A DNA stretch of 64,000 bases from the NCBI GenBank assembly GCA_965224025.1, contig OZ245033.1, positions 4,128,001 to 4,192,000 of the forward strand. Direction: 5' to 3'. Below, one piece after another: positions 1 through 64,000 of this stretch. The position numbers were made by a program, and so were the translations under genes. This DNA comes from Candidatus Multivorans sp. (GTDB lineage Bacteria > Acidobacteriota > Thermoanaerobaculia > Multivoradales > Multivoraceae). The stretch's first letter is position 1. Each line of letters starts with the position of its first letter. The notes below the pieces were generated by a model. It ran no database searches and was not told the origin of the DNA. It saw nothing but the letters and a program-made list of their open reading frames with translations.

Positions 1-1
1 C

Positions 2-196
2 GTCGGCGTACTGCCGATCACGCTGATGTTCATCGGCCAGGAGGGCGGCAACGATCAACTGCGCGTGATCCAGTCCGCCACCCTGGTCGTCTCCCTGCCG
101 CTGCTGATCGTGGGAGTGCTGATGGCGATCTCCCTGCTGCGGTCGCTCAGATCGGAAGAGGAACCCGTGGACGACGAGCCGGAAGACGGCGCCTGA
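2..196 (+). CDS. 3' end (partial) of a probable BCCT-family transporter
   Basis: Manual translation VGVLPITLMFIGQEGGNDQLRVIQSATLVVSLPLLIVGVLMAISLLRSLRSEE...* resembles the last two TM helices of BCCT carriers. Confidence 0.6.
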   Translation, partial: VGVLPITLMFIGQEGGNDQLRVIQSATLVVSLPLLIVGVLMAISLLRSLRSEEEPVDDEPEDGA

Positions 197-218
197 GCGC
201 GGCGCCGCGCAGACCGGG

Positions 219-986
219 TCAGCGGCCGTCGCCCGTGGCGAGGGCCCCTTCGAGTTCTCCGAGCAGCCCCTCCAGCTCGCCCAGCGCAGCCTCCCAGTCG
301 CTCCAGTGGAAGGCGTGACCGGACTCGATCGCCTCCTCCCAGACCCGGTTCGCCTCGAACAAGGCATCGGCGGCCTCATGCTGATCCGACGGATCCTGTA
401 CTCGCGGAATGTCTCGCGACACCCTGGCGCGGGCGCTCCGCAGAGCCCGCATCCGCGCCAGCAGTTGGCCGCCCTTCAAGAGCGCCTCCTGGCCTGACGT
501 TCCGGCCTCCCGGTGGTCGGCTTCGGGACCGTGGCAGCGGTTGCAGCGCGCCTGCAACCCGCCCTCGCCGAGCGACTGCCCGGCCACGCTGCCATGGCAG
601 GTCCGGCAGGTGGGAGCAGCGCGGACCTTTCGTTCGAAGAGCGCGAAGTGCGTACTCTGCCGCAGGGCCAGGTACTGGGCGTCGTGGCAGCGGCCGCAGG
701 TCCGGGGCAGGTTCCACTGGTGGGTCGGACTCTTCGGGTGGCCGCTGTTCAGCACCCCCTTGTGCGCGCGGAGCTGAACGAAGGTCGTGCTGTTGCCGCC
801 GTGACAGTCCGCACAGGAGACCCCGGCCCCAGCGTGCGCCGAGTTCCGCCATTGGCGCAGATGGAACTCCTCCGTCTCCTCGAGTTCCTGCGCCGCATGG
901 CAGTCGGCGCACGGATCCTGCGCCCAGGCGCCGGCCGCGAACGCGGTCATCGCCAGCAGGAGAAGCGTGGAGCGAGCCGGACCCAT
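219..986 (-). CDS. Secreted pentaheme c-type cytochrome
   Basis: Signal peptide plus five CxxCH motifs (CADCH, CADCH, CGRCH, CRTCH, CNRCH); helical C-terminus. Confidence 0.85.
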   Translation of the reverse strand: MGPARSTLLLLAMTAFAAGAWAQDPCADCHAAQELEETEEFHLRQWRNSAHAGAGVSCADCHGGNSTTFVQLRAHKGVLNSGHPKSPTHQWNLPRTCGRCHDAQYLALRQSTHFALFERKVRAAPTCRTCHGSVAGQSLGEGGLQARCNRCHGPEADHREAGTSGQEALLKGGQLLARMRALRSARARVSRDIPRVQDPSDQHEAADALFEANRVWEEAIESGHAFHWSDWEAALGELEGLLGELEGALATGDGR

Positions 987-1028
987 GCCCGTCAGACTAC
1001 CAATGCCGGGCCCGGTGCGGCACCGGGT

Positions 1029-2723
1029 TCATCTCCACCGGAACTCGGGTTCGAGGAACACGTCGCGGTCACCGCCCTCCGGGATCTCGGGCAACTCCAG
1101 CCGGTAGTAGTTCAGCGGAATCGCGCCGTACCAGTACCGGTGGAGGGCGACCCTGCGCGGCCGCTCCACGACGAAGCTCACCGCCTCGCCGACGCCCATC
1201 GCGACCGGCACGAGTTCCACCGTCAGGCCGGCCAGGGGCACCGGCGACCCGATCAGCAGCTCGCCGTCCGCCCCCGGCCGGTAGCGGATGCCGTCGTCTC
1301 CGTGAGGCCGGACGCCGCTGCCGATCAGCCGTACGCGGAGGTCGCCGTGCTGGACATCCCGCGGCGCCGAAGTCAGGTGGATCTGCGACGTTTCCAGCGG
1401 CAGGAGCCGCTTCGCTGCCGGCGAGACGTAGCGCAAACGGCGGGCGCCGGTATCCGCGTCGATCTCCACCGGAAAGGAGGCCGCCGACCACCACAGTGGC
1501 GCCACGAAGAGAGCGGCCATCACGGACGAGGCAACGAGCCAGCGTCGGGGCGGCGGCCGCTCGACGAGGAACCAGCACACGGGATAGAAGGGCAGGAACC
1601 AGCGGTTCGCGATCGCCCCCGCGCCGCCGTAGAAGTTGTACGGACTCTTGATCAGAAAGGCGAGGAGTCCCAGGGCAACGCCTGCGAGCAGCCACCGGCG
1701 CCGCGAACCGGGTCGGAGACAGGCGCAGGCGAGTACCAGGGGCAGGAAGTAGGGCACGATGCCGATGCTCCTCCCGAGCAAGGCATAGACGACGTTGTGT
1801 CCGAGCAGCGCGGCGTCGAAAGAGGGCAGCAAGAAGCCCTCCCGGACCCAGGAGGCGTCGCCTCGCACGGCCAGCAACTCCTGCCACTCTTCCCGCTCGA
1901 AGTCGATGTCGGGATAGCCGGTCGCGCTGCTGAATCCCTGCCGTGCGCCGACGTACGGGCTCCACGCGCCACCGCTCGCGGCGTGAAACCACGCCGAGCC
2001 GGCCAGAAGCACCAGGGCGCCGCCGAGGACGATCGCCGAGGCCCTTCGCCCCCACGCCTGCCGCAGGCTCGGAGCCGCCGCCAGCAGCACCGCGGCCAAG
2101 ACGGCCAGGTAGAACGGTCGTCCGGCGCCGGCCGTTGCCAGCAGAGCACCGCCCGCCACCAGGCGTCCGGGCGGCGGCCGCCTGCCCTCGAACCAGGGGT
2201 CGAGGCAGCAGAGCCCGAGCGCCGTCGCGACCAGATAGAACAGGTCGGCATGAACCCAGAACACGTGACCGAAAGTGACCGAGAAGAAGAGCAGAAACGC
2301 GGCCACCAGCGGTCCATCGGCGCCCACGCGCTGCAGCAGAAGGCACTCGAGCAGGAGGGCGGCCAGGATAAGCAGAAAGAGGTTCGCGACGATCGGCCCC
2401 CGCTCCGGCGCGAGGCGTACGAAGGGCGAAAGAAAGAGCGAGTAGAAGACCGGTTTGGCGTACACCAGCGTGCCGCCGCCGTCCGTGCTCTGCAGGATCA
2501 GCGGATCCGGGACCTTGCCGGTGGTCTCCAGATAGCGCCGGTAGTCCGACGCCTCGTACCGGCGATCGAAGTCGAAGGCAAGGCTCTGGGCCTGCATCGA
2601 GTACACGCCTTCGTCGCCCACGGTGTAGGGCCAGTCCCCCGGGTCGAATACCGCGGCCGCCAGCACGAGGGCGAGAACCAGGGTCCACAGCAGCGCTCTT
2701 TGCCAAGTCAGCCGGATGGGCAC
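1029..2723 (-). CDS. Polytopic membrane protein, GT-C/ArnT-like glycosyltransferase candidate (start uncertain)
   Basis: About 11 hydrophobic segments, GDE motif after TM1, late NRWFLP motif; in-frame GTG at 2723, but the best SD+ATG (2730) is out of frame. Confidence 0.55.
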   Translation of the reverse strand: MPIRLTWQRALLWTLVLALVLAAAVFDPGDWPYTVGDEGVYSMQAQSLAFDFDRRYEASDYRRYLETTGKVPDPLILQSTDGGGTLVYAKPVFYSLFLSPFVRLAPERGPIVANLFLLILAALLLECLLLQRVGADGPLVAAFLLFFSVTFGHVFWVHADLFYLVATALGLCCLDPWFEGRRPPPGRLVAGGALLATAGAGRPFYLAVLAAVLLAAAPSLRQAWGRRASAIVLGGALVLLAGSAWFHAASGGAWSPYVGARQGFSSATGYPDIDFEREEWQELLAVRGDASWVREGFLLPSFDAALLGHNVVYALLGRSIGIVPYFLPLVLACACLRPGSRRRWLLAGVALGLLAFLIKSPYNFYGGAGAIANRWFLPFYPVCWFLVERPPPRRWLVASSVMAALFVAPLWWSAASFPVEIDADTGARRLRYVSPAAKRLLPLETSQIHLTSAPRDVQHGDLRVRLIGSGVRPHGDDGIRYRPGADGELLIGSPVPLAGLTVELVPVAMGVGEAVSFVVERPRRVALHRYWYGAIPLNYYRLELPEIPEGGDRDVFLEPEFRWR

Positions 2724-2775
2724 CGGCCATCGTCGTCCTCCCCGGCTTGCGGCACTGCCCATCCCGTCCTCGGAC

Positions 2776-2856
2776 GGTAGCAGCCGGACCGCGACTCAGG
2801 ACGCCGACGCCCCCGCGCAAGGGGCAGGACGGCGTCCTCGCCGCGTCCGGCGCTAC
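2776..2856. terminator. Long imperfect hairpin downstream of TonB-dependent receptor 1
   Basis: Nested arms gtagc/gctac, ccgga/tccgg, aggacgccg/cggcgtcct, gcccc/ggggc; no clear U-tract. Confidence 0.4.
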
Positions 2857-2869
2857 GGCACGGCTCTTC

Positions 2870-5434
2870 CTAGAAGGAACCTCCGAAGCCGTAGGTCAGC
2901 CGCGAGTACCAGAACGCGCCGTTGAAGCCCCACGGCGTCCGTTCGCTGTACAGTTCGCCGACGCTCAACGCGAACGAGTTCTCCTCGGGGTACGCGTCGA
3001 GCACGTTCGTGCCGCCGAACACCCAACGCAGACCGTCGCGCAGCCTGAAGCCAATCTCCAGGTCGAGCGTGTTCTCGCCGGGGTAGCTCTCGTTGTTGTC
3101 CCGGTCGAACCAGCGATCGAAGTAGTTCAGGCGAGCCAGATAACGCACCCGGTCGCTGGCCGAGCGGTGCTTCGCGGTGACGCTGTACCGGCTCTCCGGC
3201 AGCGCCTGCTCGAGATCCCGGATCCGGCGCGGGCCGAACGTGACCGCGTTGGAGCGGACGACCTCCGTTTGGGTCAGATTGGCCAGCGCCGCGAAGCTGG
3301 TGCGGCCGCCCATCGACTCCGGCGTCACCGTGAGCACCAGGTCGGCGCCCACCGACTCCGTGTCGAAGTCGTTGGCGAAGAACCGGAAGTTCCTCAGGTT
3401 CGCGGCGCTTGTCACCCCCTCGGCGACCAGGGTGGCCGCCTCGTCCGGCGTCAACTGGAAGTTCTGAGTAACGGCGATCCGATCCTCCACGTCGATGCGG
3501 AAGACATCGAAGGTCATTGCGAACGGTCCGTTCTCGACCACCGCGCCGACCGCGAAGTTGAGCGAGGTCTCCGGTTCCAGAGGCTCGCCGCCCCTCAGCC
3601 TGGCCACCGCGGAAGTGGACGGAATGGTGCCGTTGTTGACCAGGTCCTGAACGCTCGTGTCGAACTGCGTCTGGACGTTGAACGCGTTCTGCTGCCCCGG
3701 CGTCGGCGCCCGAAAGCCACTGCTCAGACTGCTGCGCAACGCCATCCGCTCCGTCACCTGATAGCGGCCCGCGATCTTGCTGTTCATCGTGGTGCCGAAG
3801 TCGTCGAAGTTCTCGAACCGGACCGCGGCGCCCATCGCCCAGCGGCCGTCCGGGCCGTTGATCTCCACGTCGCCGTAGGCCGCGTAGTTCGAGCGGCCCC
3901 ACTTGCCGGCCGCGATATTGCTGAAGCCGGGAAAGCCGTTCGACCCGGAGCTGAAACCCTGGCTGGCCAGCGGACCGATCCGGTACGACTCGGGCTGGCC
4001 CGTGCCGATCTCGAACTCCTCATCCCTCCACTCCAACCCGCCGGCCACGTCGACGCGCTCCGACACCGAGTAGGTCAGGTCGTAGTTGAGGTTCGTCTCC
4101 CTCTGGGTGTAGGTCCCGAGCGCGAAACTGGTCGGCGTGTCCGGACCGAGCGACGCGTTCACCGTGTTGCTGATAAAGTGGTCGACGGAGTTCTCTCCCG
4201 TGCTGACGCTCAGATCCCAACCGATGCCGCCGGATGTGGCCCCGCGGAGACCGGCCACGATGCCCATGTCCTCGTTGTCGCCGCCGAAGTTCGGCGTGAA
4301 GCCGCCGGGGAAGAGCTCCTGGTAGGAGAAGCAGTTCGGATCGTCGATCACGCGGCGAAGCCCGATCGGATCCGGCACATGGTTGGTCACGGCGACGGTC
4401 GGGCAGCCGGCGGAGCCGTCGAGCACGCCGTCCCGGGCGTCGAGCAGATCGCCGACCAGCAGCGTGCTGCCGCCGTCGTTGCTGAACACGCCGCCGCGGG
4501 TGTTCGGATTGCGGAAGAAGAAGCCGCCGTTCACCGTCTTGCTGGCGTAGTTCGCGTGGCCGTAGAACTGGCGACCGCTGGTCTCGAACAGGTGACCGAA
4601 GTTCAGGAACAGCTTCATGTCGTCCGAGACCTCCGGCGAACCCCAGATCTGCGCCTTCGGCTGACGGACGTGCGTGTTGCCGGCGGCGATCAGGTTCGCC
4701 GCGTCCCGGCGCTGGATCGACCGGTCCGTCGGATCCGTGCTTCCATACTCCACGCTGAGGTTGAAGAAGCCGTTCCCGCCCAGCGGCAGACCGAGGTTCG
4801 CGGCGGCCGTGAACAGGTCGCCGTCGCCCTCGCCGTACGAACCGCTGCGAATCTCGACGGAACCGCCCGAACTCGCGTCCTTGAGCAGGAAGTTCATCAC
4901 GCCGGCGATCGCGTCGGATCCGTACTGCGCCGATGCGCCGTCGCGGAGCACCTCGACCTGGCGCAGCGCGATGGCCGGGATGACAGCCAGGTCCGGTCCC
5001 TGGGCGCCGATCGAAACCGCGTCTCCGTGCCAGTGAATCACCGCGGCGCGGTGCCTGCGCTTGCCGTTGACCAGCACCAGGGTGTGGTCGGGCGCCAGGT
5101 TGCGGAGGTAGGCCGGCCGCACGATCGACGACGCGTCGCTTATCGGCTGCATGCTCACGTTGAAGGAGGGCGCGAGGTTCCGCACCAGATTCGCCACGTC
5201 CGTGTCGCCCTGGGTCAGGAATTCCTCACCGCTAAGCACGTCCACGGGCACCATGGACTCGGCGACCGAACGGCCCTCGGTCCGGCTACCGACGACGACA
5301 ATTTCCTCGCCGAAGGAAGCCCCAGCCACGGTCTGATCCTCTTCGGACGCCGAATCCTCTTGGGCCGCGCCTGGGGCGACCGCAAAGAGCAGGACCAATA
5401 CGTAGATCGAGCGCACGAACTTGTCCCATTGCAT
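2870..5434 (-). CDS. TonB-dependent outer-membrane receptor (paralog 1)
   Basis: Signal peptide from MQWDKF, TonB box EEIVVVG, plug motifs LVLVNGKRRH and VEVLRDGASAQYGSDAIAGV, C-terminal Phe; GAGG SD before ATG 5434. Confidence 0.92.
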   Translation of the reverse strand: MQWDKFVRSIYVLVLLFAVAPGAAQEDSASEEDQTVAGASFGEEIVVVGSRTEGRSVAESMVPVDVLSGEEFLTQGDTDVANLVRNLAPSFNVSMQPISDASSIVRPAYLRNLAPDHTLVLVNGKRRHRAAVIHWHGDAVSIGAQGPDLAVIPAIALRQVEVLRDGASAQYGSDAIAGVMNFLLKDASSGGSVEIRSGSYGEGDGDLFTAAANLGLPLGGNGFFNLSVEYGSTDPTDRSIQRRDAANLIAAGNTHVRQPKAQIWGSPEVSDDMKLFLNFGHLFETSGRQFYGHANYASKTVNGGFFFRNPNTRGGVFSNDGGSTLLVGDLLDARDGVLDGSAGCPTVAVTNHVPDPIGLRRVIDDPNCFSYQELFPGGFTPNFGGDNEDMGIVAGLRGATSGGIGWDLSVSTGENSVDHFISNTVNASLGPDTPTSFALGTYTQRETNLNYDLTYSVSERVDVAGGLEWRDEEFEIGTGQPESYRIGPLASQGFSSGSNGFPGFSNIAAGKWGRSNYAAYGDVEINGPDGRWAMGAAVRFENFDDFGTTMNSKIAGRYQVTERMALRSSLSSGFRAPTPGQQNAFNVQTQFDTSVQDLVNNGTIPSTSAVARLRGGEPLEPETSLNFAVGAVVENGPFAMTFDVFRIDVEDRIAVTQNFQLTPDEAATLVAEGVTSAANLRNFRFFANDFDTESVGADLVLTVTPESMGGRTSFAALANLTQTEVVRSNAVTFGPRRIRDLEQALPESRYSVTAKHRSASDRVRYLARLNYFDRWFDRDNNESYPGENTLDLEIGFRLRDGLRWVFGGTNVLDAYPEENSFALSVGELYSERTPWGFNGAFWYSRLTYGFGGSF

Positions 5435-5600
5435 CAGGCAGTTTCCTCGTATCTGTTGACGGTGATGATCAGGGGCCTGCGATCCTCCTGTCTGTTGCCG
5501 GCCAGACGGCAGCAGCAGGAGGGCGCGCATCTCGCCACCCGTAGAGTCCGCGTAGCCTACACGAGCCGGATACACTCGGCAACAACTTTAGCGGTCAAGC

Positions 5601-5749
5601 CAGAACCATTCCAAAGTCCGGCGCTTCGCGCCGGATGCGGGCGAGACGCCCGCGTTCCCAGACTCGGAGCTATCGCGGCTCCGGTCCAACGATCCGGGAG
5701 TCGTTTCCGCACCTCCGGCCTCGGAACGGCGGACTTTGGAATGGTCCTG
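5601..5749. mobile_element. 149-bp MITE with 20-bp TIRs and 10-11 bp target-site duplication
   Basis: TIRs CAGAACCATTCCAAAGTCCG / CGGACTTTGGAATGGTCCTG (19/20); flanking direct repeat AGCGGTCAAG at 5590-5599 and 5750-5759; internal REP-like hairpin. Confidence 0.8.
5631..5661. repeat. REP-like palindrome CCGGATGCGGGCGAGACGCCCGCG
   Basis: Near-identical copy at 43641-43665; related units at 35303-35333 and 43711-43739. Confidence 0.75.
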
Positions 5750-5834
5750 AGCGGTCAAGACGACCTTGGACGCGCGCCAGATGCCCTGCCTCGATGTGCT
5801 CTTTCGCGAACGGTCGACCCGAACCTGAACCCAT

Positions 5835-5879
5835 GGGAGTATCCACAGCGGTGGGCCGCTGCGCTGTCGCGCAGGGAAC
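5835..5879 (+). repeat. 45-bp dispersed repeat (GGGAGTATCCACAGCGG...GCTGCGCTGTCGCGCAGGGAAC), copy 1
   Basis: Other copies at 33478-33519 (+) and 35345-35389 (-). Confidence 0.8.
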
Positions 5880-5944
5880 ATGTGCGTTCGGGTGTCGGGC
5901 CGCAGCGATTTCACCCACTTGCGGCAGGACATTTCATCCCTGCT

Positions 5945-6043
5945 GCTCCACTCTCGCTGGGTGCGCGGGCCTTCTGGCCCGCTGCCGCCGCGGGCGGCCA
6001 GGAGAACGCGCCGGCCGGAGGCCGGCGCCGCTCTGGTGGGAGC
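5945..6043 (+). repeat. Cloverleaf structured repeat, copy 1
   Basis: Core CTGGGTGCGCGGGYCTTCTGRCCCG shared with 35160-35280 and 63734-63840; partial inverted copy at 6097-6127. Confidence 0.75.
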
Positions 6044-6216
6044 GCCCGCTATCGAAGAACAGCTCGTGCGCGCCGCTTCGCGGCGGCGCGCTTGATGCGG
6101 GCCAGAAGGCCCGCGCCGCGCACCCAGAGATACGTCGACGATGCACCGTGTCACTCTACGCAGTTGCGGGGCAGCGGCAAGCCCAAGGTGCGGCCCTGAC
6201 CGACCCGGTGAACCTC

Positions 6217-6334
6217 TTGTTCCATGCAAGTATGGCCCGGACCGTGATCGGCGTTCTGACGCTGGCGGCGCGGCTCTTGCCGCGACCCCGTATGCAAGAG
6301 TAACGTTTCCGCTGCGGTCTCTGTCCAGCGCGAC
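6217..6334 (+). ncRNA. Orphan IS110 right-end / bridge-RNA donor-loop fragment
   Basis: 6217-6230 identical to IS110 right end 35120-35133; 6229-6334 aligns ungapped to 33623-33728 (94/106 by hand count). Confidence 0.7.
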
Positions 6335-6359
6335 CGTTTGAATCGTACAGGAGTGCCTC

Positions 6360-9077
6360 ATGAAAAGACTTGAACCCGGCCTTTCCATCCTGCTGCCCCT
6401 CGTTTTCGTCCTGCTACCGCTCTGCTTGGGCGCGCCGCTTCTGGCGCAGGAAGCTGAGAGTCAGGACGAAGGCGAACAGGCTGAAGAAACGCCCGAGTTC
6501 GGCGAAACGATCGTCGTCGTCGGCACCCGCACCGAGGGCCGCACCGTTACCCAGTCACCGGTCGCGGTCGACGTGATTCCCGCGACCGAGTTGATGAGTC
6601 AGGGCGACAACGACCTGATCAACCGGCTACGGACCGTCGTCCCCTCCTACAACGTCGGGACCCAGCCCATCAGCGACGCGGCGACGCTCGTCCGGCCCGT
6701 CAATCTCCGCGGTCTGGCTCCGGACCACACCCTGATCCTCGTCAATGGCAAGCGCCGCCATCGCGCCGCGGTCATCGCCTGGCTCGGCAACGGCATCTCG
6801 GACGGCGCCCAGGGTCCCGACGTCTCCGTCATCCCATCCATCGCGCTGAGGCAAGTCGAGGTGCTGCGTGACGGCGCTTCGGCGCAGTACGGCTCCGACG
6901 CGATCGCCGGCGTGATCAACTTCCAGCTCAAGGACGCGAGTTCCGGCGGCAGCATCGAGATCCGCTCGGGTCAGTTCCAGGACAGCAACCCCGGTTCCGA
7001 CGGCGGCTTCGGCGGCCAGTACACGTTCGCCGGCGACAAGGGCATCTCGTACGCCGTCTCGGCCAACCTCGGCATGCCGATGGGCGAGAACGGCTTCTTC
7101 AACCTGAGCATGGAGTACGGCGCCGCCGATCCGACCAGCCGCAGCGTGCAGTTCACAAACGCACAGAGAGCCTTCGACGCCGGCAGCTCACGAATTCGAA
7201 CCCCCGCGCAGGTCTGGGGTTCGCCCCTGGTCGAGGACGACATCAAGCTGTTCGCCAACTTCGGCAGCCTGTTCTCGAACGGCACTCAGTTCTACGGCCA
7301 CGCCAACTACGCCACGCGCACGACGACCGGCGGCTTCTACTTCCGTAACCCGTTCGGGAGTAACGCGAGAACCGGCGTCTTCAGCCCCGGGGGGGCGGAC
7401 CAGGGCAACTTCCTCCTCGTCGGAGACCGGGAATGGGCGCGAACCGGCGTGTCGCGGGCCGGCGGCTGCCCTGCAATTCCGGTCATCGACTACGCCCCCG
7501 ACCCTGCGGCGCTGGCGGCGGTCGAAGCGGACCCGAACTGCTTTACGCTCTACAACCGCTTCCCCGGAGGCTTCACGCCCCAGTTCGGCGGCGACCTGAC
7601 GGACTCGTCGATCGTCGCCGGCCTCCGCGGCTATCTCGACAGCGGCATGACGTGGGACATCAGCGTCAACGTCGGCAACAGCGAGGTCGACCAGTTCATC
7701 TACAACACGGTGAACGCCTCGCTCGGCTACGACACGCCAACCTCGTTCAGGCCGGGCATCTACGAACAGACCGACACGAACGTCAACTTCGACATCACCT
7801 ACCCGGTGCGTGACAACGTGAGCCTCGCCGCCGGCGTGGAGTGGCGGAACGAGGAGTTCCGGATCGGCGCCGGCGACCCGGCTTCGTGGGAGATCGGTCC
7901 CTACGCCGCCCAAGGTTTCAGCTCCGGTTCCAACGGCTTCAACGGCTACCGCGCCGATGTCACGGCCGGCACATGGGACCGCGCCAACGTCGCGGTCTAC
8001 GGCGATGTCGAGTTCGAAGATCCGGACGAGATGTGGACTTTGACCACGGCGCTCCGCGTGGAGGACTTCGACGGCTTCGGGAACACGATCAACGCCAAGG
8101 TCTCCGGCCGCCGGGTCGTGTCCGATGCTGTCTCGCTGCGCGCCTCCGTCAGCACGGGTTTCCGCGCGCCGACGCCCGGCCAGCAGAACGCATTCAACGT
8201 GACCACGGCATTCGACCCCGAGACGGGCGGGCTGTCGAATAGCGGCACCGTTCCCTCGATCTCGCAGCCGGCGGCTCTGAGGGGCGGCGAGGCTCTGCAG
8301 CCCGAGGAGGCGGTGAACTTCGCCGCCGGCCTGGTGGTCGGCAAGGGCGCGTTCACGTTCACCGCCGACATCTTCCACATCGACATGGACGACCGGATCG
8401 CATTGTCCGAGACCTTCCGGCAGTGCGCCATCCTCAGGGAGCCGGAACCGGGCTGCGTGACCGACGCCGAAATTGAGACCCTGCTCGCGGGCGGCTTCGT
8501 CGAAGCGAGGAACCTGAAGAACTTCCGGTTCTTCGTCAACGACTTCGCCACCTCAACCCAGGGTCTCGACCTGGTCGGCACCTGGGCGCCGCCGGCGCTC
8601 GGCGGCGACACGGCGTTCAGCCTCGTGTTCAACTACACCGACACGGAGGTCACGGAGTTCAATCCCGCTACAGTCGGCCCCTTCCGCATCGCCACCATCG
8701 AACGCGGACTGCCGGAGACCCGCTGGAACATCGCGATGAACCACAGCGCCGATCGCTGGAGCCTGCTCACGCGCCTGAACTGGTACGACGGCTGGTGGGA
8801 CAGCGAGGATGCGCAGAACCTCCTCGGCAGAAGCAACGCAAGGATGTTCCCCGACTACAGCGGTGAGTTCCTGCTCGACGTCGAACTCGGCATCCCGCTG
8901 CCGAACGACACGGCGATCACCATCGGCGTGCAGAACCTGCTGAACACCTATCCGGACGACAATCCCGGCGCCTATTCCGGCGGTGTCGGCAACCAGTACG
9001 GGCAGTTCTCGCCGTCCGGCTTCAACGGCGCCTACTACTACGTCCGATTCAACTACGCCTGGGGTTCTAGCTTCTAG
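6360..9077 (+). CDS. TonB-dependent outer-membrane receptor (paralog 2)
   Basis: Signal peptide, TonB box ETIVVVG, same plug motifs as paralog 1, C-terminal Phe; AGGAG SD. Confidence 0.93.
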   Translation: MKRLEPGLSILLPLVFVLLPLCLGAPLLAQEAESQDEGEQAEETPEFGETIVVVGTRTEGRTVTQSPVAVDVIPATELMSQGDNDLINRLRTVVPSYNVGTQPISDAATLVRPVNLRGLAPDHTLILVNGKRRHRAAVIAWLGNGISDGAQGPDVSVIPSIALRQVEVLRDGASAQYGSDAIAGVINFQLKDASSGGSIEIRSGQFQDSNPGSDGGFGGQYTFAGDKGISYAVSANLGMPMGENGFFNLSMEYGAADPTSRSVQFTNAQRAFDAGSSRIRTPAQVWGSPLVEDDIKLFANFGSLFSNGTQFYGHANYATRTTTGGFYFRNPFGSNARTGVFSPGGADQGNFLLVGDREWARTGVSRAGGCPAIPVIDYAPDPAALAAVEADPNCFTLYNRFPGGFTPQFGGDLTDSSIVAGLRGYLDSGMTWDISVNVGNSEVDQFIYNTVNASLGYDTPTSFRPGIYEQTDTNVNFDITYPVRDNVSLAAGVEWRNEEFRIGAGDPASWEIGPYAAQGFSSGSNGFNGYRADVTAGTWDRANVAVYGDVEFEDPDEMWTLTTALRVEDFDGFGNTINAKVSGRRVVSDAVSLRASVSTGFRAPTPGQQNAFNVTTAFDPETGGLSNSGTVPSISQPAALRGGEALQPEEAVNFAAGLVVGKGAFTFTADIFHIDMDDRIALSETFRQCAILREPEPGCVTDAEIETLLAGGFVEARNLKNFRFFVNDFATSTQGLDLVGTWAPPALGGDTAFSLVFNYTDTEVTEFNPATVGPFRIATIERGLPETRWNIAMNHSADRWSLLTRLNWYDGWWDSEDAQNLLGRSNARMFPDYSGEFLLDVELGIPLPNDTAITIGVQNLLNTYPDDNPGAYSGGVGNQYGQFSPSGFNGAYYYVRFNYAWGSSF

Positions 9078-9105
9078 CGAGCAGCAGGCTTCACGTCCGA
9101 CCCGG

Positions 9106-9143
9106 TTCACCCGGCGGCGGCGCACCTGCCCCGCCGGGTGAAC
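9106..9143. terminator. Hairpin between convergent genes
   Basis: gttcacccggcgg...ccgccgggtgaac 13-bp stem followed by tgttt. Confidence 0.55.
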
Positions 9144-9192
9144 TGTTTCTGGACCACCGGCAGCGGCGCCGAAGTGCTCCGCGGAGGGCGGT

Positions 9193-10998
9193 TCAGCCCG
9201 CCGCCGGCTGGAACGCATCCACCGGCCGCTCCCGCTCGAGACTCTGGAGCAACCAGTAGCGGCGGTACAGCTCGTTGCTCTCGTACAGTTCCTCGTGGCT
9301 GCCCGCGGCGACGAGCCGGCCTTGATCGAGCACGTGAATCCGCCGGGCGCGGCGCGCGGTGGCGAGGCGATGCGCGATGACGATCGTCGTCCTGCCCTCC
9401 AGCAGGTGCTGGATCGCGCGCTGGACGGTCGCCTCGGAATCGGGATCGAGGGCGCTGGTCGCCTCGTCCAGCAACAGGATCCGAGGGTCGCGCAGGAACG
9501 CGCGGGCGATCGCGATCCGCTGACGCTGCCCCGCCGACAACCGCACGCCGCGCTCGCCGACCTCGGTGGCGAAGCCGTCGTCGAGGCGTTCGATGAACGA
9601 GGCGGCGCCGGCCGCCTCGGCGGCGGTTTGCACCTCGGCATCGCCGGCGTCCGGACGCGCCAGGCGGATGTTGTCGGCCACGGAACCCGAGAACAGGAAG
9701 ATCTCCTGTGGCACCAGCGCGATCCGGCGCCGCAGATCGCCCAGCGCGACATCAGCGAGCGGCCGGCCGTCGATCAACAGTTCGCCCGACTGGGCCTCGT
9801 AGAACCGGAGCAACAGCGCGAACAGCGTGCTCTTGCCGGATCCGCTCGGGCCGACCAGAGCCGCCAGCTCCCCCGGCTCGACCTCCAGCGACACGTCCGT
9901 CAGCGCGGGCTGTTCCGCTCCCTGGTAGCGGAAGCCGACCGAACGGATACTCAACGCGGCGGCGTCCTCGGCCAGCCGGACGGGAGAGGGCGAATCGACG
10001 ATCGCCGAACCCTCGTCGAGCAGTTGGAAGACACGCTCACTCGATCCCCGCAGTCGCCGGTAGCCGGCATAGAGCGATCCCAACTGGCCCACCGACGTCG
10101 CGATGGCGAACGTGTAGAGCAGGAACGAAGTCAACTCGCCTGCCGACAGCGCCCCGTCGAGCATGAGGCTTCCGCCATATCCGAGCACCAGGGCGAAGGC
10201 GGCGAAACCGAAGAAGGTCATCAGACCGCCGAAGGCCCCGTAGAGGCGGACGTTGCGGAGCTGGACACCGAGCAGATCGACCAACCGTTCCCGGTAGCGG
10301 CGCCGCGCCTGTTTCTCCGCGGAGAACGCCTGCAGGGTGCGAACGCCGGCCAGAGCTTCCTCGGCCCAGGCAGAGGTCTCGGCGACTGCGTCACGCTCTT
10401 CAACCGCCACCCTCTCCAGCCGCCGGCCGAAAATCATCGCGAGCACCACGACCGGCGGCACGATCAGCAAAGCCACCACGGTCAAACGGGTCTGGAGCAC
10501 CAGGAGGATGGCCAGCACGCCGACGAACCGCGCGGCTGCCTGGAGCCCGGACGGAATCTGTTCGGTCAGGGCGGTCTGCACCACCGTCAGGTCCGAACTC
10601 ATGCGCGACAGGAGCTCGCCAACGCGACGCCGATCGAAGAAGTCGATTGACAGGCCGACCAGGTGCCCGAACAAGCGCCGCCGCAGATCGCGCAGCAGCC
10701 GCGCGCCAGCGGCGCCGAGAAGCCAGGTCTGGAAGTAGCCGAGCACGCCGAGGACCGCGAACAGGCCCATCAGCCACACGACGAGCTCACGAAGCTCCAG
10801 TTCGGACCCGGACTCGAGCGCGGTGTCGACGAACTCACCGACCCGCATCGGCACCAGCAGAAAGACGCCGCTGCCCGCGAGAAGCAGAACGGTCCCGACG
10901 ACCAGGGGCAGCAGGTACGGCCGAGCCAGACCGAAGAGCCGACTGAACGGAACCGGCGCGGAGGAGTGCTCTCCCTCCGCGCTCCTCTCTCTTCTCAC
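9193..10998 (-). CDS. ABC exporter, fused permease/ATPase (MsbA-like family)
   Basis: TM domain, Walker A GPSGSGKS, signature LSAGQRQR, Walker B LLLDEATS, IAHRL. Confidence 0.92.
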   Translation of the reverse strand: MRRERSAEGEHSSAPVPFSRLFGLARPYLLPLVVGTVLLLAGSGVFLLVPMRVGEFVDTALESGSELELRELVVWLMGLFAVLGVLGYFQTWLLGAAGARLLRDLRRRLFGHLVGLSIDFFDRRRVGELLSRMSSDLTVVQTALTEQIPSGLQAAARFVGVLAILLVLQTRLTVVALLIVPPVVVLAMIFGRRLERVAVEERDAVAETSAWAEEALAGVRTLQAFSAEKQARRRYRERLVDLLGVQLRNVRLYGAFGGLMTFFGFAAFALVLGYGGSLMLDGALSAGELTSFLLYTFAIATSVGQLGSLYAGYRRLRGSSERVFQLLDEGSAIVDSPSPVRLAEDAAALSIRSVGFRYQGAEQPALTDVSLEVEPGELAALVGPSGSGKSTLFALLLRFYEAQSGELLIDGRPLADVALGDLRRRIALVPQEIFLFSGSVADNIRLARPDAGDAEVQTAAEAAGAASFIERLDDGFATEVGERGVRLSAGQRQRIAIARAFLRDPRILLLDEATSALDPDSEATVQRAIQHLLEGRTTIVIAHRLATARRARRIHVLDQGRLVAAGSHEELYESNELYRRYWLLQSLERERPVDAFQPAAG

Positions 10999-12212
10999 TT
11001 CGCTACGGCGAGGGTGATCAGGAGTTCAGGCCGCTCAGCATCCGCCACGGCTGCATCGAAGGCCTCGACCGTCATCGGCAGGCTGACCGTCAATGCCACC
11101 GCACCGTACTGTATCTGTGCGGGGATGCCGCGTCCGACACGACCCGAGGCGCTGCCGGACGCCACGGCGGCGTCCTGATCGCCCTGCCCCGCGCGAAGGA
11201 GATCGATCTCGACATCGACCCGCTTGCTGATCTGCGCGGAATGGAGCGCCAACTCCACCTGGAGTTCCACCCGGCCGCGCCGCTGTCGCCGCGCAACCTC
11301 GAGACGCTCGATCGTCACGCCCTCGCAGAGATAGGGCTCGGTGTCTCGGGTAGTCCAGGCATACCCCGTGGGAAGCGCCTCGACCGTCCCCAGCGGCAAC
11401 CGCAGCACCATCGGCGACGCCATGGCGATGCGCTCGATGTTGGCGGCATCGGCGGCCCGCGCGGAGTCGGGCGTCACCTCGCCTGTGACCGGCGCCGCCC
11501 CCGGCTCGGACGGCGTCGGAGAGGCCGGCTGCTCGCGCTCAACGGGCGCTGGCTGGGGTTCAACCGGTGCGGGCGCCGGCTCGGCTTCAACCGTCGTGGG
11601 CCGGGGCGCCGTGTCGGCGGGAGCGGTCGGCGGCGAGGACGGCTCGGCCGGGCTGGAGGGCTGCTCCACAGGCTCACCGACAGGAAGGTAGTAGCCCTCG
11701 AACGCGGCGCTCCCGGCACGATCGCTCCGACCGCCCGCCGTCGAGTGACCCGCCACTCGACTGATCCGGCCGCCCGCTTCCGGCGCCAACCGCTCACGCC
11801 AGTTCGACGTCTCTCCATCGGCCGTGGTGCGCTCGCCGCGGACCAGCAGAGCGCTCCCCTCCACCGCGCCGGACGACCGGATCACGACGCCGCGGTTCGA
11901 GACGCTGAACCGCCGCCACACGTTGGCAGCCCGGTCGAGGAAACTGTAGGTCCGCCCCGATCGACCGTCGGCGAACGACCATGTCTCAGCGATCAGGCAA
12001 CCGTCTTCGAGCTTCTCGATCAGGCTCCGGCCAACCGCCTCGCCGTCCGAAACAAGCTGCCATTCGCCGAGTAGAAAATCGAGGGCGCGGTGGCTATCGT
12101 CCTCCTCGCACGCACCGTCGCTTTGCGCCGCCGACGGCAACGCGGCCAGGAATCCGAGAGCGCCCATCAGCAGAATGAACCAAGCGCAGCTTCGGTTTGT
12201 CAACTGTCCCAT
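10995..12212 (-). CDS. Secreted hypothetical protein with Pro/Ala-rich linker
   Basis: Signal peptide, N-domain 'C...LDFLLGEW...GCLIAETW' (DUF1579-like), 4-bp overlap with the ABC gene. Confidence 0.65.
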   Translation of the reverse strand: MGQLTNRSCAWFILLMGALGFLAALPSAAQSDGACEEDDSHRALDFLLGEWQLVSDGEAVGRSLIEKLEDGCLIAETWSFADGRSGRTYSFLDRAANVWRRFSVSNRGVVIRSSGAVEGSALLVRGERTTADGETSNWRERLAPEAGGRISRVAGHSTAGGRSDRAGSAAFEGYYLPVGEPVEQPSSPAEPSSPPTAPADTAPRPTTVEAEPAPAPVEPQPAPVEREQPASPTPSEPGAAPVTGEVTPDSARAADAANIERIAMASPMVLRLPLGTVEALPTGYAWTTRDTEPYLCEGVTIERLEVARRQRRGRVELQVELALHSAQISKRVDVEIDLLRAGQGDQDAAVASGSASGRVGRGIPAQIQYGAVALTVSLPMTVEAFDAAVADAERPELLITLAVAK

Positions 12213-12224
12213 CGATTCGCTCCC

Positions 12225-13522
12225 TCAGGTGCCCAGAAAGACGATCTTGACCACGAACAACACGGCCAGAACCGCAGCGGCTGGGCGAAGCTGGCTGAAC
12301 CGGCCGGAGAGCAGCTTGATCGCAGTGTAGGTGATGAAGCCGGCCGCGATCCCGTGGGCGATCGAGAAGCTGAACGGAATCGTGATCGCCAGCACGACGG
12401 CCGGCACATACTCCGTCGCGTCGGTCCAGTCGATCTCCGTCATGTTCCGGATCATGACGCACGCTACGAAGAGCAACGCTGCCGCGGTCGCGAACGGCGG
12501 AATCGTCGCCGCCAGGGGCGACAGGAAGAGCGTTAGCAGGAACAACACCGAGACGGTGACCGCGGTCAGACCGGTGCGGCCGCCGACCTTCACTCCCGCG
12601 GCGCTCTCGATGTAGCTCGTGACCGACGACGTGCCCAGGACCGCACCGAGCACCGAAGCGCCGGAATCGACGATGACCGCCTGCTTGAGGCGTGGCAGAT
12701 CGCCGTCCCGATCGAGCAGGTTCCCCTGCTTCGCCACCGCGATCAGGGTGCCCGAGGTATCGAAGAGGTCGGTGAACAGGAAGGCGAAGATGATCCCGAA
12801 GAAGGCGGCGTCGAAGGCCGCTCCGATGTCCAGTTGTCCAAACGTCGGCGCCAGCGAGGGAACCGCGGAGACCGCGCCCTGCCAACTCGCTTCGCCGACC
12901 AGCAGACCGATCGCGGTGACCGCGAGGATGCCGATCAGCACCGCGCCGGCCTTCCTCAGCGCATCGAGGGCCGCGATCAGCACCAAGCCGACGAGCGCGA
13001 GCACGACGCTCCAGGACGTCACGTCGCCGAGCCCGACGAGGGTGGCGTCGTTGGTGACGACGAGTCCGGCGTTCCTCATCGCGATGAGGGCCAGAAAGAA
13101 GCCGATGCCGGCCGCCGTTGCCATCTTGAGCGAGCGGGGAAAAGCGCCCATGATCCAGGTCCGGATCGGCAGCACCGAGATGAGCACGAAGCAGACGCCG
13201 GAGATGAACAGCGCGCCCAGCGCCACTTGCCAGGGATGCCCCATTCCCAGCACGACACCGTAGGTGAAGAAAAGGCGTTGATCCCCATCCCCGGCGCCAG
13301 AGCGATCGGGTAGTTCGCGTACAGGCCCATCGCGGCACAGGCGATCGCCGCCGCCAGACAGGTGGCCACGAACACCGCCCCCCGATCCATCCCGGCCTCG
13401 CCCAGGATCTGCGGGTTGACGACAGCCACATAGGCCATCGTCATGTAGGTCGTGACGCCGGCCGCGATCTCTCTTCTGGCGGTTGTCCGGTACTGGTCCA
13501 GGCGAAACGGGCGGTTCAGCAT
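12225..13522 (-). pseudogene. NCS2/AzgA-family purine permease, frameshifted near 13272
   Basis: N-terminus (REIAAGVTTYMTMAY...ALAPGMGINAF) is in ORF 13076-13522; the rest (FFTYGVV...FDTSGT...YIESAAG) is in ORF 12225-13730; break lies in a short T-run. Confidence 0.85.
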
Positions 13523-13552
13523 GTCCCCACCCCTGCGCCGCTCCCGCCGCGC

Positions 13553-16500
13553 CTACCCGACGTCGACCGGCCTGACCACGAACAGCAGATCGCCCTGGTT
13601 CACGACCTGGCCGTTCGCCGCGTTGACCCGCATCACTTCGAACCGGCTGTCCCGAGCGAACAAGTCGCCGCCAGCGTCGATCGACGACAGGGACACCGGG
13701 CGGAACAACTTCATCGCCTCGATCAGGCACAGGGTCTTTCCCGTGTCCAGAAGGTCCCCGACTCGCACGAAAGGCGGATCGCTGGGCGAGGCGGAGGCAT
13801 AGAACAGGCCGCCGGAGGGCGCCCCGACCCTTAGTTCGTCACTGCCCTCGATCTCGATCTCGGCGCGATCCATCGTCGCGGAGACGCCGGCGGAACGCTC
13901 GACTTCGCGAACCAGCTCGTCGGCGGAGGTACGGGCCAGGAAGCCCGGTAAGTACCGCGTGTCGTAGTCGCCGGTACGGAACTGCTCGTCGTCCAGCACG
14001 CGGCGAAGGAGGGGGAGATTGGTGCAAACGCCATCGATCGTGACCTGGTCGAGGTAGGAGCGCATGCGGGCGATGGTGTCGACGCGATCCTTGCCGTGGC
14101 AGACGATCTGCGCCACCAGACTGTCGTAGTACGGCGAAACCACCGTTCCCGTATCGATCGCCGCCAACACGTCGATGTCCGGCCGCTGCGGGAACTCGCA
14201 GCGGTTCACCGTCCCCGGCGACGGCAGCAGGTCGATCCCGTCCTCGGTTGCGACCACCCGTTCGGCGTTGATCCGGACCTCCATCGCGTAGCCGTCTTCG
14301 GCAACCGGCGGGCCTTTGATTCGCGACCCTCCGGCGATCTCGAACTGGGCCTTGACGATGTCCGTGCCGCTCGTGGCCTCGGTTACCGGGTGCTCCACCT
14401 GGAGACGGGTGTTCATCTCCATGAAGTAGAGCTTCTGCGCCTCCAAGTCGAAGATGAACTCAACCGTGCCCGCGCCCACGTAGCCGATCTTCCGCGCAAT
14501 CTCCCTTGCGGAGCGGAAGCTCTCCTCGCGCAGAGCCTCCGGCAGCGCGGTCGATCCCGATTCCTCGATCAGCTTCTGGTTGTTGCGCTGGACGCTGCAG
14601 TCGCGCAGGCCCAGAATGCTCACGGTCCCGTGCTGGTCGCACAGCACCTGCACCTCGACGTGGCGGAGCGAGACGACGCATTTCTCCAGGTAGCAGTCCG
14701 CGTTGCCGAAGCTGCTCTCGGCCTCGATCCGGATCTGGGCAAACGCCTCCCGGAAGTCCTCCGCCCGGTCGACCCGGCGAATGCCCTTGCCGCCGCCCCC
14801 GTGGACGGCCTTGAGCATGACCGGGAAACCGATCGATTCCGCCACCTCGAGCGCCGTGTCGGCATCGGTGAGGATGCCCTCGCTGCCTGGCACGACCGGC
14901 ACGCCGACCTGCACCGCCGTCTGGATCGCGTTCGACTTGTTGCCCATGCGCCGCATCGCTTCGCCGGTCGGTCCGACGAAGTTCAGGCCGTGGCCCCGGC
15001 ACAGGTCCGCGAACGAAGCGCTCTCGGACAGGAAACCGATTCCCGGATGGAGCGCGTCGACCTCTTCCCGCTCGGCGACACGGATCACCGAGTGGGCGTT
15101 CAGATAGCTCTCGTCGGGTGTGCTGCCGCCGATGCAGACCAGGGTGTCGCGCTCACGGAGCATCGCCGCCGCCGGCGACTCGACGTCTGGATCCGACTGC
15201 ACCAGGACCACCTCGATACCGGCGCGCTGGGCCACCCGCACCAGCTTGACCGCCGTGCAGCCCCGGGCATGGATGAGAGCCCGCCGCACCGGCCGCGGAG
15301 CGACCGCCGGCGCCGGCTCGACGGTTTCGGGCGCCCGCCGGCGCCGCCGTGCCGACAGGAACTCGACCCGCCGCTCCTCCTGCTGGAGCCGCAGGAGAAC
15401 ACCCTCGACCGTCTCCTCCGGTACCGGGATCTGCGAATCGACCTGGCGTAGCTGGTCGTCGAGGTCCTCGCCGAAGGGATGCTGCACGAGACCCTGCATC
15501 GCCCCTTCGACCTCGAACAGATAGTTCGACAGCGTCGAGGCCATGGGGAGGTGGGAAGGAACGACGATCTGCCCGGCGAACGGCATGTTCGTACCCGAGA
15601 AGTAGTAGGTCTGGACCAGCGGGTGGGTGACCAGGCTCGCCTGGGCGCCGCCCGTGCAGTCGCCGTAGCCGAAACAGATCACGGGCAGGTCGTTGTCGCG
15701 CACGAACCGGGTCAGCCGGTCGTTCACGATCGACATCGAAAACAGTGCGCCGGCGCCCTCCTTCGTCAGCATGCCGCCCGACGAGATGAAGCACACCACC
15801 GGCAGCCGTTCCTCGGCGCAGCGCAGCAGAAGTTTGCAGAACTTCTCGGCACTCGCCATGTCGAACGAGCCGGCCTGGAATGCCAGGTTGGAGACCATAA
15901 CGCCGACCCTGCTGCCGCCCGAACCGCCTTCGGCGTCACCCGCTCCGCCGGCCCTGATCCGGGCGAGGGCCGCCACCGTCCCGCACGGCGTCACTCCCTG
16001 TTCCAGCGCACGCTCGATCGACACGCGAAGCCCCGGGAAGCCCACCGGATCGGCGGTCATCCGGTCCGGTTCGATCTCCTGTACGTCGACGAAGAACCGG
16101 TCCAGGATGGCCCGTGGACGCCGCGGCGTCCTCCGCTTCTGTTCGGCGAGCACGTCCTCGAGCAGCATGTCGCGATAGGCTGCGTCAAGGCGGTTCCAAA
16201 AATCCTTGATGCCGATGTTGCGTGGGGAGATGCGGCCGTCGTAGGTGCGAATGCCCTGCTCGTCCTCGTAGAAGTTCGGCAGCAGACGCTCGAAGAGGAA
16301 CGTGACCAACCCGAACAGCGGCTCGGAGATGCGGGGCATCTGAAGCCGCTTCCACTCCGCCACGGACTTGAGCAGCCGGCCGCGGCGGGGGTGCCGCGAG
16401 AAGTGCCGCAGCCAGGAGCGGAACTGCCGCCGCAGCCTCGCCTCCGCCTCGTCGGCCGCCTCCGCCTCGAGTCCAGCCGTCAACTCGCGCAGCGCCGCGT

Positions 16501-18211
16501 TCAACGAGTGGCGCAGCAACAGGTGAACGGACTCGCGGGCGATCACGTTCTCCTGGCGGGCCTCGGCGGCAATCTCTCGCAGGTGCACGAAGATGTGATC
16601 GTAGAGCCGGTCGAAAGAGATGAAGTTCTCGCATTCGCGCCGGAACAGCCGCAGGAGTTGTGGTTGGAGGATCACGTCGAGAACGGTGAGATCCGGCGGA
16701 TCCGGAGCGGCGCCCTGCCGAGCTTCCGGATCCGTCTCGGCGACCCCCGCAGCGGAGGCGGCGCGCATCACGTCCAGCAGCCGACCGAAGTTGTCCTCGG
16801 CCGCGTCCTTCCACTGGTTGTAGAGGTGGAAACCGAACTCGAGCAGCAGTTCGGCTCGGGCGCGATTGAAGTGGTACTCGCGGCTGCCGAGCAGGAAGGA
16901 GGCGAGCCGACCCCGCCCCTCATGAAGCGAGTCGCGGGCCGCGGCGTACCGCTTGTACGTGCGGCTGAGGACATCGTCGTACCGCACGGCAAGCGGGTTC
17001 TCGAACCAGCGCTCGAAGGACAACCGGCGCTGCCGTTCCCGGCGCGCCCTGGCCGCCCCGGCCGGAACCTCGGCCGCCGCCAGACGACCGTAGCTGGGCA
17101 GGGTCGTCGAGGTAAGGCGGCGCCGGAGACCGAGATATCGCAGGTACCGAAAGGCGACGCCGAAGACGTTGACCTGCTCCGCCGGACTCCGCAGCCGCGA
17201 CAGGGGGGCGACTTCCTCGAGAGCCAACAGACTGCGGGAGGGGTCGACGTACCGCCGCGCGTTCAGGCGATAGTGCTCGAACACGGTCGGCTCGTCGCGC
17301 ACGAAGATCTTCGCCCGCTGTTCCACCACCGCGATCGACGAGGCCACCGCGGCCTCGAAACAGGCCAGCCGGTCGCCACCCTCACCCGGAACGAAGTCGA
17401 TCACTCCGTCGAGGTATCTCTGATCGAAAAGCTCGTACGCCGAGACGCCGACCGCCTTGGCGCACTCCTCCCAGGACAGGTCGTAGCGGCGCACGATGTT
17501 GGCCAGCCCGCGGGGCTGAATCGTGTTGAAGACGCCGTCACGCACCGCCAGCAGCACGTTCGTCGTGGCCAGAGGAATGGCGCCGCCCGAGTAGCCGTTG
17601 CCGAGCACGACGCCGATGGTCGGCGCGTGAAGCTGCGCCATCTCGGCGATCAACCGGGAAATAGCGTGAGCCTGGTTGCCGCGGTTCGCCATCTCGCCCG
17701 CGTCCGCTCCCGGCGTGTCCATCAGGGCGACGATGGGCAGGTTGCGGCCGGCGTACGACCGGATCACGTCCACCGCCAGACGGTGGTGCTCCGGCATCCA
17801 GACGCCGTTCTGCACCGAGCGCTCCTGCGCGAGAACGCCGAACCGGCGGCGCCAGCCCTCGATCTCGGTTTCGAACACGGCCGCGTAGAGGGGGCCGTGG
17901 CCGCGCTCCTCGACCAGTTCCCAACTGGTGGCGGCCAGGACCTCTCCGGCGCCAACCCGGACCGGGTCCTCGGCCGGCGCGACCGTGCGGCGGATGTACT
18001 CGTCGACCTCGAGGGCGGCAAGACTCTTGAGGGTCCGACGGATACGTCGGTCGGAGACCAGACCGGCGATGCGCCCGCCGGCGCCGGCGATTTGCGGATC
18101 ACGGGGCGCCGGAAATAGCGAGAACGCGCGCGCCCGCTGCTCCGCGTCGCGGAACAGGGGGTCTACCGCTCCTCGCGAAGGCTCCGCCTGACTCTGGAGC
18201 AGGATCGTCAT
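13553..18211 (-). CDS. Single-chain multidomain acyl-CoA carboxylase (CT-alpha, CT-beta, biotin carboxylase, BCCP)
   Basis: DTPGA/GYSGGA (AccA-like), AFQAGSF...SSGG...CTGG (AccD-like), HPGIGFLSE, GGGGKGIR, EMNTRLQVEH (BC), EAMK biotinylation motif. Confidence 0.9.
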   Translation of the reverse strand: MTILLQSQAEPSRGAVDPLFRDAEQRARAFSLFPAPRDPQIAGAGGRIAGLVSDRRIRRTLKSLAALEVDEYIRRTVAPAEDPVRVGAGEVLAATSWELVEERGHGPLYAAVFETEIEGWRRRFGVLAQERSVQNGVWMPEHHRLAVDVIRSYAGRNLPIVALMDTPGADAGEMANRGNQAHAISRLIAEMAQLHAPTIGVVLGNGYSGGAIPLATTNVLLAVRDGVFNTIQPRGLANIVRRYDLSWEECAKAVGVSAYELFDQRYLDGVIDFVPGEGGDRLACFEAAVASSIAVVEQRAKIFVRDEPTVFEHYRLNARRYVDPSRSLLALEEVAPLSRLRSPAEQVNVFGVAFRYLRYLGLRRRLTSTTLPSYGRLAAAEVPAGAARARRERQRRLSFERWFENPLAVRYDDVLSRTYKRYAAARDSLHEGRGRLASFLLGSREYHFNRARAELLLEFGFHLYNQWKDAAEDNFGRLLDVMRAASAAGVAETDPEARQGAAPDPPDLTVLDVILQPQLLRLFRRECENFISFDRLYDHIFVHLREIAAEARQENVIARESVHLLLRHSLNAALRELTAGLEAEAADEAEARLRRQFRSWLRHFSRHPRRGRLLKSVAEWKRLQMPRISEPLFGLVTFLFERLLPNFYEDEQGIRTYDGRISPRNIGIKDFWNRLDAAYRDMLLEDVLAEQKRRTPRRPRAILDRFFVDVQEIEPDRMTADPVGFPGLRVSIERALEQGVTPCGTVAALARIRAGGAGDAEGGSGGSRVGVMVSNLAFQAGSFDMASAEKFCKLLLRCAEERLPVVCFISSGGMLTKEGAGALFSMSIVNDRLTRFVRDNDLPVICFGYGDCTGGAQASLVTHPLVQTYYFSGTNMPFAGQIVVPSHLPMASTLSNYLFEVEGAMQGLVQHPFGEDLDDQLRQVDSQIPVPEETVEGVLLRLQQEERRVEFLSARRRRRAPETVEPAPAVAPRPVRRALIHARGCTAVKLVRVAQRAGIEVVLVQSDPDVESPAAAMLRERDTLVCIGGSTPDESYLNAHSVIRVAEREEVDALHPGIGFLSESASFADLCRGHGLNFVGPTGEAMRRMGNKSNAIQTAVQVGVPVVPGSEGILTDADTALEVAESIGFPVMLKAVHGGGGKGIRRVDRAEDFREAFAQIRIEAESSFGNADCYLEKCVVSLRHVEVQVLCDQHGTVSILGLRDCSVQRNNQKLIEESGSTALPEALREESFRSAREIARKIGYVGAGTVEFIFDLEAQKLYFMEMNTRLQVEHPVTEATSGTDIVKAQFEIAGGSRIKGPPVAEDGYAMEVRINAERVVATEDGIDLLPSPGTVNRCEFPQRPDIDVLAAIDTGTVVSPYYDSLVAQIVCHGKDRVDTIARMRSYLDQVTIDGVCTNLPLLRRVLDDEQFRTGDYDTRYLPGFLARTSADELVREVERSAGVSATMDRAEIEIEGSDELRVGAPSGGLFYASASPSDPPFVRVGDLLDTGKTLCLIEAMKLFRPVSLSSIDAGGDLFARDSRFEVMRVNAANGQVVNQGDLLFVVRPVDVG

Positions 18212-18308
18212 ACAAGCCGCCTAGTCTACCCGCTCTCGGTGTGGTAAAGGACCGGCAACGTGTAACTTAGCCGGCTCCGCAGGTATTCCCGCGCGCCGGT
18301 TCCCTTCC

Positions 18309-19259
18309 TCAGTTGGCCCGTTCTTCCGCCCGCATCGGGCCGATCTCGGCAAGCGTCTGCATGCTGGGAGCGACCATCGCCCGTGCCGCTGTTTCCTCGT
18401 AGGCCGCGTACATCTCCGGCAGCTTCTCTCTCAGCTCGGCCTGATCCCGGATCACCCACTCTTCTTCCCACACAGGTCCGTAGGGCGCCTGGAGATTCCA
18501 GGCCGTGGAGATGAACCAGTAGGCGAACTCCTGCATCTGAACGCGGAAACGCACCTCCTCGTCCTCGATGTCTTCGTACTGGCTTGCCTGGTAGTAGCCC
18601 TCGTCTTCCGCCGTCCTCATCGCCCGTGCCAGTGCCGAGTCCTCGGAGATTCCCCACACCTCCGGGAAGGCGTAATGCAGGCCGATGTCGCTGACGTAGT
18701 GGAGGATGTGCTCTACGACCTCCATCACCTGCCCCTCCGGTCCCACCGGTCCGTCCTGCATGATGATGTCGCAGACCGAGTTGTTGTTCTCGATCTGCCT
18801 CCACTGCTCCTCGTTCTCCTCCATGAAGCTGGTGTCGTCGCCGAGGGGAACCGGGATCAGTGCGTTGTAGCGATAGTGGTTCTCGAGCACCTTGCGCTGC
18901 AGATCGGGATCGAGTCCGGCGTCCCGCGGAAACACCTCGGCGATCGTCTTCGCGACCAGTCGCATGAAGTCGTCCGATATGTCGTCACGGGCCCCGAGCT
19001 TGAGCCCATAGACCTGGAGCTCCTTGGTGAACGGCGGCATCGCCTCGGTGGCGACGACATCGCCGTGCTGGTACACGTCGTCGGGCACGTCGCCGACCGG
19101 AGCCAGCAGGATGCAGCCGCCGAGGTGGATCGGAGCGGCATCGGCCGCCTCCTCGCCGGCCTCCTCCGCCACGGCGTCAGCGGCGGACTCGGCGGCCGGT
19201 TCGTCGCCACAGGCGGCTACCGCCAAAATCAGAAGAGCGAATGCGAAGCGTCTTTCCAT
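18309..19259 (-). CDS. Hypothetical acidic lipoprotein, possible zincin-like metal site
   Basis: Lipobox VAAC; EHILH plus downstream QEFAYW. Confidence 0.65.
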   Translation of the reverse strand: MERRFAFALLILAVAACGDEPAAESAADAVAEEAGEEAADAAPIHLGGCILLAPVGDVPDDVYQHGDVVATEAMPPFTKELQVYGLKLGARDDISDDFMRLVAKTIAEVFPRDAGLDPDLQRKVLENHYRYNALIPVPLGDDTSFMEENEEQWRQIENNNSVCDIIMQDGPVGPEGQVMEVVEHILHYVSDIGLHYAFPEVWGISEDSALARAMRTAEDEGYYQASQYEDIEDEEVRFRVQMQEFAYWFISTAWNLQAPYGPVWEEEWVIRDQAELREKLPEMYAAYEETAARAMVAPSMQTLAEIGPMRAEERAN

Positions 19260-19437
19260 CCCGGTTCTCCCCTTTGTTGATATGACCCGCGACTCCCTAC
19301 ACTATGCCCTGCATCAGCGCCGGACATGAATTTGCTGCCCAGAATCGCCGGGTCCTTCGCCGACACGGCGGCCGGGAAGTGAGTGCTGATCTTCGGCGCC
19401 GAGTGGCTTCTGGAGAGCCCGGATAGAATCCACGGCG

Positions 19438-21333
<1,896 letters not shown>

Positions 21334-21346
21334 CGCCGCCCGTGCC

Positions 21347-22732
21347 ATGACCAGCGCTGCTTCAGGCAACCGGTTTCCGGAGGCCCTGGTGCTGATCTTC
21401 GCCATGATCGTGGCGGCGCAGGTCCTCACCTACGTCCTGCCTGCCGGCGAGTACGAACGCGATGGCCGGCAGGTGCTGGCCGGCACCTACCACGCCGTCG
21501 AGGCGGCTCCCCTGCCCTGGCACGCCGCCCTGACCAAGGTGCCCAGGGGCCTCGAGGCGGCGGCGGAGATCATCTTCTTCGTCTTCCTGGTCGGCGGCGC
21601 GATCGGGGTCATCCGCGCCACCGGCGCCATCGACGCCGCGATCGGCCGCGCGATACGGACCCTGGGAGCGAGGCCGATCCTGCTGGTCGGCGGGATGACG
21701 GCCCTGTTCGCCGTCGGTTCGTCGACGATCGGCATGGCCGAGGAGTACATGCCCTTCGTGCCCATCCTGGTCGCCATGTGCATCGCTCTGAAGATGGACG
21801 CGGTGGTCGCCCTGGGGATGGTCTACCTCGGCGCCGGCATCGGCTACGGAGCGGCGGCGATCAACCCGTTCACGGTGATGATCGCCAAGGACATCGCCGG
21901 CCAGGATCCGGGTACCGGTTTCGGACTCCGGTGGGCGCTGCTGGCGGTCATGCTCCTCGTCGCGGTCCACCACCTGCTCCGGTACGCGCGGCGAATCGCC
22001 GCCGATCCCAAACGGAGCCTGGTCCGGGACATCGACTACGGCGGCGGCCACGAACTGACGGCCGCCGAGCTGACGCCGGCGCGCCTCGGCATCCTCGCCG
22101 CGTTCGCCGCGATGATCGGCATCTTCATCTGGGGCGTGAACGTCCACGGCTGGTACCTGGTCGAACTCGCGGCCCTGTTCCTCGGCGTGACGATCATCGC
22201 CGCCGCCCTCGGCCGCGTGTCGCCGAACCGCACCGCGCGGGCGTTCACGACCGGCGCCGCCGAACTGACCGGCACCGCGCTCCTGATCGGTTTCGCGCGC
22301 ACGATCGAGGTCGTGCTCTCGGACGCGCGCGTCATCGACACCGTGATCCACGGCATCGCCTCGTTGCTGCAGAAAGCCGAGGGTCTGGGCGCGGGCGCCG
22401 CGGTCGTCTCGGCCTGGGGCATGCTCCTGGTCCAGAGCGTGTGCAACTTCCTGATCCCCTCGGGCAGCGGGCAGGCGTACGTGACGATGCCGATCATGGC
22501 GCCGCTCGCGGACCTCACCGGCGTCGGCCGCGAGACCTCGGTGCTCGCCTACCAGCTCGGTGACGGACTGATGAACCTGATCGTGCCGACGAACGCCCTG
22601 CTCATGGGCATGCTGCTCCTCGCCCGCATTCCCTACCAGCGCTGGCTGCGCTTCATCCTGCCTGCGGTCATCAAGCTCTACGTGGTGGCGTTCGCGGTGC
22701 TCGCGGTCACCGCCCTGATGCGCTTCGAGTAG
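21347..22732 (+). CDS. YfcC/DcuC-family transporter
   Basis: LPAGEYER, GMAEE, INPF, IPSGSGQA...MPIMAPLADL, AYQLGDG. Confidence 0.88.
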   Translation: MTSAASGNRFPEALVLIFAMIVAAQVLTYVLPAGEYERDGRQVLAGTYHAVEAAPLPWHAALTKVPRGLEAAAEIIFFVFLVGGAIGVIRATGAIDAAIGRAIRTLGARPILLVGGMTALFAVGSSTIGMAEEYMPFVPILVAMCIALKMDAVVALGMVYLGAGIGYGAAAINPFTVMIAKDIAGQDPGTGFGLRWALLAVMLLVAVHHLLRYARRIAADPKRSLVRDIDYGGGHELTAAELTPARLGILAAFAAMIGIFIWGVNVHGWYLVELAALFLGVTIIAAALGRVSPNRTARAFTTGAAELTGTALLIGFARTIEVVLSDARVIDTVIHGIASLLQKAEGLGAGAAVVSAWGMLLVQSVCNFLIPSGSGQAYVTMPIMAPLADLTGVGRETSVLAYQLGDGLMNLIVPTNALLMGMLLLARIPYQRWLRFILPAVIKLYVVAFAVLAVTALMRFE

Positions 22733-22769
22733 TCGCGCTCCCGGCCCGCGGCCTTCCCCCGCGCGGCGG

Positions 22770-23621
22770 CTACAGGTTCAGTTTCGCCGGCAGGTAGCGG
22801 TCGATCAGGCCTTGGTAGTAGGGACGCAGTTCCGGCGCCCGCGGGGGCCCGCCGCTCTTGGAGTACAGGTCGTAGTTGTTGAACAACCGCACCCAGGCGA
22901 ACATCTCGCGATCGCGCGCGGTCATCAACTCGCGGTACGCGCCTTCGCGGTGGCAGGCGTAGAACGAGTGGTAGCGAATCACGTACAGCGCCGGCTCGGG
23001 CAGGCAGTCGCGGAGCACCTGGTACAGGTACTCGTCGTGCCCCCAGGACAGGTCGACGCGGTCCAGGCCGCAGCCCGCTTCGTAGACGCCGAGGGGCGTG
23101 GAGTAGGTCGGATTCATGCTGTCCGGGTTGGCGGCAAACAACTCCGGATACACGACCCGGTCGGAGAACGCGCAGCCGACTGGAAACGTGTCGCCGACCA
23201 CGGCCCATTGCGGCTCGCCCCACAGGCAAAGCACCTTGCCCAGATCGTGAAGCAGCCCGGTCAAGACGAACCAATCCGGGTGTCCGTCGGCGCGGATCGC
23301 CTCGGCGGTCTGCAGCAGGTGGTCGAGTTGCGACAGGTCGAGGTCCGGATCGGAGTCGTCGACCAGGGTGTTGAGGAACTCGAGCGCCTCCCACGCAGAC
23401 AGTTCCGCCCGGTCGAGAGTGAGGTACTCCGCCTTCTTCCGCTGAACGAAGTTCCAGGTCTGACCACGGTGATTCAGGCGATAGAACTCCCGCACCGTGT
23501 CGCGGGGCGGCTCGTCGAAGTCCCGGTAGTCCTCGCGGCGTTTTCCGCCGGCCTCCGCCGGTTCCGGGTAGAGTTCCGCCACGAAGTCGTCCCAGTCGTC
23601 GAGTCGATCGAACGGCGCCAC
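22770..23621 (-). CDS. myo-inositol oxygenase (MIOX family, HD di-iron)
   Basis: [50 protein letters not shown]; GTG start 7 nt after TAGCGT. Confidence 0.9.
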
Positions 23622-23691
23622 GGGCGGTACGCTAGCAGTCACACGCTGTTGGCAGCGTCGACACACACCAGTCCAGGAACCGGGAAGAACG

Positions 23692-24060
23692 ATGTCCTAT
23701 CTCGCCTACAAGCTGCTGCACGTGCTCGGAGTGCTGCTCGTCCTGGCAGCGGCCGGCGGCGTCGCCGTCCACGCCGCGACGGGGGGTCGGCGTGAGGACA
23801 ACGATCTACGCGGCGTCCTCGCTTCGATGCACGGCGTCGGCCTGATCCTGAGTGTCGTCACCGGCTTCGGGCTGTTAGCCAGGCTCGGAGCAGGTATGCC
23901 GCCCACATGGGCGTGGGCAAAGCTCGTCATCTGGCTGTTCTTCGGGGCCGCGCTCACCCTGCCCTACCGCAATACCTCGTTGGCCAGGGCGTTGGTCGTC
24001 GCGCTGCCGCTACTCGCCGCGATCGCGTCCTACCTCGCGATGTACAAGCCCTTCCAGTAG
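23692..24060 (+). CDS. Small four-TM membrane protein (SirB2-like)
   Basis: YKLLH...HGVGL...GFGLLARLG...WAWAKLVIW...YKPF. Confidence 0.7.
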
Positions 24061-24430
24061 CCTGCGCGACCGAAACGAATCGGCCGGTTCCGTAGCGCCC
24101 GACGACGCTCGTTTCGAGGGGCGAATCGGGGCATTCCGCGCCGGTCACGTCGTGGTCAGAAACTGGTCAGGCCGATATCCGCTAGCGATTGCAAGAATGT
24201 CCTCCAAATCGAACCAGCCGGGGAATCCGACCAAAACCCCGGTTGTTTCCTTTCGTACACAAGGTCGGGTTCGTGCCCTAAAGGGGCAAGGTACGGATCC
24301 GATCGGCGCCGGGCGGAGCGAGCGTGTCGCACCGCCCGGCGCCACCTTTCCTATCCTCGACCGTGATGTCCGAGGAGTGCAGCGTGATCTCGGTGCGGCG
24401 CGGAGCCGGCGCCGGATCAAGCGCCGCGGC

Positions 24431-25327
24431 TCAGAGGAAGACGCATGTGGGGCACTCCCCCGCATCCTGAGCAAGCCTGCGGTCCGCTTCGCACTGGTAG
24501 ACGGGCTGCGCCGAACGTTCCGCCCGCTCATCGCCGCCCAGCATCACCTCCCGCTTCCACTCGTCGTCATCCGACCAGCGGAAGGGCAGCATCTTCACCG
24601 CCCCTGGCGTATCCAACTCCTGGAAGGCGGCGAGCGATGCGCCAACGATCTTCCTCTGCAGGCCGGCATCCAGCGGCTTGCCCGTCGTGTGACCCAACGG
24701 ATAGTCGAGAAACGCGGCGCGGGGCGGATTGACGGATCGCGTGATCGAGAGCGCCGAACTCATCGACAGGGTCGGAATGCCGTCCGCCTCGACGCGGCGC
24801 GCTGTCAGTCCCACGGACTGATGGCAGACCGGTCAGGTGGGGACCAGCAACGCCAGGTCGACCTGGTCCGCTACCAACCGGCGGCTGATCTCCGGCGCCA
24901 GAGTGTCCCGCACCCTGCGCGCCGAGTAGATGCCGCCCATGAACGCGTACGCGAGCGGCGACACGTCCCCGATCACGCCGTCCGCTGCCAGAGCGCGCAG
25001 GGTGTCGACGGGAAAGACGACGTTCGGGTCGATCCGGGCGTCCATCTGGTCGTAGGCAAAGTGGCTCGTCCGCAGTTCCGCGGCCGGCACACTGGCGTCG
25101 ATGACCCGCAGCGAGATGTCGTCGCGATGGTGGAAGGCGATCTGTCCCGTCCGGTACACGCCGCCCGACGCCACCAATCCGACCCGGCACTCCTCAAGCG
25201 GCTTCGCCAGCCGGGTCCAAGGCGGCGGGGCCTCGCTGCGAACCCATCGGTAGGGTCCGTGTCCCAGACTCGAGTAAAGGTCGCGTGTGCGGACGATGTG
25301 GTCGACCGGCGGTCTTCGTGTTCTCAT
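24431..25327 (-). CDS. Selenoprotein of the glycine/sarcosine/betaine/D-proline reductase B family (PrdB-like), Sec at TGA 24833-24835
   Basis: ORFs 24833-25441 and 24431-24814 are in frame through TGA giving LLVPT-U-PVCHQSVGL (UxxC); DPNVVFP, EADGIPT, PPRAAFLDYPLG motifs. Confidence 0.88.
24805..24821 (-). promoter_or_regulatory. Bacterial SECIS-like hairpin
   Basis: TCAGTCC-GTG-GGACTGA stem starting 11 nt 3' of the UGA, with G in the loop. Confidence 0.7.
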
Positions 25328-25401
25328 GCTCCCGATTCTGCCCTCTAGCAGCCCATGGCAGAAGTCGCGCTGCATTCGAGCGACGATAGGATGCCAGCCG
25401 C

Positions 25402-25887
25402 ATGAGCACCGAGAGCCGGCGACCGAGGGAGCGCGGTCCAAACCCTGAGGGCGGTCCCGAACCCGAACGGATCGACCGGACCGAGTCCGAGTGGCGCACC
25501 CGCCTCGCCGACGCCGAGTACCGCGTCCTGCGCAAGGAAGCGACCGAACCGGCCTTCACTTCGCCACTCAACGGCGAGCACCGGGAAGGCGTCTTCGTGT
25601 GCGCCGGGTGCGGCGCCGAACTGTTCGGGGCCGACTCGAAGTACGACAGCGGCACCGGCTGGCCGAGCTTCTCCGACTCGATGCCCGGCGCGGTCGAAAC
25701 GAAACGGGACTTCAAGCTGTTCGTGCCGCGCACCGAGTACCACTGCGCCCGCTGCGGCGGACACCAGGGGCACGTCTTCCGCGACGGTCCGGCGCCAACG
25801 GGCCTGCGCTACTGCAACAACGGCGTCGCCCTGCGCTTCCGCCCAACCGCGGAAGACGGCCGCCCGGCCAAGGATCCCGCCCCATGA
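25402..25887 (+). CDS. msrB: Peptide-methionine (R)-S-oxide reductase
   Basis: CAGC and CARC Zn ligands, SGTGWPSF, RTE, GHQGHVF, RYCNNG. Confidence 0.96.
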   Translation: MSTESRRPRERGPNPEGGPEPERIDRTESEWRTRLADAEYRVLRKEATEPAFTSPLNGEHREGVFVCAGCGAELFGADSKYDSGTGWPSFSDSMPGAVETKRDFKLFVPRTEYHCARCGGHQGHVFRDGPAPTGLRYCNNGVALRFRPTAEDGRPAKDPAP

Positions 25888-25957
25888 GCGTGCGCCGAAG
25901 AACATGGCGTGCGCCGATCTTCCTGCCGCGCACGCTGCTAGCCAAGGAGGACTGAAC

Positions 25958-27571
25958 ATGTCGACCACCCTGAACACCCGCCTGGCCGCCGCCGGGGTCT
26001 CAACCGCCCTCGCACTGATGCTGGCCTGCAGCGGCGGCGAGTCGGTCGAGCCACTGACCTCGACGGTGGCGACGGAACTCGGCATCGTCGAGGGCACCGA
26101 GCTCGACTCCCGAATCCTCAAGTTCAGCGGCATCCCCTACGCCGCACCCCCGGTCGGCGACCTTCGCTGGCAGGCGCCCCAACCAGCCGCTTCCTGGGAG
26201 GGCGCCCGCGACGCGACCCGGTTCTCCCCAACCTGCTGGCAGCCACTGTCTCCCCCAGGCTCGTTCTATGATGCCGGCGAGATCGAACGCAGCGAAGACT
26301 GCCTCTACCTGAACGTCTGGACCGGCGCCGAACACGCCAGCGCCGCGCTCCCCGTCATGGTCTGGATCCACGGCGGCGGACTCCAGACAGGCTCAGGCAG
26401 CACTTCGCTCTACGACGGCGAGAGTCTGGCCGGCCGGGGCGTGGTCCTGGTCACGATCAACTACCGCCTCGGGCCGATGGGTTTCATGGCCCACCCGGAA
26501 CTGTCGGTGGAGGCCGAGTCCGGCGTTTCCGGCAACTACGGCATCCTCGATCAGGTCGCCGCGCTCCAGTGGGTGCAGGCGAACATCGCCCACTTCGGCG
26601 GCGATCCGGGCCGGGTGACGATCTTCGGTGAGTCCGCCGGCTCCTGGAGCGTGAACTACCTGACCGCGACACCTCTAGCGGCAGGCCTGTTCCACCGCGC
26701 GATCGGCCACAGCGGCGGCATCTTCTGGCCCATGCCGCAGCTTGCGGACGCGGAGTCGGAGGGCGCTCGCGTCGCTGAGCGGCTCGGCGCAAGCGACCTC
26801 ATGGCACTGCGCGCCGCTTCCGTCGAGGAGGTCTATCAAGCGGCCAGTGAGTCTGACGCGCTCCGGTTCGTCGGCGTGAACGACGGCCGGGTGTTCCCGC
26901 GCGACATCTACGACATCTTCGCGGCCGGCGAGCAGAACGACGTCGACACGATCGTGGGCTTCAACAGCGACGAGGGCACGGCCCTGTTCGCCGGCGCCGG
27001 CGACCTCACGGTCGCCGACTATCGCCAGTCGCTCGAGGACGCCTACGGCGAGCACGTCGACGCGATGTCCGCGGTCTACCCCGCCGAGACCGACGAGCAG
27101 GCGCGGGTGGCCGCCTACGAGAACACGGCCGACAACTATTTCGCCTGGCAGATGCGGACCTGGGCCCAGTTGCAGAGCAGCACCGGCGCAAGACCCGTGC
27201 GGATGTACTACTTCTCCCGCGTCCCGCCATGGGACGAAGCCGAGACCTACGGCTCGTACCACGCGGCGGAGATCATCTACGCATTCGACAATCTCCACAC
27301 GAGCGCGGCCGTCCGCGACGAGATCGGACCGTTCAACCACGCGTGGGACGACACCGACCGGGCGCTCGCCAGCACCATGGCCGACTACTGGGTGAACTTC
27401 GCCGCCACTGGCGACCCGAACGGCGACGGGCGCCCCGACTGGCCGGTTTACGACCCTGAGGCCGACGGAGTGCTCGAACTGGGCGACACGATCGGCGTCA
27501 TTCAGGGCCTGCTCAAGGATCGTCTCGACGCCTTCGACGCCTACTACGAAGACCTGCGCAGCGGCGGCTGA
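25958..27571 (+). CDS. Carboxylesterase type B lipoprotein
   Basis: Lipobox MLAC, GIPYAAPPVGDLRW, SEDCLYLNVW, HGGG, GESAG; GGAGG SD. Confidence 0.92.
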   Translation: MSTTLNTRLAAAGVSTALALMLACSGGESVEPLTSTVATELGIVEGTELDSRILKFSGIPYAAPPVGDLRWQAPQPAASWEGARDATRFSPTCWQPLSPPGSFYDAGEIERSEDCLYLNVWTGAEHASAALPVMVWIHGGGLQTGSGSTSLYDGESLAGRGVVLVTINYRLGPMGFMAHPELSVEAESGVSGNYGILDQVAALQWVQANIAHFGGDPGRVTIFGESAGSWSVNYLTATPLAAGLFHRAIGHSGGIFWPMPQLADAESEGARVAERLGASDLMALRAASVEEVYQAASESDALRFVGVNDGRVFPRDIYDIFAAGEQNDVDTIVGFNSDEGTALFAGAGDLTVADYRQSLEDAYGEHVDAMSAVYPAETDEQARVAAYENTADNYFAWQMRTWAQLQSSTGARPVRMYYFSRVPPWDEAETYGSYHAAEIIYAFDNLHTSAAVRDEIGPFNHAWDDTDRALASTMADYWVNFAATGDPNGDGRPDWPVYDPEADGVLELGDTIGVIQGLLKDRLDAFDAYYEDLRSGG

Positions 27572-27858
27572 AGACCGGGCGCAGCCCAGAACGTCGCAAT
27601 CGCGTTGAGCGGGGAACCGATGCCGCCCGGCACCCGGACCGGCGCCGCCGTGAGCAGGAAGTCCCACGGCCCGAGTCGGGCTGCCACCTCCCGGAAGGGA
27701 AAAAAACTCTAGCATCGCGCCGCGCCGGACGTGCTCTTTATGCTAGCCTGCCGCTCTTTAGGCAGTGGGTGCAGAGCTCACGCAGCGAACCAGGATGCGC
27801 CTGTCGTTCTCGAGCGTTGATTGATGTGGAACCCCGGAGCCGAGAACAGGAGCAGCAG

Positions 27859-28122
27859 ATGGCAACGAGAATCTATGTGGGCAACCTGCCCTTCGACACG
27901 ACGGAAGAGGCGGTGACCAACCTCTTCTCCTCACACGGCGAGGTTTCCGAAGTCTCGCTGATCAACGACCGCGAGACCGGTCGCCCGCGGGGTTTCGGTT
28001 TCGTCGAGATGGCGAGCGGCGGCCAGGAGGCGATTGCAGCGCTCGACCAGCAGCAGTTCGGCGGCCGGACCCTCCGCGTCAACGAGGCCAGACCCCGTGA
28101 GGAGCGCCGGCCCCGCTGGTAG
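27859..28122 (+). CDS. RRM (RNP-1) RNA-binding protein
   Basis: RNP2 IYVGNL, RNP1 RGFGFVEM, LRVNEARPR; AGGAG SD. Confidence 0.95.
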   Translation: MATRIYVGNLPFDTTEEAVTNLFSSHGEVSEVSLINDRETGRPRGFGFVEMASGGQEAIAALDQQQFGGRTLRVNEARPREERRPRW

Positions 28123-28130
28123 CGCGGCGC

Positions 28131-28859
28131 CTACATCACCGGGTTGTAGTACTGGGCCACGGCGAGATCGGGCTGAGGGGAGGCCTTCAGCTCGAGGATC
28201 TCGTCGCGCGCGCCGCCCTTGGTCATCTTGAAGGAGGCGTTCACGCGCTCCGGCGCGTCCCAGAGCACGACCGCGAACTCGCCGTTCTTCTCGATCGAGC
28301 CGGTCGCCGAGAAGTCGCCGTCCCCTGACGTGATGGTGACTTCGCCGCCGCCCTTGGCCGGCTTGCCCCGCTTGTCCTCGACCCGGCCTACAAGCACGGT
28401 ACGAACGCCTTCGGCCTCCATCGACTCACCCTCCCGGAAGAGGATCGGGTAGATCTGTTGGACTCCGTCGCGCCGCACCGCGACGCGCACGACCACGGAA
28501 CGGTAGCCGTTGCGCTCGAAAGTGATGCGCAGCACGATCCCTTCGTAGTCCTCGCGGCTGTAGATACGAGCCATGTTGCGCAGCACGTACAACCCGGTCT
28601 TGCGCCCCTTGGCGCGCAGCCTGTGCGCTGGCGCATTGTCGTTCTGCAACCAGATATCCACATCGGGCAGCGGATTGCCGCTCGAGTCGAGGATCCTGCC
28701 GAACACGCGCGTGTTGTCCCGGCCGCCAACCGCGCCGGTGACGTCGCCGCCACGCAGGTCGCCGCCCACGTTGACCGGGCCCGGGTCCTGGGCCGGCACC
28801 GGGCCGGCGACGAACAGCGTTGGAACGAGCAGCAGCGGAAACAGAAGTCTCTTCGTCAT
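28131..28859 (-). CDS. Secreted protein with carboxypeptidase-regulatory-like beta-sandwich domains
   Basis: Signal peptide, GRILDSSGNPLPDV and GRVEDKRGKP repeats; GGAGG SD. Confidence 0.7.
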   Translation of the reverse strand: MTKRLLFPLLLVPTLFVAGPVPAQDPGPVNVGGDLRGGDVTGAVGGRDNTRVFGRILDSSGNPLPDVDIWLQNDNAPAHRLRAKGRKTGLYVLRNMARIYSREDYEGIVLRITFERNGYRSVVVRVAVRRDGVQQIYPILFREGESMEAEGVRTVLVGRVEDKRGKPAKGGGEVTITSGDGDFSATGSIEKNGEFAVVLWDAPERVNASFKMTKGGARDEILELKASPQPDLAVAQYYNPVM

Positions 28860-29012
28860 CTCGTGGCGCCTCCGAGGCGAGTGTCAGTGAGGGACGATAG
28901 CCGGCAATAGCAGGCAAGGGAGTCTATCAACGCGTCTGCCGAACATCACGACCAGGAAACGCGCCCCCACAAGGGCGGCCGGAGGCGTACCCGGCGACGT
29001 TAGGATGACCCC

Positions 29013-30395
29013 ATGCCGCCACCCGAACAGGATCCGGCTGCGCGGCCGCGGCTGCGGCAGATGCTGGCAGCGGCTGCGATCGGCGTCGCGGCGGCACTGC
29101 TCGTCCTCAGGTGGACGGCGCCCGACGAGCCCACGGCGATCGCAGATGATCCGGCCGGCGTCACCCCACCGCCCTTGCCGCCAAGGCCGGAACCGACGCC
29201 CATCGCGCCACTGCCGGCTCAGCTTAGCGAGGCGCTCGATCTGATGGCGGAAGGCAGACTGCGCGAGGCTCAGCGCCTGATGCTGGATTTCAGCCGCGGA
29301 CCGGGCGCCAAGGCGCTGCCGTCCGAGCATCGCGAAACAATGACGGCGATGCTCGCGAGGCTCGCGAACGACCGGGTCCTGGCCGCCGCCGTGGAACTGG
29401 AGAGGGGCTTCGAAGACGCGGACCTGTTCCGTCTGCGCCTCACGCTGGGCGCTCTGACGCGACGGCAGATGATCGGCCTGCGGCGTGATCCGCAAGCGGC
29501 TCGCCGCGTCAACGACGCGCGTCGGCTGGCAGCCGAAGTGGACGCGATCGAAGCCCGTCTGGGCAGCGACCGCCTGGCGGCCCTGCGTCTGGCTCTGGAC
29601 TTCCGGCGCCGCCACCCGCGGTTCGCAGCAGGCCTCGACTTCGAACGCCGCGCCGCCGCGACCATCGACGAAACGGCCGGTCGGTTGATCGCGGCGGACC
29701 GCCTCGACGAGGCGAGGGCACTGCTGGTGGAACTCAAGGCGCTGCGCGGCGCCCAGGCGGGCGAGAGCCCCGGCGTCGAGGCCAAGCTGGCAACCATCGA
29801 AGAGGCATTCCAGCGGCGCAACGATCTGGACGCCACGGTCCGCGAGATCGAGGCCCTGGGCTGGGAACGGCCGCACGAGGCGCTGGAGCTCCTGGCCGGG
29901 ATGGAGCGGACGCCGAAGAACCGTGACCGTTTCGCGCAGTTGGAATCGACCCTGACCATGCTGATGGAGGACCTCGACGAGAGTGAACCGGAAGTGGAGA
30001 TTCTGCTCCCGGGACGCCCGGCGGAGGCTCAGGTCGTGTACGAGAGGGACAAGGATGTCGTTGTACGGGTAAGCGCCAGGGACGACTACGAGGTGGTCTC
30101 GGTGCGGTTCTTCTGGCGCTGGTTCGACAACCACCGCACGGGTGACGTCGTCGAGGCGACCCTCCGGCCGGCGACCGGAACTCCGTCGGCGGAGTCGACG
30201 GCCGCGGCCGGCGCGAAGACAGCCGAGGTGGAGTTCGAAGCCACGATCACCGCCGCCGAACACCAGGGCAGGAACCTGCAGTTGTGGGCCGAGGCGGCGG
30301 ACCGCGGCGGGCGCGCCACAAGAAGCGCCGAAAGCGAACTGGCGCCGAAGAGGCGCGGCTTCCTTCGGCGCCTCGGCCTGCGCCGTGACGGATGA
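29013..30395 (+). CDS. Hypothetical membrane-anchored helical-repeat protein with C-terminal beta domain
   Basis: N-terminal TM, Pro-rich spacer, TPR-like helices, V-x-A-x-D-D motif. Confidence 0.65.
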   Translation: MPPPEQDPAARPRLRQMLAAAAIGVAAALLVLRWTAPDEPTAIADDPAGVTPPPLPPRPEPTPIAPLPAQLSEALDLMAEGRLREAQRLMLDFSRGPGAKALPSEHRETMTAMLARLANDRVLAAAVELERGFEDADLFRLRLTLGALTRRQMIGLRRDPQAARRVNDARRLAAEVDAIEARLGSDRLAALRLALDFRRRHPRFAAGLDFERRAAATIDETAGRLIAADRLDEARALLVELKALRGAQAGESPGVEAKLATIEEAFQRRNDLDATVREIEALGWERPHEALELLAGMERTPKNRDRFAQLESTLTMLMEDLDESEPEVEILLPGRPAEAQVVYERDKDVVVRVSARDDYEVVSVRFFWRWFDNHRTGDVVEATLRPATGTPSAESTAAAGAKTAEVEFEATITAAEHQGRNLQLWAEAADRGGRATRSAESELAPKRRGFLRRLGLRRDG

Positions 30396-30517
30396 GCCGG
30401 GCCATAAGGCGCGGCTTCCTTCGGTGCCTCGGCCTGCGCCGTGACGGATGAGCCGCGCCACAAGGCGCGGCTTGCCGAGGCGGCTCGGGCTGCGCCGCGA
30501 CCGATGAGCCGCGCCAC
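30351..30517 (+). repeat. Three 56-bp tandem hairpin repeats overlapping a stop codon
   Basis: Units start at 30351, 30407 and 30463; each reads GGCGCGGCT...AGCCG(C/G)GCC. Confidence 0.85.
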
Positions 30518-30577
30518 TGGGAAGCCGTTGAGTTCATGTCACTTAGCGGCGCCGTGGGCGCTGGTATGATGCCCCGC

Positions 30578-31834
30578 GTGTCGGACGGTTCCAGTACGGG
30601 CAACGGGGACTTTGAGGCGCCGGGCGCCCTGGCTGCGATCCCTCAACATCCGGTCGAGACGACGGACCGGGACTTTCTCGGTCTGGGCCTGGAACCGGCG
30701 GTTCTGGAGGTAGTAGCCCGTATCGGCTTCGAGCACCCGACTCCAATCCAGGCCGCGGTGATCCCGGACGCGATCGACGGCAAGGACCTGATCGGCCTCG
30801 CCGAAACCGGCTCGGGCAAGACGGCCGCCTTCGTGCTGCCGATCGTGCAGCGCCTGCGCCGCGGCAGCGGCGTGCGCGCCCTGATCGTCTCTCCAACCCG
30901 GGAGATCGCCCTGCAGACGAAGGCCTTCCTGGACCTGTTCCGCAAGAGCCGGCTGAGCGTGAACTCCGCCTGCCTGATCGGCGGCGTGAAGATCGGCCCG
31001 CAGTTCGACCAGTTGCGCACCGACCCCGACGTGCTCGTGGTCACGCCCGGACGGCTGCTGGACCACGTAGAGCGGCGCACGGCGAGCCTGAGTGGGGTCG
31101 AGGAACTGGTCCTGGACGAGGCCGACCACATGCTCGACCTCGGGTTCATGCCCCAGATTCAACGCATCGTGAGCCAACTGCCGAAGCAGCGGCACACGAT
31201 GCTCTTCTCGGCCACGATGCCGCCGCCCATCGAACGTCTGGCGCAGCGCTACATGAAGGATCCGCTGCGCATCGACCTGTCGCCGAAGGGGGCCGCGTCG
31301 GGGATCGAGCACCGGCTCTACCTGGTCGACGAGAGGGACAAGAAGCGCTGCGCCCTGGCCCTGCTCGACAAGGTGCCCGGTTCGACCCTGGCGTTCACCA
31401 AGCGCAGGTCGGACGCCGAGTGGCTCTGCCGGGTCCTGGAGCGCGGCGACCACAGCGTCGCGCGCATCCACTCCGACCGCTCGCAGAGCCACCGGGTCGC
31501 GGCTCTGGAGAGCTTCCGCGCCGGCCGCCACCGTATCCTCGTGGCGACGAACATCGCGGCCCGCGGCATCGACGTCCAAGGCATCGAGCACATCCTGAAC
31601 TACGACCTCCCCGACACGGCCGAGGACTACATCCACCGCGCCGGCCGCACTGCCCGCGGTGCCGCGGAAGGCGTCGTGTCGTCGATCGGAACCTGGCTCG
31701 ACAAGTCCCTGATCAGGCAGATCGAGACCGCGCTCGGACACCCTCTGCCCCGCTGCGAGGCGGAGGGCGTGGACCCCTACCGCGAGCTGCGTTCCCTCAA
31801 GGAGCGCCGCCGGCGTTCCATTCTGCGCCGGTAG
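30578..31834 (+). CDS. DEAD-box RNA helicase (RhlE-like)
   Basis: Q motif, AETGSGKT, PTREIA, TPGRL, DEAD, SAT, HRAGRTAR; GTG start 7 nt after TATGAT. Confidence 0.93.
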   Translation: MSDGSSTGNGDFEAPGALAAIPQHPVETTDRDFLGLGLEPAVLEVVARIGFEHPTPIQAAVIPDAIDGKDLIGLAETGSGKTAAFVLPIVQRLRRGSGVRALIVSPTREIALQTKAFLDLFRKSRLSVNSACLIGGVKIGPQFDQLRTDPDVLVVTPGRLLDHVERRTASLSGVEELVLDEADHMLDLGFMPQIQRIVSQLPKQRHTMLFSATMPPPIERLAQRYMKDPLRIDLSPKGAASGIEHRLYLVDERDKKRCALALLDKVPGSTLAFTKRRSDAEWLCRVLERGDHSVARIHSDRSQSHRVAALESFRAGRHRILVATNIAARGIDVQGIEHILNYDLPDTAEDYIHRAGRTARGAAEGVVSSIGTWLDKSLIRQIETALGHPLPRCEAEGVDPYRELRSLKERRRRSILRR

Positions 31835-31855
31835 TCCCAGCGGCAGCAGCCGACC

Positions 31856-33478
31856 ATGATTCCCATCCCGGACCTTCTCAACCGGGCGCCCTTCCTCGGC
31901 ATCGACGAGAAGGCTCTGTCGGACCTGCTGGGTCTCGCCGTTCTCGGCCGCGAGGTCGGCACCGAGTTCCATGACCTGATGGCGGAAGCCGAGACGCCGG
32001 AGGCGGCCTGGCGGCCCGAGTTCTTCGAACAGGATCTGTTCATCGACCGCCTGATCGCGGAGAGCTTCGAACTGCGAATCGACGGCGTTCACTACCCGAT
32101 CAACGAGCGCTTCCTGCACCGCGCCCTGACCGCCACGCCGACCGACCTGCAGACGATCAGCTTCCGCCAGGGGATCCTGCGCGAACTGGACGAGGACGAG
32201 GAAGTCCTCGCCTCGGCCGAACGCCTCTACCGCGAGCTGTTCGGTCTGCTCTCGCTTCACCGCATGCCCCGCTACCACAGCGTCCTCGATACGGCGTCCC
32301 ACAACCTGGACATCCTCAGGCAGAGCCGTCTCGTCATCGACCTGATGCACGATCGCTTCGAGACGGTCCGCTCGGGACTCCGACGACTGTACGAAGGGGC
32401 AGTCGCGATCCGCGCGACCGAGGAGTACGCGACCCTTGCCGCCCTTCTCGACTACGAGAGCAAGCTCGCCGAACTGAACCTCGACATCACTCTCGGCGGC
32501 GACGGGCGCATCCGCGGCCTCGAGGTGCGCTCCCTCGAGGAGTGCCGTGACAATCCGTTCTGGACCCGGCCGATCAAGCGGCTCTGGAGCCGCGCTCGGC
32601 TCGGCCTCGGCGGCTACTCGATGGGCAACCGGGAACTCCTGAACCGGGTCGTCGAGCGGGTCTACGTCTCTCTGTCGCCCGCCCTGATACCCCTGATCCA
32701 GATGCTCGGCCAACTGGAGCTCTACCTCGCCTCCCGCGCTCTCCGTGACCGCGCCGCCGAGCGCGGTCTCTCCATGTGCATTCCCGAGTTCCGGCCGGAA
32801 CATGATGGCGACTCCGCAATCGAGTGTGAACACCTGTTCAACCCGCTGCTGCTGACCCAGGAGCTGGCGCCCGTGCCGTGTACGGTGAGAACGGTCGGTA
32901 GCGTGCCGATCACCGTGGTCACCGGTCCGAACTCGGGAGGCAAGACGCGGCTGATCCAGGCCATCGCGCTGGCTCAACTGCTCGGTCAGTCCGGCCTCTA
33001 CGCGCCCTGCAGCCGCGCCCGGATGCGCGTCCGGCAGGGGCTGTTCGTGTCCCTGATCGAGCGCGAAAGCGCGGATCAGGTCGAGGGCCGCCTGGGGCGC
33101 GAACTCGTGCGCATCCGCACCCTCTTCGAAGAGATGGAGCATGGCTCGATGGTGGTCCTGGACGAGCTGTGCTCGGGCACCAACCCTTCGGAGGGAATCG
33201 AGGTCTTCACTCTCGTGCTCCAGCTCCTCCGGCGTGTCCAGCCCGTGGCCTACGTAACCACCCACTTCCTCGACCACGCCCGCGCCCTCCAGCAGAACCA
33301 CATGGAACTGGGCCTCGAGTTCCTCCAGGTACAGCTCGACGACGAGCGCCGGAGCACCTATCAGTTCAAGGGCGGCGTCGCCCGCACGTCCCTGGCGGCG
33401 CTCACCGCGGAGCGGCTCGGCGTCACCTTCGAGAACCTATCGGCAGCTGTCGACGAGCGCCGGGCGAAGGCCGGCTAG
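31856..33478 (+). CDS. Truncated MutS-family ATPase (domain V with helical N-terminus)
   Basis: TGPNSGGKT, VLDELCSGT, VTTHF; no mismatch-recognition or Smr domain evident. Confidence 0.85.
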   Translation: MIPIPDLLNRAPFLGIDEKALSDLLGLAVLGREVGTEFHDLMAEAETPEAAWRPEFFEQDLFIDRLIAESFELRIDGVHYPINERFLHRALTATPTDLQTISFRQGILRELDEDEEVLASAERLYRELFGLLSLHRMPRYHSVLDTASHNLDILRQSRLVIDLMHDRFETVRSGLRRLYEGAVAIRATEEYATLAALLDYESKLAELNLDITLGGDGRIRGLEVRSLEECRDNPFWTRPIKRLWSRARLGLGGYSMGNRELLNRVVERVYVSLSPALIPLIQMLGQLELYLASRALRDRAAERGLSMCIPEFRPEHDGDSAIECEHLFNPLLLTQELAPVPCTVRTVGSVPITVVTGPNSGGKTRLIQAIALAQLLGQSGLYAPCSRARMRVRQGLFVSLIERESADQVEGRLGRELVRIRTLFEEMEHGSMVVLDELCSGTNPSEGIEVFTLVLQLLRRVQPVAYVTTHFLDHARALQQNHMELGLEFLQVQLDDERRSTYQFKGGVARTSLAALTAERLGVTFENLSAAVDERRAKAG

Positions 33479-33519
33479 GAGTGTCCGCAGCGTTGTCGCT
33501 GCGCTGTCGCGCAGGGAAC
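33478..33519 (+). repeat. 45-bp dispersed repeat, copy 2
   Basis: Matches 5835-5879 and the reverse complement of 35345-35389. Confidence 0.75.
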
Positions 33520-33570
33520 AGGCAGCGAGTAGCCAACGTTACAGCGGCGTCGTGGGTTCATAGAGTTGGC

Positions 33571-33726
33571 CGCGCTGGGCAGCGAGGCCGCGCAGGCACT
33601 GGTGTGTTGGCGCCCGACTAGGAGTTTGGCCCGGACCGTGATCGGCGCTCTGACGCTGGCGGCGCGGCTTGTGTCGCGACCCCGTATGCAAGATTGAGCT
33701 TTTCGCCGCGGTCTCTGCCCAGCGCG
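33571..33726 (+). ncRNA. IS110 bridge-RNA-like non-coding RNA
   Basis: -10-like TAGAGT at 33561-33566; closing helix 33571-33592 with 33707-33726; two internal-loop domains; second loop matches IS ends. Confidence 0.72.
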
Positions 33727-33759
33727 ACGATTGGATTCCACATCTACGGGAGGCAGGGG

Positions 33760-35079
33760 ATGGCAAAGCGGAAGGCGGAGCGTCTGGAAGTCGTTCACCC
33801 GGATTGCGCCGGTGTGGACGTAGGCAAGCGCAAGCACTACGTGGCGGTGGCCCCGTCGCGTTTCGAGCGGCCGGTGCGCAATTTCTCGTCGTTCACGGAG
33901 GACCTCGAGGCGATGGCCTCGTGGCTTCAGGAGTGCGGCGTGCGTGAGGTGGCGCTGGAGTCGACGGGGGTGTACTGGATTCCGGTGTTCGAGGTGCTGG
34001 ACCGGGCGGGGTTCGAGGTGCATCTGGTGAATCCTCGGGCGACCAAGCAGGTGAGTGGCCGCAAGAGTGACGTTCTGGACTGCCAGTGGATCCGGCAGTT
34101 GATGAGCTACGGGCTCCTGCGCGGTGCGTTTCGCGCGCCGGACGAGTTGTGTCCGCTGCGTTCGTACACGCGGCAGCGCGCCCAGTTGGTCCGCGACCGC
34201 AGCCGCGCGGTGCAGCACATCCAGAAGGCTCTGGTGCAGATGAACGTGCAGTTGGACAACGTGCTGAGCGACATCATGGGCAAGACCGGCCAGTTGATCG
34301 TGCGCGCGATCGTCGCCGGCGAGCGCGACGGCGCGGCGCTGGCCCGTCACCGGGACGGTCGCTGCAAGGCTGGTCCGGCTGTGATCGCGGCGAGTTTGCA
34401 AGGCAACTGGCGAGACGAGCACCTGTTCGCTCTGGGCCAGGCGCTGGCCCGCTACGACATGCTGCAAGGCCAGATCGAGATGTGCGAGAAGCGCATCGAC
34501 GCCGAGCTCGACGGCCTGGCCCAAGACGGCGTCGAGGACGCGCCGCCGCCCGGTTCGAAGGCGCGCGAGCGCGCCCTGCGGAAGCGGCTGCATCGCATGC
34601 TCGGCGTGGACCTGGTCGCCATTCCGACGGTCGGCGTCGAAACCGCGCTGACCTTCGCCGCTGAGATCGGCCCGGACCTGTCCCGGTTTCCCTCGCAGGG
34701 CAACTTCTGCTCGTGGCTGTGTCTGGCTCCACCGACCAACATCAGCGGCGACAAACGGCTGAACGGCCCTCCCGTGAAGCAGACCAACCGGGTCGGCCAG
34801 ACGCTGCGCCAAGCCGCCACCACAGCCCGCAACAGCAAGACCGCCATCGGAGCCTCTCACCGCCGGCGTCTCCAGCACATGGAGAAGGCGAAGGCCATCA
34901 AGGCCACCGCTCATCAACTCGGCCGACTGATCTACGCCATGCTGACCCACGGCGAAGAGTACGTCGAGCGCGACCTCGCCGAAATGGAGGCCGTCCGACG
35001 CGAACGACAAATCAGAAACCTGCAGCGTCAGGCCCGCCGCCTGAATCTGGCTCTCGTGCCGACCGAACATGCCGCCTGA
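33760..35079 (+). CDS. IS110-family transposase/recombinase
   Basis: GVDVGK, LESTG, KSDVLDC (DEDD RuvC), IPTVG, LCLAP...ISG Tnp serine motif; GGAGG SD. Confidence 0.95.
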   Translation: MAKRKAERLEVVHPDCAGVDVGKRKHYVAVAPSRFERPVRNFSSFTEDLEAMASWLQECGVREVALESTGVYWIPVFEVLDRAGFEVHLVNPRATKQVSGRKSDVLDCQWIRQLMSYGLLRGAFRAPDELCPLRSYTRQRAQLVRDRSRAVQHIQKALVQMNVQLDNVLSDIMGKTGQLIVRAIVAGERDGAALARHRDGRCKAGPAVIAASLQGNWRDEHLFALGQALARYDMLQGQIEMCEKRIDAELDGLAQDGVEDAPPPGSKARERALRKRLHRMLGVDLVAIPTVGVETALTFAAEIGPDLSRFPSQGNFCSWLCLAPPTNISGDKRLNGPPVKQTNRVGQTLRQAATTARNSKTAIGASHRRRLQHMEKAKAIKATAHQLGRLIYAMLTHGEEYVERDLAEMEAVRRERQIRNLQRQARRLNLALVPTEHAA

Positions 35080-35159
35080 ATCGCGCAACCTGCGCTGCCA
35101 ACAAGGAACCCCTACCCGTTTGTTCCATGCAAGACTGCGCTGCGTCCGCGCAGCGCTGA

Positions 35160-35280
35160 CTTGCATGGAACTGGTCGCCGACTGGGTGCGCGGGTCTTCT
35201 GACCCGCTGCCGCCGGAGGCGGCCAGAGATACGTGCCGGCCGTCAGGCCGGCTCCGCTTTGGCGGCCAGTTCCATACAAG
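35160..35280 (+). repeat. Cloverleaf structured repeat, copy 2
   Basis: Terminal IR cttgcatggaactgg...ccagttccatacaag enclosing three hairpins. Confidence 0.75.
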
Positions 35281-35344
35281 CTTGCGCGACAGAACGATCT
35301 GACCTGGGAACCCGTGTGGCGCGCCCGCATCCGGACGCCGCGTC

Positions 35345-35389
35345 GTTCCCTGCGCGACAGCGCAGCGGACCGCCGCTGTGGATACTCCC
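35345..35389 (-). repeat. 45-bp dispersed repeat, copy 3 (inverted)
   Basis: Reverse complement is nearly identical to 5835-5879. Confidence 0.8.
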
Positions 35390-35400
35390 AGGCGCCGGCT

Positions 35401-36092
35401 TCAGTATGGGACGCCGGTCGCCCGGCAGACGAAGCGCATCAGGGGGGACGCGGCCGCGCAGAGGCCGGTGAACTCGTCGAGGAAGCCGCGGCTTAGCAGG
35501 CGGGTCTGGTTCAGGTTGGCCACGGCCATGAACGACTTGCGCTTGATGTCGTCGATCCGCGGGTGACGGGCGTCGAATCCCCGCGGCGCCCGCTTCAGAC
35601 TCTCGCCGCCGAGTTCGAGCAAGTCGCCGAGCCCCGGGTCGACGGTCACCTCCCGCCAGCCCTCGCCATCGGCGACGATCTGCTGCCGGATCGCCCGCAG
35701 GGCCTCCGGATGCGGTCGCCACATTCCCCCGCCCATGAACACGCTGCCGGGCTCGATGTGGAGATAGAAGCCCGGCGCGTGGGCGTCCTTGTGCTGCTTG
35801 TGGCGGAAGTGAATGCCCACCTGGGTCTTGTAGGGGCTCTTGTCGCGCGAGAACCGGACGTCGCGGTGGATCCGGAACAGCGACCCGCCGACCTTCTTCG
35901 GCACTGCGTCGAAGTGCTTCGACACCTCGTCGAGCCGGGTCCCGAAGTCGCTGATGAACTGGAGCGCGGGCTCCCGCACCACGTCCTCGTAGCGCTCGCC
36001 GTTGGCCTTGAACCAGTCGCGGTCGTGTTCTCCACGAGGTCGCGCAGAAAGGCGAATGTCTCGCGCGAGAACGGGTTCTTCCATTGATCCAT
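35401..36092 (-). pseudogene. DUF2461/TIGR02453 family protein, frameshifted near 36027
   Basis: N-terminus FSRETFAFLRDLVEN in one frame, DRDWFKAN...FRIHRDVRFSRDKSPYKT in another; a single missing base would restore NNDRDWF. Confidence 0.85.
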
Positions 36093-36178
36093 CCGTTGCT
36101 CCGTGTGGTTCGGGATCAGGGGCAACTTGCCGGCGCGAAGTGTATTCTCGAAGGCGCTCAAACAGGGAGGGATCCGTA

Positions 36179-36928
36179 TTGGACATCTTCGTCGCCGAAC
36201 TGGTCGGCACCGCGCTCTTGATCATTCTCGGCGACGGCGTGGTCGCCAACGTCGTTCTGGCCCGCACCAAGGGGAACGACAGCGGCTGGATCGTCATCGC
36301 CACCGGCTGGGGACTGGCCGTCGCGCTCGCCGTCTACTGCGTCGGCCGGATCAGCGGCGCCCACATCAACCCGGCGGTCAGTGTCGGCATGTGGGCGATC
36401 GGCGAACTCGACGCCGCCCTGCTGCCGACCTACATCGGCGCCCAGATGCTCGGCGCGTTCCTTGGCGCGGTCGTCGTCTGGCTCACGTACCGTCCTCACT
36501 GGAGCGCCACCACTGACCAGGCGGCCAAGCTGGGCGTGTTCTGCACGGCGCCGGAAATCCCCGGACGCCGGGGCGCCAACTTCATCACCGAGGTGGTCGG
36601 CACCGCGGTGCTGGTGTTCGGCGTGCTCGCGATCGCCGCCAACGCCTCGGAGCTCTCAGGCGGCGGGATCGACCTGTCGGCCGTGTTCGCCACCGGCATC
36701 AACCCGCTGCTGGTCGGTTTCCTGGTCTGGGGCATCGGCCTGAGCCTGGGCGGTCCCACCGGCTACGCGATCAACCCGGCCCGCGACCTCGGTCCGCGCA
36801 TCGCCCACGCGGTACTGCCGATCCCCGGCAAGGGCGGCTCCGACTGGAGCTACGCGTGGGTACCGATCCTGGGTCCGTTGACCGGGGGCGTCCTCGGCGC
36901 CCTGGCCTTCCAGGGTCTCGGCTGGTAG
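36179..36928 (+). CDS. glpF: Glycerol uptake facilitator (MIP family)
   Basis: HINPAV and AINPARD motifs; TTG start after GGGAGG; precedes glpK. Confidence 0.92.
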   Translation: MDIFVAELVGTALLIILGDGVVANVVLARTKGNDSGWIVIATGWGLAVALAVYCVGRISGAHINPAVSVGMWAIGELDAALLPTYIGAQMLGAFLGAVVVWLTYRPHWSATTDQAAKLGVFCTAPEIPGRRGANFITEVVGTAVLVFGVLAIAANASELSGGGIDLSAVFATGINPLLVGFLVWGIGLSLGGPTGYAINPARDLGPRIAHAVLPIPGKGGSDWSYAWVPILGPLTGGVLGALAFQGLGW

Positions 36929-36940
36929 ATCGCGGCGCCT

Positions 36941-38428
36941 ATGACCTACGTCCTCGCCCTGGACCAGGGCACCACGTCCAGCCGCTCCATCCTGTTCGAG
37001 CGCCGGGGAACCGCCGCTTCCTCCGCGCAGCAGGAGTTTCCGCAGCTCTACCCCTCACCCGGCCACGTCGAGCACGATCCCGAAGCGATCTGGACCACCC
37101 AACTCGACACGGCGCGCGCCGCCCTACGGAACGCCGGCGCGGACGTCTCGGACATCGAGGCCATCGGCATCGCCAACCAGCGCGAGACGGTCGTGCTGTG
37201 GGAGCGCGACAGCGGTAAGCCGGTCGACAACGCGATCGTCTGGCAGAGCCGCATCACCGCGCCGCTGTGCGAACAGTTGAAGGAGCAGGGCCACGAGGAC
37301 CTGTTCCGCGGCAAGACCGGCCTGGTGCTCGACCCCTACTTCTCCGGCACCAAGATCTCGCACCTGCTGGACAAGCACGACCTGCACGCGCGGGCGGCGC
37401 GCGGCGAGATCCTGGCTGGAACGATCGACAGCTTCCTGCTCTGGCGGCTGACTGGCGGCGAGGTCCACGCCACCGACGCGAGCAACGCCTCGCGCACCCT
37501 GCTCTTCGACATCCACAAACTGGACTGGGACGACGAGCTGCTCGGCATCCTGCGGGTGCCACGCGCCATGCTGCCCGAGGTCCGGGATTCGAGCGGCGAC
37601 TTCGGGCACACGGAGGAGAGTCTCTTCGGGCGGCGGATCCCGGTCGCCGGCATCGCCGGAGACCAGCAGGCGGCGACCTTCGGGCAGGCCTGCTTCGAAC
37701 CCGGAACGTGCAAGAACACCTACGGCACCGGCTGCTTCATCCTGATGAACACAGGCGACCGGGCGGTGGCCTCCGACAACGGCCTGCTCTCCACCGTCGG
37801 CTGGGTGCTCGACGGGCGGCCCACCTACTGCCTGGAGGGTTCGGTCTTCGTCGGCGGCGCGGCGGTGCAGTGGCTGCGCGACGGCCTGGGTCTGATCGAG
37901 AGGTCCGAACAGATCGAGGAGCTCGCCGCAAGCGAGGAGGACAGCGGCGGAGTCTACCTGGTACCCGCCTTCGTCGGCCTCGGCGCGCCGTACTGGGACC
38001 CCTACGCGCGCGGTCTGCTGATCGGCCTGGAGCGCTCGACCACCGCCGGCCACGTGGCGCGAGCCACCGTCGAATCGATGGCGTATCAGAGCCTCGACGT
38101 CGTGCGCGCCATGGAAGCCGACGCCGGTTCCGGCATGAGCGGCCTGCGGGTCGACGGCGGCGCGGCGGTCAACAACGACCTGATGCAGTTCCAGGCCGAC
38201 CTGCTGGGCACGCGGGTCCAGCGGCCGGTCGTCGCCGAGACCACGGCGCTCGGCGCCGCCTACCTGGCCGGTCTCGCGGTCGGCTTCTGGGCCGACCAGG
38301 CCGACGTGACCCGCAACTGGGCCCTCGACCGCGAGTTCGAACCGGAATCCTCATCGACCAAGCAGGAGCGCCTCGCCTCCGGCTGGCGACGCGCCGTCGA
38401 GAGATCGCGCGGCTGGGCGGAGATGTAG
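36941..38428 (+). CDS. glpK: Glycerol kinase
   Basis: [43 protein letters not shown]. Confidence 0.97.
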
Positions 38429-38463
38429 GAACGCAGCGCTTCCTCGGTTCCGGTCGGCCGCCT

Positions 38464-41400
38464 CTATTCAGGCGTCGCGGCCTCCTGTACAGCAATCAGT
38501 TTCTCGCCTGCCGGCACCACGAGATCCACCGTTGACGAACCCACGACGCGGCCGCCAGGCCGCCGCACGATCACATGGTACGGAACTTCGAACAGTCCGT
38601 CGATCAAGAAGTCGCCGTCTTGAGCGCTCCGGGCAACCCCTGTCTGGCCCACGCGTTCCGCCACCTCGAGAGTCGCGTGAGCAGGAGCGGCCACCACTTC
38701 GAATCCCGCGGCCGGTCCACCGTTGTCCGCCCGCACGAGGCGGCCTGCAAGCACGGCGCTGCGCGCCCGGAAGTCGGCCCAGCTTTCGCCCTCCACGTTC
38801 ACGGTGCGGCGCTCTCCAACCGCCGCGATCTCGACGCGGCCACTGCGCAGACCGTCGATGACGTAGATGCCGCGATGGTCCGTTCGCACAGCCCAGGCAT
38901 CGCCGGCGCGCTCGTCGATCACGAACACCGGCGCGCCAGCCAGCGGACTGCCATCGACCGTGACCAGACCGGCCAGCCGACCGCTCGTCTCGGCGTCGTC
39001 GAACGTGATTTCGATCTCCGTCGCTCCGCGCGGTAGAACGTCTACGGTGCGGCGCTGCATGCGGTCCGAGGACCGCACCCCGGCCACAAGCACAACCGTC
39101 CCGATCGGAGGGTCGTGCTGCACGAAAACCGGAGCGCCTCCCAGTTGGTTCGGCGACCTCTTTAGTCGGCCGCCTCCACCCGGCGATAGGGGAGTGGGCT
39201 CGATCCCGACCTCGACCGTAGCGGCCTCCTCGGCCGTCAGACCCGCGACGCGCGCTCTGATTTCCCGTGCCGCGCCAAGCCTGAGCACGACATGGACCGG
39301 CTCGTTCGTGCCTACTTCGATTTCTCGCGACGTGGCAGCATAGCCGTCCACTTCGGCGCTCGCCCGGTAGAGCCCCGGAATCACATCGAGGCGAAACGAA
39401 CCGTCCGGCGCGCTTCGCTCTTCCCTGTCTGGCGCCAGCGGACGGCTGATCCGCACGGTGGCGCCGGCAACCGGCAAGCCAGCCGTGTCTTCGACCCACC
39501 CCTCAACCCGGACCGGCGTCAAGTCGAGAACCAACTCGGTGATACCCGGCTGAACATCGCGGTACCACATGATCGGTTGACCAGACTCCCCTCCAGGCGG
39601 CCAGCAGAACACCATGCTCTCGCCCATAGGGAGGCCAGACAGTTCAAACCGACCCGCGCCATCGGTCGTCGCGCGTTCCATCGTATTCATCTGGACTACT
39701 GCTCCCACGACCGGTGCGCCGCCCGAATTCACGACGCCCCGCACCGTGGCGTCTCCACGGCGAAGGACCAGCACGAGGCCGTCGCCGGTCGAGTACAACC
39801 CGTCGTCATCCGTGAGTTCACGTCGAAACGGCGCATAACCGAACGCCTCCACCTTCAGGACACCATTGAGCGAAGCCAGACCGCGAAGGAGGAACCTGCC
39901 CTCCGACCCGGTTCGTTCGAGCGCCAACTGCCGACGTTCCGCTTGGTCGAGTAGTTGAACACGAGTACCCTCAATGCCCTTGCCGGACGCTTCGTCCACG
40001 AGACGGCCGCGCAACTCGGCCGCCGGCTCCATGGCGATCTCGACCCTGCGGGGGTCAGCCGCGCGATCGACGTACACGCGAAGCCGTTCGGCCCTCACAT
40101 AGCCGGCGTGCTGCACGACGAGGTCCAGCAGATCGCCGTGCCGAAGCCCTCCGATTCGAAAACCGCCCTCCGCATCGGACCGAATCTCCCCTGTAGACCA
40201 CGCCACGGAATCGAGGCTCAGCGCACCCGTCACGTCCGGACTACGCCCGAACCCCACCACCGCGTCGGCAAAGGGAAGGCCGGCGCTATCCGTGACGATT
40301 CCCTCCACGGCCAGTTCCGGCTCCAATGCCACCTGCCCGAGGTCGTGCCAACCCGTCCACTCCGCAAGCAGCGCAGCAGATCCCGCGTTTGAGCGTAGGG
40401 GAACAAAGCGGGTCGCATAGCCCGGCGCGCCTACCGCGACCGAGCTGGCGGCGGGAGAGACATCGGGAAATCGGAACACTCCGTCTTCATCCGCCTGTGT
40501 CACATCGTGAAGACTGGGGTTCGACGCCAGAAAAAGATCGACTGGGCCGAGGGAAGGCGGCACGAAGAGACGCTGCTGACCGACCAGGGCAGCCAACCCT
40601 GCGACTCCCTCTCCCGAGGGCGAGACGATCCGGCCGAAAATCGACGCCGCACGCTCTAGGCGTACAACGATCGGCCCCGGGGCAAAGGCTCGCGAAGTTG
40701 CCGGTTCCAGGGCGACTCTCGCGGCCCGGTAGCCCTCCGCACGCACGACCAGACGCGGTGGGCTCTGCGCCTCGCTCGCTTCAATCCGAAACCCGCCGTT
40801 GGGAGCGGTCAAGGCGACGGGCGCCAGACGCCCTGTGTAGGCACCGTACAGCGCGACCTCAGCACCCTGCACGGGATCGCCCGTTTCGTCTGCCAGGACG
40901 ACACCTTCGATCGATCGAAACGGCGTCAGCTCGAGGTCCTCCTGATCGAGCAACCAATCGACGGTCTGCTTCTCGAAGCCTGGAGCGAGGATCGTCGTTT
41001 TCACTGCGCCCGCTGGCGGCCGGACGGTCCATGTCGTTCGGTGCCTAGTTCCAGGGGCCATGACTGTGGGGCCGAGCGTCTGCCTTGCCAGCAGGTCACC
41101 GGCTCTCGACCGGTGGATCGCAACAATCGTCGTAGCCAGCGCCTCCCCCGCATCGGCCGAGGCAAGGACTGTCACCGATCGCTCCGGCACGGCGAGTCTT
41201 CGCGTTCCCGCGTCCTCGACGCGAATCCGCCACTCGCCACCGGAAGGACCGAGAACACGGTACGCGCCGCGGGGCACAGCAACCTTGCCGGCTTCGTCCG
41301 CGACGCCGACCGGCCAACCGGCCGTGTCAACAAGAACAGCCGCCTGCAACGCCTCGCCAAGGGCATCGCCATCGCCCTTCGCGCCGTCAATGACCAGTCG

Positions 41401-42108
41401 CAGATCGAACAAGGGTTCGGAGCGCGGTTCCAACGACGCTTCGATCAGAGCTCCCGACGAACACTCGAAGCTGGACGGCGCATGACCCGGAGCTCCGATT
41501 CTGATCCCCAAAGGTTGGGGCGACGAACCCGGATCGGCTACCGGATCGAGCCAGTAGTGGCGGTCGGAACCGGCACGGTCGAGTCTGATCCACGGCCTCC
41601 AGACCTCCCAACGTGGAAAAGCGCCCGCGCCACCATCCACGTTGCCTGCCCTGCGGCTCGGCGCCACCCAGGCAACCGCCGGACCCAGCAGTCGCAACCG
41701 ACAGGACGATCCACGCTTCGGTTGAAACGGCGGCAACAACACATTCGAGAGCGGACCAATGAGTGGAAAAGCCATGTCGGGAGAAGCTAAGCCAGCGCGA
41801 GAACCCTGGACCACGACCCACCAGACGCCGGGTTGCGGCACATCCACGGCGAAATCCTTCTCTCCCGGCTGGATCAAAGCCTCACCAAAACCGAGCCGCT
41901 CCTCCTGGCCACTCGAAACGACCATCGCCATCTGCTCGTAGAGGGGACGTTCGGCCGCCAAGTGCAGAATCGCGCTATAGTCCGCAGGCTGGTTCGATAC
42001 ACTGCCGAACACAGTCGAGATCGATGTCTGCTGGGCCGTGGCAAGCGTTGATGCGCAGACGAGCAGAACCGCAACCATCGCCGAGGCGCTTTGCGCAACC
42101 AAGGCCAT
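38464..42108 (-). CDS. Large secreted protein with multiple carboxypeptidase-regulatory-like domains
   Basis: Signal peptide; repeated G-x-V-x-D-x-x-G-x-P-V-x-G-A-x-V and APGY/AEGY motifs; atypical codon usage. Confidence 0.75.
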   Translation of the reverse strand: MALVAQSASAMVAVLLVCASTLATAQQTSISTVFGSVSNQPADYSAILHLAAERPLYEQMAMVVSSGQEERLGFGEALIQPGEKDFAVDVPQPGVWWVVVQGSRAGLASPDMAFPLIGPLSNVLLPPFQPKRGSSCRLRLLGPAVAWVAPSRRAGNVDGGAGAFPRWEVWRPWIRLDRAGSDRHYWLDPVADPGSSPQPLGIRIGAPGHAPSSFECSSGALIEASLEPRSEPLFDLRLVIDGAKGDGDALGEALQAAVLVDTAGWPVGVADEAGKVAVPRGAYRVLGPSGGEWRIRVEDAGTRRLAVPERSVTVLASADAGEALATTIVAIHRSRAGDLLARQTLGPTVMAPGTRHRTTWTVRPPAGAVKTTILAPGFEKQTVDWLLDQEDLELTPFRSIEGVVLADETGDPVQGAEVALYGAYTGRLAPVALTAPNGGFRIEASEAQSPPRLVVRAEGYRAARVALEPATSRAFAPGPIVVRLERAASIFGRIVSPSGEGVAGLAALVGQQRLFVPPSLGPVDLFLASNPSLHDVTQADEDGVFRFPDVSPAASSVAVGAPGYATRFVPLRSNAGSAALLAEWTGWHDLGQVALEPELAVEGIVTDSAGLPFADAVVGFGRSPDVTGALSLDSVAWSTGEIRSDAEGGFRIGGLRHGDLLDLVVQHAGYVRAERLRVYVDRAADPRRVEIAMEPAAELRGRLVDEASGKGIEGTRVQLLDQAERRQLALERTGSEGRFLLRGLASLNGVLKVEAFGYAPFRRELTDDDGLYSTGDGLVLVLRRGDATVRGVVNSGGAPVVGAVVQMNTMERATTDGAGRFELSGLPMGESMVFCWPPGGESGQPIMWYRDVQPGITELVLDLTPVRVEGWVEDTAGLPVAGATVRISRPLAPDREERSAPDGSFRLDVIPGLYRASAEVDGYAATSREIEVGTNEPVHVVLRLGAAREIRARVAGLTAEEAATVEVGIEPTPLSPGGGGRLKRSPNQLGGAPVFVQHDPPIGTVVLVAGVRSSDRMQRRTVDVLPRGATEIEITFDDAETSGRLAGLVTVDGSPLAGAPVFVIDERAGDAWAVRTDHRGIYVIDGLRSGRVEIAAVGERRTVNVEGESWADFRARSAVLAGRLVRADNGGPAAGFEVVAAPAHATLEVAERVGQTGVARSAQDGDFLIDGLFEVPYHVIVRRPGGRVVGSSTVDLVVPAGEKLIAVQEAATPE

Positions 42109-42110
42109 GC

Positions 42111-42521
42111 TCACCTGCAGGCGTCAGAGCTCAGCCCGGGACCAAAGCAGGAGACATACTTCTGCCCGTCCCCGTGGACGCCCGCAGTAGCTGACAGCGT
42201 ACCCTTGCAGGTAATGGGCGGCTTACCGGGGCCACACATGGCATACGCACGGAATACCGTGCCGCCCACATCGAATCCTCGGCTGGACCCATAGTCCGTT
42301 CCAGTACAGGAACCTCTGGAAGAACAGGTGTCATTCCCGTCCCCCATGAACCTATCGTAGCCCGTGAAGCACTAATACTCGTCGGTATCGGCCTCCTTCT
42401 TCGTCTGCGTGCACGAAGCAACCTCACTTCCACCTCCCCCACAGCCCGCGCACACGGCCAACACCAAGGCCAAGACGCCAACCCTACACATCCACTCGGC
42501 CTCCCGGTTCAAGCAACTCAT
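42111..42521 (-). pseudogene. Cys-rich lipoprotein interrupted by an in-frame TAG (42372-42374)
   Basis: GGAGG SD, ATG 42521, lipobox CAGC; frame continues through TAG into ORF 42111-42347; stop abuts the next start. Confidence 0.65.
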
Positions 42522-42800
42522 GCGTCCTCCCCTCTACGCTGGCCACCGCGGGTCAGTCCGCAACAGCGGTCGTGGCAAGATCAACTTGCCTGTCAGCATA
42601 CGTCATGCTCATATCCCCTGTCCTCTGGTTGCGTTGAAACAGACGCCGCTGGACCGAGACGTGGCAGCCCCCGGCGCACTCCGACGTTCGGAGCGCCCGG
42701 CTGCGGTACGCTCTCGCTCTTTCGACAATCGAAGACCAGCCTCGAAGCGCCGCACACGGTCGGCGCCACGGCGAACACCAACAAGCACCCGGAGAGCACC

Positions 42801-43628
42801 ATGACCGAGATAGCCGCCCGCCCCCGCGTCACCGTCGAGATCGCAAACGGCGTCGCCGATGTCCGTCTCGACCGGCCCGACAAGCTGAATGCGCTGGACG
42901 GCGCGATGTTCGACGCGTTGGGCACGACCGGCCGCGAGCTGGCCGCCGACACGTCCGTGCGCGCCGTCGTTCTCTCCGGCAACGGTCGCGCCTTCTGCGC
43001 CGGCCTCGACTTCGGCAGCTTCCAGGCCATGAAGAGCCGTGCGGGCAGCAACTCGCTGGCCGATCAACTCCTGACACGAACGGACGACAACCCGGCCAAC
43101 CGCGGCCAGACCGCGGCCTGGGTCTGGCACGCGATGCCGGTACCGGTGATCGCCGCAGTCCATGGCGTGGCCTACGGCGGCGGCCTCCAGATCGCCCTCG
43201 GCGCCGACCTGCGGGTCGTCCACCCGGAGGCGAGACTCTCCGTGCGCGAAATCGTCTGGGGCCTCGTTCCCGACATGGCCGGCCCCCAGTTGTTGCGGCA
43301 CCTCGTGCGCGCCGACATCGCCAAGGAGCTCACCTTCACCGCTCGTGTGATCAGCGGCGTCGAGGCCGCGGAACTCGGTCTGGCCACGCGCCTCTCGGAG
43401 CAGCCGCTCGACGACGCCCTCGCCCTCGCGCGGGAGATGGCCAGCCGCTCGCCGCACGCAATCCGCGCTGCCAAGGAGTTGCTCGATGTGGCCCGGACCG
43501 CCAGCGTGCGCGACGGGCTCAAGACCGAGCACCGTCTGCAGGCGGGACTGATGGGTTCCCCGAATCAGGTCGAAGCGGTCACGGCGAACCTGCAGAAGCG
43601 GGCGCCCGATTTCGCCGACGTCGACTGA
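42801..43628 (+). CDS. Enoyl-CoA hydratase/isomerase (crotonase) family protein
   Basis: RPDKLNAL, FCAGLD, PVIAAVHGVAYGGG, EIVWGLVPD. Confidence 0.93.
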   Translation: MTEIAARPRVTVEIANGVADVRLDRPDKLNALDGAMFDALGTTGRELAADTSVRAVVLSGNGRAFCAGLDFGSFQAMKSRAGSNSLADQLLTRTDDNPANRGQTAAWVWHAMPVPVIAAVHGVAYGGGLQIALGADLRVVHPEARLSVREIVWGLVPDMAGPQLLRHLVRADIAKELTFTARVISGVEAAELGLATRLSEQPLDDALALAREMASRSPHAIRAAKELLDVARTASVRDGLKTEHRLQAGLMGSPNQVEAVTANLQKRAPDFADVD

Positions 43629-43640
43629 CGCCGCCCCGCG

Positions 43641-43739
43641 CCGGATGCGGGCGAGACGCCCGCGTGCCATCCGTGCGCCCGATGACGGGCGCACGGAGTG
43701 GTTCGCGTGTGGCGCGGAGCGCGCCACACGGGTTCCCAG
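43641..43739. repeat. Cluster of three REP-like hairpins between convergent genes
   Basis: gcgggcg/cgcccgc, tccgtgcgccc/gggcgcacgga, cgtgtggcgc/gcgccacacg. Confidence 0.7.
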
Positions 43740-43745
43740 GACTCT

Positions 43746-45947
43746 CTACTCCAGGTGCCAGCCGTGGTCGGGCTGGAGCAGGGCCCGCTGCGAGTCGAAC
43801 GGCGCACTCCGATCGTCGGGCTCGACCCGCGTGTAGCTGCCGTCCGATTCCAGACGGCGGCAGCTCGCCGTATCGACCAGGTGCGGCGCCAGGATGTCGC
43901 GCAACGCGGCCCGGCGCAGATCCTGATCGAGAATCGGACACAGCAGCTCGACGCGGCCGTTCAGGTTGCGCGGCATGATGTCCGCGCTGCCGGTGAACAG
44001 TTCTTCGTCGCCGCCGTTCCGGAAGTAGTAGAGACGCGAGTGTTCCAGGAACCGGCCGACGATCGAGGTCACCGAGATGTTCTCGGACAGGCCCGGGACG
44101 CCGGGTCGCAAACAGCAGATTCCCCGCACCTGGAGGAGGACCTCAACGCCCGCCTGGGACGCGAGGTAAAGCGCGTCGATGCACTCCCGGTCGACCAGTG
44201 AGTTCATCTTGAAGATCAGGCGGCCGCCGCCATGCCGCCGATGGCCCTCGATCTCCCGATCGATCCGCCGGATTAGTTCGCGGCGCATCTGCACGGGCGC
44301 GACCAGCAGCTTGCTGTAGCTCTCCTCGCGGGCATAGCCGGTGATCGAGTTGAACAGCTTGGCCACGTCCGAAGTGATTTCGTCGTCGTCGGTCAGGAGA
44401 CCGATGTCGGTGTAGATGCGCGCCGTGACCGGGTTGTAGTTACCGGTCGCCAGGTGGACGTACGAATGCAGCGTGCCTGCTTCGCGGCGGACGACGAGAC
44501 ACATCTTGGCGTGCGTCTTGAGCCCGAACACGCCGTAGACGACATGAACGCCAGCGGCTTCGAGCGCCCGGGCCCAACCGATGTTGTACTCCTCGTCGAA
44601 ACGGGCCTTCAGCTCGACCAGAACCGAGACCTGCTTCCCTTTCTCGCGCGCTTCCATCAAGGCCTCGACCACCGGTGAGTTGGCGCCCACCCGGTAGAGC
44701 GTCTGCTTGATCGCAATCACGTCCGGATCGGCGACCGCCTCGCGCAGCAGCCGCACCACCGGCGAGAAGCTGTCGTACGGGTGGTACAGCAGATGGTCGC
44801 GGCGCCGGATCGCGTGAAACAGGGATTCATCCCCCCGTAGCGCGGCGTGGCGAACCGGCCGGATGGCGCCGTCGCGCAGTTCCGGACGGTCCAGGAAGGC
44901 GACCTCGCTCAGGTCCGCCAGACCCAACGGCGAGGGCAGGGTATCGACCTGGAACGGGGCCAGCCCCATGTTCCGCTCCAGGATCGCCCGGATCTTCTTG
45001 GGCGTGTCCTCCCGCACTTCGAGCCGCACCACCGAGCCGAAGTGCCGCTGGCCGACGACCTCCACGATCGCGGTCAACAGATCGTCCGCCTCGTCGTCCT
45101 CGATCTCCAGGTCGGCATCGCGCGTGACGCGGAACGTGTAGGCGGCAACAACCTCGAAGCCAGGGAACAGCAGGTCGAGATTGGCGGCGATCAACTCCTC
45201 GATCCACACGAACTTCCCGCGCGCCGACTTGTCCAGCCCGAGTTCGTCCCGGCCGCCCCCCGGCGCGCGCACCAGACGCGGCAGCACCTGGGGCACCTTG
45301 ACGCGGGCGAAGCGCTGTCCCTGGCTCCCGTCGTCGATCACTACGGCCAGGTTCAGGCTCAGGTTCGAGACGTGGGGGAATGGATGGCTGGGGTCGAATG
45401 CGAGCGGCGTCAGGACCGGGAAGATCTCGCGTTCGAAGTAGGCGCGCAGCTTGCGCTTTTTCTTGGCCGAGAGGTCGTCGTAGGAGACGATCTCTATGCC
45501 TTCGTCCCTGAGCTTGGGCAGCAGATCGTCGTGCCAGCAGCCGTAGACGAGCTGGCGCTCGCGCTTCAGGTGGGACCGGGTGCCGGCCAACTGCTCCGAC
45601 GGCGTCATTCCGTCCGGCGGCGCCTCCAGGGCCCCGCGCTCCAACTGCCGGCACAGCCCCGAGATCCGCACCATGAAGAACTCGTCCAGGTTGCTGCCGT
45701 AGATCGACAGGAACTTCACCCGCTCCAGCAGCGGGTGGCGAGGATCGCGCGCTTCCTCCAGGACCCGGCTGTTGAACTGTAGCCAGCTCAACTCCCGGTT
45801 GATGTAGTGCTCGGGCAGCCCCGGCGCGATCGCCGCGGGCCGCGCTTCGGTCACCGTCTCGGGTTCCATCTCGCAAGCCGGCGCCGGAACCGGCGCAAGG
45901 GACGGCTCGATCAGATTCTCAGCGGCTGCGGACTCTGGGCTCGCCAC
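43746..45947 (-). CDS. ppk1: Polyphosphate kinase 1 (start uncertain)
   Basis: NRELSWLQFN, NLDEFFMVR, HPYDSF, VELKARFDE, KTHAK, TGNYN, GRFLEHSR. Confidence 0.96.
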   Translation of the reverse strand: MASPESAAAENLIEPSLAPVPAPACEMEPETVTEARPAAIAPGLPEHYINRELSWLQFNSRVLEEARDPRHPLLERVKFLSIYGSNLDEFFMVRISGLCRQLERGALEAPPDGMTPSEQLAGTRSHLKRERQLVYGCWHDDLLPKLRDEGIEIVSYDDLSAKKKRKLRAYFEREIFPVLTPLAFDPSHPFPHVSNLSLNLAVVIDDGSQGQRFARVKVPQVLPRLVRAPGGGRDELGLDKSARGKFVWIEELIAANLDLLFPGFEVVAAYTFRVTRDADLEIEDDEADDLLTAIVEVVGQRHFGSVVRLEVREDTPKKIRAILERNMGLAPFQVDTLPSPLGLADLSEVAFLDRPELRDGAIRPVRHAALRGDESLFHAIRRRDHLLYHPYDSFSPVVRLLREAVADPDVIAIKQTLYRVGANSPVVEALMEAREKGKQVSVLVELKARFDEEYNIGWARALEAAGVHVVYGVFGLKTHAKMCLVVRREAGTLHSYVHLATGNYNPVTARIYTDIGLLTDDDEITSDVAKLFNSITGYAREESYSKLLVAPVQMRRELIRRIDREIEGHRRHGGGRLIFKMNSLVDRECIDALYLASQAGVEVLLQVRGICCLRPGVPGLSENISVTSIVGRFLEHSRLYYFRNGGDEELFTGSADIMPRNLNGRVELLCPILDQDLRRAALRDILAPHLVDTASCRRLESDGSYTRVEPDDRSAPFDSQRALLQPDHGWHLE

Positions 45948-46015
45948 GGTAACCGCTGATTCTACACCGCTTCCGGCTCCCGCGCAGCAGCCGAACGGTC
46001 TGCGGAACTCTAGGT

Positions 46016-47953
46016 CTAGGAGGCTGCGCGCCGCCGGACAACGACGAAGGTCACGTCGTCGGCCGGAACTCCACCGGGGGAGAGTTGCTCTACCCAGCGC
46101 TCGAACTCCGCGACCGCCTCCGCCGCGGGGAGCTGACCCACTTCGCACCAGCGGTCGGCAACAGCCGGGTAACTTACGGGCTCGCCGCTTGCATCCAGCA
46201 TCTCGGGCAAGCCGTCGCTCATCAGGAGCGCCGCGTCACCCGGATCGAGCCGGACCTCGTGGCCTTCGTACGAGGCATGGGCCATGGTGCCGAGCGGCAC
46301 GCCGGAACTCATGACCTCCTCGACCTCGCCGGATGGACAACGACTGACGAGCACCGGCGGCATGCCGGCAGAGGCGAGGTCGAGCACACCCTCGTGATAC
46401 CGCGCCAGGACCAACGCCATCGCCCGCCGGCCCAGGTTCATCGACCGGATGGCCGCCGTCGCATGGGAGAGGAAGGCCGCCAGGTCGAGGCCCAGGTCCG
46501 CGGACGCCAGCAGTGACTTGACCACCGTGACCATGGTGCCGGCGCGGGCGCCGTGCCCGGTGGCGTCGCCGACCGCGACGATCAGGGAACCGTCGTGCCG
46601 GGGCCTGAAGTCGTAGTAGTCGCCTCCAACTTCCGAGGCAGTGCGCAGGAACACGGCGATCTCGAGGTCGGGGTGCTCCGGCAGCGCCGCGGGCAGCAAC
46701 GAGAGCTGGAATCGCCGCGCCTCCTCCAACTCCACCGTCTGCCGCTCGTTTTCCGCCTCGAGCAGCCGGCGGTCGACCTCCTGCTGACGGCGGAGCCTTT
46801 CCTGCTCCAGCAACTGCCGCCGGTTCTTCTCCTGGTCGCGGGCCATGCGATTGAACGCCTCGCCCAGCTTGCCCACCTCGTCGCGCCCGCCCAGCCGCGC
46901 CCGGGCCGCGCCGTCGCCCTTGGCCAAACGGTCGACCTGTCTGGTCAGGTGACTGAGCCTGCGAGTGAGGCGATTGGCCAGCGGGGCGGCCGCGAACAAG
47001 GACAGGCTCATCAAGCCGACACCGACGCCGAAGTTCCGCAGCGAGGCGCTGCGCATCTCGGCCAGAGACGGGCCGATCGGACGGACGATGCCGTATACGA
47101 GGTCACCTTCAGACGCGGCCTGGGTCACCACCACCCAATCGCTCATGCGCCGCCACAGGTCCTCATCTCCGGCGACGAGAGCCTCGGGAAGGGGCTGCCC
47201 ATTCGGACAGCGCACGTCATTGAGCAGTTCCAGATCCTTCGGCTCGGAGGTGTAGATCTTGCCTTCCGCGTCGATCGCGAACGGCACCGCGCCGCCCGTC
47301 CGAGGAATCCGGCTCAGTACATTGCGCATCAACCTCTCGGGCCGGATGCCGGCGTGCAGCTCGCCGAGCAAGCTACCGTCCCGGCGAACGGGAGTCGAAA
47401 CCGGGCCGCCGAAGATCCGGGCCATACGATCCTGCGCCCTGCGAACCCATTCCGGGTCCTCCGGCCGGATGTCAGGCGCCCCGTCTCCCTCCGTCGTTTC
47501 CGACTGCTCCGGGCGGCCGAACCGCGACCACAGGAAGCGCCGGCCTGCCCTCCCCAGCCGCCCCGGGGCGCCGGGAGCGTCGCCGTCGAGCGCCTCGCCC
47601 GGAGGAACGGCTCTTCCGGGCCCAGGCGCGCCGGCGGGCACGAACTCGAGTACTTCGACGAAGTTCGCGCCATCGCCCTGGCTGCTCCAGAGAAACTCGG
47701 AGAGCGCCTCCGGGTCGGCGTACTGGGGGTCGTCGAAGGGCAGCGTCGTGCCGAGCCGCCCAACGTACCTCTGCAGATCCTCGCGGGTGCGCAGCAACCC
47801 AATCGAGATCTGCCTCGCGACTTCCACCGACTCGGCGCGCACCGCGGAACGGAACGCATTGGCCGACGAGAAGTACGAATAGCCGACGATGCCTGCCAGG
47901 GGCAGAACCGCCAGGACCAGGAAGGCAAGGATCAGTTGGCTACGCAGCTTCAT
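46016..47953 (-). CDS. Membrane sensor HAMP-PP2C (SpoIIE/RsbU-like) phosphatase
   Basis: Two TMs, DEVGKLGEAFNRM (HAMP), VGGDYYD, GDATGHG, SDGL, DDVT. Confidence 0.9.
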   Translation of the reverse strand: MKLRSQLILAFLVLAVLPLAGIVGYSYFSSANAFRSAVRAESVEVARQISIGLLRTREDLQRYVGRLGTTLPFDDPQYADPEALSEFLWSSQGDGANFVEVLEFVPAGAPGPGRAVPPGEALDGDAPGAPGRLGRAGRRFLWSRFGRPEQSETTEGDGAPDIRPEDPEWVRRAQDRMARIFGGPVSTPVRRDGSLLGELHAGIRPERLMRNVLSRIPRTGGAVPFAIDAEGKIYTSEPKDLELLNDVRCPNGQPLPEALVAGDEDLWRRMSDWVVVTQAASEGDLVYGIVRPIGPSLAEMRSASLRNFGVGVGLMSLSLFAAAPLANRLTRRLSHLTRQVDRLAKGDGAARARLGGRDEVGKLGEAFNRMARDQEKNRRQLLEQERLRRQQEVDRRLLEAENERQTVELEEARRFQLSLLPAALPEHPDLEIAVFLRTASEVGGDYYDFRPRHDGSLIVAVGDATGHGARAGTMVTVVKSLLASADLGLDLAAFLSHATAAIRSMNLGRRAMALVLARYHEGVLDLASAGMPPVLVSRCPSGEVEEVMSSGVPLGTMAHASYEGHEVRLDPGDAALLMSDGLPEMLDASGEPVSYPAVADRWCEVGQLPAAEAVAEFERWVEQLSPGGVPADDVTFVVVRRRAAS

Positions 47954-47961
47954 CGCAAGTA

Positions 47962-48831
47962 CTAACCGGAGTCGGGCTCCTGAGCTTCCCGGTCCGCCCC
48001 AGCCCCAAGGGTCGGCTGCCGCACCAACCCGCCATCCTTGCGCCGACCGACCAGCGAGCTGACCACACCGTGAAGCGCTCGCACCTCGTGCTCCCTGAGC
48101 TCCGCACGGTGCAGGATACTCCGCAGGTTGCGGACCATGATGCCGCGCTTCTCCGCCACGCGCAGGAACCCGGAGGCGTCGAGCTCCTGCTCCAGGTGCT
48201 CGAAGAAGTTGACGAGTTGCGCCGCGGTGGCGAGGGGCGTCGTCGACTTCGGGCCAGCGGAGGCCACCGAGCCGCCTGCCTCGGCCTCGAACCAAGCGTA
48301 GGCTACCAGCAGCACCGCCTGCGCCAGGTTGAGCGACGAGTACCCCGGATTGAGGGGAATGTGAACGATGTGCGACGCAAGGGCGACGTCGTCGTTGCCG
48401 AGGCCGGCCCGTTCAGGCCCGAACAGCACGCCCGAGCGAAGCTCCTGCGCGGCGCAATCCCTGATCTCCGCCGCCAGATCGCCCGGTCCCATTGCCGGCT
48501 TGAGCAGGTCGCGACGGCGCGCGGTCGTGGCGTAGACCCGGTGCAGATCGGCGACGGCCTCGGCCGTGGTCTCGAACACCGCTGCCCGGTCGACGATCTC
48601 ACGGGAAGCCCCGGTCGCCATCGCCCGCGCCCGCTCGTTGGGCCAGACGTCGCGCGGCGCCACCAGGCGCAGCTCGACGAGTCCGCAGTTCAGCATCGCG
48701 CGGGCCGCCGCCCCGATGTTCTCGCCCAACTGCGGGCCCACCAGGACGATCACCGGTTGCAGGGAGGCCCTCGGCGCGTCGTCCCGCGCGTCAGCCGCCC
48801 TGGCTGCTGCATCTGATCCTTGACTAGCCAT
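47962..48831 (-). CDS. trmJ: SPOUT RNA methyltransferase, TrmJ/LasT family
   Basis: ENIGAAARAM, ATTAR, FGPERAGL, SSLNLAQAV. Confidence 0.85.
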   Translation of the reverse strand: MASQGSDAAARAADARDDAPRASLQPVIVLVGPQLGENIGAAARAMLNCGLVELRLVAPRDVWPNERARAMATGASREIVDRAAVFETTAEAVADLHRVYATTARRRDLLKPAMGPGDLAAEIRDCAAQELRSGVLFGPERAGLGNDDVALASHIVHIPLNPGYSSLNLAQAVLLVAYAWFEAEAGGSVASAGPKSTTPLATAAQLVNFFEHLEQELDASGFLRVAEKRGIMVRNLRSILHRAELREHEVRALHGVVSSLVGRRKDGGLVRQPTLGAGADREAQEPDSG

Positions 48832-48877
48832 TCTTCTCCGTAGCGTTGCGCGCGCGCAGAGTAGCTAGGCTACACAG

Positions 48878-51109
48878 GTGACTCCGGCGAACCTGGGGGA
48901 TCGCCTGCCCGAGACCCCGGGGACGATCTCTTCCGACGACATCATGACCCGCTTCCTCGACTGGGTCGCCGGGCTCGGCTTCGAGCTCTTTCCACCGCAG
49001 GAAGAGGCGCTGATCGAGCTGATGGCCGGGCGCCATGTGGTCCTCGACACGCCGACCGGTTCCGGCAAGTCCCTGGTCGCGATGGCCCTTCTGTTCAAGG
49101 GCCTCTGCGAAGGCCGGACCGGCTACTACACGGCGCCGGTCAAGGCACTCGCCTCGGAACAGTTCTTCCGCATGTGCGACGACTTCGGCGCCGAGCGCGT
49201 CGGCATGCTGACCGGCGACGCGAGCATCAACCCGGAGGCGCCGATCGTCTGCTGCACCGCCGAGGTGCTCGCGAACATGGCGCTCCGGCAGGGCGCGGCG
49301 CTGCCGGTCGACTACGTGGTCATGGACGAGTTCCACTACTACTCGGATCGGGAGCGCGGCGTCTCGTGGCAGGTGCCCCTGATCACCCTCCCCGGCACGA
49401 CCTTCCTGTTGATGTCGGCGACGCTGGGCAACATGGCAAGGGTAAGCGAGGCCCTCGAACGGGCCACCAGGCGGCCGGTCGCGCTCATCAGCAGCCGGAT
49501 CCGCCCGGTGCCGCTTGAGTACGAGTACCGCGAGACACCGATGGGTACGACGATCGACGAACTCGTCGCCGGCGGCAGGGCGCCGATCTATGTCGTCAAC
49601 TTCACCCAGCGCGACTGCGCCAGGCTGGCGCAGAGCCTGACCAGCCTGAGACTCTGCACCCGCGACGAGAAAAAGGCGATCTTCGAGGCCGTAGGAGACT
49701 TCCGTTTCGACACCGCCTACGGCAAACAGGTGCGCCGCTTCCTCAGCTTCGGAACCGGCATTCACCATGCCGGGCTGTTGCCGAAGTACCGCCTGCTGGT
49801 CGAAAAGCTGGCGCAACTCGGGCTGCTCAAGGTCATCGCCGGCACGGACACTCTCGGCGTCGGCGTCAACGTGCCCATACGCACCGTGCTCTTCAGCCAA
49901 CTCAGCAAGTACGACGGCCAGGACGTGGCCATTCTCAAGGTGCGGGACTTCCAGCAGATCGCCGGGCGGGCCGGCCGCAAGGGTTTCGACGAGCAGGGCT
50001 GGGTTGTCTGCCAGGCGCCGGAACACGAAATCGACAATCAGCGCCGCCGGATGAAAGCCCAGGCCTCGCCTCGCGGCAGGCGCCGTAGGCAGTATCGCAA
50101 GCGGCCTCCGCCCCGGGGTTTCGTGCCCTGGGACGAGCGGACGTTCCAGCGCCTGATCCACAGTCCACCGGAGACGCTCGAATCCCGATTCCGGCTCAGT
50201 CACGGCATGGTGTTCGACCTGATCCAGGCCGACGAAGCGACCGCGAACGGCAGCCCGCACCAGAACTTCACCTCGATCCGGCGGTTGATCGCCGCGTGCC
50301 ATGAGAAACCGGCCAGAAAGAAGCGTCTGATCGGCCAATCGGCGGAACTGATCCGGTCGCTCCACCGTGGCGGCATCGTGCGCATGGCGCCCTCGCGCGG
50401 CAACGGCTACCGGGTCGAGGCGGACCGGGACCTGCAGTTCGAGTTTTCGATGCACCAGAACCTGTCGCTCTACCTCGTCGCGACCCTGGAACTGCTCGAT
50501 CGGGAGGATCCCGACTACGGCCTGGACCTGCTCAGCCTGGTCGAGGCGATCCTGGAGAACCCCGAGATCGTGCTACGCCAACAGGCCCGCAAGCTGCGCG
50601 ACGAACTGGCCGCCCGGCTCAAGGCCGAGAGGGTGCCGTTCGAAGAGCGGATGGAGCGGCTACGCGAGGTCACCCATCCGAGACCGCTGGCCGATCTCAT
50701 CGAACCGACGTTCGCCGAGTTCCGCCGTTCCCACCCCTGGGTCCTCGGCGACTCGATCCGGCCGAAGCGGGTCGGCCGCGAGATCTTCGAGGACTTGCTG
50801 AGCTTCGACGAGTTCATCGGTCGCTACGGGCTGCAACGCTCCGAGGGTGTCGTTCTCCGGTACCTGAGCCGGTTGTTCAAGGTCCTGAGCCGCGGTGTCC
50901 CGGACCGTTTCAAGACGGAGGCCCTGTTCGACCAGCTCGGCTACTTCCACGCCCTGCTCACCCGGGTCGACCGCAGCCTCCTCGACGAGTGGAAGCGGCT
51001 GTGGTCACTCGAGGAAGCCCGCGGCGGGTTGGCCGCCCCTACCGGCTCCGCTCAACCCCCAGCTTCGGACACCACTCCTCCACCGGACAGCGCGAGCACC
51101 AGGGGCTGA
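48878..51109 (+). CDS. Ski2/HelY-like SF2 helicase with DUF3516-type C-terminus
   Basis: PTGSGKS, DEFH, SAT, HHAG, QIAGRAGR, RSEGVVLRYL. Confidence 0.88.
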   Translation: MTPANLGDRLPETPGTISSDDIMTRFLDWVAGLGFELFPPQEEALIELMAGRHVVLDTPTGSGKSLVAMALLFKGLCEGRTGYYTAPVKALASEQFFRMCDDFGAERVGMLTGDASINPEAPIVCCTAEVLANMALRQGAALPVDYVVMDEFHYYSDRERGVSWQVPLITLPGTTFLLMSATLGNMARVSEALERATRRPVALISSRIRPVPLEYEYRETPMGTTIDELVAGGRAPIYVVNFTQRDCARLAQSLTSLRLCTRDEKKAIFEAVGDFRFDTAYGKQVRRFLSFGTGIHHAGLLPKYRLLVEKLAQLGLLKVIAGTDTLGVGVNVPIRTVLFSQLSKYDGQDVAILKVRDFQQIAGRAGRKGFDEQGWVVCQAPEHEIDNQRRRMKAQASPRGRRRRQYRKRPPPRGFVPWDERTFQRLIHSPPETLESRFRLSHGMVFDLIQADEATANGSPHQNFTSIRRLIAACHEKPARKKRLIGQSAELIRSLHRGGIVRMAPSRGNGYRVEADRDLQFEFSMHQNLSLYLVATLELLDREDPDYGLDLLSLVEAILENPEIVLRQQARKLRDELAARLKAERVPFEERMERLREVTHPRPLADLIEPTFAEFRRSHPWVLGDSIRPKRVGREIFEDLLSFDEFIGRYGLQRSEGVVLRYLSRLFKVLSRGVPDRFKTEALFDQLGYFHALLTRVDRSLLDEWKRLWSLEEARGGLAAPTGSAQPPASDTTPPPDSASTRG

Positions 51110-51716
51110 CCGGCACACAGAGCTTCTGACCGAAACTGACCAACGTCTTGTTCAGACCGATCCACTGACTCCGCGGGAGCTTCGCGCGCAAGGCCGTTTC
51201 GGTCTCCAGAGGATTGCGGGTATCCACGTAGCCCCACAGGTTCGTGATCCGATGAACGTGGGTATCAACGCAGATGCCGGGCCGTCTGAAGCCCTCGGTA
51301 ACGACAAGGTTCGCCGTCTTGCGCCCGACGCCCGGCAGTTCGATCAGCTCCTCCACCGTCCGCGGCACTTCACCGCCGAACCGGTCGAGCAGCACTCCCA
51401 TCGCGCGCCGGAGGTTCTTCGCCTTCGTGCGGTAGAAGCCGACCGGAAAGATGAGACGCTCGAGCCCGGCAGCCGGCAAAGCCGCGATCTGTTCCGGGGT
51501 CGAGGCCGCGTCGAACAGACGCCGGGTCGCGGCGGCGGTCGCCTCGTCCTTGGTGCGCGCGCTCAGGATCGTCGACACGAGCACCTTGAACGGATCCTGC
51601 TCGGTCTCCGCGATCAGCGTCACGATCGGCAACTGGGTGCCGTCGAGGCGCCGCCGGATGCGCCGTAGCATCGCGGCTAGACGGCGGTTCGACGGCGGCG
51701 GCGGCGGAGGGGGCAC
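51039..51716 (-). CDS. nth: Endonuclease III
   Basis: HhH LPGVGRKTA, VDTHV, C-x6-C-x2-C-x5-C Fe-S motif. Confidence 0.92.
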   Translation of the reverse strand: MPPPPPPPSNRRLAAMLRRIRRRLDGTQLPIVTLIAETEQDPFKVLVSTILSARTKDEATAAATRRLFDAASTPEQIAALPAAGLERLIFPVGFYRTKAKNLRRAMGVLLDRFGGEVPRTVEELIELPGVGRKTANLVVTEGFRRPGICVDTHVHRITNLWGYVDTRNPLETETALRAKLPRSQWIGLNKTLVSFGQKLCVPVSPWCSRCPVEEWCPKLGVERSR

Positions 51717-51801
51717 GGTCGGGCGAGAATAGCGCTGCCACTCACGGCTGTTACCTTGACCAACTGCTGCTACCTGCACCTACTGCTGTTACCTTGAGTT
51801 G

Positions 51802-52686
51802 ATGAAGATCGCGGTGAGCGGCGCCTCGGGCCTGATCGGCAGCGCCCTGATTCAGGCTCTCGAGACGTCGGGTGACGACTGCAGCCGGCTGGTACGCCGC
51901 GCGCCGCGGAGCGCTGGTGAACTGGAGTGGCGCCCCGAGCGGGGTCTGGCCACACCCGCCGCCGCCCAGGGGTTCGACGCCCTCGTCCACCTGGCCGGCG
52001 AGAGCGTCGCCGGCGGGCGCTGGACGGTCGCCAAACGCCAGCGAATCCGGTCCTCTCGCGCCCCGGCGACCCGCCGCCTGGTGGAGTCCCTGAGCACGAT
52101 CGAGCGGCCGCCGCGCGTGTTCGTCTGCGCCTCCGCGGTCGGCTACTACGGCGATCGGGGCGACGAACTGCTGGACGAGGACTCCCGCGCGGGTAGCGGA
52201 TTCCTGGCCTCCGTATGCCGCGACTGGGAAGCCGCGGCCGCGACCGCGGCAACGGTCTGCGAACGGGTGGTGATGCTCCGATTCGGCGTCGTGCTCTCCA
52301 CCGCAGGCGGCGCCCTGCCCCGGATGCTGACGCCGTTTCGCTTCGGTCTCGGCGGCCGGCTCGGATCGGGCAAGCAGTACTTCCCGTGGATTCACCTCGA
52401 GGACGCGGTGGCCGCCATCCGCCATCTCATCGACCAAGGCGAAGGCCCCGTCAACCTCACCGCACCGGAACAGGCCACGAATGCGGACCTCACCCGCTCG
52501 TTGGCTCGCACTCTGCGCCGGCCGGCCCTGTTCCCGGCGCCGACTCCGGCGCTCGTCGCGGTCTTCGGCGCCATGGCGCGCGAGGCGCTGCTGGCCAGCG
52601 CCCGCGTGGTCCCGGCACGCCTTCCAAGCAGCGGCTTCGCCTACCGTTTCCCGACTCTCGACTCGGCGCTGGCTCACGAACTGTAG
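51802..52686 (+). CDS. TIGR01777-family NAD-dependent epimerase/oxidoreductase
   Basis: GASGLIG, HLAGE, ASAVGYYG, GSGKQYFPWIH. Confidence 0.92.
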   Translation: MKIAVSGASGLIGSALIQALETSGDDCSRLVRRAPRSAGELEWRPERGLATPAAAQGFDALVHLAGESVAGGRWTVAKRQRIRSSRAPATRRLVESLSTIERPPRVFVCASAVGYYGDRGDELLDEDSRAGSGFLASVCRDWEAAAATAATVCERVVMLRFGVVLSTAGGALPRMLTPFRFGLGGRLGSGKQYFPWIHLEDAVAAIRHLIDQGEGPVNLTAPEQATNADLTRSLARTLRRPALFPAPTPALVAVFGAMAREALLASARVVPARLPSSGFAYRFPTLDSALAHEL

Positions 52687-52837
52687 AATCCGGGAAGCCC
52701 AGTGGCGCCCGGCGTGTTGGGATGGATGAGCGCTGCCGGCGGCCCACCCAGCCGGCGCCAGGACACGGCCGGCAGCGAGCGGAGATTTCACCCTTCTTCG
52801 CCGGTTTCCGCCAACGGACGAACAGCCCACCGCGAAC

Positions 52838-53563
52838 ATGGCCTTCGAACTCGAGAGACGCAAGACCTCCGGGTCCAAGTCCGCGACCTCATCCCTGCGC
52901 TTCGGAGGCGGGCCCTACGAACTGGAGCCGCAAAGCAGGACCCCGCTCCGAGTGGGCATCATCGTCACGATCGCTTTCCATGTCCTGCTGTTCCTGGTCA
53001 CCTTCCCCAAAGCGAAGCCCCGCGCTCTCCAGGCGGCGCAGGCGCCGAAGACCTTCATGGTCACGACGGTCCGTTTCAAGCCGCCGCCACCGGCGAGGGC
53101 GAAGCCCATCCCGAAACCCAAGACGCGGAAGATCCCGATCCCTGATCCGACCCCCAACGATCCCGAGCCGCTGATCGAAGAGGAGGTGTTCGAGGCGCCG
53201 GAGGTCGACTTCGACGGCATCAGCGACGTGCTGTTCGACATTCCCCCAGCCCCCTCGCCCGCCGGTCCGCCCGGAACCATCTGGGTCGAAGGCGATGTCC
53301 TGCCGCCGAAGAGAACCTACGGCCCCCGGCCCAACTACACCGAGGAAGCCCGCCGGGCACGGGTCCAGGGCGTCGTCATTCTCCAGGCCGTGGTCGACAG
53401 CGTGGGCAACGTGGGCTACGTCAAGGTCCTCAAGGGCCTGCCCGAAGGCCTCACCGAGTCCGCCGTCCAAGTCGTCGAGCAGTGGCGCTACGAGCCCGCG
53501 ACGTTGAACGGCGAGCCGGTCCCGGTCTACATCAACCTGACCGTCAACTTCTCGCTGCAGTAG
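52838..53563 (+). CDS. tonB: TonB-family energy transducer
   Basis: TM with His, Pro-rich linker, PNYTEEARRARVQGVV...WRYEPA TonB_C domain. Confidence 0.85.
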   Translation: MAFELERRKTSGSKSATSSLRFGGGPYELEPQSRTPLRVGIIVTIAFHVLLFLVTFPKAKPRALQAAQAPKTFMVTTVRFKPPPPARAKPIPKPKTRKIPIPDPTPNDPEPLIEEEVFEAPEVDFDGISDVLFDIPPAPSPAGPPGTIWVEGDVLPPKRTYGPRPNYTEEARRARVQGVVILQAVVDSVGNVGYVKVLKGLPEGLTESAVQVVEQWRYEPATLNGEPVPVYINLTVNFSLQ

Positions 53564-53586
53564 CCGGCGTCGGATCCGGCGGCGCT

Positions 53587-53685
53587 CTCCTTGTCTTGCA
53601 CCTATGCACGACAAACCGGTTTGTGCAACACTTTGGCCTCAAGTTCGTGACACAAACCAGTTTGTCGTACACAGGTGTCACACAA
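53587..53685 (+). repeat. Left arm of ~99-bp inverted repeat (array of TTGTnnnACAA-like palindromes)
   Basis: About 70% ungapped identity (hand count) to the reverse complement of 54842-54940. Confidence 0.8.
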
Positions 53686-53713
53686 CGAGCGATCGACTCC
53701 TCCAACGCCCCGT

Positions 53714-54829
53714 ATGCCCGCCGTCCACTACCAGCCTGGGAGCTTCCCGCCCGACGACCGACTCGACTGGGCCGACCTTGTGCCCGCGATCGGCCCGGCA
53801 ACGGCCGCCGTCGCTCGCTACGACGGCCTGCTTGAAGCCGTACCGAACCCGGACGTCCTGCTGGCGCCGCTCGGCGCCCAGGAAGCCGTGCTTTCCTCCC
53901 GCATCGAGGGCACGCAGGCGACGACGCGAGAAGTCCTCGAGTACCAGGCAGGCCAGGAGGCGCCGTCCCCGGAACGCCGCGACGACTTCGTCGAGGTGAT
54001 GAACTACCGTCGCGCCATGCGCGAGGCGCAGGCCCTGTTGAAAGACCTGCCCATCTGCCTGAAGGTCGTCCGTCGGGCGCACCGGATCCTCCTCCACGGC
54101 GCCCGGGGCCGGGGCCGGGCCCCGGGCGAGTTTCGCCGCATCCCGAACTGGATCGGCCCGCCCGGCTGCACGATCGACGAGGCCAGCTACGTCCCCATCG
54201 ACGCCGACAAGCTGGCCGACGGATTGAACCGATGGGAGAGATACCTGCACGAAGAGACCCGAGACCCGCTGGTGCAACTCGCGGCAATACACGCAGAGTT
54301 CGAGGCCCTCCACCCGTTTCTAGACGGCAATGGACGCCTGGGGCGCATGCTCGTGCCCCTCTACCTCTCGGAGAAGGGTCTCATCAAGCGGCCCATGTTC
54401 TACATCAGCGCCTTCCTCGAGGCGAACAGAGACGTCTACTACGAACGGCTCCTCGCCGTGTCCCGCGACGACGACTGGACCGGCTGGTGCCGGTTCTTCC
54501 TGGAGGCCGTGCGCGCCCAGGCCGAAGACAACATCGCCAAGGCAAGGCAGATTCTGAGTCTCCATGACCGGATGAAACGCCACGTCGCCGATCTCACCCA
54601 CTCGCAGTACGCCATCGCGGCACTGGACTTCATCTTCGAACTCCCTGTATTCCGCAGCACGGACTTCATCGCTCAGGACAACGTGCCCGCACCCGCGGCC
54701 CGCCGTATCCTGAACGTCCTCCGGGACGATGGCGTGTTGCGGACGGTGCGGCCGGCGAGGGGACGTCGCGCCGCCATCTTCGTGTTCGACGAGCTCCTCG
54801 ACATCGCCGAAGGGAGCGCGACCGAGTGA
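53714..54829 (+). CDS. Class II Fic (AMPylase) protein with C-terminal wHTH
   Basis: HPFLDGNGRLGR Fic motif, SSRIEG auto-inhibitory motif, C-terminal HTH-like segment. Confidence 0.93.
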   Translation: MPAVHYQPGSFPPDDRLDWADLVPAIGPATAAVARYDGLLEAVPNPDVLLAPLGAQEAVLSSRIEGTQATTREVLEYQAGQEAPSPERRDDFVEVMNYRRAMREAQALLKDLPICLKVVRRAHRILLHGARGRGRAPGEFRRIPNWIGPPGCTIDEASYVPIDADKLADGLNRWERYLHEETRDPLVQLAAIHAEFEALHPFLDGNGRLGRMLVPLYLSEKGLIKRPMFYISAFLEANRDVYYERLLAVSRDDDWTGWCRFFLEAVRAQAEDNIAKARQILSLHDRMKRHVADLTHSQYAIAALDFIFELPVFRSTDFIAQDNVPAPAARRILNVLRDDGVLRTVRPARGRRAAIFVFDELLDIAEGSATE

Positions 54830-54841
54830 CGATGACGCCGC

Positions 54842-54940
54842 TTGTCGCGCACAAGTGTTCGTCAAACTCCGTTGTGTGACGATTTGAGACCCGAAGTGCC
54901 CCACAAACCGGTTTGCCGCACAAAGGTGCGACACAAAGAG
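54842..54940 (-). repeat. Right arm of ~99-bp inverted repeat
   Basis: Shares CAAACCGGTTTGTG and the other palindromic units with the left arm. Confidence 0.8.
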
Positions 54941-55005
54941 CCGCAACCGCTGGCCGCGGCTGACCCCTGCGCCGTGCTGGCCGACCTGATGCCGCCCCCC
55001 TGCCG

Positions 55006-57864
55006 ATGAGACTCTCGTGGAACGAGATCCGCCCCCGAGCCGCGTCGTTCGCCCGCGAATGGGCCGATGCCGGCTACGAGAAGGGCGAGACGCAGAGCTT
55101 CTACAACGACTTCTTCGAGATCTTCGGCTTCAAGCGGCGCAGCGTCGCCCGCTACGAGGAACACGTCAAGCGGCTCGACAACTCCCAGGGGTTCATCGAC
55201 CTCTTCTGGCCCGGCTGGTTGCTCGTCGAGCAGAAGAGCGCTGGCCGGGACCTGACCGAGGCGCGCCGCCAAGCGCTCTCCTACTTCGACGCACTCCCCA
55301 AACACAACCAGCCTCGCTACCTGTTGCTCTGCGACTTCCAGAACTTCGAGTTGCTCGACCTCGACGAAGGCGAGGAAAGCCGCTTCGCCCTCGCCGACTT
55401 GCCCGAGCACATAGAGAAGTTCGGTTTCATTCTGGGCGTCCAGCGCCGCACATTCCGCGACCAGGACCCGGTCAATGTAGAAGCCTCCGAGCTCATGGCC
55501 CAACTCCATGACCGCCTCCAGGAAACCGGCTACGGCGGTCACGATCTGGAGCTGTTCCTGGTACGGATGGTCTTCTGCCTGTTCGCCGACGACACCGGCA
55601 TCTTCGAGCCCCGAGACCAACTCCTGGAACTCCTTGAACAGCGGACTGCCGAAGACGGCAGTGACCTGGGCGGCTGGCTGGCCCGCCTCTTCCAGGTCCT
55701 GAACACTCCGGAAGACAATCGCCAAGCCACTCTGGACGAGGACCTGGCCCGTTTCCCGTACGTCAACGGCGAACTGTTCTCCGAGACGCTGTCGATCCCG
55801 GAGTTCGACGCCGGGATGCGCAAGGCCTTGCTCGACGCTTGCCGTTTCGACTGGGCCGCGATCTCGCCAGCCATCTTCGGAACGTTGTTCCAGTCGGTGA
55901 TGGAACCCGAAGAGCAGCGGATCAAGGGTAGCCACTACACCTCAGAGATGAATGTCCTCAAGGTCATCGAGCCGTTGTTCCTCGACGATCTGCGCGCCGA
56001 GTTGGAGAGGCTCAAGCGAAGTCGCGGTACGCGCCGCATCCCCAACCTCCATGCCTTCCGGCAGCGCCTGGGGAGTATGCGCTTCCTCGATCCTGCCTGC
56101 GGCTGCGGCAACTTCCTCGTTATCGCCTACCGTGAACTGCGCCAGCTCGAGATCGATGTGTTGAGGGAGCTCTACCCGGCGGGCCAGCTCGGCCTGCTCG
56201 CCGACGTGCTCTCCCTGGTCGACGTGGATCAGTTCTACGGCATCGACCTCGACGAGTTCCCCGCGCGAATCACGGAGGTCGCGCTGTGGATGATGGACCA
56301 CATCATGAACAACCGGCTCAGCCTGGAGTTCGGCGAGGCTTTCGCCCGCATCCCCATCAAGCGGTCGCCGCGGATCGTCTGCGCCGACGCCTTGAAGATC
56401 GACTGGACCGAAGTGCTGCCGCCGCAGGAGTGCGACTTCGTACTCGGCAATCCGCCATTCGGGGGCGCGAAGTACCAGTCGGATGAACAGCGAGAGCAGG
56501 TGCGCCGGATCGCCGGCCTAGGCAAAGGTGGCGGCACACTCGACTACGTCACCGCCTGGTTCCTGTGCGCCGGCAAGTACCTCCGCAAGGGTCTCCGCAC
56601 GTCAGAGAACGCATCAAACCAGGGAGCCGGAGCGTCAGCCCCCAAACCGATGAGAATCGGCTTCGTCGCCACGAACTCGATCACCCAAGGCGAGCAGGTG
56701 GCGCAGTTGTGGCCGCTGATCTTCGATCGATTGGGCCTGGAGATCGTATTCGCCCATCGGACGTTCTCCTGGCAGTCCGACATCCGCGGCATGGCGCACG
56801 TCCATGTCGTGATCATCGGCCTGACCCTGGCCACCGACGCGCCCGCCGACCGGAGGCTGTTCTCCTACACCGACCTCAAGGGCGATGCAGAGGAGAGCGT
56901 TCACGCTGCGATCTCGCCGTACCTGTTCGATGCCGGGGGCCTTGCCAACCCGCATGTCGTGGTGCGGGAGACCGCGCGGCCGCTCAACGGCTGGCCAAGG
57001 ATGATCATCGGCTCGAAACCCATAGACGGCGGCCACTACATCTTCAAGGCCGAAGAACGCGACGCTTTCCTGGAGCTGGAGTCCGACGCCAAGCCCTTCC
57101 TGCGCCCCTACATCGGCTCGCGGGAGTATCTGCAAGGCGGCGGCCGCTTCATCCTGGCTCTGCACGACGCTCCACCCGACGTTCTCAGCCGTCTGCCGCT
57201 GGTTCGCGAGCGCATCGCCGCCGTCCGAGCCTACCGCGCAGCAAGCAAGAGCAAGCCGACGCAGGCCCTTGCGCTGACGCCCAAGCTATACCACGTGAAC
57301 GTACTCCCCACCGAACCCTTCCTCGTCATCCCCGAAGTCAGTTCTGAACGCCGCGAGTACGTCCCCATCGGTTGGCTCGAACCGCCCACAATCCCCAGCA
57401 ATCTGGTCCGCATCGTCGAAGACGCCACCAAACCGCTCTTCGCCATCCTGACCTCCGCCATGCACATGGCCTGGCTCCGCCAGATCGGCGGCCGCCTCAA
57501 GAGCGACTACCGCTACTCGATCGGCCTCGTCTACAACACCTTCCCGCCGCCTCCGGCCGAACCGGAGGCGCTCGAACGCCTCGCGCCCCTCGCCGACGCC
57601 GTCCTCAAAGGCCGCGCCAACCACACCGGCGCCACCCTTGCCCAGCTATACGACCCCGACCTCATGCCCACAGATCTACGCCGTGCCCACAGGGCGATCG
57701 ACCGCGCCGTCGACCGCCTCTACCGCCCGCGCCGGTTCGAGACCGAGAGCGAACGCCTGGCCCACCTCCTGGCCGCCTACGAACGGCTGCAGGCACCGAT
57801 CGCCGCACAGGCCGCCGGCAAACCGAGGCGACATCGGCGAAGGAGACGGCGCGCCAAACGGTAG
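55006..57864 (+). CDS. MmeI-like Type IIL restriction-modification enzyme (nuclease, m6A MTase, TRD)
   Basis: E...FIDLFW...VEQKS PD-(D/E)xK, DPACGCGNFL, GNPPF, SSERREY, RLKSDYRYS...YNTF. Confidence 0.92.
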   Translation: MRLSWNEIRPRAASFAREWADAGYEKGETQSFYNDFFEIFGFKRRSVARYEEHVKRLDNSQGFIDLFWPGWLLVEQKSAGRDLTEARRQALSYFDALPKHNQPRYLLLCDFQNFELLDLDEGEESRFALADLPEHIEKFGFILGVQRRTFRDQDPVNVEASELMAQLHDRLQETGYGGHDLELFLVRMVFCLFADDTGIFEPRDQLLELLEQRTAEDGSDLGGWLARLFQVLNTPEDNRQATLDEDLARFPYVNGELFSETLSIPEFDAGMRKALLDACRFDWAAISPAIFGTLFQSVMEPEEQRIKGSHYTSEMNVLKVIEPLFLDDLRAELERLKRSRGTRRIPNLHAFRQRLGSMRFLDPACGCGNFLVIAYRELRQLEIDVLRELYPAGQLGLLADVLSLVDVDQFYGIDLDEFPARITEVALWMMDHIMNNRLSLEFGEAFARIPIKRSPRIVCADALKIDWTEVLPPQECDFVLGNPPFGGAKYQSDEQREQVRRIAGLGKGGGTLDYVTAWFLCAGKYLRKGLRTSENASNQGAGASAPKPMRIGFVATNSITQGEQVAQLWPLIFDRLGLEIVFAHRTFSWQSDIRGMAHVHVVIIGLTLATDAPADRRLFSYTDLKGDAEESVHAAISPYLFDAGGLANPHVVVRETARPLNGWPRMIIGSKPIDGGHYIFKAEERDAFLELESDAKPFLRPYIGSREYLQGGGRFILALHDAPPDVLSRLPLVRERIAAVRAYRAASKSKPTQALALTPKLYHVNVLPTEPFLVIPEVSSERREYVPIGWLEPPTIPSNLVRIVEDATKPLFAILTSAMHMAWLRQIGGRLKSDYRYSIGLVYNTFPPPPAEPEALERLAPLADAVLKGRANHTGATLAQLYDPDLMPTDLRRAHRAIDRAVDRLYRPRRFETESERLAHLLAAYERLQAPIAAQAAGKPRRHRRRRRRAKR

Positions 57865-57893
57865 CGAGCGGAATCGACGCGCGAACTCGCGGC

Positions 57894-58406
57894 CTAACTT
57901 CGGTGGTCCCTGACCTGTGGCGGCGCAGAAGGCCGACCACCTCCGGTTCCCTTCCGTCGTTGCTCACTCCACTGGCCCCAGATGAACAGACCGACCAAGC
58001 CGACGAAGGGGCCGAACGCAGCCGCAGCGCCCCAGAGCGACTTGTCGTTCGCCAACAGATAGCCGCCCAGACCGAGTCCGGCCAACGCCACGACGAAGGC
58101 GAAGATCTGCCCTCGTCTTCCCATGGATACCTCGTATGCATGTGCCGCCTTCTGCATCGTATGGCCATGTTCTTGCTGCTTCTCGGCCATGACGATGATC
58201 CGTTCGGCAGCACCAGACGTCACTTCTTCGTATCCGGCGAGCGTCCATGGCGCTGGCAGCGGTCCGCTGTGCTCCTGGACAAGCAGCGTCTCCTGCTTGA
58301 CCAACCTGTCGTCTCCAGGGCGCGAGTTCGGAGGTTCGACGTCAGACGGCCGGCGACGGCGAAGCGGATCTGACCTTTTCGGAGGCCGCCTCTTCTTCCG
58401 GCTCAC
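57894..58406 (-). CDS. DUF2335-type two-TM membrane protein
   Basis: HSGPLPAP..L..YE....GAAERII.MAEKQQ.H followed by two TMs. Confidence 0.8.
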   Translation of the reverse strand: MSRKKRRPPKRSDPLRRRRPSDVEPPNSRPGDDRLVKQETLLVQEHSGPLPAPWTLAGYEEVTSGAAERIIVMAEKQQEHGHTMQKAAHAYEVSMGRRGQIFAFVVALAGLGLGGYLLANDKSLWGAAAAFGPFVGLVGLFIWGQWSEQRRKGTGGGRPSAPPQVRDHRS

Positions 58407-59032
58407 GAAGCCCCGTCACCACGGTCGGCGCGGGCCATCGCGTCGCGGAGATAACCCCCCACTGCGGCCCAGTGCCCCTCCAACGCGGCAGCGCCTGCTT
58501 GCCCATCACGTCCACGCCGACTGAAGGCCCCGCTCCAGTCCAGCGAACGGGCCATACCCCGCAGGAAGGGGTGCATCGAGTAGTGCGAGCGCGGCGAAGC
58601 GACGGCTTGGGGCAGGACGGACCTCACTGCCATGTCGGGCGCGTACTCGTAGATCGAGGCAATCAATTCCCGAAAATCGAGGGAGAAAAGCCAATCGGAA
58701 GCCGCAGCCATGTAGCGGCTTGCGTGTTCCGACAGAGATGCCGCCGCCCGCTTTCCCCGCTCCAAGCCCTCCTCCGTCAGACCGTAGAGCCGGTATCGCC
58801 GCGACTCGTCGACGACGGCAAGACCCTCTCCCACCAACTCGTCGAGTTGGACGTAAACGGCCCGGTCAAAGGGCCCGTAGTGGTACGGCCGAAAGTCGAA
58901 GTGCGGACAACCGCATTCACCCTCGAGCTCCCGATCGAGCAGGAAGAAGTACTTCTGCAGGCGCACCGGGTCGAAGCGCGCGTCCGCTCCCGCGGCGGCC
59001 ATTGCGGCCAAGACGAAGGTGGGTCGGTCCAT
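58403..59032 (-). CDS. YwgA/SocA-like winged-helix protein with extra C-terminal domain
   Basis: RLQKYFFLL...FRPYHYGPF...YGLTEEG; 4-bp overlap with the DUF2335 gene. Confidence 0.65.
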   Translation of the reverse strand: MDRPTFVLAAMAAAGADARFDPVRLQKYFFLLDRELEGECGCPHFDFRPYHYGPFDRAVYVQLDELVGEGLAVVDESRRYRLYGLTEEGLERGKRAAASLSEHASRYMAAASDWLFSLDFRELIASIYEYAPDMAVRSVLPQAVASPRSHYSMHPFLRGMARSLDWSGAFSRRGRDGQAGAAALEGHWAAVGGYLRDAMARADRGDGAS

Positions 59033-59150
59033 CACAGAGCGAATAGTGACACGCGAAGCGCCGTATGTCACACCCCGTCTCATCGCGGCAAGCTGGCCTG
59101 TTCGGCTCCAGATCCCGGAGACGCGAGGGTCACTTGGTCGTTGGGACCGC

Positions 59151-60236
59151 CTACTCCCGGCCCGACCCGGACCCGGTACTCGCCCCCTGGGCCTTCTTCT
59201 CGTAGTAGTCCGTCTCCAGCAGCCGGGCGCCGCGCAGGATGTTGCCCATCGCGTAGTTGCCCTCGTGGCAGGCGTACTCGTAGAGGAGGTCGTCGGTCGC
59301 CGGCCAGATGAACTCGCCGCTGTAGGGCGCGGCGTAGTCCGTGTCGTGGACGGTGAACCCGTAGAGGAGGTCCTTCGGGCCGTGACGGCTGAAGCGCTCG
59401 ACGACCTTCAGGCCGTCGCGGGGATCGCTCTGGCTGTCCAGGAAGTTCGTCGTCTCGACGACCAGGGCGTCGCCTTCCCACCAGCCGATCGAGTCGCCGC
59501 CCAGGGAGCGGTACTCGGGCGGCGCGTGCTCCGCGTTCAGCCACACGACCTTGGCCCAGTGCATCCACTCGACCAGGATGACGACCTGGTTCTCGGTCTG
59601 GGTGATCGTCTTCAGGTTGTTGTAGGGAAGGGAACGAACCGGCGTGGTGGCGACGCTCGTGTAGATGCAGCGGTCTCCGGGCGTCAGCGACTCGGGGCCG
59701 TCGTAAGGGTCGTCGCCGGCCTCGATCCACCAGGCGTCGCCGGTGTTGCGGTACAGGTACGGGTTGACCCTGGCTCTCCGCGCCTTGCCGGCCTCGGTCA
59801 GCTCCGGCATGCGGCCGTTGGGCGGGTCGGTGAGCACGGAGGTCCGGTACTGGCCGTCGATCGGGTAGGCCCTGCTGCCGAAGTCGAGCCAGAAGAAGTT
59901 GTAGCCACCGACCGCGCCGGCCGCGCCCGCGGAGCCGTCGCCGCCGGGCGGGGGCGCCTCGCGATCGGGGTCGCTCACCGCGCCGGCGCCCACGCTCGCC
60001 GCCGCCATCATCTTGGCGATGTTCTCCGCCTCCTCGACGGTCATATGCAGCTTGTCCCCGAAGCGGGAATCCCGCTCGAAGGGCGTCAGGTTGCCGACGT
60101 CGTAGTTGCCGGAGAGGTCGGGACGGCCGCTTGCCGTACGCGGAATGTCGTCGTCACCGGCGGCGGCCAGGGGCGCTGCCAGAAGCGACGCCAGGACGAG
60201 AGCGATGAACGCGGAGTTCGTGCTGCGGATGGACAT
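59151..60236 (-). CDS. Conserved secreted hypothetical protein
   Basis: Signal peptide, PRTASGRPDLSG, GDSIGWWEGDALVVETTNF, YEYACHEGN; GAGG SD. Confidence 0.8.
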   Translation of the reverse strand: MSIRSTNSAFIALVLASLLAAPLAAAGDDDIPRTASGRPDLSGNYDVGNLTPFERDSRFGDKLHMTVEEAENIAKMMAAASVGAGAVSDPDREAPPPGGDGSAGAAGAVGGYNFFWLDFGSRAYPIDGQYRTSVLTDPPNGRMPELTEAGKARRARVNPYLYRNTGDAWWIEAGDDPYDGPESLTPGDRCIYTSVATTPVRSLPYNNLKTITQTENQVVILVEWMHWAKVVWLNAEHAPPEYRSLGGDSIGWWEGDALVVETTNFLDSQSDPRDGLKVVERFSRHGPKDLLYGFTVHDTDYAAPYSGEFIWPATDDLLYEYACHEGNYAMGNILRGARLLETDYYEKKAQGASTGSGSGRE

Positions 60237-60361
60237 GTCGACTCTCCTCGCAGAGGGTTCGCGTGTGTCGATTCTGTGGCGCTGAACGGGTACGAGAGTA
60301 CCGCATTGCCCGTGGCGCCTGCACGTTCCCGGCCGTGCGGTCTGCGCTCCCCTGAGGCGCT

Positions 60362-61732
60362 TCAGCGTGGCGGCAACCAACCGCGCGGAGGCCGGAAGTA
60401 GACCTTCAGGTTGGCTTCCCGCCGGCGCTCGGGAGACAGGTTCTCGAACACGCCGTAGACGAACGTGCCGTGCTCGTGCCGGTGGATGACGGGATTGCCC
60501 CGCCAGCGGGCGTCGCCGATGTCGCACGGCTGCTCCGGGAGGCAACCGCCCCGCGCGCTCGGATCGGCAGCCTCGTACTGGAAACCGACGAACCTCACGT
60601 CCCTCGGCAGCAGGATGCCGGCGACCTGACAGGAACGCTCCGGGTCGAGCACGGGGATCAGCAGCTCCTGGACATCGGCCCGGGTCGCCGGCGGCAACAG
60701 CCGCAACACGTCGTTGCCTTCGGGCGACGCTAGGGCGCCGGTGTAGGCGCGGAACTCTTCCGGCAACGACCGCTCAATGATCGCCGCCACCTGCTCCAAA
60801 CGCCCGGCGAGATCGGCCGCGCACGCCGTTGTCTCCCCGGTTCGGGCTTCCGCCGGCCAGTGGCTCGATACGGACCATTCACCGGGCGCGCATTCGGGGC
60901 AGGCGCCCGCGCGCAGCAGGGTGGGGTTCGCCAGCAGGCGGACCGCAACCGGTGCGGGTTCAGGCGCGGGTTCAGGCTCCGGTTCAGGCGCGGGCTGTTC
61001 CACCGCCGCGACCGGCTCGGGTTCGGGCACGGGCTGCTCCACGACTTCCGCCGGCTCAGGCGCGGGTGTCTCCACTACGGACGGCGGCTCTTCCGGCTGC
61101 GCCACCGCGACGACGGGTTCCGACGGGGCAGGCTCTTCCGCAGGCTCCTCCGCGGGCTCCTCCGCAGGCGACGCCGGTGGATCGGCCGGCGGCGTGTCAG
61201 TCGCCGGTGGCTCGACGACCCGGGCCGCATTCTCACGCCGAAGCCGACGCTCGCGCTGTTCGGCGCGCCGCTCCGCGCGGCGCTGCGCCCTGTTCATCGA
61301 CCTAGCCGAACCGGCGCTCGCCGCCTGAGTGGCCGCGCCAAGGCTCGAGTAGCTCACCTTCATGGGCGCCCAGAAAGGACCCGTCCGTTGACTCGAAGTG
61401 AACCCCACCTGGGGCCGCTTCCCATCCTCCAGCCTCAGGTAGGAGTTCACGATCATGAACCCTTGGCGCATGAGTTCGACTTCCCACTCGCCGGCCGCCA
61501 GGCCGGTCACTTCGACTACGCCCACGTCGTTCGTGAGCAGCGGCGGCGGGCCGCCGGAGCGGTCGGCCTCCGCGAGCTGGACGATGACCCTGACCTCCGG
61601 CACCGGCTGCCCGGCGTCGTCGGCCACGGTGACGCGGAATGCGTGGTCGCCGCTCCAGTCCTGGGCCGCCGCGACCACCGGCAGGGCCGCAAGCAGCGCC
61701 GCCAGAGTCAACGGGCGCCGGCGGACGCTCAT
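60362..61732 (-). CDS. Secreted protein: CarboxypepD_reg-like domain, PE-rich linker, Cys-containing C-domain
   Basis: Signal peptide, DDAGQPVPEV, EPAEEP/PEPEP linker. Confidence 0.7.
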   Translation of the reverse strand: MSVRRRPLTLAALLAALPVVAAAQDWSGDHAFRVTVADDAGQPVPEVRVIVQLAEADRSGGPPPLLTNDVGVVEVTGLAAGEWEVELMRQGFMIVNSYLRLEDGKRPQVGFTSSQRTGPFWAPMKVSYSSLGAATQAASAGSARSMNRAQRRAERRAEQRERRLRRENAARVVEPPATDTPPADPPASPAEEPAEEPAEEPAPSEPVVAVAQPEEPPSVVETPAPEPAEVVEQPVPEPEPVAAVEQPAPEPEPEPAPEPAPVAVRLLANPTLLRAGACPECAPGEWSVSSHWPAEARTGETTACAADLAGRLEQVAAIIERSLPEEFRAYTGALASPEGNDVLRLLPPATRADVQELLIPVLDPERSCQVAGILLPRDVRFVGFQYEAADPSARGGCLPEQPCDIGDARWRGNPVIHRHEHGTFVYGVFENLSPERRREANLKVYFRPPRGWLPPR

Positions 61733-61986
61733 CCACGCGCCCCCGGCGGTGTCACGTTCTTCTCCGGAGGCTTGTCGGGCGGTGAGCGCCGGTCCCGCCA
61801 CATGCCCGTCATCAGGGTGAGCAGGCCCAGCACCGCCTCGTCGACGAAGGGCAGGAGATCGGGAACGAAGAGATCGACGAGGAAGATGATCGCCAGCACG
61901 ACGAAGAGCTGCGGGAAGCGCAACCCGCCCAGGAAGGAGAGCAGGGACGCGCCGCCGCCGCGCTGTGCCGGAGGCTGATCGGGCAT
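61729..61986 (-). CDS. Small membrane protein (DUF6116-like)
   Basis: LRFPQLF...DLFVPDLLPFVDE; 4-bp overlap with the downstream gene. Confidence 0.7.
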   Translation of the reverse strand: MPDQPPAQRGGGASLLSFLGGLRFPQLFVVLAIIFLVDLFVPDLLPFVDEAVLGLLTLMTGMWRDRRSPPDKPPEKNVTPPGARG

Positions 61987-62068
61987 CAACACGCATTCTA
62001 TCGCCGGAGTGCAGCGGCCCGGGAACCGCAAGCTGGAAACACAGGACGCCGCGCTAGGCTGCGCGGCG

Positions 62069-62833
62069 GTGACCGAGAACGTCATCTACTTCGACACAGC
62101 GGCTGTCGTCTACCCCGCCCTCGCGCTCGCCGGCTTCGTTGCCGGGGTCCTGAACGTGGTCGCGGGCGGCGGTTCTTTTCTGACCCTGCCGATCCTCATC
62201 TTCTTCGGACTGCCGCCCGGGGTCGCCAACGGCACCAACCGGGTGGCGATCCTGCTCCAGAACGTGGTCGCTTCCTGGGGCTTCCACCGCCATGGCGTGC
62301 TCGACCCCAAGGCCGTCCTGTGGGCAGCCCTGCCGGCGACGGCGGGCGCCGGTTTCGGCGCCTGGGCCGCGCTCTCGATCAGCGACGACGCCTTCCGCAG
62401 GCTGCTGGCGGCGCTGATGGTCGTGGTGACTCTCTGGACCCTGATCTCCCGCCGCTCGGAACCGAAGGAGCAGCCGGCGTCGCTGCGGGTCGGCATGCTG
62501 GCGGTCGGCTTCTTCGGCGTCGGCGTCTACGGCGGGTTCGTGCAGGCGGGGGTCGGCTTCTTCATCCTCGCCGCGACCTCCCTGGCGGGCCTCGACCTGG
62601 TGCGGGGAAACGCGGTCAAGGTACTGAGCATCCTGTGCTTCAGCACCCTCTCGCTGGCCCTGTTCGCGCTCTCGGGAAAGGTCGACTGGACTCTCGGCCT
62701 GGCGCTGGCGGTGGGCAACATGGCGGGCGGCTGGCTCGGCGTGCGGCTGACCGTGCTCAAGGGTCACGTCTGGATCGGCCGGGTGGTCACGATCACCGTG
62801 ATCGCGTTCGCGATCCGGCTGTGGTTCGGCTGA
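62069..62833 (+). CDS. TauE/SafE (TSUP) family exporter
   Basis: AGGGS, ANGTN, GVYGGF.QAG.G; about 8 TMs. Confidence 0.9.
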   Translation: MTENVIYFDTAAVVYPALALAGFVAGVLNVVAGGGSFLTLPILIFFGLPPGVANGTNRVAILLQNVVASWGFHRHGVLDPKAVLWAALPATAGAGFGAWAALSISDDAFRRLLAALMVVVTLWTLISRRSEPKEQPASLRVGMLAVGFFGVGVYGGFVQAGVGFFILAATSLAGLDLVRGNAVKVLSILCFSTLSLALFALSGKVDWTLGLALAVGNMAGGWLGVRLTVLKGHVWIGRVVTITVIAFAIRLWFG

Positions 62834-62949
62834 GCGCCTTGCGGCCTAGCGCGGCTATGCTCCGCGCCGCAATCTCAAACAGGAGTCGAGTCGCGGCGTC
62901 CGCGCCGCGCTGACGCACAGGAAACAGGGCCTATGCAAGGAGATCAACC

Positions 62950-63720
62950 GTGGCTTACGACGCATTCGACCTGAGCGGCACCGTGGCGCTGGTGACCGGC
63001 GGCAACTCCGGCATCGGACTGGGCTTCGCCGAGGGCCTGGCGCAGGCGGGCGCCGATGTCTGCATCTGGGGAACCAACGAGACGAAGAACGCGACTGCAA
63101 AGGAGCAGTTGGAGCGCCATGGCACGAAGGTCGAGGCCCTGCGCTGCGACGTCGGCGACGCCGACGCGGTGGCCGCATCGTTCGAGCGCACCATCGAACT
63201 GCTGGGCAAGGTCGATTCCTGCTTTGCCAACGCCGGCATCGGCGGCCGCGGCACGCCCTTCGTGGACATGTCGATGGAAGAGTGGCGCCGGATCTTCCAG
63301 GTCAACATGGAGGGCGTCTTTCAGACCTTCCAGCAGGCGATCCGGCACATGGTGGAGCGCGGCGAAGGCGGCGTCCTGGTCGCCACGAGCAGCCTGTCCG
63401 CCATCTTCGGCGCACCCCGCAGCGAGCACTACGCGTCGACCAAGGCAGGGCTCAACGCGATGGTCCGCGGTCTTTCGGTCGAGCACGCCCGCCACGGCAT
63501 CCGGGTCAACTCGATCCTGCCCGGCTGGATCGACACCGCGATGACCGAGCGGGCGATCAACACCGAGGCCTTCCAGACCAAGGTCCTGCGCCGCGTCCCG
63601 CTGCGTCGCTGGGGCGTCGGCTCGGACTTCAGTGGCATCGCCGTCTACCTGGCCAGCAACGCATCCAGCTACCACACAGGGGACGAGTTCGTGATCGACG
63701 GCGGCTACGCCTGTTTCTAG
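62950..63720 (+). CDS. SDR-family oxidoreductase
   Basis: TGGNSGIG, NAG, YASTK, DGG. Confidence 0.94.
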   Translation: MAYDAFDLSGTVALVTGGNSGIGLGFAEGLAQAGADVCIWGTNETKNATAKEQLERHGTKVEALRCDVGDADAVAASFERTIELLGKVDSCFANAGIGGRGTPFVDMSMEEWRRIFQVNMEGVFQTFQQAIRHMVERGEGGVLVATSSLSAIFGAPRSEHYASTKAGLNAMVRGLSVEHARHGIRVNSILPGWIDTAMTERAINTEAFQTKVLRRVPLRRWGVGSDFSGIAVYLASNASSYHTGDEFVIDGGYACF

Positions 63721-63733
63721 GAGCTTGCGCGGA

Positions 63734-63840
63734 TGGAACGGGCCGCCCACTGGGTGCGCGGGTCTTCTGACCCGTTGCCGCCGCAGGCGGCCAGAAGAGT
63801 GCCGGCCGCCAGGCCGGATCCGCTTCGGCGGCCAGTTCCA
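63734..63840 (+). repeat. Cloverleaf structured repeat, copy 3
   Basis: tggaacgggccgcc...ggcggccagttcca enclosing three hairpins; lies between convergent genes. Confidence 0.75.
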
Positions 63841-63846
63841 GCCGCG

Positions 63847-63999
63847 CTAGCCCCCCATCGACCGGAAGACCGGCACGACGACTTCGGGCATCCGGCAGTG
63901 GTTGCCGGTTTCCCTGTCGACCCAGACGTGGTCGGTCCGGCCCTCGACCAGGACCCGTTCATCGGTCTCCACGCGGTAGCCGAAGCTCATGGCGCGGCT
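63847..63999 (-). CDS. 3' end (partial) of a probable YbgC/FadM-like acyl-CoA thioesterase
   Basis: SRAMSFGYRVETDERVLVEGRTDHVWVDRETGNHCRMPE...* resembles a hotdog-fold C-terminus. Confidence 0.6.
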   Translation of the reverse strand, partial: SRAMSFGYRVETDERVLVEGRTDHVWVDRETGNHCRMPEVVVPVFRSMGG

Positions 64000-64000
64000 C

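Follow-up and report, generated by a model that had tools for sequence, protein, structure and literature searches.

In the 64,000-nt stretch of DNA analyzed here (hereafter, the window), a TonB-dependent receptor gene on the plus strand (6360..9077) encodes an intact protein of 905 aa with a signal-peptide-like N-terminus and Pfam matches to Plug (1.9e-16) and TonB_dep_Rec_b-barrel (1.5e-26). All 24 same-genus genomes contain a match to the 5' part of this gene, with DNA identities of 81-88%. Its divergent neighbor on the minus strand (2873..5575) is a paralogous TonB-dependent receptor gene, also with Plug and barrel domains; the same divergent pair is present in relatives, and the intergenic region that the two genes bound is 784 bp long here vs 284 bp in L007. 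In all seven same-genus orthologous loci compared, the receptor upstream sequence is uninterrupted; here, a 514-bp insert (5840-6353) interrupts it and ends 6 nt before the receptor ATG. To the left of the insert, alignment with the same-genus orthologous loci identifies native upstream sequence (5793..5839, plus strand) that corresponds to the region directly upstream of the orthologous receptor start (58/78 with L006, 51/78 with L004). This part ends in ATGGG followed by a core AG (5838-5839), which resembles CTAGG+AG, the left target of the type A element described below; in relatives, the matching sequence ends ...CCCATAGGAG. To the right, the orthologous loci delineate a native spacer between the ribosome-binding site and the receptor start codon (6354..6359, plus strand), with TGTCTC or a similar sequence directly after ...AGGAG. 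Judging from this arrangement, the receptor is a native, syntenic gene and was not captured by an insertion sequence (IS). The open frames 5591-6388 (minus strand) and 5635-6300 (plus strand) produced no Pfam match.

The insert consists of two parts, a MITE-like element (5840-6230) followed by the 3' half of a bridge-RNA gene of an element that we call type B (6231-6353). The first part, denoted X (5840..6230, plus strand), is a non-autonomous MITE-like IS110-family element that comprises a start of the left-end (LE) type (5840-5879), REP-like repeats (~5954-6040 and ~6060-6140), and a right-end (RE)-type tail (6143-6230) terminating in TTGTTCCATGCAAG. It has element-type ends with a core AG on each side (it starts after an AG, and its RE carries one) and no transposase, whereas the insert as a whole ends in a ribosome-binding site, not an RE. 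The LE start of X is 87-96% identical to the type A and type B LE starts, with those of X and type B being ~88% alike over 40-49 nt. Pieces of X recur across the genome: the stretch 5831-6033 has a 95% identical counterpart at C1:5031515, there are dozens of copies of the REP-like parts, and the 88-nt tail is found at two other loci, C1:4648084 (94%) and C1:2917282 (81%). The recurrence of the tail speaks against a fortuitous match before the junction. Only such parts recur; no second copy of 5840-6230 or of 5840-6353 as a unit was detected in the genome.

The terminal sequence of X (6217-6230) is identical to 35120-35133, which the first-pass annotation of this DNA had designated an IS110 right end and which is indeed the true right end of a 14-copy IS, type A. 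This 1.66-kb element is present in the genome in 14 full copies with defined ends and at least 99.2% identity; CTAGG+AG on the left and an end of the form ...CCATGCA+AG are found in 14/14 copies. The reference copy (33475..35133, plus strand) consists of the left target half with the core, CTAGGAG (33475-33481), and the element proper (33482-35133), which encompasses the bridge-RNA gene (~33568-33730), the transposase gene (33760-35079; Pfam DEDD_Tnp_IS110 and Transposase_20), and the RE end (35120-35133). The type A guides match the flanks of the element.

The core dinucleotide AG at 6229..6230 (plus strand) joins the RE end to the 3' half of the bridge-RNA gene and is the breakpoint of the homology to type A. 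BLAST aligned 106 ungapped nt starting from this AG (6229-6334) with the type A left end (33623-33728) at 88.7% identity, in agreement with the approximately 89% noted initially; in the intact element, the corresponding AG ends the CTAGGAG of the target guide (33619-33625), exactly where the breakpoint had been placed. The spacing of 25 nt between the end of the type A homology and the receptor ATG (6360) was likewise reproduced. The choice of type A as the parent element has to be amended: type A is related, but the closest relative of the fragment (6231..6353, plus strand) is not this 14-copy element but type B, with 96.7% identity over 120 nt to the type B LE at C1:909158-909277. The type B homology extends through CGTACAGGAG as far as the ribosome-binding site of the transposase (6343-6353), and past the 120-nt match, the fragment continues into the sequence that precedes the type B transposase at C1:2130588. 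Overall, the fragment begins at the AG core within the DNA for the target guide and stops at the ribosome-binding site of the transposase, ACAGGAG (6347-6353), the AG of which (6352-6353) constitutes the right core. The bridge-RNA genes of both parents adjoin a gene for an IS110-type recombinase (within 33482-35133 in type A, and in type B before its disruption); the neighbor of the fragment is the TonB receptor gene, with no adjacent recombinase gene of this type.

The fragment keeps the donor loop: discernible within it are the 3' strand of the stem that closes the target loop (6234-6238), the donor-loop stem P4 (6239-6246 with 6313-6320), the inner hairpin P6 (6264-6290), the RE-matching guide TATGCAAG (6291-6298), and the 3' strand of the basal stem P1 (6323-6335). 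The target loop and the 5' strand of P1 are missing, as is all of the DNA that precedes the RNA gene in an intact element. The loss of the target loop, proposed in the first-pass annotation, was borne out by nhmmer searches of the genome with separate profiles for the two halves: the target-loop half was found in 15 places and the donor-loop half in 16, the additional match being the fragment (6225-6337; 97.9 bits vs 103.5-104.1 bits for intact copies), the only solo donor-loop half in this genome.

Guides and structure were compared using an alignment of 16 orthologues and its RNAalifold consensus. Compensatory changes are seen in 14 of the 50 predicted pairs, and such changes occur in stems P1, P3, P4, and P6; across the 16 sequences, variation in the 3'-side guides tracks that in the left flank and the RE end. 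The 3' segment of the donor loop follows the RE end in all five variant types (GCG, GAA, GGA, GAA, GCG). The target guide was checked by eye in 14 orthologues of the alignment; the 3' segment of the target loop equals the left flank plus AG exactly in 12 (A_win, B_909, L009, L011, L013, L014, L028, L029, L031, L033, L034, and L037) and with one mismatch in two (L024 and L050). Comparison of the 5' segment of the target loop with the right flank showed TGCGC at +3 to +7 in 11/14 type A copies. For a second donor guide, which would specify the LE start, no consistent rule emerged from the 5' side of the donor loop across the orthologues. Accordingly, of the two donor guides said to be unchanged in the fragment, TATGCAAG stands, being unchanged and covarying with the RE end in 5/5 cases, but TGACGCTGGC is nearly invariant while the LE starts vary. 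The stem for which a paired change from gctc/gagc to cgtt/aacg had been described is also only partly upheld: pairing in the best helix reaches 92%, with 8 pair types, but the register of this helix shifts between sequences.

The guide segment that precedes the internal AG is identical to the left target half plus the core, and the guide-coding DNA therefore copies half of the target. In type B, moreover, the guide AATGCAAG equals the RE end, so that guide and RE share ATGCAAGT, an 8-nt direct repeat located at the exact breakpoints. The 120 nt of the fragment that align with type B contain four differences, none of which breaks a consensus pair; one converts a G-C into a G-U pair, and another converts a U-G wobble into U-A in the stem that was proposed originally. 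Roughly estimated, four random changes would likewise spare the pairs in about a third of cases, so these differences neither support nor exclude constraint. The single-sequence fold of the fragment lacks the family stems and is no more stable than those of shuffled sequences (z = 0.24); the intact type A RNA itself is only mildly more stable than shuffles (z = -1.38). No Rfam 15 family was found at threshold in the window, and a simple scan detected no promoter-like or terminator-like sites in 5500-6500 or, for the intact type A, in 33440-33800. An A/T-rich box located 6-8 nt before stem P1 is conserved in the orthologues and may be the -10 element of the RNA, albeit one that the scan did not call. 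The fragment itself would have lost its promoter.

A search for recurrent fusions of an RE, AG, and a donor-loop half, as the first-pass annotation had suggested, identified the junction of an RE end, AG, and then TTTGGCCCGG... in three other genomes (L068, L069, and L070). In L069, a second copy, beginning only at IS nt 149, comes after a full IS; in L070, the guide DNA is interrupted between nt 148 and 149 by a mini element of ~88 nt, and the 5' LE is retained. The breakpoint in these two genomes, IS position 148/149, is the same as the one observed here, and because the joined partners share only AG, microhomology cannot explain these junctions. In L068, an RE and AG are followed by a donor-loop half and then by RE-like sequence; no transposase is present. 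This arrangement was considered as a candidate amplified mobile donor-loop element and rejected, being single-copy in its genome. To recover disrupted left ends irrespective of an adjoining RE, we scanned for the 3' part of the family LE, which yielded 50 matches, five of them in unrelated DNA (L097, L098, L104, L106, and L108) and dropped. Among the remaining 45 copies, all outside the genome studied here, 40 have an intact target-loop context, three are the RE-AG junctions, one (L075) adjoins foreign DNA ending in GTCTAGG+AG and breaks at or within 9 nt of the AG, and one (L101) is truncated elsewhere. Thus, four of the five disrupted left ends break at the AG or within 9 nt of it. Taken together with the window, the aligned sequences place the breakpoint exactly here in four events (the window, L068, L069, and L070), with L075 as a fifth at or within 9 nt. 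A metagenome scan for the junction pattern produced 0 matches; runs X3 and X4, from other studies, contained only repeats or a relative's receptor and lacked the junction. A half bridge-RNA fragment was found upstream of 0/7 orthologous receptors in the same-genus loci compared, and none of the matches listed in the same-genus genome search covers the fragment outside the window's own genome.

The sequence at 6217-6353 is, we believe, likely to be a relic that was generated by a recombinase cutting at guide-coding DNA, combined with a later deletion, rather than a gene in its own right. For the fragment itself, which is present in a single copy and absent from the relatives examined, a relic is the best reading of the comparative data. 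Under this scenario, the AGGAG site of the receptor, which is similar to the CTAGG+AG target, would have been the insertion site of a single element or of X and type B in tandem. Half-match recombination would then have occurred as strand exchange between a right-end junction, which matches the donor loop, and the guide-coding DNA, which matches the target loop, removing the 5' 148 nt of the left end, target loop included. A second deletion would have had as its end points ACAGG+AG, where the transposase has its ribosome-binding site, and the RE+AG junction of the element itself; with it, the transposase would have been lost and AGGAG rebuilt at the native spacing before the receptor ATG, an outcome that selection for receptor translation would favor. 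The position of the receptor where a transposase would be expected would be explained by the element having landed in the receptor's own AGGAG ribosome-binding site and the later deletion having ended at the AGGAG of the transposase. The earlier proposal that the recombinase acted on target-like sequence within a bridge-RNA gene is supported by the identity of the guide DNA to the left target half plus core and by the recurrence of the junction in three genomes. For the junctions in this genome, we infer a recombinase origin from these comparisons. The right junction is a single case, in which ACAGG+AG matches the type A guide at 5/7 positions; we found no analogue of it elsewhere and no intermediate with a full type B copy at the receptor site.

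The same relic could, in principle, have formed without the recombinase, an alternative that we consider unlikely. In that case, type B would have been located beside X (or X inside type B), slippage or homologous recombination between short direct repeats would have removed the 5' part of the left end, and a rare illegitimate deletion of the transposase would have been kept for the restored ribosome-binding site. The left junction is compatible with such a course of events: the 8-nt repeat shared by the type B guide and the RE end at the exact breakpoints makes slippage possible, the similarity of the X and type B LE starts makes a homologous deletion between the two 40-nt starts possible as well, and tandem RE-AG-LE-start junctions are common in this genome, occurring at 7 of the 52 CCAT[GA]CAAG sites. 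However, the recurrence of the breakpoint in L069 and L070 between partners with only AG in common, the concentration of disrupted left ends at the AG in the scan that did not require an RE, and the right junction, which shares only AG plus a shifted TGC, all argue against this alternative.

Less probable still, in our estimation, is a functioning donor-loop-only RNA that would be transcribed within or from the receptor leader and bind recombinase dimers produced by type A (14 copies) and type B. Such an RNA might be a decoy, might supply the donor half of a split bridge RNA, or might make the leader of the receptor gene responsive to the recombinase. Given that the receptor gene is intact, transcription must cross the insert or start within it, so that the fragment may well be part of the mRNA leader. 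Furthermore, the fragment has kept its donor-loop stems and RE-matching guide whole, scores close to complete copies in the profile search, and loses no pair through its four differences from type B. A bridge RNA split into target-loop and donor-loop RNAs is functional for an engineered orthologue, and donor-loop/donor-loop complexes are described as well (bioRxiv 10.1101/2025.05.14.653916), and an 87-nt donor-loop-only RNA is reported in purified CazIS110-1 complexes (bioRxiv 10.1101/2025.10.25.684509). In the assays presented in the latter work, however, the donor-loop-only RNA is inactive in both excision and integration. Also speaking against a function, the fragment is single-copy and absent from all seven orthologous loci, has lost the 5' strand of P1 along with everything upstream of the RNA gene, and folds no more stably than shuffled sequences, and the other transposase-less example, L068, is also single-copy. 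Within the preferred interpretation as a relic, the donor-loop-only sequence may be transcribed passively in the receptor leader.

An assembly chimera between repeats would be conceivable in a metagenome-type assembly of a region packed with multi-copy repeats, but there is very little chance that it accounts for the junction, given that separately assembled contigs from the short-read runs X1 and X2 (one sample, perhaps the one used for the assembly of the window) span 6149-6262 and 6272-6537, bridging both junctions with 0 differences and at a depth of ~45, like that of neighboring unique pieces, and that homologous junctions are present in three other assemblies. Finally, the possibility raised in the first-pass annotation that an IS captured or mobilized the receptor gene and carried it instead of a transposase, which the position of the receptor ATG about where that of a transposase would be might suggest, can be given next to no credence, considering the receptor's own upstream sequence on both sides of the 514-bp insert, the divergent paralogue and synteny retained in relatives, the lack of an RE after the receptor as part of a unit, and the lack of a second copy of the arrangement.

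The parent elements resemble IS621, the IS110-family element with a bridge RNA (Durrant et al. 2024, PMC11208160): type A encodes a recombinase with the DEDD_Tnp_IS110 and Transposase_20 domains, an upstream non-coding RNA has two internal loops with segments that match target and donor, and a core dinucleotide is found at both ends. Unlike in the published account of IS621, a long basal stem here encloses both loops, and the IS621 rules fit only if the DNA is flipped, the core then being CT; the fragment differs further in having the donor loop only and no recombinase gene beside it. Another parallel is ISPpu9 of Pseudomonas putida (PMC12288879), a Pseudomonadales element that likewise belongs to the IS110 family, carries AG at each end, and uses repeat-type targets, and that has MITE-like ssr9 modules. 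The likeness extends to the occurrence of partial modules and of solo non-coding pieces with element-end sequences beside them, and several kinds of circles are formed from different combinations of ends. In contrast to the fragment, ssr9 is a separate small RNA that is dispensable for transposition and is not half of a bridge RNA; the passages of that report consulted here mention no junction inside guide-coding DNA.

Half-match recombination has been described for IS621 (bioRxiv 10.64898/2026.08.31.748434), and one-armed donor matches were reported at the internal boundaries of expanded IS110 loci (bioRxiv 10.64898/2026.08.14.744561); in these two reports, one-arm matching explains off-target insertions, partial modules, and tandem growth. 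What the present case has in common with both is a bridge-RNA match limited to one arm of a site, the matched arms here being the RE end and the guide-coding DNA. Those studies differ in addressing IS621 in vitro or large surveys of expanded loci and, in the parts consulted, do not name guide-coding DNA as a recurrent natural substrate; more generally, insertion into guide-coding DNA is not described in the literature searched. With the split and single-loop bridge RNAs (bioRxiv 10.1101/2025.05.14.653916 and 10.1101/2025.10.25.684509), an RNA from the fragment would share the donor-loop-only form; in engineered systems, separate loops are able to cooperate; those RNAs, however, are processed or engineered from intact genes, whereas here the target loop is deleted from the DNA.

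As an object, the fragment is an ordinary IS remnant. Its broader relevance lies in the natural evidence it provides that the DNA encoding the target guide of a bridge RNA is itself a half-site for the recombinase. The recurrent breakpoint fits the recently proposed half-match recombination and suggests an origin for derivatives that lack the target loop or the transposase. As a bold conjecture, recombination at guide-coding DNA might also be the route by which target guides in this clade come to specify the right end of the element itself (CTAGG to ATGCA); if so, it would found lineages that insert in tandem behind resident copies. It is very doubtful that the fragment is transcribed in the leader and serves as a natural split or decoy bridge RNA that binds the recombinase supplied by the 15 resident transposase genes; such an RNA could titrate the recombinase or favor donor-donor (half-match) excision, linking transposition to receptor expression. 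The locus further appears to be a case of an element landing in the ribosome-binding site of a gene, with a later deletion rebuilding that site. On the practical side, engineered bridge-RNA expression cassettes carry sequence that is able to attract a donor, which calls for caution in their use.

The native TonB-dependent receptor gene (ATG at 6360) carries, in its leader, the relic of an IS110-family element. The 5' part of the receptor is matched in all 24 same-genus genomes (81–88% identity), and each of the seven orthologous loci that were fetched has ...GGTCGAC...GAACCCATAGGAG, or a variant of it, and then a 6-nt spacer in front of the start codon. In the window, the native upstream sequence stops at 5839 (...CCCATGGGAG), and the spacer and start codon pick up at 6354; the intervening 514 bp (5840-6353, one AG copy counted) are therefore an insertion. 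The intergenic region of this divergent receptor gene pair is 784 bp long, compared to 284 bp in the orthologous locus L007. The insertion site, AT(A/G)GG+AG, is the Shine-Dalgarno sequence of the receptor and resembles the left target of the type A element, CTAGG+AG. The IS-mediated capture of the receptor, one of the possibilities raised in the first-pass annotation, is not supported, as the gene is native and its own upstream DNA flanks the insert. The left part of the insert is element X (5840-6230), which is MITE-like and, as a unit, unrepeated; it includes a start of the left-end (LE) type (5840-5879), REP-like repeats present in dozens of copies (5954-6040 and 6060-6140) and a right-end (RE) type tail common to two other loci (6143-6230). 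Next comes the fragment, the 3' half of a type B LE (6231-6353). The read check against an assembly chimera favored the junction: contigs from two short-read runs span 6149-6262 and 6272-6537 with no differences and at the depth of unique neighbors; the two runs share a single sample, which may be the one used for the assembly, and the junction was found in no independent sample among those searched.

Whole-genome BLAST identified 14 full copies (at least 99.2% identity) of the 1.66-kb type A element, which encodes a protein with DEDD_Tnp_IS110 and Transposase_20 domains. In all 14 copies, unique DNA runs through CTAGGAG on the left, followed by the element, with ...TTGTTCCATGCAAG as its terminus; the right flanks approximate nYTGCGCGGC, with TGCGC at +3 to +7 in 11 of the 14. 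AG, the dinucleotide common to both junctions, is therefore the core, which makes the 14-mer the genuine RE. The two sequence matches reported previously hold: the 14-mers at 6217-6230 and 35120-35133 are identical, and from the AG at 6229-6230 the similarity to the type A LE (33623-33728) is 88.7% over 106 nt. The left target CTAGGAG (33475-33481 in the window copy) includes both TAG and AGGAG, and in this copy the upstream reading frame apparently terminates at the TAG; with a similar target being the ribosome-binding site at the receptor locus, gene ends and starts may be favored landing sites.

The closer parent of the fragment is type B (96.7% identity over 120 nt, 6224-6343 versus the LE at C1:909158-909277 of the same genome). 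Type B is broken just past its RNA gene by another mobile element, present in four identical copies of at least 1.5 kb, which we take to encode an IS1595-type transposase, judging by the N-terminus. The remainder of type B, namely a ribosome-binding site, an intact 439-aa transposase (85% identical to that of type A) and the RE, lies 1.2 Mb off and adjoins another copy of the interrupting element (C1:909278-910778 and C1:2133297-2131797 beside the two halves). Compared with the sequence 5' of this transposase, the homology of the fragment extends via CGTACAGGAG to 6353. The split falls between the RNA gene and the ribosome-binding site, and the location of the halves 1.2 Mb apart, each beside a copy, suggests rearrangement between copies. 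On both sides of the split, there is ATTTGAAT, resembling a target duplication.

To derive the structure of the bridge RNA, 59 loci with transposase relatives were fetched from Pseudomonadales-type MAGs, 22 LEs were aligned, and 16 non-redundant RNA regions were folded. In the consensus, a 14-pair basal stem (P1) encloses the whole RNA; the target loop consists of a closing stem, an internal loop and an inner hairpin (P3), and the donor loop of a stem (P4), an internal loop and an inner hairpin (P6). Compensatory changes occur at 14 of the 50 predicted pairs, in P1, P3, P4 and P6. On the 3' side of P3, the RNA repeats the left flank plus AG, exactly in 12 of the 14 compared orthologues and with one mismatch in the other two (guide types CTAGG, CCAGG, ATGCA, ATGAA, ATGCG and ATTGT); on its 5' side, the target loop shows complementarity to the right flank. 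On the 3' side of P6, the sequence is that of the RE end plus AG and covaries with the RE end in all five variant types. Under the IS621 rules (PMC11208160), the bottom strand is paired by the 5' side on the left, and the top strand by the 3' side on the right; the present clade is the mirror image on the transposase strand, so that these rules fit only with the DNA flipped, whereupon AG becomes CT. Judging from the sequences of the window element (33568-33730) and loci L009-L050, the recombinase/RNA module is inverted relative to crossover-site polarity. ISPpu9 of P. putida is likewise reported to have AG at both ends (PMC12288879).

In type B (LE C1:909017-909277), the target guide AATGCAAG is the RE end, and the guide likewise equals the family's own RE end (ATGCA, ATGAA or ATGCG, plus AG) in L009, L028, L031, L033 and L034. 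As fits such a guide, type B and these relatives stand directly behind RE-like sequence; thus, they are tandem insertions behind resident copies. The LEs of L028 and L029 are near-identical, with the guides ATGCA and CTAGG, respectively, and left flanks differing in step, so by sequence the two resemble a pair retargeted in nature.

Retained in the fragment are P4 and P6, the donor loop on both sides, the guide matching the RE and P1's 3' strand; missing are the 5' strand of P1, the entire target loop and all upstream DNA. The genome-wide search for the two halves, as suggested in the first-pass annotation, yielded 15 places for the target-loop profile and 16 for the donor-loop profile, and therefore the fragment is the only solo half in this genome.

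Of broader significance is the repeated natural recombination at the guide-coding part of bridge-RNA genes. The 3' target guide is encoded by DNA that, by construction, copies the left target half together with the core, which would account for the position of the breakpoint. When 185,579 species genomes were scanned for RE-AG-3'LE junctions, three further cases emerged. In L069, a complete IS precedes a second copy, which begins at IS nt 149 and keeps its transposase; in L070, which retains the 5' LE, about 88 nt of mini element separate nt 148 from nt 149; and L068, single-copy in its own genome, consists of RE, AG, donor-loop half and RE-like sequence, without a transposase, the donor-loop half (L068:1546-1850, OZ253469.1) being bracketed by RE-like sequences on both sides. 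A broader scan without the RE requirement gave 50 matches, or 45 after five chance ones in unrelated DNA were left out. The target-loop context is intact in 40 of the 45, three are the RE junctions, L075 has foreign DNA ending in GTCTAGG+AG joined to the 3' LE, and in L101 the LE is truncated some 15 nt further upstream; hence, in four of the five disrupted LEs, the break coincides with the same AG or is no more than 9 nt away. The partners in L069 and L070 have only AG in common, so microhomology is no explanation for those two. The earlier observation is confirmed and its interpretation is correct in part: recombination at guide-coding DNA, the self-targeting proposal, is supported by the recurrence in L068, L069 and L070, and receptor capture is not supported. 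The breakpoint pattern matches the 'half-match' recombination described for IS621 (bioRxiv 10.64898/2026.08.31.748434) and the one-armed boundaries in expanded IS110 loci (bioRxiv 10.64898/2026.08.14.744561); in a search of the literature at the level of the available main texts, we found no paper naming guide-coding DNA as a substrate.

The order of events that we infer begins with either of two routes that would produce an identical left junction: X could have inserted into the receptor's AGGAG, with type B following behind the RE of X, its preferred target, or type B could have come first, with X then inserting into its guide DNA. An exchange between the RE junction of X and the guide DNA would next have removed the 148-nt 5' LE; alternatively, this segment might have been lost by deletion between two LE starts or between 8-nt ATGCAAGT repeats. 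A second deletion would have joined ACAGG+AG, at the ribosome-binding site of the transposase, to the AG at the RE junction of type B itself. The first insertion would necessarily have turned the receptor's AGGAG into ...GCAAG, and the second deletion would have rebuilt AGGAG six nucleotides before the ATG, so that selection for receptor translation can explain its survival. That the recombinase made this deletion is a guess; ACAGGAG agrees with the type A guide at five of seven positions.

A real trans-acting or regulatory role of the fragment seems highly improbable. Four positions (6232, 6302, 6313 and 6336) distinguish the fragment from type B, and no consensus pair is broken; this carries little information, given that the chance of such an outcome is, by a rough estimate, about one in three. 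The single-sequence fold of the fragment is unremarkable, and a simple scan detected no promoter-like site around it. Given the intact receptor gene, transcription probably runs across the insert, and the donor-loop sequence may therefore sit within the receptor leader. According to two preprints, single loops can cooperate in engineered systems (bioRxiv 10.1101/2025.05.14.653916), and a donor-loop-only RNA is present in vivo yet inactive by itself (bioRxiv 10.1101/2025.10.25.684509).

The genome is rich in IS debris like element X. The 52 CCAT[GA]CAAG sites include 14 REs of type A and the one of type B; 15 close a mini element some 59 nt long, and seven are directly followed by an LE-type or mini-element start, that is, form tandem arrangements. 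The mini element (e.g., C1:3516481, 5044216 and 1070848) combines an LE-start-like hairpin with an RE end and is probably a MITE moved in trans by bridge recombinases; two of its 15 sites stand directly behind another RE. Just 3' of the type A copy in the window (within 35134-35295 and 35345-35390), an inverted RE-like arm CTTGCATGGAAC, REP-like repeats that are also found at 5957-6039, a degenerate RE-like site (GTTCCATACAAG plus CTTGCGCGAC) and an inverted LE-start relic point to a cluster of old insertion sites.

What the first reader, a model, noticed from the sequence alone, without database searches (positions are those of the whole stretch)
33531..35133. IS110 recombinase with a readable bridge-RNA-like guide: two loops and an AG core
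Seen: a ~155-nt RNA closed by a long helix (33571-33592 with 33707-33726). Loop 2 strand ATGCAAGA (33686-33693) equals the right end (35127-35134). Strand TGACGCTGGC (33651-33660) is complementary to the left end GCCAACGTTA (33532-33541; 8/10 plus one wobble). This predicts a donor junction CCATGCA-AG-CCAACGTTA. Loop 1 strands CTGGTG and CTAGGAG predict a target like CTRGG-AG-CRCCRG, resembling the CTGGG-starting REP-like repeats here. CTAGGAG occurs at 33475 and 63717, both overlapping TAG stops. Established: IS110/IS621 bridge RNAs program target and donor recognition, with a CT core. Notable here: the enclosing helix and the guide order read reversed relative to the transposase strand (AG is CT on the other strand). 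The actual flanks (GCGAGT-AG-ACTGCG) do not fit loop 1, suggesting off-target or in-trans insertion.
Basis: partly seen in the sequence, partly recalled or inferred. Interest (0 to 1): 0.82.

Follow-up and report, generated by a model that had tools for sequence, protein, structure and literature searches.

The report
Active IS110 element with bridge RNA
This is a working copy of a known kind of jumping gene that uses its own small RNA to choose where it inserts.

Summary
A real IS110-family insertion sequence lies at 33482-35133 (1652 bp, AG at both junctions). The genome holds 14 near-identical copies. Its left end encodes a ~160-nt structured RNA (33568-33729) on the transposase strand, supported by covariation in 31 relatives.

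Three unpaired segments act as guides:
- CUAGGAG (33618-24) equals the left flank plus core.
- GCGCAGGC (33590-97) is complementary to core G plus the right flank.
- AUGCAAG (33686-92) equals the right end plus core.

Across 46 related loci the first and third co-vary with their DNA partners (40/46 and 41/46 exact; 13 and 8 distinct 7-mers).

The left end at 33532, the "TGACGCTGGC" donor guide, the CTGGTG guide, the inner closing helix and the "off-target insertion" idea are wrong. The CTAGGAG at 33475 is the actual junction and fits the guide perfectly. The one at 63717 is a predicted empty target.

AG ends, a 40-nt left-end box, a 16-nt right-end box and small modules moved in trans match what is published for ISPpu9. 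The reversed guide order is published for IS1111-type seekRNAs. This is a new member of a known kind.

The parts
33475..33479 (+). Left half of the target (CTAGG). TAG at 33476-78 is the stop codon of the upstream MutS-domain gene.
   Evidence: All 14 copies share it, with unrelated sequence upstream. It has the same letters as RNA 33618-22. Six same-genus genomes have no insertion after this gene.
33480..33481 (+). Left copy of the AG core dinucleotide
   Evidence: AG is the only sequence common to the left junction (CTAGG-AG) and the right end (ATGCA-AG). Both 3' guide strands end in AG in all 31 aligned relatives.
33482..33519 (+). Left-end 'A box': palindrome GCAGCG-TTGT-CGCTGC (33487-33502) and subterminal inverted repeat GCAGGGAAC (33511-19)
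   Evidence: Conserved architecture in relatives, with changed but still palindromic arms. The GGAAC motif co-varies with the right-end GTTCC motif.
33561..33566 (+). Possible -10 box (TAGAGT) of an internal promoter for the RNA. Inferred only.
   Evidence: Relatives carry TATAAA-like motifs 5-8 nt before the first helix. The consensus promoter scan found none here.
33568..33729 (+). Bridge-RNA-like structured RNA: closing helix, target loop hairpin, donor loop hairpin
   Evidence: 44 pairs; 94.3% of cells paired against 84.0% in shuffles (0/500). 28 pairs have compensatory change (0/500). Slid controls give 34-45%. Invariant G-U pairs fix the + strand.
33590..33597 (+). [quoted passage not shown]
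   Evidence: At least 7 of 8 positions (Watson-Crick plus G-U) in 11 of 14 copies. Only 1.4% of all AG sites in the genome reach that score.
33618..33624 (+). Target loop, 3' strand CUAGGAG: same letters as left flank plus core, so it pairs with the bottom strand
   Evidence: Exact at the own left junction in 40 of 46 related loci (13 distinct 7-mers). Guides of other classes occur in the same stretch in 16 of 598 tests.
33686..33692 (+). Donor loop, 9-nt bulge carrying AUGCAAG: same letters as right end plus core
   Evidence: Exact at the own right end in 41 of 46 related loci (8 distinct 7-mers). Other-class guides occur in 8 of 414 tests.
33760..35079 (+). IS110-family DEDD transposase/recombinase, 439 aa
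   Evidence: IS621 transposase in the PDB matches with E 1.1e-8.
35118..35133 (+). Right-end 'B box' GTTTGTTCCATGCAAG, with subterminal repeat GTTCC (35122-26), left donor ATGCA (35127-31) and the right AG core (35132-33)
   Evidence: Identity among the 14 copies ends at 35133. The diverged sister copy ends with the same 15 bases (TTTGTTCCATGCAAG).
35134..35141 (+). Right half of the target (ACTGCGCT), the start of a REP-like palindrome
   Evidence: Right flanks of the 14 copies follow nnTGCGCGGCAG and are complementary to 33590-96.
63717..63731 (+). Predicted unoccupied target CTAGG-AG-CTTGCGCG, at the stop codon of ORF 62950-63720
   Evidence: 8 of 8 complementarity of the right half to the 5' guide; sequence and ORF.

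Best explanation
The element at 33482-35133 is an active bridge/seek-RNA-guided insertion sequence of the IS110 family, of the ISPpu9-like type.

Its left end is transcribed on the transposase strand into a ~160-nt RNA. The RNA consists of a closing helix that encloses two hairpins.

The first hairpin carries an internal loop that reads the target:
[quoted passage not shown] The second hairpin carries a 9-nt bulge. [quoted passage not shown]

The DEDD recombinase bound to this RNA exchanges strands at the AG core (CT on the other strand). It joins the circularised element (junction ...CCATGCA-AG-TGTCCGC...) to CTAGG-AG-CYTGCGC sites. These sites lie at the start of REP-like palindromes just after stop codons.

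In RNA terms the loops match IS621: the 5' strand ends opposite core G and the 3' strand ends in AG. The recombination sites, however, are inverted relative to the gene. That is why the core reads AG and the guide order looks reversed.

Shown here: element ends, copy number, RNA structure by covariation, guide-to-flank covariation, and empty target sites. Inferred from homology to IS621, ISEc11/ISEc21 and ISPpu9: transcription, RNA-protein complex formation, circle formation and the strand-exchange chemistry.
For: Ends and copies:
- 14 copies at 99.87-100% identity, plus one 85% sister.
- Identity runs from 33475 to 35133, with unrelated upstream flanks and REP-like downstream flanks.
- Unitigs of run X1 start at 33475 and end at 35133. 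X1 is probably the source sample, so this is not independent.

Protein.

RNA structure: (94.3% paired; 28 of 44 pairs compensatory; 0/500 shuffles reach this).

Guides:
- The 3' target strand matches its own left junction in 40 of 46 loci across 13 sequence classes. The donor strand matches its own right end in 41 of 46 loci across 8 classes. Cross-class controls are 2.7% and 1.9%.
- Closely related pairs differ only in the guide and have matching flanks. L032 carries ATGCAAG and L033 carries CTAGGAG. The sister copy in this genome carries AATGCAAG and sits right after ...GTTCCATGCAAG.
- The 5' target strand reaches at least 7 of 8 in 11 of 14 copies, against 1.4% of all AG sites.

Empty sites: 26 of the 108 CTAGGAG sites that are neither copy junctions nor guide-coding DNA are followed by a right half with at least 7 of 8 complementarity.

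Orthologous locus: in 6 same-genus genomes the two flanking genes abut.

Literature:
- PMC11208160 (passages) for loop logic.
- PMC13626964 (passages) for the LE-gene-RE layout and junction naming.
- PMC11187229 (abstract and sections 6, 9 and 12 read) for reversed order.
- PMC12288879 (passages) for AG ends, A and B boxes and modular circles of ISPpu9.
Against: - No RNA data: no listed run is on record as RNA. The consensus promoter scan found no promoter in 33400-35250.
- No Rfam family matches (5 matches, all far below gathering score).
- No guide for the left end of the element was found in the RNA. The expected 5' donor strand is conserved and mostly paired, so one of the four IS621-type pairings is missing or works differently.
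- Outside this genome the 5' target strand fits its right flank only weakly. It reaches at least 7 of 8 in 11 of 41 loci, against 12.8% of cross-class pairs.
- The base after the C that faces core G is a conserved A, so it cannot pair with core A.
- Homology to ISPpu9 itself was not tested, because no ISPpu9 sequence was at hand.
Confidence: 0.86

Rival explanations
1. The element starts at 33532, TGACGCUGGC guides the left end GCCAACGTTA, CTGGTG is the second target guide, and this copy sits at a non-cognate site (off-target or in-trans insertion).
For: 8 of 10 complementarity between 33651-60 and 33532-41 (read by eye). The long helix also appears in the single-sequence fold.
Against: All 14 copies share 57 more bases to the left, and the junction CTAGG-AG fits the guide exactly. 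33532-41 is not conserved in relatives. TGACGCTGG is conserved while left ends vary. The inner helix lacks compensatory changes.
Confidence: 0.02
2. The transposase gene and RNA (about 33523-35117) form an element nested inside a separate 59-bp REP-like module. The A and B boxes would then belong to that module, not to the insertion sequence.
For: 59-bp modules made of an A-box-like start fused to a B-box end exist without any gene. There are 20 module starts, and 13 of the 37 exact B-box copies end such modules.
Against: Every relative with intact ends carries both boxes around the gene. Its donor guide specifies the last 7 bases of its own B box across 8 sequence classes. The subterminal repeats co-vary between the two ends. 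The boxes are 100% identical in the 14 copies while free modules vary.
Confidence: 0.04
3. The structured left end is only a 5' untranslated region that controls transposase translation, as described for ISPpu9. Target choice would be made by the protein.
For: The ISPpu9 5' UTR is reported to fold and inhibit translation (PMC12288879, passages). No RNA data exist here.
Against: Unpaired strands co-vary with flank and end sequences in 13 and 8 classes. A purely regulatory fold does not predict this. The two roles are not exclusive.
Confidence: 0.05
4. The guide RNA is made from the minus strand, so the order would be canonical on that strand.
For: The core reads CT on the minus strand.
Against: Three pairs are G-U or U-G in 23-31 of 31 sequences (columns 37/65, 107/151, 105/162). 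On the other strand these would be A-C mismatches. On the minus strand the core-pairing bases would also sit at the 5' ends of the guides, unlike IS621.
Confidence: 0.02

Closest known systems
IS621 bridge RNA system (Durrant et al. 2024, PMC11208160; Hiraizumi et al., PMC11208158 seen only in the search listing; PMC13626964 passages read)
   Same: DEDD plus Transposase_20 recombinase. The RNA is encoded in the left end on the gene strand. The target loop comes first and the donor loop second. Guides include a 2-nt core. There are no terminal inverted repeats. The target is a REP-like sequence.
   Different: The core reads AG, not CT, on the gene strand. [quoted passage not shown] The donor loop is a 9-nt bulge, and no second guide was found. 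The protein is 439 aa against 326-328 aa and is only distantly related (E 1.1e-8, N-terminal domain). No junction promoter is evident.
ISPpu9 of Pseudomonas putida KT2440 (PMC12288879, passages read)
   Same: AG at both ends in the transposase orientation. A left 'A box' (43 bp there, about 40 nt here) holds a palindrome that resembles one in the right target flank. The right 'B box' is 16 bp. Extra gene-less modules are flanked by the same boxes. The target is a REP. A native promoter, rather than a junction promoter, was reported there and is only inferred here.
   Different: No sequence comparison with ISPpu9 could be made. No ssr9-like small RNA gene is seen downstream. The modules here are 59-bp box fusions. 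The A-box palindrome has a different sequence.
IS1111-type seekRNAs: ISEc11, ISPa11, ISKpn4 (Siddiquee et al. 2024, PMC11187229; abstract and sections 6, 9, 12 read)
   Same: The match to the top strand lies 5' of the match to the bottom strand. Subterminal inverted repeats are present.
   Different: Here the non-coding region lies upstream of the gene, whereas it is usually downstream in IS1111. The protein is 439 aa against 330-350 aa. The subterminal repeat is only 9-12 bp with one mismatch.
ISPpu10 (preprint 10.64898/2026.03.19.712850, sections 6 and 7 read)
   Same: A REP target in which the half read by the 5' guide is part of a stem-loop. A left end-cargo-right end cassette is captured in trans.
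   Different: ISPpu10 is described with a CT core and a junction promoter, like IS621.

Membership tests
IS110 family RNA-guided transposase | DEDD RuvC-like N-terminal domain (PF01548) and C-terminal Transposase_20 domain (PF02371); NCBIfam NF033542 above its cut-off | tested here: met
   E 1.1e-25 and 2.9e-11; 270.7 bits, cut-off 140.
IS110 family insertion sequence | No terminal inverted repeats, site-specific insertion, a short core present at both junctions | tested here: met
   AG at both junctions. 14 copies all lie at CTAGG-AG sites, 11 of them with a right half complementary to the 5' guide at 7 or more of 8 positions.
Bridge RNA (IS621 type) | Left-end RNA with two loops, supported by covariation | tested here: met
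Bridge RNA (IS621 type) | Target loop pairs with both halves of the target on opposite strands | tested here: met
   The 3' strand matches in 40 of 46 loci. The 5' strand matches in 11 of 14 copies here but only weakly in other families.
Bridge RNA (IS621 type) | Donor loop pairs with both the right end and the left end of the element | tested here: not met
   The right-end guide was found (41 of 46 loci). No left-end guide was found in column scans. The only signal is that the base after the target guide's AG equals the first base of the left end in 88% of 26 families.
Bridge RNA (IS621 type) | CT core on the gene strand, with the 5' loop strands carrying the letters of left target and left donor | tested here: not met
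   The core is AG and those strands are on the 3' side. Convention taken from PMC11208160 and PMC13626964 (passages).
ISPpu9-like elements | AG at both ends; A box of about 43 bp with a palindrome; 16-bp B box; gene-less modules with the same boxes | tested here: met
   compared with the description in PMC12288879 (passages). Figures are not held.
ISPpu9-like elements | Transposase homologous to that of ISPpu9 (PP_1133) | not testable with these tools
   No ISPpu9 sequence was available.
IS1111 group | Subterminal inverted repeats of 7-17 bp | tested here: inconclusive
   GCAGGGAAC(A) against GCATGGAAC(A) gives 9 of 10 positions. In this window alone that is not above shuffles (110 of 1000), but the motif co-varies in relatives (CAAAC, CTAAC, GAAAC).
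IS1111 group | Long non-coding region downstream of the gene; transposase 330-350 aa | tested here: not met
   The left end is 278 nt (33482-33759) and the right end 54 nt. The protein is 439 aa.

The most novel reading that the evidence does not exclude
The ISPpu9-like clade may be a third architectural class of RNA-guided IS110 elements. It would combine a left-end-encoded bridge RNA (IS110 position) with IS1111-like polarity (AG core on the gene strand). Its donor loop would be reduced to a single bulged guide for the right end.

In this reading the left end is recognised not by RNA but through the A-box stem-loop and subterminal repeat, or because the A box mimics the right half of the target.

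The genome's 59-bp REP-like modules next to stop codons would then be A-box plus B-box mini-elements moved in trans by the same RNA-protein complex. Bridge recombination would itself be seeding REP-like repeats.
Probability: 0.3. Interest if true: 0.6.

Novelty: new member of a known kind. Interest (0 to 1): 0.4.

Why it matters
- It gives a clean natural data set of guide reprogramming. The clade shows 13 target-guide classes and 8 donor-guide classes, each with matching DNA. This could help rules for reprogramming larger (about 440 aa) bridge recombinases.
- An element with a left-end RNA can carry its recombination sites inverted relative to the gene.
- The element's own RNA plausibly explains the spread of small REP-like modules and tandem arrays in this genome.
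- For genome annotation, it fixes the true ends of a 14-copy element and predicts its free target sites.

Tried and rejected
- Rfam scan of 33000-35600 at E up to 10: 5 matches, none near its gathering score.
- Single-sequence fold of the left end: z +0.6, uninformative.
- Consensus promoter scan of 33400-35250: none found. By eye I found no convincing -35/-10 pair across the RE-LE joint either.
- Sequencing runs: no RNA holder listed.
- Contigs of four runs: no contig joined across the element, so no empty site for this locus. The loose ends that read CTAGGAGTCA before 35137 in X3 and X6 may come from other loci.
- Search for a left-end guide. I scanned for complementarity of 8-mers ending at each RNA alignment column to core G plus the left-end start, and to windows up to 8 nt further in. 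The best own-minus-others difference was 0.9 of 8, at the target loop's 5' strand. Mutual information between A-box and RNA columns gave only the one handshake-like pair.
- A same-letter resemblance exists between the conserved strand (U)GACGC / UUCAC and the A-box segment before GGGAAC (GACGC / TTCAC). It was seen by eye. It is partial and remains unexplained.
- Naming the clade through plasmid annotation: 502 records matched, all below 60% identity and all annotated only as 'IS110 family transposase'. One Enterobacter plasmid copy was read. It shows a similar layout, but I could not read its guides with confidence.
- Orthologous locus: 3 of the 9 loci printed (L076-L078) were shown at the wrong place because of strand. 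They were not examined.
- Rows dropped before the RNA alignment. Five of 59 loci lacked the anchor motif (L047, L060, L063, L069, L071). Eight further loci were excluded as spurious, truncated or interrupted (L045, L061, L052, L059, L036, L066, L034, L044).
- Papers' supplements were closed. Durrant's and Siddiquee's supplementary tables may already list this clade or its guide pattern.

Full report
**What is there**

The window (G000:C1:4128001-4192000) holds a 439-aa ORF at 33760-35079. It carries the two IS110 domains (PF01548, PF02371). It scores 270.7 bits on NCBIfam NF033542, 'IS110 family RNA-guided transposase', whose cut-off is 140. It is only distantly related to the solved IS621 transposase (E 1.1e-8, mainly the N-terminal domain).

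The genome has 14 copies at 99.87-100% identity over 1501 bases and one sister copy at 85%. In all, 34 places match the IS110 model, including a second type with about a dozen copies.

**True ends**

I lined up the 14 copies with their flanks. Identity begins at CTAGGAG (33475) and ends at ...GTTCCATGCAAG (35133). Upstream flanks are unrelated. Downstream flanks follow nnTGCGCGGCAG.

AG is the only sequence shared by the left junction (CTAGG-AG) and the right end (ATGCA-AG). The element is therefore 33482-35133, which is 1652 bp with one core copy.

Unitigs of run X1 begin at 33475 and end at 35133. X1 is probably the source sample, so this agrees with the result but is not independent support.

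In 6 same-genus genomes, the MutS-domain gene and the convergent DUF2461 gene abut. Three further loci were printed at the wrong place and were not read. In this window, 1.9 kb separates those two genes: the element plus about 267 bp of REP-like modules.

**The RNA**

A single-sequence fold says nothing (z +0.6) and Rfam has no match.

A scan of species-representative genomes with the protein gave 59 related loci at 44-86% identity. Five lacked the conserved anchor. Eight were spurious, truncated or interrupted. After I removed identical rows, 31 sequences including the window were aligned.

RNAalifold gives 44 pairs. On that structure:
- 94.3% of cells pair, against 84.0% in shuffles (0 of 500 reach it).
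- 28 pairs carry compensatory changes, against 15.8 in shuffles (0 of 500).
- Partners slid by 1-3 columns pair in only 34-45% of cells.

In window coordinates the helices are:

| Helix | 5' side | 3' side |
|---|---|---|
| Closing helix | 33568-79 | 33718-29 |
| Target hairpin, base | 33586-89 | 33628-31 |
| Target hairpin, cap | 33600-06 | 33611-16 |
| Donor hairpin, base | 33634-37 | 33710-13 |
| Donor hairpin, second stem | 33644-47 | 33704-07 |
| Donor hairpin, third stem | 33654-56 | 33694-96 |
| Donor hairpin, cap stem | 33657-68 | 33673-84 |

The unpaired strands are GCGCAGGCAC (33590-99), ACUAGGAGUUU (33617-27) and the bulge UAUGCAAGA (33685-93).

Invariant G-U pairs show that the + strand is the RNA strand.

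**Guides**

The 7-mer at 33618-24 equals the left flank plus core. Across 46 related loci, the equivalent 7-mer is found exactly at its own left junction in 40. This covers 13 different 7-mers. Five of the six misses differ by one base at the expected place when read by eye, and one is unclear. Guides of other classes occur in the same 260-nt stretch in 16 of 598 tests.

The 7-mer at 33686-92 equals the right end plus core. Its equivalent is exact in 41 of 46 loci, covering 8 different 7-mers. Two of the five misses differ by one base, and three lack the end in the fetched DNA. The cross-class control is 8 of 414.

Close relatives that differ only in the guide have matching flanks. L032 and L033 are one such pair. 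Another is the sister copy in this genome. Its left end at C1:909026 carries AAUGCAAG and sits directly after a ...GTTCCATGCAAG right end.

The 5' strand GCGCAGGC is complementary to core G plus the right flank. It scores at least 7 of 8 (Watson-Crick plus G-U) in 11 of 14 copies. Only 1.4% of all AG sites in the genome reach that score. In other families the fit is weak: 11 of 41 loci reach 7 of 8, against 12.8% of cross-class pairs. Two relatives do differ by one base in the guide (GCAGG against GCACG), and their flanks differ to match (CCTGC against CGTGC) (L029, L031).

**What is missing**

No strand of the RNA tracks the first bases of the left end. The 5' side of the donor loop is conserved and largely paired.

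The only signal is a handshake-like one. The base after the target guide's AG equals the first base of the left end in 88% of 26 families.

The left end has two conserved features:
- A palindrome whose arms change but stay complementary.
- A GGAAC motif that co-varies with GTTCC near the right end.

**Targets and small modules**

CTAGGAG occurs 136 times in the genome, against about 571 expected from base composition. Of these, 14 are copy junctions and 14 are the guide-coding DNA. Of the other 108, 26 are followed by a right half with at least 7 of 8 complementarity. One of them is at 63717, at the stop codon of ORF 62950-63720.

The genome also holds 59-bp modules made of an A-box-like start fused to the B-box end. 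There are 20 module starts. Seven are preceded by CTAGGAG, 4 by CCAGGAG and 2 by ATGCAAG.

**Comparison with what is known**

In IS621 the order is left end, gene, right end, with CT at both borders. The left target abuts the left end (PMC13626964, passages). [quoted passage not shown]

Here the strands that carry the letters of left flank and right end are on the 3' side, and the core reads AG. In RNA terms the loops are alike: the 3' strands end in AG and the 5' target strand ends opposite core G. The simplest description is therefore that the recombination sites are inverted relative to the gene.

This is not new in kind:
- Siddiquee et al. report reversed order of the two target matches between IS1111-type and IS110-type elements (PMC11187229; abstract and sections 6, 9 and 12 read).
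- ISPpu9 is published with AG at both ends, a 43-bp A box with a palindrome like that of the right target flank, a 16-bp B box, gene-less modules with the same boxes, and a native rather than a junction promoter (PMC12288879, passages).
- ISPpu10 has CT ends (the same paper, and preprint 10.64898/2026.03.19.712850, sections 6 and 7).

A search for papers holding both 'ISPpu9' and 'bridge RNA' found 7. In the passages I read, none maps the guides of an ISPpu9-type RNA. Supplements were closed.

The same layout recurs in Pseudomonas elements at 45-58% identity. In one search, 16 of 251 genomes matched at E up to 1e-60. That count includes one unpublished genome, whose locus I did not read.

**Verdict**

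This is a genuine, recently active, RNA-guided IS110-family element with readable guides. Its coordinates for the left end, two of its four guide assignments and its 'off-target' conclusion are wrong. The element is a new member of a known kind. The missing left-end guide and the trans-mobilised modules are the parts worth an experiment.

Noticed in passing
window 6219-6345: A remnant of a sister-type left end. It starts exactly after the AG of its target-guide-coding DNA and is fused to a ...GTTCCATGCAAG right end. This looks like recombination between a right end and the guide-coding DNA, which has the same letters as a target half-site.
   Followed up: partly
L024, L059 and L066 (related loci): Three more cases where DNA encoding the 3' target guide is itself a breakpoint. 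In L024 and L059 a copy or remnant begins right after its AG. In L066 a small module is inserted at CTAGG / AG-TTTGG. Guide-coding DNA seems to be a self-target.
   Followed up: partly
G000 C1:909026-909275 and C1:2129201-2130584: The 85% sister copy is split. Its left end and its gene plus right end lie 1.2 Mb apart. Both are broken at the same ...CATTTGAAT point, next to ends of another inserted element (GGGGATTATA...). This suggests a rearrangement between two copies of that other element.
   Followed up: partly
window 35134-35400: About 267 bp of REP-like modules lie between the element and the DUF2461 gene. They include an inverted copy of the right-end 12-mer (35161-72), a right-end-like GTTCCATACAAG followed by a target-like CTTGCGCGACAGAAC (about 35268-95), and an inverted A-box-like segment ending CTCCCAG (about 35346-95). 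Six same-genus genomes have none of this.
   Followed up: partly
whole genome G000: CTAGGAG is about four times rarer than base composition predicts (136 against about 571). [quoted passage not shown]
   Followed up: partly
whole genome G000: A second IS110-family type with about a dozen copies scores 171-178 bits on NF033542 (for example C1:297306-298502), alongside several fragments. I did not examine its RNA or targets.
   Followed up: no
L089, L092, L093, L096 (Pseudomonas) and L082 (Enterobacter plasmid NZ_CP135477.1): Relatives at about 45% identity sit in the ...ATATTAAAAAAC stretch of what looks like an IS3-family gene. They carry CAAAAAAC or UAAAAAAAC in the equivalent RNA strand. Their core may not be AG.
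   Followed up: no
RNA alignment A1, columns 98-106, against the A box: The conserved 5' strand of the donor hairpin ((U)GACGC, or UUCAC in a distant subclade) has the same letters as the A-box segment just before GGGAAC (GACGC, or TTCAC). The same substitutions occur in both. No pairing model explains this.
   Followed up: partly
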